A stretch of DNA of 1,908 bases from Naegleria gruberi. Taxonomy: Eukaryota. The position numbers and the translations under genes are program-made. How positions within the stretch are numbered: the stretch's first letter is position 1; the number at the start of each line of letters is the position of its first letter. Under the pieces are notes generated by a model. The model ran no database searches. It was given only the letters and a program-made list of their open reading frames with translations, and had not been told where the DNA came from. This document shows positions 1 through 1,908 of this stretch, one piece after another. The stretch lies in NCBI GenBank assembly GCA_000004985.1, contig GG739306.1; one strand, 5' to 3'.

Positions 1-5
1 TAGTC

Positions 6-212
6 TCATAGCCTCTTCTTGTTCCTCCTTCTTTTTCGTTCTTCCTCCTCTCTTCTCTTTTTCTTTTCATCTATTATATCAGGAATAGTATTTCGTGGAG
101 AGTGGATCAATTCATGCATTTGTTCATAATATTTAGAATCCTTATCGAAATCTTTGATATCTTCAATATCCTTCACTTCAAAATCATCTATTCTCGTTGA
201 AACCATTATCAA
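6..212 (-). CDS. Open frame with a K/R/E-rich basic C-terminus (..DEKKKRREEEERKRRRNKKRL), ending at TGA 6-8. Probably exon 2 (6..187) of the upstream gene rather than a separate gene.
   Basis: The ORF track starts this ORF at a TTG translated as M (bacterial start rule); the first real ATG is codon 3. The frame is open from 230 down to 6. An acceptor AATAG at minus-strand 192..188 joins it in phase to the 290..616 ORF through a 113-nt intron (188..300). It lies only 77 bp from the upstream ORF on the same strand. Confidence 0.4.
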   Translation of the reverse strand: MIMVSTRIDDFEVKDIEDIKDFDKDSKYYEQMHELIHSPRNTIPDIIDEKKKRREEEERKRRRNKKRL

Positions 213-289
213 ACAATTGTTTGAAACAATTCAATATGATTAAATTCCAATATAAGTGTAAACTCATCTCCATCAAGAGAAAACAATAT

Positions 290-616
290 TCAAAACCTAC
301 ACCCAGTTTCAGGATATCTCTGTTTTAAAGGAACCAAATATTCATCAGCCAAGTCTTCTGATTTTAATCCAACCCCATTGGAAAATTTCGATGTAATTCC
401 TCTCTTCCGAGGTTTACTGAATGGTATCTCTGCTCCACCAGTTTCAATTCTCATACTTTTTAATAAATTAATGGCATTCTTCTTTTCCTCACTGACCATC
501 TTCTTCTTCAGCCGATCCAAATTTCTCAAATGAACATTCACCTGATTTGTTGTTTGCTCGATACTTCTACTGATGGACTTGTATTGAGCATTACATTCTT
601 GGTGTTGTTGCATCAT
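290..616 (-). CDS. Hypothetical small charged protein, 108-codon ORF starting ATGATG at 616. Probably exon 1 (301..616) of a two-exon gene.
   Basis: Uninterrupted 108-codon frame on the minus strand that starts with ATG ATG. Coding GC is noticeably higher than the flanking ~80% AT DNA, and codons such as AAG, GAG and CTG are used. The frame ends at TGA (290-292). A GTAGGT donor sits at minus-strand 300..295, just upstream of that stop. I could not recognise a family; the product is coiled-coil-like and charged. Confidence 0.5.
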   Translation of the reverse strand: MMQQHQECNAQYKSISRSIEQTTNQVNVHLRNLDRLKKKMVSEEKKNAINLLKSMRIETGGAEIPFSKPRKRGITSKFSNGVGLKSEDLADEYLVPLKQRYPETGCRF

Positions 617-732
617 TTTTTTAAATTAAATTTCATGACTGTAGATGAAAACAACTAAAAATGGCGGGAGATTACTAACAGGGTTACCTTAAATAAAATA
701 AACAGCCTGAATAATGATTCAAGAAGCGTCGA

Positions 733-743
733 TGGTTTAGTGG
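733..743 (+). promoter_or_regulatory. Pol III A-box of the tRNA-Gly gene (TGGTTTAGTGG).
   Basis: Matches the A-box consensus TRGYNNARNGG at tRNA positions 8-19. Confidence 0.7.
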
Positions 744-774
744 TAGAATACGGCGTTGCCATCGCCGTGACCCG

Positions 775-785
775 GGTTCAATTCA
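775..785 (+). promoter_or_regulatory. Pol III B-box (GGTTCAATTC) with its final conserved C replaced by the first base of the insertion.
   Basis: The B-box consensus is GGTTCGANTCC. Here GGTTCAATTC is followed by A785 instead of C62, so the insertion junction lies inside the B-box. Confidence 0.6.
777..784 (+). repeat. Target-site duplication, left copy (TTCAATTC, tRNA positions 54-61).
   Basis: Identical 8-mer at 1516-1523. The bases just outside differ (G776 vs T1515, A785 vs C1524), so the duplication is exactly 8 bp. Confidence 0.7.
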
Positions 786-951
786 TTTTGATAGTATGAA
801 TTATTGTGATTGTGTTGTTTCTCAATTTAATTTGGGAATTTCATTTCCCGTTCTCCAATGTTGTGAGCATTTTGCTTTTATTATTGTTAATTCTTTTTAT
901 TTAAATTTCTGTGCGTCGACCAATTATAAACATACTGTACATGTATTAAAA

Positions 952-964
952 TCCGTTACCCGAT
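952..964 (+). repeat. 13-bp perfect direct repeat TCCGTTACCCGAT, copy 1 (copy 2 at 997-1009).
   Basis: Read directly: aaaTCCGTTACCCGATgg versus attTCCGTTACCCGATag, 45 bp apart. Confidence 0.9.
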
Positions 965-996
965 GGTTAATATTTAATGTTATGGATGTATTAATT

Positions 997-1009
997 TCCG
1001 TTACCCGAT
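997..1009 (+). repeat. 13-bp perfect direct repeat TCCGTTACCCGAT, copy 2.
   Basis: Read directly. Confidence 0.9.
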
Positions 1010-1224
1010 AGTAAATTGTTTGAAAATGTAATTCATCATGTAATGTGTTAATTCAAAGTTTGTGAACATCATTAATGAATAAATTTTATTGTGATGACTC
1101 CTAATTAGGAAATTCCGTTTCCCTATACCCAATTATCAATATCTTTAATATTACATTATCAAAATTAATGTGTGAAATACATTTAAATAATAATTTAAAA
1201 AACATTGTATTAATTCAATTTCAG

Positions 1225-1238
1225 AATTGAATTCAATT
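1225..1238. repeat. Perfect 14-bp palindrome AATTGAATTCAATT centred on an EcoRI site.
   Basis: The sequence is its own reverse complement. AATTCAATT also occurs just upstream at 1212-1220. Confidence 0.85.
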
Positions 1239-1273
1239 GCCACATTAGGTAATTCCAAAACCCGTTACCTAAC

Positions 1274-1319
1274 TTCCAACTTTTATTTCCAACTTTCCAA
1301 TATTTCCAATATTTCCAAC
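1274..1319 (+). repeat. Degenerate microsatellite-like array of five TTCCAA units with period ~8-14 bp.
   Basis: TTCCAA at 1274, 1288, 1296, 1305 and 1314, in the run ATTTCCAAC / CTTTCCAAT / ATTTCCAAT / ATTTCCAAC. Confidence 0.8.
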
Positions 1320-1327
1320 ATTCAATA

Positions 1328-1365
1328 AAAGAACAACATTCAATGAAAAATTAAAGAACAACATT
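1328..1365 (+). repeat. Two copies of a 13-bp direct repeat AAAGAACAACATT (1328-1340 and 1353-1365).
   Basis: Read directly. Confidence 0.85.
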
Positions 1366-1373
1366 TGTTAATT

Positions 1374-1401
1374 ATTCAACATGATGTTTCACATCATGAA
1401 T
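1374..1401. repeat. 28-bp perfect direct repeat ATTCAACATGATGTTTCACATCATGAAT, copy 1. Each copy is an internal hairpin.
   Basis: Identical 28-mer at 1419-1446. Inside each copy, CATGATG (1380-1386) is the reverse complement of CATCATG (1392-1398) around a 5-nt loop TTTCA. The flanking ATTCA/TGAAT extend the stem with a 1-nt bulge. Confidence 0.9.
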
Positions 1402-1418
1402 TAAAAATAATGAACAGA

Positions 1419-1446
1419 ATTCAACATGATGTTTCACATCATGAAT
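1419..1446. repeat. 28-bp perfect direct repeat, copy 2 (hairpin).
   Basis: Read directly; it lies 45 bp after copy 1. Confidence 0.9.
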
Positions 1447-1515
1447 AATATTAAAATAAATAATTCATAATTTCATCATAAAATTAAAAGTTAAATGAAT
1501 TCCAAAAAAGGAAAT

Positions 1516-1523
1516 TTCAATTC
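1516..1523 (+). repeat. Target-site duplication, right copy (TTCAATTC).
   Basis: See the left copy; it is continuous with the tRNA 3' portion. Confidence 0.7.
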
Positions 1524-1535
1524 CCGGTCGACGCA
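1516..1535 (+). tRNA. tRNA-Gly(GCC), 3' portion: duplicated T-loop segment, T-stem 3' half CCCGG, acceptor 3' strand TCGACGC and discriminator A.
   Basis: CCCGG (1523-1527) is exactly complementary to CCGGG at 772-776. TCGACGC (1528-1534) is exactly complementary to GCGTCGA at 726-732. Joining 726..784 to 1524..1535 reconstitutes a canonical 72-nt tRNA. Confidence 0.8.
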
Positions 1536-1547
1536 GTCAGAAGTGAA

Positions 1548-1552
1548 TTTTT
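1548..1552 (+). terminator. Pol III terminator (TTTTT) 13 nt downstream of the tRNA 3' end.
   Basis: T5 run on the coding strand right after the discriminator base. A backup T6 lies at 1682-1687. Confidence 0.6.
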
Positions 1553-1731
1553 AGATAGCTGTTTGCACTCTGCTCTTACTATTTTAGAAATCAGTTTCAT
1601 GCATGTATTTACGTAAATTGGCAAATTTTTAGGTATTGAATATGTATAATTATTGAAAAAATAATCTCGGCTTGACCCTCATTTTTTACTGAAATAGTCC
1701 ACCTCCTTCAATACATTTCATACTAAACTGC

Positions 1732-1736
1732 AAAAA
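1732..1736 (-). terminator. Pol III terminator T5 for the 5S gene (plus-strand AAAAA).
   Basis: A run of five T on the minus strand immediately after the 5S 3' end GTAGTC. The first one or two U may belong to the mature RNA. Confidence 0.6.
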
Positions 1737-1854
1737 GACTACAGCACCACAGGTTCCCAAGTTGTCTCCAACCTCAGTACTGATGTGGCTCGACGATGCT
1801 TAACTTCTCAAATCGGACGGGATGAGGTGCATTCATCGTGATATGGCCGTAGCC
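1735..1854 (-). rRNA. 5S ribosomal RNA gene (~120 nt).
   Basis: The minus strand reads GGCTACGGCCATATCACGATGAATGCACCTCATCCCGTCCGATTTGAGAAGTTAAGCATCGTCGAGCCACATCAGTACTGAGGTTGGAGACAACTTGGGAACCTGTGGTGCTGTAGTCTT. It contains the universally conserved 5S blocks GGCCATA, CCCGTCCGAT, AGTTAAGC, AGTACT, GGAGAC, TGGGAA and GGTGCTGTAG. Helix I pairs 5' GGCTACGGC with 3' GCTGTAGTC. It is followed by a T-run. Confidence 0.88.
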
Positions 1855-1908
1855 ATCCATTATGTTAAAATATGCAATTTCAATACGTTTTACAATTTGC
1901 AACAATGG

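Follow-up and report, generated by a model that had tools for sequence, protein, structure and literature searches.

The window, i.e., the whole stretch of DNA analysed, is an entire orphan contig of Naegleria gruberi with a length of 1908 bp. It encodes the protein P0001 and carries a tRNA-Gly(GCC) gene that is split into a 5' piece and a 3' piece by an insert bordered on both sides by the same octamer. The features of the tRNA gene and of the insert are collected in Table 1.

Table 1. Features of the split tRNA-Gly(GCC) gene and of its insert on the 1908-bp contig.
Feature	Position	Strand	Description
tRNA-Gly(GCC), 5' piece	726..784	+	GCGTCGATGGTTTAGTGGTAGAATACGGCGTTGCCATCGCCGTGACCCGGGTTCAATTC; standard tRNA positions 1-61
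A box	733-743	+	TGGTTTAGTGG; kept in the 5' piece
B box	775-785	+	GGTTCAATTCa; 10 of 11 bases kept in the 5' piece
Octamer, left copy	777..784	+	TTCAATTC; tRNA positions 54-61, i.e., the whole T-loop and the first base of the 3' T-stem
Insert	785..1515	+	731 bp, 24.4% GC, non-coding, no terminal inverted repeat (TIR), oriented internal repeats; presumed non-autonomous mobile element
T4 run	786..789	+	2 nt past the junction; the tRNA strand of the insert has six runs of T>=4, this being the first; predicted pol III stop
Local duplication, 45-nt period	941..1016	+	31-nt copies, 87% identical, with TCCGTTACCCGAT in each
Microsatellite	1284..1322	+	(TATTTCCAA) x 4.4; 9-nt unit
Perfect 28-nt copies (x2), 45 nt apart	1374..1446	+	ATTCAACATGATGTTTCACATCATGAAT; 8-bp hairpin in each
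Octamer, right copy	1516..1523	+	TTCAATTC; second copy of tRNA positions 54-61
tRNA-Gly(GCC), 3' piece	1524..1535	+	CCGGTCGACGCA; positions 62-73, with T-stem CCGG, acceptor-stem TCGACGC and discriminator A
T5 pol III terminator of the original tRNA gene	1548..1552	+	13 nt past the tRNA 3' end

P0001 is identical to P0002 over the part of exon 1 that they share (~105 residues), and P0002 is encoded on a 358,576-bp scaffold of the same assembly. Judged by this identity, the contig is a duplicate of a locus present also on the scaffold; such an identity on two contigs is the trace expected of a haplotype-specific insertion. With reference to L002, the contig has a deletion of 1 nt near its left end, and the resulting frameshift is absent in P0002 and P0004. 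Neither a tRNA nor a 5S gene lies within 10 kb, in either direction, of P0010 (GCA_041937235.1), which at 49% identity is the best orthologue of the flanking gene; this comparison is uninformative because synteny is lost around P0010.

The two pieces of the tRNA-Gly(GCC) gene

Once joined, the two pieces (726-784 and 1524-1535) form a 71-mer that ARAGORN folds as a flawless tRNA-Gly(GCC) cloverleaf and that is identical (71/71) to an intact gene on the metagenome contig L001. The intact gene was found independently and reaches 66.9 bits in Rfam. The identity also holds for each side of the insert taken separately: 65/65 between 720-784 and L001 201-265, and 20/20 between 1516-1535 and L001 258-277, with no substitution in either case. 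L001 is an environmental Naegleria-like contig, from a related organism, and carries the only intact copy found. No tRNA was found in the N. fowleri region at the homologue of the L001 gene. When the window is searched with the insert left in place, ARAGORN and Rfam yield only a poor pseudo-tRNA (725/726-796) that uses bases of the insert and scores 21.2 bits, below the Rfam gathering score of 29. The sequence-only reading had taken the two pieces as halves of one gene; their coordinates and sequences, and those of the octamers, were confirmed on the window, and both the fold of the joined 71-mer and its identity to the intact gene agree with that reading.

The octamer is found exactly once on each side of the insert. 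The bases beside its two copies differ (g/t before, a/c after), which sets the repeat at exactly 8 bp and the insert at exactly 731 bp, as expected from the perfect target-site duplication (TSD) announced earlier. The 12-nt 3' piece would be expected 8e-6 times per window by chance, a figure that falls to 5e-10 for the 20 nt made up of the repeat and the 3' piece: a chance origin of the matching halves is excluded.

It had been foreseen that the 3' fragment might belong to a different, degraded tRNA copy. The gene and its flanks were aligned with both strands of the insert and scored against shuffles: the best score in the rest of the insert is 23 vs. 19.8 +/- 2.3 in shuffles, i.e., no tRNA likeness above the shuffle level. 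Two candidate relics, GCGTCGAC (912-919, acceptor-stem-like) and CCGTTACCCGAT (vaguely T-arm-like), were rejected on the result of this alignment. Because no other part of the insert resembles a tRNA, the 3' piece is not the remnant of a second, decayed copy, and one insertion event accounts for the whole structure. A 27-mer of the tRNA has no match in viral or prokaryotic genome collections.

An artefact, due to a chimeric clone, to misassembly or to two tRNA-Gly fragments truncated independently and lying 739 bp apart, is very improbable. It is true that the window is a leftover contig of 1.9 kb with a deletion and a frameshift near its left end. However, random chimerism cannot set complementary halves in the same orientation, with an overlap of exactly 8 bp, around foreign DNA; there are no tRNA remnants in the insert beside either fragment; and the insert comes neither from E. 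coli nor from a vector. As blastn of the insert against 5,426 E. coli genomes and 72,556 plasmids was negative, the insertion of an E. coli IS or of a vector into the sequencing clone was rejected.

The structure might also be functional, either as a giant non-canonical tRNA intron or as a split tRNA gene joined at the RNA level. Archaea, Cyanidioschyzon and nucleomorphs do have introns at non-canonical positions, the T-loop included, as well as split or permuted tRNA genes. On the other hand, the T>=4 runs of the sense strand, the first of them so near to the junction, would end pol III transcription. Introns of tRNA genes are short and located at position 37/38 or of the bulge-helix-bulge type, whereas the interruption considered here falls within positions 54-61; 731 nt is ~5-10 times the length of the longest nuclear tRNA introns known. 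Moreover, a duplication of 8 nt of exon is foreign to bulge-helix-bulge introns, the insert contains no match to a group I/II intron or other Rfam family, and the identical gene is uninterrupted on L001. A functional role is extremely improbable.

Composition and content of the insert

The internal repeats of the insert are strongly oriented. The motif CCGTT is present five times (848, 953, 998, 1115, 1262), always on the + strand, and five copies were obtained in 0 of 2000 dinucleotide shuffles; TTCCAA is on the + strand in seven cases out of seven. The + strand is A-rich over its final ~400 nt (AT skew from +0.14 to +0.21). The insert terminates with ...CCAAAAAAGGAAAT, with no homopolymer at the junction. 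A global periodicity of 45 nt was considered and is absent, there being two local duplications only. The motif pair TCCGTTACCCGAT..TCCGTTACCCGAT matched only an unrelated coding repeat of Lachnospiraceae and a tandem repeat of a phage. The right junction (1501-1525) and an internal 25-mer of the insert (1099-1123) are identical at 19 of 25 positions, a match expected ~0.02-0.05 times according to a binomial estimate. The z-score of the fold of the whole insert as DNA is -2.9, calculated from only 20 shuffles, and the underlying pairings are not individually significant. The internal repeats (CCGTT, the duplications with a 45-nt period, the microsatellite) speak against random filler and are consistent with a non-autonomous element; AT-rich intergenic DNA can look similar.

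The insert contains no ORF, as the sequence-only reading had noted, and six-frame searches gave no protein or Pfam similarity and no remnant of a transposase, reverse transcriptase (RT) or endonuclease. The six-frame peptides have no match among 5.8 billion proteins, and exact look-ups of the ORFs of the insert, of the junction and of the empty site gave no match. At E<=1, no Rfam family matches the insert (tRNA, 5S, 7SL and group I/II introns included), and no A or B box is found within 786-1513. Concerning further copies, a 22-mer of the 5' end has no match in the metagenome collection and a 25-mer of the hairpin has none in viral contigs; none of the collections searched, which lie outside the N. 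gruberi genome, yielded a second copy of the insert.

The ends of the insert are not repeated in inverted orientation. The first 18 nt and the reverse complement of the last 18 nt agree at 11 of 18 positions, a value equalled by 1.5% of shuffles, and the only perfect inverted match of the ends is ATTT/AAAT. No inverted alignment of the two halves, terminal or subterminal, exceeds shuffles. Neither junction is marked by a poly(A) or simple-repeat tail.

Relation to known mobile elements

The insert fits no superfamily cleanly. With hAT and P elements it shares a TSD of 8 bp, a small AT-rich body without coding capacity and short subterminal motifs in several copies; CCGTT(T/A) is the complement of the (A/T)AACGG-type motif bound by the Ac transposase. 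Nevertheless, hAT and P elements carry TIRs, while the insert has neither TIRs nor (C/T)A(G/A)NG termini. Its CCGTT motifs all point in one direction, with no mirrored set at the opposite end, and its TSD agrees with the hAT preference nTnnnnAn only at position 2. The affinity with hAT and P proposed earlier came from the length of the TSD alone and is not upheld, TIRs being at chance level. In the same manner, the insert resembles a MITE in being small, non-coding and flanked by a TSD, and differs from it in that TIRs are missing. Provided that the insert is a mobile element, a derivative of a cut-and-paste DDE transposon with degenerate ends, from the families with a TSD of ~8 bp, can be proposed tentatively, at somewhat below even odds. 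Under the same proviso, a retroposon inserted by target-primed reverse transcription is a doubtful second candidate, and the remaining share goes to other mechanisms.

Such a retroposon would be either SINE-like or the 5'-truncated 3' UTR of a non-LTR element, for which TSDs of variable length and a lack of TIRs are usual. The lack of TIRs, the strand asymmetry of CCGTT (5/5) and TTCCAA (7/7), the A-rich last ~400 nt and the two identical hairpins located 70-140 nt from the 3' end of the insert are all in line with it. These hairpins are reminiscent of the 3' stem-loops recognised by LINE reverse transcriptases of the stringent type. Non-LTR elements and SINEs, including the site-specific R2, Utopia, Mutsu (5S genes) and Dewa, have in common with the insert the absence of TIRs, a TSD and a strand-asymmetric body, and the site-specific ones are a precedent for integration inside multicopy RNA genes. 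Against this, (i) no poly(A) or microsatellite abuts the 3' junction; (ii) six-frame searches detect no RT or endonuclease remnant; (iii) there is no A/B-box or 5S-type pol III head; (iv) several T4-T5 runs would halt pol III on a + strand SINE. Considered among all the explanations, a retroposon is unlikely.

Alternatively, the insert could be ectopic genomic or extrachromosomal DNA captured during the repair of a staggered double-strand break in the tRNA gene, or the product of a crossover by a tyrosine recombinase (Crypton-like) on 8 bp of identity. The absence of the hallmarks of any superfamily would suit this explanation. Active tRNA genes are fragile, replication-pausing sites, and the T-loop, bounded by the inverted arms of the T-stem, is a common crossover site of prokaryotic integrases. 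Prokaryotic integrative elements and phages, as well as eukaryotic Cryptons, present the same direct repeat equal to the T-loop crossover core, the same inverted T-stem arms and no TIRs. However, the prokaryotic elements that use the T-loop bring a tRNA 3' end and in this way restore the gene, while here, in a eukaryotic host, the gene is unrestored and there is no recombinase. A clean 8-bp duplication with neither deletion nor filler at either junction is rare in end joining, the lack of protein-coding similarity argues against a gene-dense mitochondrial source, and the organisation of the internal repeats is more typical of a non-autonomous element. Captured DNA or a recombinase product is improbable.

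As regards elements associated with tRNA genes, Ty1/Ty3, the Dictyostelium TRE5/TRE3 and DGLT-A integrate upstream or downstream of these genes through TFIIIB/TFIIIC and leave them intact. Like them, the insert is associated with a pol III gene, in the compact genome of a protist, but here the B box itself is split.

The Dada elements are closer in this respect: they insert within multicopy small-RNA genes, tRNA-Gly included, and have no TIRs and short TSDs (Kojima & Jurka 2013, PMC3706591; PMC8869645). Their TSDs are 6-7 bp long, the apparent 8-bp repeats of Dada-U1 and Dada-tIA having been reinterpreted by the authors as 6 bp, and the tRNA-targeting ones for which the site is given, five fish lineages and four Perkinsus families (tIA, tIB, tY, tG), insert at nt 8-13, in the A box (PMC3706591; PMC8869645). 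Dada-U6 and Dada-U1 have subterminal inverted repeats that copy the target sequence, and Dada elements measure 4.7-11 kb and encode a DDE transposase with zinc fingers (PMC3706591; PMC8869645). No Naegleria Dada is among those listed in this survey (PMC3706591; PMC8869645), and no report of a Naegleria Dada element or of insertions in Naegleria tRNA genes was found in the literature searched. The insert is similar to Dada in its position inside a small-RNA gene, in its absence of TIRs and in its short TSD; the duplication has exactly 8 bp, and some Dada also show an apparent 8-bp flanking repeat. It differs by its site (nt 54-61, i.e., T-loop/B box) and by the absence of a subterminal target copy and of inverted similarity between its halves; it measures 731 bp and has no ORF or protein similarity. 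The kinship with Dada evoked in the sequence-only reading is not supported, in view of the site and the missing target copies.

A family integrating specifically into the tRNA T-loop/B box, i.e., Dada-like with a different site and an 8-bp TSD, may nevertheless be envisaged. Three observations are in its favour: the duplication takes in the entire T-loop, where tRNA genes are most conserved, and its midpoint almost coincides with the dyad of the T-arm; TIRs are absent, as in Dada; and the right junction resembles the internal 25-mer mentioned above. On the contrary, there is a single instance, with no other interrupted tRNA gene and no other copy of the insert in the collections searched (which lie outside the N. 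gruberi genome), and the only other Naegleria-like tRNA-Gly retrieved, that of L001, is intact. No subterminal repeat copies the target, unlike in Dada, and T-loop-like heptamers number 3 in the insert vs. 1.3 expected, 15% of shuffles reaching 3. Mimicry of the target by TTCAA/TTCAATT motifs, including the palindrome AATTGAATTCAATT (1225-1238), was rejected (9%, 31% and 15% of shuffles equal). Finally, the octamer is one of five equally AT-rich octamers (6/8) that tie for the highest AT content in a tRNA gene with 59% GC; an integration that prefers AT would reach it with no recognition of the B box. A fixed-site family as suggested by the earlier reading is not borne out by this single case, and the claim that the element seeks out tRNA genes is not supported, since nothing found shows such targeting. 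That the window carries a recent, possibly heterozygous, non-autonomous member of a new Naegleria family of TIR-less elements, specific to the T-loop/B box and making an 8-bp duplication, is as improbable as the targeting itself.

Probable insertion of a mobile element and its predicted consequences

The best explanation, with a probability of about 0.7, is that a non-autonomous mobile element of 731 bp integrated once in one of the several tRNA-Gly(GCC) gene copies of N. gruberi and gave a pseudogene. It agrees with the initial proposal of mobile DNA inserted inside a pol III gene and not beside it, an 8-bp repeat being what staggered cuts leave. The two strands would have been cut 8 bp apart, the top one at 53/54 and the bottom one at 61/62, and the repair of the gaps would have duplicated the T-loop octamer.

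With the A box and 10 of the 11 B-box bases kept, pol III could still start at the 5' piece. Transcription is predicted to stop at the T4 run, which would give a 3'-truncated RNA of roughly 64 nt, ending ...GGGUUCAAUUCAUUUU and lacking the acceptor and T stems. The 20-nt 3' remnant and the T5 terminator would be left stranded 731 bp away. The interrupted copy is best read as a pseudogene, its function being presumably supplied by intact paralogues. The insertion is probably recent, and it may be present in one haplotype only, because the 1.9-kb contig is an orphan duplicate of the locus on the 358-kb scaffold.

The locus would offer a clean case of a tRNA gene turned into a pseudogene by a single insertion, in a protist with a poorly catalogued set of mobile elements. 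With its halves unmutated and its contig an orphan, it hints at recent activity of some element in strain NEG-M. If the same element were to occupy the same T-loop position in other tRNA genes, it would represent a new target-specific family aimed at the near-universal B-box sequence, and a second, independent route to the targeting of small-RNA genes from within, beside that of the A-box-targeting Dada.

The interrupted tRNA-Gly gene and its intact counterpart

The pieces 726..784 and 1524..1535, once joined, give 71 nt with a perfect tRNA-Gly(GCC) cloverleaf (ARAGORN), while the unjoined window gives only a sub-threshold pseudo-tRNA that uses insert bases (ARAGORN, Rfam; 21.2 bits vs. a gathering score of 29). 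The bases adjoining the two copies of the octamer TTCAATTC differ, which fixes the length of the repeat at exactly 8 bp and that of the insert (785..1515) at exactly 731 bp. The chance expectation is 8e-6 for the 12-nt 3' piece and 5e-10 for the 20-mer including the repeat.

A metagenome collection was scanned with tRNA nucleotides 34-61 and one contig matched (Ga0247722_10058881, hereafter L001). Its tRNA-Gly(GCC) gene is uninterrupted and agrees with the reconstructed one at 71/71 nt (66.9 bits, Rfam), which shows that the two joined pieces make up a real gene of functional appearance. Its neighbours are a tRNA-Ile gene and a BTB-domain gene; for the latter the best named homologues, at 43% identity, are proteins of N. 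fowleri and N. lovaniensis. L001 thus stems from an organism related to Naegleria rather than from strain NEG-M, and its tRNA-Gly gene is an «empty site» in the paralogue or other-species sense only. Compared with this copy, neither the tRNA pieces nor the two octamers carry any mutation (65/65 nt over 720-784, 20/20 over 1516-1535). The bases directly upstream are also alike (..TGATTAAGGCAAGAA in L001, ..TGATTCAAGAA in the window) and may represent a conserved upstream element.

The sequence-only reading is thus confirmed for the coordinates of the halves, octamers and insert, for the unity of the two pieces and for the 8-bp target-site duplication (TSD). Three other readings were rejected: (i) two independently truncated tRNA fragments, since fragments overlapping by exactly 8 bp would require more than one coincidence; (ii) random chimerism, which is unable to yield tRNA halves overlapping by exactly 8 bp; (iii) a 3' piece that ends a second, decayed tRNA copy, since tRNA similarity within the insert does not exceed shuffle level. 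A single integration event accounts for the whole structure. The two strands of the T-loop would be cut 8 bp apart (top strand 53/54, bottom strand 61/62) and repair of the staggered cut would duplicate the octamer.

Features of the window (plus strand unless marked) and of contig L001
Feature	Position	Strand or location	Basis or remark
Exon 1	616..301	minus	P0001 (108-aa model) / P0002 (287-aa protein)
GT..AG intron, 113 nt	300..188	minus	sequence and P0002 protein
Exon 2	187..<1	minus	matches NAEGRDRAFT_70788
Duplicated octamer TTCAATTC (tRNA positions 54-61)	777-784 and 1516-1523		sequence reading
31-nt segment with TCCGTTACCCGAT, duplicated	941-1016	insert	45-nt period
Microsatellite (TATTTCCAA) x 4.4	1284-1322	insert	
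Perfect 28-nt hairpin-forming segment, duplicated	1374-1446	insert	45 nt apart
T5 terminator	1548-1552	3' of tRNA 3' piece	
T-run terminator of 5S gene	~1731-1735	minus	
Full-length 5S rRNA gene	1736-1854	minus	Rfam 105.4 bits, E 1.3e-23
tRNA-Ile(AAT)	L001 47-119	same strand as tRNA-Gly	87 bp between
tRNA-Gly(GCC)	L001 207-277	same strand as tRNA-Ile	

Content of the insert

The insert has no terminal inverted repeats (TIRs), is non-coding and strand-asymmetric, and is repetitive in an oriented manner. Its GC content is 24.4% vs. 27-30% in flanking non-coding DNA. There are five copies of CCGTT, all on the + strand, a number reached by 0/2000 dinucleotide shuffles. The ends have ATTT/AAAT alone in common: in inverted orientation, 11 of the 18 terminal nt agree, which 1.5% of shuffles equal, and inverted similarity between the two halves is not above shuffles. 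No ORF exceeds 71 aa. The six-frame peptides have no match in 5.8 billion proteins and none in Pfam, which excludes a transposase or reverse transcriptase (RT) coding remnant as well as gene-dense mitochondrial DNA. The insert matches neither an intron ribozyme nor any other RNA family in Rfam, and a transcribed intron is rejected on account of six runs of four or more T on the tRNA strand, which begin 2 nt past the junction. A tRNA-derived SINE is rejected because a search of the insert for A and B boxes found none, and transposition of an IS into the sequencing clone because the insert is unmatched in E. coli genomes and plasmids.

The hairpin CATGATGTTTCACATCATG (1379-1397 and 1424-1442) lies 70-140 nt inside the insert and is not terminal. 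It opens with the heptamer CATGATG, as does the Drosophila P-element terminal repeat; this likeness is probably a coincidence. The pair TCCGTTACCCGAT..TCCGTTACCCGAT is also found in a ~58-nt tandem repeat of a 100-kb phage contig (L005 1-480) and, in a Lachnospiraceae MAG, within repetitive coding sequence (L004 6660-6840); both are unrelated to the Naegleria insert.

The right junction (1501-1525, i.e., TCCAAAAAAGGAAAT, TTCAATTC, then CC) matches the 25-mer 1099-1123 (TCCTAATTAGGAAATTCCGTTTCCC) at 19/25, a borderline value expected about 0.02-0.05 times by our own estimate; two weaker relatives (825-849 and 1239-1263) share GGRAATTYC-N4-CCC, an imperfect palindrome. A perfect 14-bp palindrome, AATTGAATTCAATT (1225-1238), has the heptamer TTCAATT on both strands and contains GAATTGAA, the reverse complement of the duplicated octamer; the TTCAATT count of the insert does not exceed the shuffle level, 15% of shuffles equalling it. 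At 912-919, GCGTCGAC equals the tRNA 5' acceptor strand (GCGTCGA) and, with CAGAA, resembles on the other strand the tRNA 3' end plus trailer; its alignment score is inside the shuffle range.

Class of element and choice of site

An 8-bp TSD fits hAT, P, Merlin and MULE-type DDE transposons, and the repeated CCGTT(T/A) recalls transposase-binding subterminal motifs; however, the lack of TIRs counts against all these families and leaves the proposed hAT affiliation unsupported. A retroposon fits in part: the missing TIRs, the asymmetry between the strands, the A-rich composition towards the 3' end and the hairpins close to that end agree with it, but the junction has no tail and the insert neither RT remnant nor promoter head. 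A tyrosine-recombinase crossover and filler DNA captured at a break are minor possibilities. Indirect searches (pattern scans, a six-frame protein search, look-ups of exact ORFs) turned up no other insert copy, no other interrupted gene and no empty site of the 358-kb scaffold. The structure is a real insertion, with its TSD, inside a tRNA gene, and an uncharacterised non-autonomous mobile element most likely made it; to that extent the sequence-only reading, a mobile-element insertion into a pol III gene, is supported.

Ty3, TRE and DGLT-A integrate beside tRNA genes, whereas this insert lies inside one. The closest precedent for such integration is Dada, likewise without TIRs. For five fish lineages and four Perkinsus families of tRNA-targeting Dada, the insertion site is nt 8-13, within the A box, and the TSD measures 6-7 bp; Dada-U6 and Dada-U1 have subterminal inverted repeats copying a target sequence; Dada elements are 4.7-11 kb in size and none from Naegleria is listed (PMC3706591; PMC8869645). 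As the insert shares neither the site nor the subterminal repeats, it is not filed as a Dada element, and that affiliation is unsupported. Site-specific targeting is not supported either: the gene (59% GC) contains five octamers of equal AT richness, the T-loop octamer among them, so that a simple AT preference, or the open chromatin of active pol III genes, suffices to account for the site. It is improbable that the insert represents a new T-loop-specific element family.

The contig, its probable haplotype and the inferred fate of the gene

The window makes up one entire small contig of the N. gruberi assembly. Its ORF 290..616 (minus) is 100% identical to predicted protein EFC35373.1 / XP_002668117.1 (NAEGRDRAFT_76972, P0001), whose 90%-identity cluster includes the 287-aa NAEGRDRAFT_70788 (P0002), encoded on a 358,576-bp scaffold. 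P0002 equals P0001 over the common part (~105 residues, exon 1), then runs into sequence encoded at window 187..6; the window is thus a redundant second copy of the large-scaffold locus, probably its other haplotype. Read against P0002, the annotated 108-aa NAEGRDRAFT_76972 is a truncated model in which exon 1 continues into the intron.

Environmental assembly ERR1078381 (contigs L002 and L003) has the same gene with 99% DNA identity, its contigs ending at window 308, short of the tRNA. Compared with L002, the window has two single substitutions (214 and 95) and, at ~36, a 1-nt deletion (GAACG-AAAAAG vs. GAACGTAAAAAG) shifting the exon 2 frame, which is unshifted in P0002 and P0004; lying 36 nt from the contig end, the deletion may be a read-end sequencing error. 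Neither a tRNA nor a 5S gene lies near the orthologous locus L008 (49% protein identity), which is uninformative in both directions. The 5S gene of the window is convergent with tRNA-Gly, about 200 bp from the tRNA 3' end; an overlapping TtnuCD32 snoRNA match (1811-1901) looks spurious (21 bits vs. a gathering score of 100).

The unmutated tRNA pieces, together with an orphan duplicate contig bearing the insert near its middle, suggest a recent insertion, possibly specific to one haplotype; strain NEG-M is heterozygous. The interrupted copy is presumably a pseudogene. Since the 5' piece retains the A box and GGTTCAATTCa (10/11 B-box bases), it may still attract pol III, with transcription expected to end at the T4 run 786-789; the resulting 64-nt RNA would be unable to form acceptor or T stems.

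Follow-up and report, generated by a model that had tools for sequence, protein, structure and literature searches.

How does a short motif come to be repeated five times in a block of AT-rich DNA that itself lies in the middle of a tRNA gene, and do the repeats have a role there? The question is raised by a 1908-bp stretch of DNA which is a whole scaffold of Naegleria gruberi and which is called the window below. The original prediction dealt with the pentamer CCGTT in the AT-rich block, and proposed that its copies could be protein-binding sites, either subterminal repeats recognized by a transposase or Myb-type sites for a recruited host factor. The answer suggested below is that the pentamer is part of a longer repeat, that this repeat matches the place in the tRNA gene where the block is inserted, and that both might be recognized by the same mobilising protein. 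The window contains one copy of the inserted element, and all observations on the insertion, the duplication beside it, the repeat family, its single orientation and its match to the target come from this copy. The genes around the insertion and the parts of the insertion itself are the following:

290-616, minus strand: open reading frame, with 100% identity over its full 108 aa to 'predicted protein [Naegleria gruberi]'.
726-784, plus strand: 5' part of a tRNA-Gly(GCC) gene (ARAGORN, tRNA-Gly(gcc)), ending with the left copy of the octamer.
777-784, plus strand: left copy of the octamer TTCAATTC, which is T-loop and the first base of the 3' strand of the T-stem.
785-1515, plus strand: inserted element, 731 bp with 24.4% GC, the excision of which restores the tRNA.
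1516-1523, plus strand: right copy of the octamer TTCAATTC, the 3' flank of the element.
1524-1535, plus strand: what is left of the tRNA-Gly(GCC) gene on the 3' side, comprising the 3' strands of T-stem and acceptor.
1548-1552, plus strand: run of five T downstream of the tRNA 3' remainder.
1736-1854, minus strand: 5S rRNA gene (Rfam, 105 bits).

ARAGORN places the tRNA-Gly(gcc) at 725-796 on the plus strand. The 5' part of the gene (726-784) holds the acceptor 5' strand, the D-arm, the anticodon arm, the T-stem 5' strand and most of the T-loop. The Rfam tRNA score at the split gene is 21.2 bits, below the threshold of 29, because the 3' part is absent and the T-arm and the acceptor 3' strand are left unpaired. 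Excision of 785-1523, 739 bp of AT-rich DNA, joins 726-784 with 1524-1535 and leaves a 71-nt tRNA-Gly(GCC) which folds into a perfect cloverleaf, and the point of insertion is the T-loop. The direct repeat is exactly 8 bp, since the bases beside its two copies differ; the octamer pair may be read as a target-site duplication or as the core of a crossover. The run of five T is probably the pol III terminator of the gene. The gene itself has almost certainly been inactivated by the insertion, because the T-loop, where the break falls, serves as B-box of the pol III promoter, and because the element opens with ATTTTG.

The AT content of the element is 75.6%, at variance with the about 78% given in the original prediction. 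Its termini are ATTTTGATAG at the 5' end and AAAAAAGGAAAT at the 3' end. No terminal inverted repeats were found: the tips share only ATTT...AAAT, and a gapped alignment of the two ends is equalled or bettered by 42-90% of shuffles. The element is non-coding; a search with the concatenated six-frame translation among 5.8 billion proteins gave no homologue, and Rfam finds no family within the element at E<=1. All repeat classes in the element run in one direction, CCGTT with five forward and no reverse copies and TTCCAA with seven forward and none reverse. Three features other than the CCGTT repeats will be needed below:

912-921, plus strand: TGCGTCGACC, the exact reverse complement of tRNA positions 64-73, GGTCGACGCA (1526-1535).
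1274-1322, plus strand: array of TTCCAAY / TATTTCCAA with a period of about 9 bp.
1374-1446, plus strand: 28-bp palindromic pair ATTCAACATGATGTTTCACATCATGAAT (1374-1401 and 1419-1446), 100% identical and 45 bp apart.

Tandem Repeats Finder (TRF) delimits the TATTTCCAA array to 1284-1322, with period 9 and 4.4 copies, and each copy of ATTCAACATGATGTTTCACATCATGAAT folds into a hairpin of 7-8 bp (z = -2.8). The 10-mer TGCGTCGACC is the best local match between element and tRNA and is equalled in 19 of 500 shuffles; beyond this 10-mer and the repeat unit described below, no significant similarity between the element and the tRNA was found.

The pentamer CCGTT starts at 848, 953, 998, 1115 and 1262. 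When the window is searched on both strands all five copies are on the plus strand and within the AT-rich block, and there are none outside 785-1515 on either strand, exactly as had been proposed. The 13-bp perfect pair TCCGTTACCCGAT at 952-964 and 997-1009 is likewise correct, as are the other coordinates apart from a trivial one: the first copy as quoted spans 844-856 and not 845-856. The expected number of CCGTT had been put at 0.15; we find 0.22 on the plus strand from base composition and 0.49 from a first-order Markov model. Among all pentamers of the element CCGTT ranks first by enrichment, and none of 1000 dinucleotide shuffles of the element contains even four copies. If one asks for any pentamer as enriched as this one the answer is 11 of 1000 shuffles, and with the 45-bp tandem duplication which carries copies 2 and 3 collapsed to one, the remaining four CCGTT still rank first with a family-wise figure of 45 in 1000. 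Shuffles of the whole window, counted on both strands, reach five copies in 3 of 200 cases. The enrichment is real and its statistical weight moderate. It should be noted that the approximately 360 bp of other AT-rich non-coding DNA in the window, which hold zero CCGTT, are too small a sample to count.

The five CCGTT all sit within a direct repeat of 13-16 nt with the consensus TYCRWWWCCCKNT, of which they are the GC-rich, CpG-containing portions. The element has nine CpGs, each of them in a unit or in the tRNA-like 10-mer at 912-921. An alignment made with MAFFT puts the five motif copies and the 3' junction of the element in one register, with the invariant skeleton A..T.C....CCC..T. In this register the CCGTT of copies 2, 3 and 4 stands opposite the TCAAT of the tRNA, while that of copies 1 and 5 stands opposite CCGGT. 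The pentamer thus occurs in two registers, and the 'five copies' are therefore two different parts of one 13-16 nt unit. The earlier idea of a repeated motif stands in so far as there are non-random co-oriented repeats; the entity that is repeated is the longer unit. The units, four of which are named a to d, are these:

796-852, plus strand: unit a (copy 1), core 840-852, ATGAAT...GGGAAT-TTCATTTCCCGTT.
941-1030, plus strand: tandem duplication of 45 bp (copies 2 and 3), cores TCCGTTACCCGAT at 952-964 and 997-1009.
1075-1126, plus strand: unit b (copy 4), core 1114-1126, ATGAAT...AGGAAAT-TCCGTTTCCCTAT.
1239-1266, plus strand: unit c (copy 5), core 1254-1266, TTAGGTAAT-TCCAAAACCCGTT.
1461-1528, plus strand: unit d (3'-terminal), core 1516-1528, ...ATGAATTCCAAAAAAGGAAAT followed by TTCAATTC and CCGGT.

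Allowing at most one mismatch, TYCRWWWCCCKNT is found at six sites in the window, 840, 952, 997, 1114, 1254 and 1516, all on the plus strand, with 0.59 expected and none of 200 shuffles reaching this count. The bare skeleton, scanned on both strands, gives the same six sites only (0.20 expected, 0 of 200 shuffles). These shuffle statistics are partly circular because the patterns were derived from the six sites. The informative points are that no further matches to consensus or skeleton turn up, and that the sixth site is entirely tRNA sequence. The units cover positions 56-482 of the 731-bp element, about 430 bp, in a single orientation; the last 250 bp hold no unit except the one at the junction, and there are no copies on the reverse strand. 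GGnAAT precedes the unit in four of the six copies, and the only four GGNAAT of the element are those at units a, b and c and at the 3' terminus.

The similarity between units extends beyond the cores. The segment 796-849 aligns with 1075-1123 (a with b, 0 of 300 shuffles) and 1049-1123 aligns with the 3'-terminal 1461-1525 (b with d, 1 of 300 shuffles), and the homology reaches 30-75 nt upstream of units a, b and d. The duplication that gave copies 2 and 3 shows 87% identity across 31 nt. The core is the best conserved part of the duplicated segments and the flanks have diverged. The strict co-orientation of units lying in longer homologous segments favours duplication of a unit over independent origin of sites for a factor.

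The sixth unit match is the insertion target TTCAATTCCCGGT, that is, the T-loop and the T-stem 3' strand of the tRNA. The core of unit d (1516-1528) consists of tRNA sequence only, the right octamer (1516-1523) and the T-stem 3' strand. A local alignment of element and tRNA matches copy 1, TTCATTTCCCGTTC (840-853), with TTCAATTC followed by CCGGTC at 12 of 14 positions. The 20-mer across the 3' junction (1510-1529) is made up of the last six bases of the element, GGAAAT, then the octamer TTCAATTC and then CCGGTC from the tRNA. It agrees at 17 of 20 positions with 834-853 in unit a, which none of 3000 shuffles achieves, and at 14 of 20 positions each with 1108-1127 in unit b and 1248-1267 in unit c. 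The target matches the unit, so that the insertion makes a full unit, GGAAAT-TTCAATTCCCGGT, at the 3' junction. Downstream of the units no similarity to the tRNA acceptor or trailer was found (104-974 of 1000 shuffles are as good). The units are thus discrete motifs and not captured tRNA flank, because the similarity to the tRNA ends at the unit boundary. A model in which the units are fossil 3' junctions, left by 3'-transduction, was considered and rejected, the DNA downstream of the units being unlike the tRNA acceptor or trailer. We also considered that the units could be hairpins which mimic a T-arm; folding better than that of shuffles is seen in b and c only and not in the junction unit, and the idea was dropped as weak. 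As judged from the sequences, the element interrupts a native sequence which resembles the repeat that it carries inside. A lone insertion into a look-alike site could be a coincidence.

The model which we favour, at a probability a little short of even, hypothesizes that the units are recognition repeats of a mobilising protein and that the same specificity picks the T-arm of the tRNA as target. An autonomous relative would provide in trans the transposase or recombinase that binds the units. The DNA-binding specificity of this protein would lead it to the look-alike TTCAATTCCCGGT in the T-arm of tRNA-Gly(GCC), and the element would thereby land in a multicopy tRNA gene. The 8-bp duplication would then result from a staggered cut spanning bases one to eight of the target. 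The suggestion that the motifs are subterminal repeats for a transposase has survived in part. The insertion is genuine and the repeats are non-random and co-oriented, whereas a symmetric subterminal layout and terminal inverted repeats are lacking. Binding by a transposase is plausible, and it may be said to be strengthened by the match to the target. Against the model are the asymmetry of the units, unlike the sites at both ends of classical cut-and-paste transposons, the origin of two of the five copies in one recent tandem duplication, and a family-wise significance of the pentamer of only about 0.01-0.05.

The main rival to a recognition function is that the units have no function at all and are by-products of duplications in an AT-rich element, their likeness to the T-arm being coincidental or due to an ancient capture of a tRNA fragment. 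We regard this as rather unlikely. In its favour, a single 45-bp tandem duplication accounts for copies 2 and 3, units a, b and d are embedded in homologous segments of 30-75 nt, and other duplications without obvious role, the 28-bp perfect pair and the 9-bp array, are present; the 10-nt exact inverted tRNA 3' end at 912-921 tells that tRNA-like fragments do occur in the element. Against it, the core is what is best conserved in the duplicated segments, with invariant positions in six of six units, between flanks that have diverged. No tRNA-like sequence continues downstream of the units, and a junction which, with the element's own GGAAAT included, mimics a unit at 17 of 20 positions (0 of 3000) is hard to obtain by coincidence. 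A second model assumes that the octamer is the crossover core of site-specific recombination by a tyrosine recombinase of the Crypton or integrase kind, and that the units are extra binding sites for the recombinase. The T-arm, with CCGGG/CCCGG beside the loop, would be the core-type attB site, and attP would be GGAAAT-TTCAATTC-ATTTTG on a circular form of the element. T-loops are classical integration sublocations of prokaryotic tyrosine integrases, the target is a natural inverted repeat around a 7-nt spacer, and an element without terminal inverted repeats but with a short identical sequence at both junctions fits the model, as do co-oriented internal repeats which resemble half a junction and could be arm- or core-type binding sites. 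At variance with it, the analysis turned up no gene for a recombinase, a circular form is not known, the putative attP arms are symmetric only in AAAT/ATTT, and the tRNA is destroyed here, whereas elements that integrate into tRNA genes as a rule leave the gene restored. The model is improbable. It overlaps with the favoured explanation in that the units bind a protein and match the target, and differs only in chemistry.

The other three alternatives have much less to recommend them. That the clustering of a rare pentamer arose by chance, with no repeat family behind it, finds some support in the family-wise p of only about 0.01-0.05 for the pentamer alone and in the 3 of 200 whole-window shuffles that reach five copies. 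It is very unlikely in view of the extended skeleton, the one orientation and the longer flanking homology common to all copies. Slighter still is the probability that the motifs are Myb-type sites (YAACGG) for a recruited host transcription factor. The minus strand does carry TAACGG three times, as was claimed, but the Myb reading as a whole is not supported: YAACNG occurs at chance level in the window (4 observed against 4.15 expected, with 119 of 200 shuffles reaching 4), TAACGG is found in only 3 of the 5 copies, two of which are one duplication, the conservation runs past the hexamer into CCC..T, and the sixth unit, the tRNA target, is without AACGG. Equally far-fetched is the reading of the units as B-box-like sites for TFIIIC, which would serve as decoy pol III promoter elements or guide the element to the pol III machinery. 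In its favour, the units line up with the T-loop and T-stem, the region of the B-box, and the equivalents of C56 and C61/C62 are invariant. The B-box consensus is GGTTCGANTCC, and measured against it the equivalent of G53 is present in none of the five internal units and that of A58 only in unit c; moreover unit b alone among the internal units forms a hairpin of about the size of a T-arm that is clearly better than in shuffles, and the element contains no tRNA-like Rfam match.

The known elements which come closest to what is proposed here are the Dada transposons. These sit inside tRNA and snRNA genes and have no terminal inverted repeats, and their subterminal repeats recur in the target gene and have been proposed to guide target recognition (PMC3706591; PMC8869645). 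According to these papers no superfamily other than Dada is known to insert inside small-RNA genes. The element shares with Dada the insertion inside a multicopy small-RNA gene (seen here for one copy; tRNA-Gly is among the Dada targets), the missing terminal inverted repeats and a short target duplication, and perhaps also the recurrence of its repeats in the target. It differs in several respects. The duplication is 8 bp here and 6-7 bp in Dada, although Dada-U1 shows apparent 8-bp repeats which were interpreted as 6 bp (PMC3706591). The tRNA targets of Dada are nucleotides 8-13 or the anticodon stem, while here the target is the T-loop. The target-matching repeats of Dada are inverted and subterminal, at a fixed distance, whereas the units that recur in the target here are direct internal repeats spread over about 430 bp. 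There is no report of Dada in Naegleria or another heterolobosean, and a search for a Dada-type transposase with the Perkinsus Dada-tG protein as query, by a word-seeded method which is insensitive to distant relatives, retrieved only Perkinsus proteins.

A second precedent is Ac, whose transposase binds multiple AAACGG hexamers and which makes an 8-bp target duplication (PMC3260210). Here too the duplication is 8 bp, which is a hAT (Ds-like) feature shown by the TTCAATTC pair, and there are multiple short CpG-containing repeats, which in Ac are bound cooperatively by the transposase (PMC3260210). On the minus strand copy 4 (CCGTTT) reads AAACGG, and copies 2, 3 and 5 read TAACGG. Ac differs in having 11-bp terminal inverted repeats and hexamers at both ends, where the element has no such termini and one orientation only. 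The common hexamer is probably coincidental, because the conserved unit of the element extends to CCC..T. Membership of hAT was rejected: terminal inverted repeats of about 10-25 bp are absent, and the subterminal repeats are not at both ends, the units having one orientation only.

Other classes were also tried and rejected. A MITE would have terminal inverted repeats as well as a high copy number, and such termini are absent here. A SINE or other non-LTR retroposon is contradicted by the lack of an Rfam match to a promoter head of tRNA, 5S or 7SL origin and by an element that ends ...CCAAAAAAGGAAAT without an A-rich or simple-repeat tail, and the run of four T with which the element opens (ATTTTG) would terminate pol III, which counts against a SINE as well. 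A Helitron, which inserts between A and T without duplicating its target and has 5'-TC and 3'-CTRR termini and a hairpin near the 3' end, does not go with the 8-bp duplication, with the termini ATTTT... and ...GAAAT or with hairpins lying 70-135 nt from the 3' end. A non-canonical tRNA intron or a group I intron, for which one would look for a structured RNA or a bulge-helix-bulge motif and no target duplication, was discarded, as no Rfam intron family is matched and the gene is interrupted by AT-rich DNA, 739 bp long, with an 8-bp direct repeat at its borders.

Among prokaryotes, the hot spots of the IS30 family and the REP-targeting IS1397 illustrate how insertion sequences can choose as targets either host repeats or sites similar to their own ends. 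The likeness is conceptual: the specificity with which the transposase binds the element also selects the target. These sequences differ in being prokaryotic, in having inverted-repeat ends and in encoding their own transposase. Integrases that use tRNA T-loops, and Cryptons, resemble the element in the lack of terminal inverted repeats, in the identical core at both junctions and in a T-arm symmetry which suits a core-type site, but they encode the recombinase and the tRNA is regenerated, while here it is destroyed. We place the element in no named superfamily; in the way it works it appears to be most like Dada.

Other copies of the element were looked for in several ways. The six-frame search, which could have caught gene models overlapping such copies, gave no match. 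An exact-match scan of the JGI metagenome contigs with the 5' junction gave none either, and the 3' junction 20-mer gave four chance matches in contigs of bacterial type, with no similarity in the flanks and no tRNA at these places. Scans of viral contigs with unit b, the core of copies 2 and 3, the 28-bp hairpin repeat and the 5' terminus gave 0 matches each. The literature search brought up no description of Naegleria elements that disrupt tRNA genes, or of the CCGTT repeat motif. It is possible, though doubtful, that the window gives the first sighting of a family of heterolobosean (Naegleria) elements which are without terminal inverted repeats and insert specifically at the T-loop/B-box of tRNA genes, guided by a motif of about 13 nt that is repeated within them.

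Should the element turn out to be single-copy or randomly inserted, we would have before us a common decayed transposon in which segments have been duplicated. Among eukaryotes, DNA transposons with a specific target are rare. If there is such a family, it would follow Dada as the second case, independent of the first, of DNA-level insertion into small-RNA genes that is strictly target-specific, and the recognition code would be legible. Internal repeats that spell the element's own target would give a testable model for how a mobile element finds a safe multicopy site, and the short recognition sequence could be exploited for targeted integration. For the genomics of Naegleria the finding flags a repeat family which disrupts tRNA genes, and the element probably accounts for the fact that this 1.9-kb scaffold was not joined to the main assembly.

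The CpG dinucleotides of the element, the 731-bp AT-rich insertion (785-1515) which splits the tRNA-Gly(GCC) gene, are confined to two kinds of sequence. All nine lie either in the repeat units, which are the 13-16 nt direct repeats carrying the CCGTT motif, or in a short tRNA-like decamer. Since their number is close to the approximately 10.6 expected from the composition, the CpGs are concentrated in patches and there is no overall depletion.

Repeated and tRNA-like features of the element
848-852, 953-962, 998-1007, 1115-1119 and 1262-1266, CpG sites in repeat units
914 and 917, CpG sites in the tRNA-like decamer
1274-1322, TTCCAAY / TATTTCCAA repeat array, strongly strand-asymmetric, its GC skew falling as low as -0.79
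1374-1401 and 1419-1446, palindromic 28-bp sequence ATTCAACATGATGTTTCACATCATGAAT, present twice without mismatch, each copy with a 7-8 bp hairpin

The decamer TGCGTCGACC (912-921), which holds two of the nine CpGs, is the exact reverse complement of GGTCGACGCA, that is positions 64-73 of the tRNA (1526-1535 in the window). Roughly estimated, DNA with 24% GC is unlikely to contain such a match; an equally good local score was obtained in 19 of 500 shuffles. The decamer may be a captured fragment of the tRNA or a second recognition element.

The TTCCAAY array comes directly 3' of the repeat unit at 1239-1266. With this array and the repeat units combined, almost every run of C in the element falls on the same strand. 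The two copies of the 28-bp palindrome are spaced by 45 bp, which is also the period of the unrelated tandem duplication (941-1030) containing the second and third copies of the motif.

Genes and ORFs outside the element
6-212, minus strand, second ORF, 68 aa long with a high content of Lys, Glu and Arg, downstream of the annotated gene
290-616, minus strand, annotated gene of 108 aa
1736-1854, minus strand, complete 5S rRNA gene (Rfam, 105 bits)

In the database, the protein comprises the 108-aa ORF by itself; the 68-aa ORF could represent another exon or else a small gene in its own right. The 5S rRNA gene and the tRNA-Gly gene are convergent, with about 200 bp separating the 5S gene from the tRNA 3' end, and the two form a small pol III gene cluster on a stand-alone scaffold of 1.9 kb.

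The window is the entire scaffold, which therefore was probably left unmerged with the main N. gruberi assembly. One possibility is that the insertion is heterozygous or specific to one allele; another is that the assembly was broken by the repeats of the tRNA, the 5S gene and the element. For these reasons an empty-site allele may be present elsewhere in the assembly.

The natural terminator of the tRNA gene is a T5 run (1548-1552) located 13 nt past the tRNA 3' end. The element opens with ATTTTG (785-790) and thus puts a T4 run directly 3' of the truncated tRNA. The expectation is that pol III would terminate where the element begins, giving a truncated transcript of about 60 nt.

Follow-up and report, generated by a model that had tools for sequence, protein, structure and literature searches.

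The window (the whole stretch of DNA analysed here) is a 1908-bp contig of Naegleria gruberi that carries, from left to right, part of a protein-coding gene, a split tRNA-Gly gene and a 5S rRNA gene. The ORF at 293-616 on the minus strand has 100% identity to the predicted N. gruberi protein XP_002668117 (NAEGRDRAFT_76972), a 108-aa model that falls in the same cluster as NAEGRDRAFT_70788, an N. gruberi protein of 287 aa encoded on a 358,576-bp scaffold. The first 105 residues of NAEGRDRAFT_70788 are identical to the 108-aa model and its remainder matches a second ORF of the window (6-212, minus strand), hence the window is a short contig, either duplicate or haplotype, whose positions 1-616 (minus strand) appear from these alignments to duplicate the 5' part of NAEGRDRAFT_70788 as a paralogue or an allele. 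NAEGRDRAFT_76972 itself is a truncated copy of that gene, reading into an intron. A contig of an independent assembly (ENA contig L002) matches window 2-308 at 99%, and relative to it the window has a 1-nt deletion within a T-run at about position 36 that shifts the frame of exon 2; the overall picture suggests a haplotype variant, a degenerate duplicate or a low-quality contig end. The intron of this protein-coding gene also contains a perfect 16-nt palindrome, TCAAACAATTGTTTGA (209-224), which is broken in L002 by a T replacing the C of window position 214.

At the other end of the window the 5S rRNA gene lies about 200 bp from the tRNA gene and shares 96% identity with a 5S gene of N. fowleri (L004, 12469-12587). 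The sole match in a six-frame search of the window flanks was an N. fowleri gene model overlapping a 5S gene; the annotated N. fowleri protein FDP41_009336 extends into that gene, and this part of the model is probably spurious. The features of the tRNA and 5S loci are:

726-784, plus strand: 5' part of tRNA-Gly(GCC), tRNA positions 1-59, through the T-loop and the first base of the T-stem 3' strand (720-784 is 100% identical to 201-265 of metagenome contig L001)
777-784, plus strand: left copy of the 8-bp duplication TTCAATTC, in the T-loop (overlap of the tRNA halves on L001)
1516-1523, plus strand: right copy of the 8-bp duplication (overlap of the tRNA halves on L001)
1524-1535, plus strand: 3' remainder of tRNA-Gly, CCGGTCGACGCA, whose last ten bases (1526-1535) are the partner of the 10-mer discussed below (identical to L001 266-277)
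1536-1552, plus strand: 3' flank of the tRNA gene, read from the sequence as GT, CAGAA, GTGAA and then a T5 run (1548-1552), a probable Pol III terminator
1736-1854, minus strand: 5S rRNA gene (105 bits)

Joining 726-784 to 1524-1535 yields a 71-nt tRNA-Gly(GCC) identical to the intact gene at 207-277 of L001, and the right-hand segment with its copy of the duplication (window 1516-1535) is likewise 100% identical to L001 258-277. Mapped onto the intact gene, the two halves share exactly eight nucleotides, TTCAATTC (L001 258-265), which comprise the T-loop and the first T-stem base, and the bases directly outside the two copies differ. This overlap identifies the intervening DNA as an insertion with an 8-bp target duplication, and L001 as the empty site. 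At the split gene ARAGORN and Rfam recover tRNA-Gly as a sub-threshold, distorted fit only, and a search for the tRNA pattern in prokaryotic genomes and viral contigs gave no matches. The insertion splits the B box of the gene and itself starts with TTTT, with T4/T5 runs at 786, 870, 876 and 894. Since Pol III terminates at T-runs, the split tRNA-Gly gene is predicted to be dead, and a Pol III transcript from its promoter should not reach position 912. The flanks of the two tRNA-Gly genes are partly shared: CAAGAA stands directly upstream of both (window 720-725 and L001 201-206) in an otherwise unrelated locus, and the 3' flanks are 71% alike (window 1516-1584 against L001 258-322), which on sequence grounds suggests that the tRNA-Gly loci are paralogous or that an upstream element is conserved.

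The insertion occupies 785-1515 and measures 731 bp at 24.4% GC, the length that the original prediction had given it. Its 71-aa ORF has no Pfam match, a six-frame protein search of 777-1535 found no homologue at E <= 10, Rfam placed no family on the insert at threshold (tRNA and group I/II introns included), and an exact 25-mer scan of metagenome contigs for other copies found nothing. A comparison with E. coli genomes and plasmids showed no similarity, excluding an IS element of a cloning host or a vector. The internal features of the insert are:

785-1515, no strand assigned: AT-rich non-coding insertion (GC 24.4%; no Pfam, protein or Rfam match)
795-859, plus strand: module M0, 64-bp direct repeat partner of 1074-1133, ending in the T-arm-like unit 834-853 (local score 22.5 against 11.6 +/- 2.2 in shuffles)
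834-853, plus strand: T-arm-like unit GGGAATTTCATTTCCCGTTC (17/20 against the right junction 1510-1529; aligns to tRNA positions 49-65)
907-921, minus strand: inverted copy of the tRNA 3' end and first flank bases, with the 10-mer at 912-921 and TTCTG at 907-911 as the reverse complement of CAGAA (15/17, gapped score 23.1)
941-1030, plus strand: two 45-bp tandem units (941-985 and 986-1030), each with CCGTTACCCG (repeat families D2 and D3; tRNA alignment scores 19.3 and 17.1)
1074-1133, plus strand: module M1, direct repeat partner of M0 by alignment, ending in the unit GGAAATTCCGTTTCCCTATA (1108-1127)
1248-1267, plus strand: third T-arm-like unit, GGTAATTCCAAAACCCGTTA (16.1 bits against the junction 20-mer, z about 5)
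1374-1446, plus strand: two perfect 28-nt direct repeats (1374-1401 and 1419-1446), each a hairpin with an 8-bp stem (repeat family D4, inverted repeat I1)
1510-1529, plus strand: right junction, consisting of the insert end GGAAAT, the duplication TTCAATTC and tRNA CCGGTC (matches the units at 834 with 21.7 bits, 1248 with 16.1 and 1108 with 14.1, against a background of -6.1 +/- 4.4)

The insert is a repeat-rich body, assembled from degenerate direct repeats, in which the modules terminate in a 20-nt unit (GGNAATTYCNNWWCCCKNT), TATTTCCAA stands in tandem 4.4 times at 1284-1322, and each 28-nt repeat folds as CATGATGT TTC ACATCATG. Two distinct duplications with a 45-bp period occur within it, namely that of the 28-nt hairpin repeats and that of the 941-1030 units carrying CCGTTACCCGAT. 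Its short motifs are strand-asymmetric, with CCGTT five times, CCCG four times and TTCCAA seven times on the plus strand and their complements absent; the CCGTT and CCCG copies fall within 847-1262 and the TTCCAA copies within 1253-1500. The termini read ATTTTGATAG... and ...AAGGAAAT and form no clear terminal inverted repeat, as they share only ATTT/AAAT, and GAATT at equal distance, for 16/30 matches in AT-rich sequence. Several tRNA- or RNA-like candidates within the insert were rejected. A reading of the insert head as a tRNA-Gly copy decayed by C-to-T changes is suggestive by eye but ranks no better than 94 of 2736 offsets. No tRNA-like head or fold was found inside 785-1515 by a tRNA covariance model or ARAGORN, as a tRNA-derived SINE or pseudogene would have. 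GCGTCGA and CCGTTACCCG stand 40 nt apart, against 39 nt in the tRNA, as would fit a degenerate tRNA at 913-985, but the bases between them are random-like and there is no covariance-model match. A C/D-box snoRNA match at 957-1043 on the minus strand (snR55/Z10) is weak at 19.6 bits and E = 1; this segment has an AUGAUGA box and no proper D box, and is probably noise from the many ATGATG motifs.

Within this insert, TGCGTCGACC (912-921, plus strand), read as its reverse complement, is identical to 1526-1535, the final ten nucleotides of tRNA-Gly(GCC), as the original prediction had it. The partner comprises tRNA positions 62-71, which run from the final two bases of the T-stem through the acceptor 3' strand (TCGACGC) to the discriminator A, and in the window the reverse complement of the 10-mer, GGTCGACGCA, occurs a single further time, at 1526-1535, with two matches in 0/200 shuffles. 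The direct match of GCGTCGA (913-919) to tRNA positions 1-7, which had been listed alongside, is real and follows automatically from the complementarity of the acceptor strands. The match continues beyond the tRNA: with one 2-nt gap, 1526-1542 aligns to 921-907 at 15/17 (GGTCGACGCA[GT]CAGAA), where CAGAA are the first bases 3' of this tRNA gene, an extension of only 5 nt. The gapped score of the inverted right flank is 23.1 against 13.9 +/- 1.5 in 150 shuffles (maximum 18.5; z about 6).

How improbable the match is depends on what is counted. For this pre-specified 10-mer on either strand the expectation is about 3e-5 under insert base frequencies, in line with the earlier estimate of 1e-4 or lower; once the choice of match is counted, the estimate rises. 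Any exact tRNA match on either strand at least as improbable appeared in 3 of 3000 dinucleotide shuffles of the insert (about 1e-3), and under a conservative null that kept the GC-rich patches of the insert and shuffled the tRNA, 1.7% (about 2e-2, or one in 60) reached the score of the 10-mer. After post-hoc correction the match therefore stands at about 1e-3 to 2e-2 rather than at 1e-4, still an unlikely product of chance. That one of the few GC-rich patches of the insert simply happens to resemble the GC-rich acceptor end of the tRNA is nonetheless the strongest competitor of the reading we prefer, although we consider it rather unlikely. Six of the ten bases (GTCGAC) are palindromic, and the 7-nt direct match adds nothing of its own; a test on length alone, made with a tRNA string 1-2 nt off, returned a match of at least 10 nt in about 7% of shuffles; the conservative null yields its 1.7%; an unrelated tRNA-Ile matches an overlapping patch through the 8-mer CGACCAAT with a score of 16.6; and no flank homology extends past 5 nt. 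Against coincidence stand the 1e-3 of the information-weighted test, the continuation into the CAGAA of the local flank, and three more independent patches resembling tRNA positions 40-65, which are described below.

An exact complement of a tRNA 3' end inside a putative mobile element recalls the primer-binding site of an LTR retroelement, at which tRNA-Gly would anneal to prime reverse transcription of a small TRIM-like element. The pairing would reach 11 nt with G911, up to C74, and the insert fits the size range of miniature LTR elements, within which 731 bp falls. However, the two termini of the insert show no direct repeat and no LTRs are present, the significant direct repeats being internal (795-859/1074-1133 and short families), and the 10-mer adjoins no repeat end. 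Bases 909-911 are CTG rather than TGG, so the 3' terminus of the primer would be left unpaired with its CCA. LTR elements make duplications of 4-6 bp, whereas the one here is 8 bp. We regard this reading as effectively refuted.

A role at the RNA level, in which the insert would be an oddly placed tRNA or self-splicing intron and the 10-mer would pair with the 3' exon, is equally hard to credit and is effectively excluded. ATTTT and GAAAT at the two ends of the insert can pair, and the 10-mer can make a 10-bp helix with the 3' exon. This pairing would, however, compete with the acceptor stem and builds no bulge-helix-bulge at the splice sites, and no group I/II intron or other Rfam family was found at E <= 10. 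Four T4-T5 runs, signals for Pol III termination inside the insert, lie between the 5' exon and the 10-mer, and an identical gene exists intact and uninterrupted in L001.

The position of the 10-mer within the insert is itself distinctive. AT skew runs from -0.30 to -0.54 over 780 to about 919, is about 0 at 900-960 and reaches +0.3 near the right end, such that the 10-mer lies at the flip (about 900-920), where a T-rich left arm of 127 bp (785-911) gives way to a part composed of degenerate direct modules. Six GC-rich patches occur in the insert, five of which contain CCGTT and/or CCCG, all on the plus strand; the sixth, without either, is the patch of the 10-mer. These observations lend some support to the proposal that the insert is composite with a boundary near 911-922, and such a boundary is likely. 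Neither a nested target duplication nor a repeat of an element terminus could be found convincingly at the seam, the sole candidate being the 5-nt CAATT at 779-783 and 921-925. The notion that 785-911 is an inverted 3' flank of a tRNA-Gly gene is unsupported: when its reverse complement was compared with tRNA-Gly 3' flanks for longer homology, p was 0.79 for the gene's own flank and 0.05 for that of L001, with control segments scoring higher. A derivation of the 10-mer patch from a diverged M1 module (65% over 60 nt) was not significant.

Other parts of the insert also resemble the tRNA. The sequence CCGTTACCCG, present twice, resembles tRNA positions 40-49 (CCGTGACCCG); similarity to positions 40-53 is seen at 953-968 and 998-1007, and to positions 49-65 at 834-853. 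All tRNA-like patches correspond to the 30 nt of the tRNA that surround the insertion site, at most about 20 nt away from it, and none to positions 8-39. In 300 shuffles of the tRNA, three peaks scoring at least 17 appeared once and four never, which together with this clustering argues against coincidence. The right junction, made of the insert end GGAAAT and tRNA TTCAATTCCCGGTC, matches 834-853 in register at 17/20 and also matches the 1248 and 1108 units (z 4.6-6.3). As the junction thereby copies an internal unit, the insert ends inside its own motif, with the T-arm giving a look-alike continuation. This junction mimic may bear more on target choice than the 10-mer does.

Such likenesses could instead reflect functional mimicry of the target, in keeping with the use in target recognition or homing that the original prediction listed as a further possibility, in which case the insert would belong to a family homing to the T-arm and its internal GC-rich motifs would be putative binding or guide sites for an enzyme that reads the target. 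The resemblance of the units 834-853, 1108-1127 and 1248-1267 to the T-arm, the in-register junction, the two copies of CCGTTACCCG and the single orientation of all the motifs are what such a family might be expected to show, and the sub-terminal repeats of Dada transposons likewise recur in their target at a fixed distance from the duplication (PMC3706591). We nevertheless think it unlikely. With one insertion known, target specificity is unproven; the Dada geometry does not apply, as 127 nt separate the 10-mer from the insert end and 2 nt separate its counterpart from the duplication; the 10-mer is single and lacks the motif common to the other patches; no transposase or autonomous partner is known; and the T-arm likeness consists mostly of CCCG within AT-rich sequence. 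A more specific form of this idea, which we hold to be quite improbable and offer as speculation, is an undescribed Naegleria mobile family specific for T-loops that would read its target via the T-arm-like units, the copy of the variable loop and T-stem, and the inverted acceptor 3' strand, the 10-mer then being a target-reading or guide part and not debris.

Dada DNA transposons have a fixed insertion site within multicopy small-RNA genes, among them tRNA-Gly of Perkinsus marinus and of medaka (PMC3706591, PMC8869645). Their copies in tRNA genes often have fragments of other tRNA genes on one side, ascribed to one-ended transposition, and the sub-terminal repeats that also occur in the target were proposed by Kojima and Jurka to serve in target recognition (PMC3706591). 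The N. gruberi insert, known from one insertion, is similar in lying inside a small-RNA gene (in the T-loop of tRNA-Gly), in being without clear terminal inverted repeats and in carrying short sequences that recur in the target gene. It differs in that Dada duplications are 6-7 bp rather than exactly 8 bp, in that the 10-mer, 127 nt from the left end, has no partner near the right end and stands 2 nt from the duplication in the target, and in that it has no transposase or coding capacity, where autonomous Dada copies encode a DDE transposase of the Dada type. Our literature search found no report of a Dada family in Naegleria, nor of Naegleria elements in tRNA genes.

Non-autonomous, MITE-like hAT elements share with the insert an 8-bp duplication (777-784 and 1516-1523) and a small, AT-rich, non-coding body, and may also share with it an abundance of short GC-containing motifs that recur in sub-terminal sequence. 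Among these motifs, CCGTT is the complement of AACGG, the core of the hexamer bound by the Ac transposase. However, the insert ends have only 4 nt in common and lack a hAT terminus of the YARNG type, the duplication agrees with just one of the two positions of the nTnnnnAn preference, and the motifs point in one orientation rather than being mirrored at both ends. Prokaryotic integrative elements cross over in the tRNA T-loop, flanked by the symmetric T-stem, leave a short identical flanking core and carry a tRNA 3'-like sequence; the insert resembles them in its T-loop insertion point, its short identical flanking core and the tRNA 3'-like sequence it carries. Those elements, however, restore an intact tRNA and encode an integrase, whereas here the left junction breaks the gene, there is no integrase, and the copy of the tRNA end is inverted and internal.

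We therefore favor, tentatively, the reading in which the 10-mer is a target-derived relic at a seam within a composite, transposon-like insert. A non-autonomous transposon-like element would have inserted into the T-loop of tRNA-Gly(GCC), duplicating the 8 bp TTCAATTC and inactivating the gene; it is the 8-bp duplication at a precise site, the intact gene elsewhere and the repeat-rich non-coding body that recommend this description. On this view the 10-mer would be a fragment of the target that was taken into the insert, its meaning historical rather than functional. Capture could have come about by aberrant or one-ended transposition at an oppositely oriented tRNA-Gly gene, or by a template switch that copied the opposite strand of the right flank during formation or repair of the insert. 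Both the mobile nature of the insert and the origin of the 10-mer in tRNA-Gly DNA, like the mechanism of capture, are inferred in this account, and mobility and composite structure are judged from the single insert copy examined.

The relic reading draws on the non-random match (by the insert shuffles, the gapped alignment and the tRNA shuffles alike), on its continuation into the local flank, on the skew flip at a GC-rich patch free of CCGTT and CCCG, and on the precedent of Dada copies that bear fragments of other tRNAs (PMC3706591). With T-runs upstream of it, the 10-mer is also unlikely to play a part in any Pol III transcript from this gene. Set against this are the brevity of the 5-nt flank extension and the negative test for longer inverted-flank homology, the lack of a nested duplication or repeated terminus at the seam, the lack of a clear terminal inverted repeat such as a cut-and-paste element would have, and the fact that the 10-mer alone is a one-in-60 event under the conservative null; moreover, the junction mimic and the remaining tRNA-like patches could indicate a functional relation to the target. 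The original prediction had also considered a piece of a tRNA-Gly target captured at an earlier locus. The 15/17 alignment into CAGAA makes such capture plausible. No longer homology to tRNA-Gly 3' flanks was found in the 127 nt beyond it. The extension points, as far as so short an alignment can, to this locus or a close paralogue rather than to an arbitrary earlier one.

The insert probably belongs with those insertions into small-RNA genes that carry target-related sequence. If the 10-mer is mere debris, the locus amounts to an ordinary dead tRNA gene carried by a small duplicate contig, and its value is limited to annotation: the tRNA-Gly called at this locus is broken, and the 108-aa model represents NAEGRDRAFT_70788 in truncated form. 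If the 10-mer and the T-arm-like units recur in other copies, the insert would represent a protist mobile element that homes to the tRNA T-loop and carries images of its target, and such recurrence would help to explain how target-specific transposons read DNA and possibly inform the design of targeted insertion.

Follow-up and report, generated by a model that had tools for sequence, protein, structure and literature searches.

Two identical palindromic modules in a 731-bp insertion that splits a tRNA-Gly(GCC) gene of Naegleria gruberi: candidate recognition sites of a mobile element

A perfectly duplicated 28-bp palindrome in DNA of Naegleria gruberi is best understood as part of an insertion that splits a tRNA gene, and not as a free-standing feature. 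The insertion lies in the T-loop of a tRNA-Gly(GCC) gene, between two identical copies of an 8-bp sequence, and carries the palindromes in its right-hand part. Judged from the sequence, the palindromes most plausibly belong to a known kind of structure, namely recognition motifs that a non-autonomous or truncated mobile element carries in repeated form. We put the probability that the two 28-mers are cis-acting recognition modules of such an element at about 0.4. In the following, we describe the broken gene, the duplicated module and the other motifs of the insert, compare the insert with known mobile elements, and weigh the alternative explanations.

A tRNA-Gly(GCC) gene split in its T-loop

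The window, that is, the whole stretch of DNA analysed here, is a complete small scaffold of N. gruberi of 1,908 bp. Both ARAGORN and Rfam recognize in it a tRNA-Gly(GCC) gene that starts at 726 and has a poor 3' end, scoring 21.2 bits, below the gathering score of 29. The features that matter for its interpretation are as follows.

726-784, plus strand: 5' part of tRNA-Gly(GCC), 59 nt, up to the T-loop (ARAGORN, Rfam)
777-784, plus strand: left 8-bp direct repeat TTCAATTC, in the tRNA T-loop; target-site duplication or recombination core
785-1515, plus strand: 731-bp insert, 24.4% GC, with no ORF that has homologues and no terminal inverted repeats; holds the palindromic modules
1516-1523, plus strand: right 8-bp direct repeat TTCAATTC, identical to the left copy
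1524-1535, plus strand: 3' part of tRNA-Gly(GCC), CCGGTCGACGCA, 12 nt, which joins to 726-784
1736-1854, minus strand: complete eukaryote-type 5S rRNA gene (Rfam, 105 bits)

When 726-784 and 1524-1535 are joined in silico, a canonical tRNA-Gly(GCC) cloverleaf is obtained, in which TTCAATTC is the T-loop plus one base. An intact counterpart exists: the 71-nt join has 100% identity with an unbroken tRNA-Gly(GCC) gene at 207-277 of the metagenome contig L020, and the six bases upstream (CAAGAA) are also common to the two genes. The intact gene reaches 66.9 bits with the Rfam tRNA model, as against 21.2 for the interrupted copy. This contig (Ga0247722_10058881, 1-1473, 36% GC) is an environmental, Naegleria-like sequence that also carries a tRNA-Ile(AAT) gene at 47-119 and a 301-aa ORF at 564-1469.

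It was found by a metagenome scan with the 20-mer ending at the break, which returned 29 loci, the other 28 being unrelated. Those loci (L003-L019 and L021-L031; Ga0224501 and Ga0224511) hold a SINE-like repeat of tRNA origin in at least 28 copies, with a common T-arm 20-mer CCGTGACCCGGGTTCAATTC and a conserved body containing GTATTTCAAGGGATTTTTCCCTGGCTGATC. An animal present in the samples is their presumable source, and they have no relation to Naegleria.

The insert opens with the pol III terminator TTTT (786-789) and contains six more runs of four or more T, while the old terminator, T5 at 1548-1552, still follows the 3' tRNA remnant. Because the insert starts with TTTT directly after the break, and the original T5 terminator now lies beyond the insert, the gene is dead. 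An exact 8-bp duplication, with a target that is restored precisely in silico, is typical of staggered cuts made by an enzyme, which argues for insertion of a mobile element. We conclude that the 731-bp insert is in all probability a mobile element that entered the T-loop and inactivated the gene; that it belongs to a repeated family is a presumption, a single copy being visible.

The duplicated palindromic module

The modules and the spacer between them occupy 73 positions near the right end of the insert.

1374-1401, plus strand: palindromic module copy 1, ATTCAACATGATGTTTCACATCATGAAT, stem 1380-1387/1391-1398, loop TTC
1402-1418, plus strand: A/T-rich spacer between the modules, 7 of 17 positions identical (ungapped) to the 17 nt after copy 2
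1419-1446, plus strand: palindromic module copy 2, 28 of 28 positions identical to copy 1, stem 1425-1432/1436-1443

The initial annotation described these segments as perfect 28-bp direct repeats 45 bp apart, and this is exact: the start-to-start distance of the two copies is 45 bp and there are 0 mismatches. None of 200 dinucleotide shuffles gave a 28-mer match, even with up to three mismatches allowed, and in 500 dinucleotide shuffles of the insert no perfect direct repeat exceeded 16 nt, against 28 nt observed. The placement near the right end of an element also holds, as the modules lie inside a discrete insert whose right end is 69 bp beyond the end of copy 2.

Each copy folds, as had been proposed, and slightly better than into the 7-bp stem and 5-nt loop then given: CATGATGT/TTC/ACATCATG forms a perfect 8-bp stem with a 3-nt loop, to which an outer ATT/AAT pairing (three further A-T pairs) can be added across a 3-nt bulge. 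The folding energy of a module is -6.6 kcal/mol as DNA and -8.3 kcal/mol as RNA, the hairpin z lies at about -2.4 to -2.7, and the 101-nt region that holds the modules has a fold z of -2.55. A perfect 8-bp stem is nevertheless expected by chance in about one third of 731-bp sequences of the insert's composition (P = 0.36), and a palindrome at 1212-1233 has a stem of 9 bp. The duplication of the inverted repeat, which had been called striking, is thus significant as a duplication, and the hairpin alone is unremarkable. The two hairpins are one module copied in a single event, not two independent hairpins. A random 28-nt block of insert composition has a perfect stem of at least 8 bp only about 0.5% of the time (P about 0.005), so that dyad symmetry and copying are linked. 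This leaves two readings, a palindrome that works as a functional unit or a stimulation of local copying by palindromes.

The edges of the module are sharp, a T/A mismatch bounding the shared block at both sides. Both spacers consist of A/T runs only, in which slippage occurs readily; aligning the two 17-nt spacers needs at least two indels and at least two mismatches, and a 45-bp tandem duplication yields them in neither phase, as read by eye from the sequence. For four changes placed at random over 45 nt, the probability that all four lie in the spacer is (17/45)^4 = 0.02 (hand arithmetic). Given such spacers and the many short duplications just upstream, rate heterogeneity could mimic constraint here. 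The identity of 28 of 28 positions, loop and bulge bases included, looks more like recent copying than like long-term selection.

The modules stand on the right side only, and no inverted counterpart was found at the left end of the insert. CATCATG occurs again at 1034, and a weak module-like copy at 1050-1084 is marginal (P = 0.025). A supposed third tandem module at 1461-1492 was rejected as not significant (P = 0.18).

Ends, composition and other motifs of the insert

The GC content of the insert (24%) is lower than that of the flanking intergenic DNA (29%). Its ends read ATTTTG... on the left and ...GGAAAT on the right, where CCAAAAAAGGAAAT is followed directly by TTCAATTC, an A-rich end with no clear tail. 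Terminal inverted repeats were not found: the first 60 nt aligned with the reverse complement of the last 60 nt score 13, compared with a null mean of 12.4 (P = 0.46). Only four terminal bases match (ATTT/AAAT), and sliding the boundary within the 8-bp repeat brings no gain. With the ends aligning at null level, a foldback or terminal-inverted-repeat structure was rejected, and no significant sub-terminal inverted repeat was found in the insert either. The 71-aa ORF of the insert and a 1,070-aa six-frame composite of 617-1735 gave no protein match (composite at E<=10), and no transposase, recombinase or reverse transcriptase (RT) remnant was found in the insert. At E<=1, Rfam yielded no match in the insert and no intron or ribozyme family; its matches in the window are the 5S rRNA, the broken tRNA and one chance snoRNA-like match over the 5S gene. 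The fold of the whole insert has z = -2.9, a value that comes from only 20 shuffles and in large part from local palindromes.

Besides the modules, the insert holds the following repeated motifs.

941-971 and 986-1016, plus strand: left repeat pair, 87% identical over 31 nt, core TCCGTTACCCGAT perfect, spacing 45 bp
953, 998, 1115 and 1262 (span 953-1269), all plus strand: four copies of CCGTTWCC, inside the insert only
1212-1233, no strand assigned: 9-bp-stem palindrome AATTCAATT-TCAG-AATTGAATT, from the T-loop/target-site heptamer TTCAATT
1284-1322, plus strand: tandem array of TATTTCCAA, 9 bp in 4.4 copies, just upstream of the modules

CCGTTWCC occurs four times against an expected 0.05, and none of 200 shuffles matched this count. 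Its first two copies (953 and 998) are part of the 31-nt left pair. The left (941-1016) and right (1374-1446) pairs are unrelated in sequence, and both have a start-to-start distance of exactly 45 bp. This shared spacing of two unrelated pairs hints at a structural constraint. The initial annotation had read the motifs as a left arm, a core and a right arm. Their organisation is indeed non-random, as the four CCGTTWCC copies demonstrate, but the three-part picture is neater than the sequence: these copies span 953-1269, beyond any left arm, and the insert lacks terminal inverted repeats. The surroundings, described earlier as poor in repeats, are not so: the array at 1284-1322 and several further short direct repeats lie directly upstream of the modules. 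The reverse complement of CCGTTWCC, GGWAACGG, contains the Myb/Ac-transposase-type core AACGG.

Some pieces of the insert resemble its target. In mid-insert, at 1212-1240, AATTCAATT-TCAG-AATTGAATT-CAATTG amounts to three copies of the heptamer TTCAATT, whose count is mildly raised (6 vs 2.3 expected). The tRNA acceptor 3' strand GGTCGACGCA (1526-1535) has an exact inverted copy, TGCGTCGACC, at 912-921 in a GC-rich island 127 nt from the left end (P about 0.03). Decayed tRNA 3' ends left by serial integrations were rejected as a source of the internal motifs, no ungapped match reaching 15/26. A relaxed ARAGORN search for tRNA-like or SINE heads returned only sub-threshold noise (at <=80% of default thresholds), inside and outside the insert.

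Searches for further copies

The exact 23-mer AACATGATGTTTCACATCATGAA had 0 matches in the metagenome, viral and prokaryotic genome collections, and a relaxed form of the palindrome was absent from the 34 loci examined. No copy was found by the translated route (71-aa ORF and six-frame translation of 617-1735), which detects only near-identical, gene-called copies. A viral scan with TTTCCGTTACCCGATAG gave three matches, which were rejected as chance because their GC content is 48-62% and the agreement is limited to the 17-mer. Plasmid records held no similarity to the insert, and the only match to a sequence printed in papers was an unrelated fungal primer. A search of the literature on Naegleria transposons that target tRNA genes returned nothing.

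Comparison with known mobile elements

Several families of mobile elements share one or another property with the insert. hAT and P elements make 8-bp target-site duplications (TSDs) and are defined by terminal inverted repeats (TIRs); in hAT, CACTA and P-type elements, motifs repeated in the sub-terminal few hundred bp are transposase-binding sites, for example AAACGG of Ac. The CCGTTT/CCGTTA of the insert is the reverse complement of AAACGG/TAACGG. Its duplication also has the 8 bp of hAT and P elements, and its excision in silico restores the exact intact tRNA. It differs from hAT, CACTA and P elements and from MITEs in having no TIRs at all and in that its palindromic module is one-sided. 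A MITE or another DNA transposon with TIRs (hAT, P, Merlin, Novosib) fails on the TIRs (P = 0.46), though an 8-bp TSD is present.

Helitrons have no TSD, insert at A/T, carry 5'-TC...CTRR-3' ends and have a hairpin 10-12 nt from the 3' end; this class is ruled out by the 8-bp duplication, by the ends ATTTTG.../...GGAAAT and by hairpins that lie at least 69 bp from the end. Introns of tRNA genes sit at position 37/38 or at a bulge-helix-bulge junction and can be transcribed by pol III. A tRNA intron of the canonical or bulge-helix-bulge type, as well as a group I intron, is ruled out by the T-loop position, the TTTT start, the 8-bp duplication and the lack of an Rfam match.

A T-loop flanked by the symmetric T-stem is a classic crossover site of tyrosine integrases, and Williams is said to have distinguished, in 2002, sublocation classes of prokaryotic integrative elements in tRNA genes. 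The insert is like these elements in that the core duplicated here comprises the 7 nt of the T-loop and one further base. It is unlike them in that the target is a eukaryotic nuclear gene, the tRNA 3' end is not restored, no integrase is encoded, and attP-like symmetry at the joined insert ends extends over only 4 bp (AAAT/ATTT).

Among eukaryotic elements, Dada transposons insert inside multicopy small-RNA genes, those of tRNAs and snRNAs, including tRNA-Gly, and are without TIRs (PMC3706591, PMC8869645). Their TSDs are 6-7 bp and sometimes apparently 8, the apparent 8 bp of Dada-U1 having been interpreted as 6; short sub-terminal repeats are thought to aid recognition (PMC3706591, PMC8869645). 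Internally deleted, non-autonomous derivatives have been described, as has a protist host, Perkinsus marinus, and within tRNA genes insertions have been reported at nt 8-13 or in the anticodon arm (PMC3706591, PMC8869645). The insert resembles Dada, as far as one known insertion can tell, in sitting in a small-RNA gene, that of tRNA-Gly(GCC), in having no TIRs and in carrying short sub-terminal repeats. However, its T-loop site is not among the reported Dada sites, its apparent TSD is 8 bp, and it contains no sub-terminal inverted repeat that echoes the target, TGCGTCGACC being the only target-like piece.

Non-LTR retrotransposons in tRNA genes are represented by NeSL-1_TV in tRNA-Pro and by LIN15_SM and LIN25_SM in tRNA-Arg and tRNA-Glu (PMC4640811). 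Site-specific non-LTR elements are comparable to the insert in their position within a tRNA gene and in the lack of TIRs; their TSDs vary in length, and 5'-truncated copies that retain only the 3' UTR are common. The reverse transcriptase of R2 and of the stringent-type LINEs recognises stem-loops close to the 3' end. The 731 bp of the insert differ from this class in holding no RT or endonuclease remnant, a test that a copy consisting of the 3' UTR only would escape, and in a 3' end (...CCAAAAAAGGAAAT) that is A-rich without being a clear tail. Membership in the Dada, non-LTR, TIR or tyrosine-recombinase families cannot be claimed.

Recognition modules and alternative explanations

The reading that we favour, tentatively, and which agrees with the paired binding sites suggested in the initial annotation, is that the modules would serve an element's own machinery in cis, with the enzyme coming in trans. 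A mobile element of 731 bp, AT-rich and non-coding, would have entered the T-loop of the tRNA-Gly(GCC) gene and duplicated the 8 bp TTCAATTC, and the two 28-mers would be copies of one dyad-symmetric module in its right-hand subterminal region. Two kinds of element come into question here, a Dada-like DNA transposon and a site-specific non-LTR retrotransposon truncated at its 5' end. In the Dada-like case, the modules might act as inverted half-sites (ACATCATG, with a 3-bp spacer) for a dimeric transposase or recombinase; in the case of a 5'-truncated non-LTR element, the reverse transcriptase might recognise them as a pair of stem-loops lying 70-140 nt from the 3' end of the RNA. A tyrosine-recombinase route is conceivable via the T-loop core, the symmetry of the joined ends being 4 bp only. 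The mobility class, the trans-acting enzyme and the binding function are thus what we infer, in conditional form, for the observed insert and its repeats. CCGTTWCC, a second motif family that is confined to the insert and present four times in one orientation, supports a role as recognition modules. The sharply bounded, identical modules next to divergent spacers, and the rarity of such a stem in a random 28-nt block, speak for more than a random duplication. The one-sided position, the unremarkable hairpin, the duplication-prone region, the recent look of the loop and bulge identity and the missing transposase, recombinase or RT remnant argue against a function as recognition sites.

The main rival is neutral duplication, which we rate slightly less probable than recognition modules. 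A palindrome that arose by chance in AT-rich non-coding DNA would have been copied about 45 bp downstream by slippage or template switching, processes favoured by hairpin-forming sequences, after which the spacers changed fast, with no function involved. The chance frequency of an 8-bp stem, about one in three such sequences, fits this explanation, and so do the signs of local duplication activity upstream (the 9-bp array of 4.4 copies and the short direct repeats). Perfect identity, loop and bulge included, suggests a recent event; neither another copy nor a homologue came up in the metagenome, viral, prokaryotic and translated searches, and the putative third unit at 1461-1492 is not significant. 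However, a simple recent tandem copy predicts identical spacers, and only 7 of 17 positions agree. Chance would also have to provide a duplicated block that is palindromic (P about 0.005, unless palindromes drive copying), and an unrelated second motif pair in the insert repeats the very same 45-bp spacing. A more specific form of the mobile-element reading is unlikely as a whole: the insert would be a non-autonomous member of an undescribed TIR-less family of Heterolobosea that targets tRNA T-loops, Dada-like or tyrosine-recombinase-like, and its enzyme-binding iterons would be the 28-bp palindromes and, likewise spaced at 45 bp, the CCGTTACC motifs.

Iterated perfect palindromes with variable spacers resemble the iterons of replication origins, and the insert might accordingly be filler DNA captured at a staggered break from an rDNA plasmid, the mitochondrion or an episome, the palindromes being remnants of origin or control iterons. 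The low GC content of 24% against 29% in the flanks and the missing TIRs would suit such a source, which we still consider improbable, since a clean duplication of 8 bp, whose removal with the insert gives back the exact target, speaks of enzyme-made cuts and not of random capture. No protein, rRNA or tRNA similarity points to mitochondrial DNA and no plasmid record matches, and the origin-like element of the initial annotation found no support. The small hairpin RNA proposed there fared no better. If the region were transcribed, a small structured RNA (miRNA- or siRNA-like, snoRNA-like or other) might be processed from the stem-loops or consist of them, and the stable RNA fold of each unit (-8.3 kcal/mol), the z of -2.55 over 101 nt and the likeness of ATGATGT to a C box would be in line with this. 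But no D box (CTGA) follows ATGATGT, no Rfam family matches at E<=1, and a stem of 8 bp is too short for Dicer-type processing. Pol III read-through is blocked by TTTT at 786-789 and the further T-runs, transcription of the 5S gene on the minus strand stops at 1732-1736, and no promoter is evident, which makes a small RNA very improbable. More improbable again is a host regulatory function, in which the modules would be dyad-symmetric transcription-factor sites acting on an adjacent gene (5S, tRNA or protein-coding). Dimeric factors typically have sites with dyad symmetry and a 3-bp spacer, as in the modules. The modules, however, lie in DNA that is absent from the intact tRNA gene and have no tie to any promoter; the 3' end of the 5S gene is 290 bp away, with the modules downstream of it, and the start of the protein gene lies more than 750 bp off, past the dead tRNA gene.

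Significance of the insertion

Targeting of small-RNA genes is so far known from Dada and a few non-LTR lineages (PMC3706591, PMC8869645, PMC4640811). If a T-loop-targeting family of the kind outlined above exists, the insert would be the first small-RNA-gene-targeting element in Discoba, and the first eukaryotic element at the T-loop site that is favoured by prokaryotic integrases. Target-specific transposition into small-RNA genes would thereby extend to a deep-branching lineage and to a new tRNA site, and the modules, as candidate enzyme-recognition sites, would be of practical interest for targeted integration. If, on the other hand, the insertion happened only once and the local duplication is private to it, the insert represents ordinary genome decay, and would mainly explain the unmerged 1.9-kb scaffold and the pseudogene-like score of the tRNA.

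The scaffold and its neighbouring genes

The scaffold probably represents either a haplotype that was not merged or a contig of lower quality. Its ORF at 290-616 (minus strand, 108 aa) is 100% identical to an N. gruberi predicted protein (NAEGRDRAFT_76972), and another N. gruberi protein, of 287 aa and encoded on a scaffold of 358,576 bp, is identical over its first 105 residues and continues into the second ORF of the window. Because of the identity to this latter protein, positions 1-616 (minus strand) are taken to duplicate the NAEGRDRAFT_70788 locus of the main assembly. The NAEGRDRAFT_76972 model is exon 1 read into the intron (about 200-301). Pfam reported no domain in the flanking ORFs.

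Two contigs from a public 'metagenome' run (L001 and L002; ERR1078381, PRJEB11402) are 99% identical to N. gruberi nuclear DNA, and overlap with the window at 2-308 only. Relative to L001, the window has a 1-bp deletion near 36, at its left end, which leads to a frameshift in exon 2. At the other end, the 5S rRNA gene has its T5 terminator at 1732-1736 (minus strand) and is about 200 bp from the tRNA 3' remnant; in this genome, 5S and tRNA genes thus occur close to each other and scattered among protein-coding genes.
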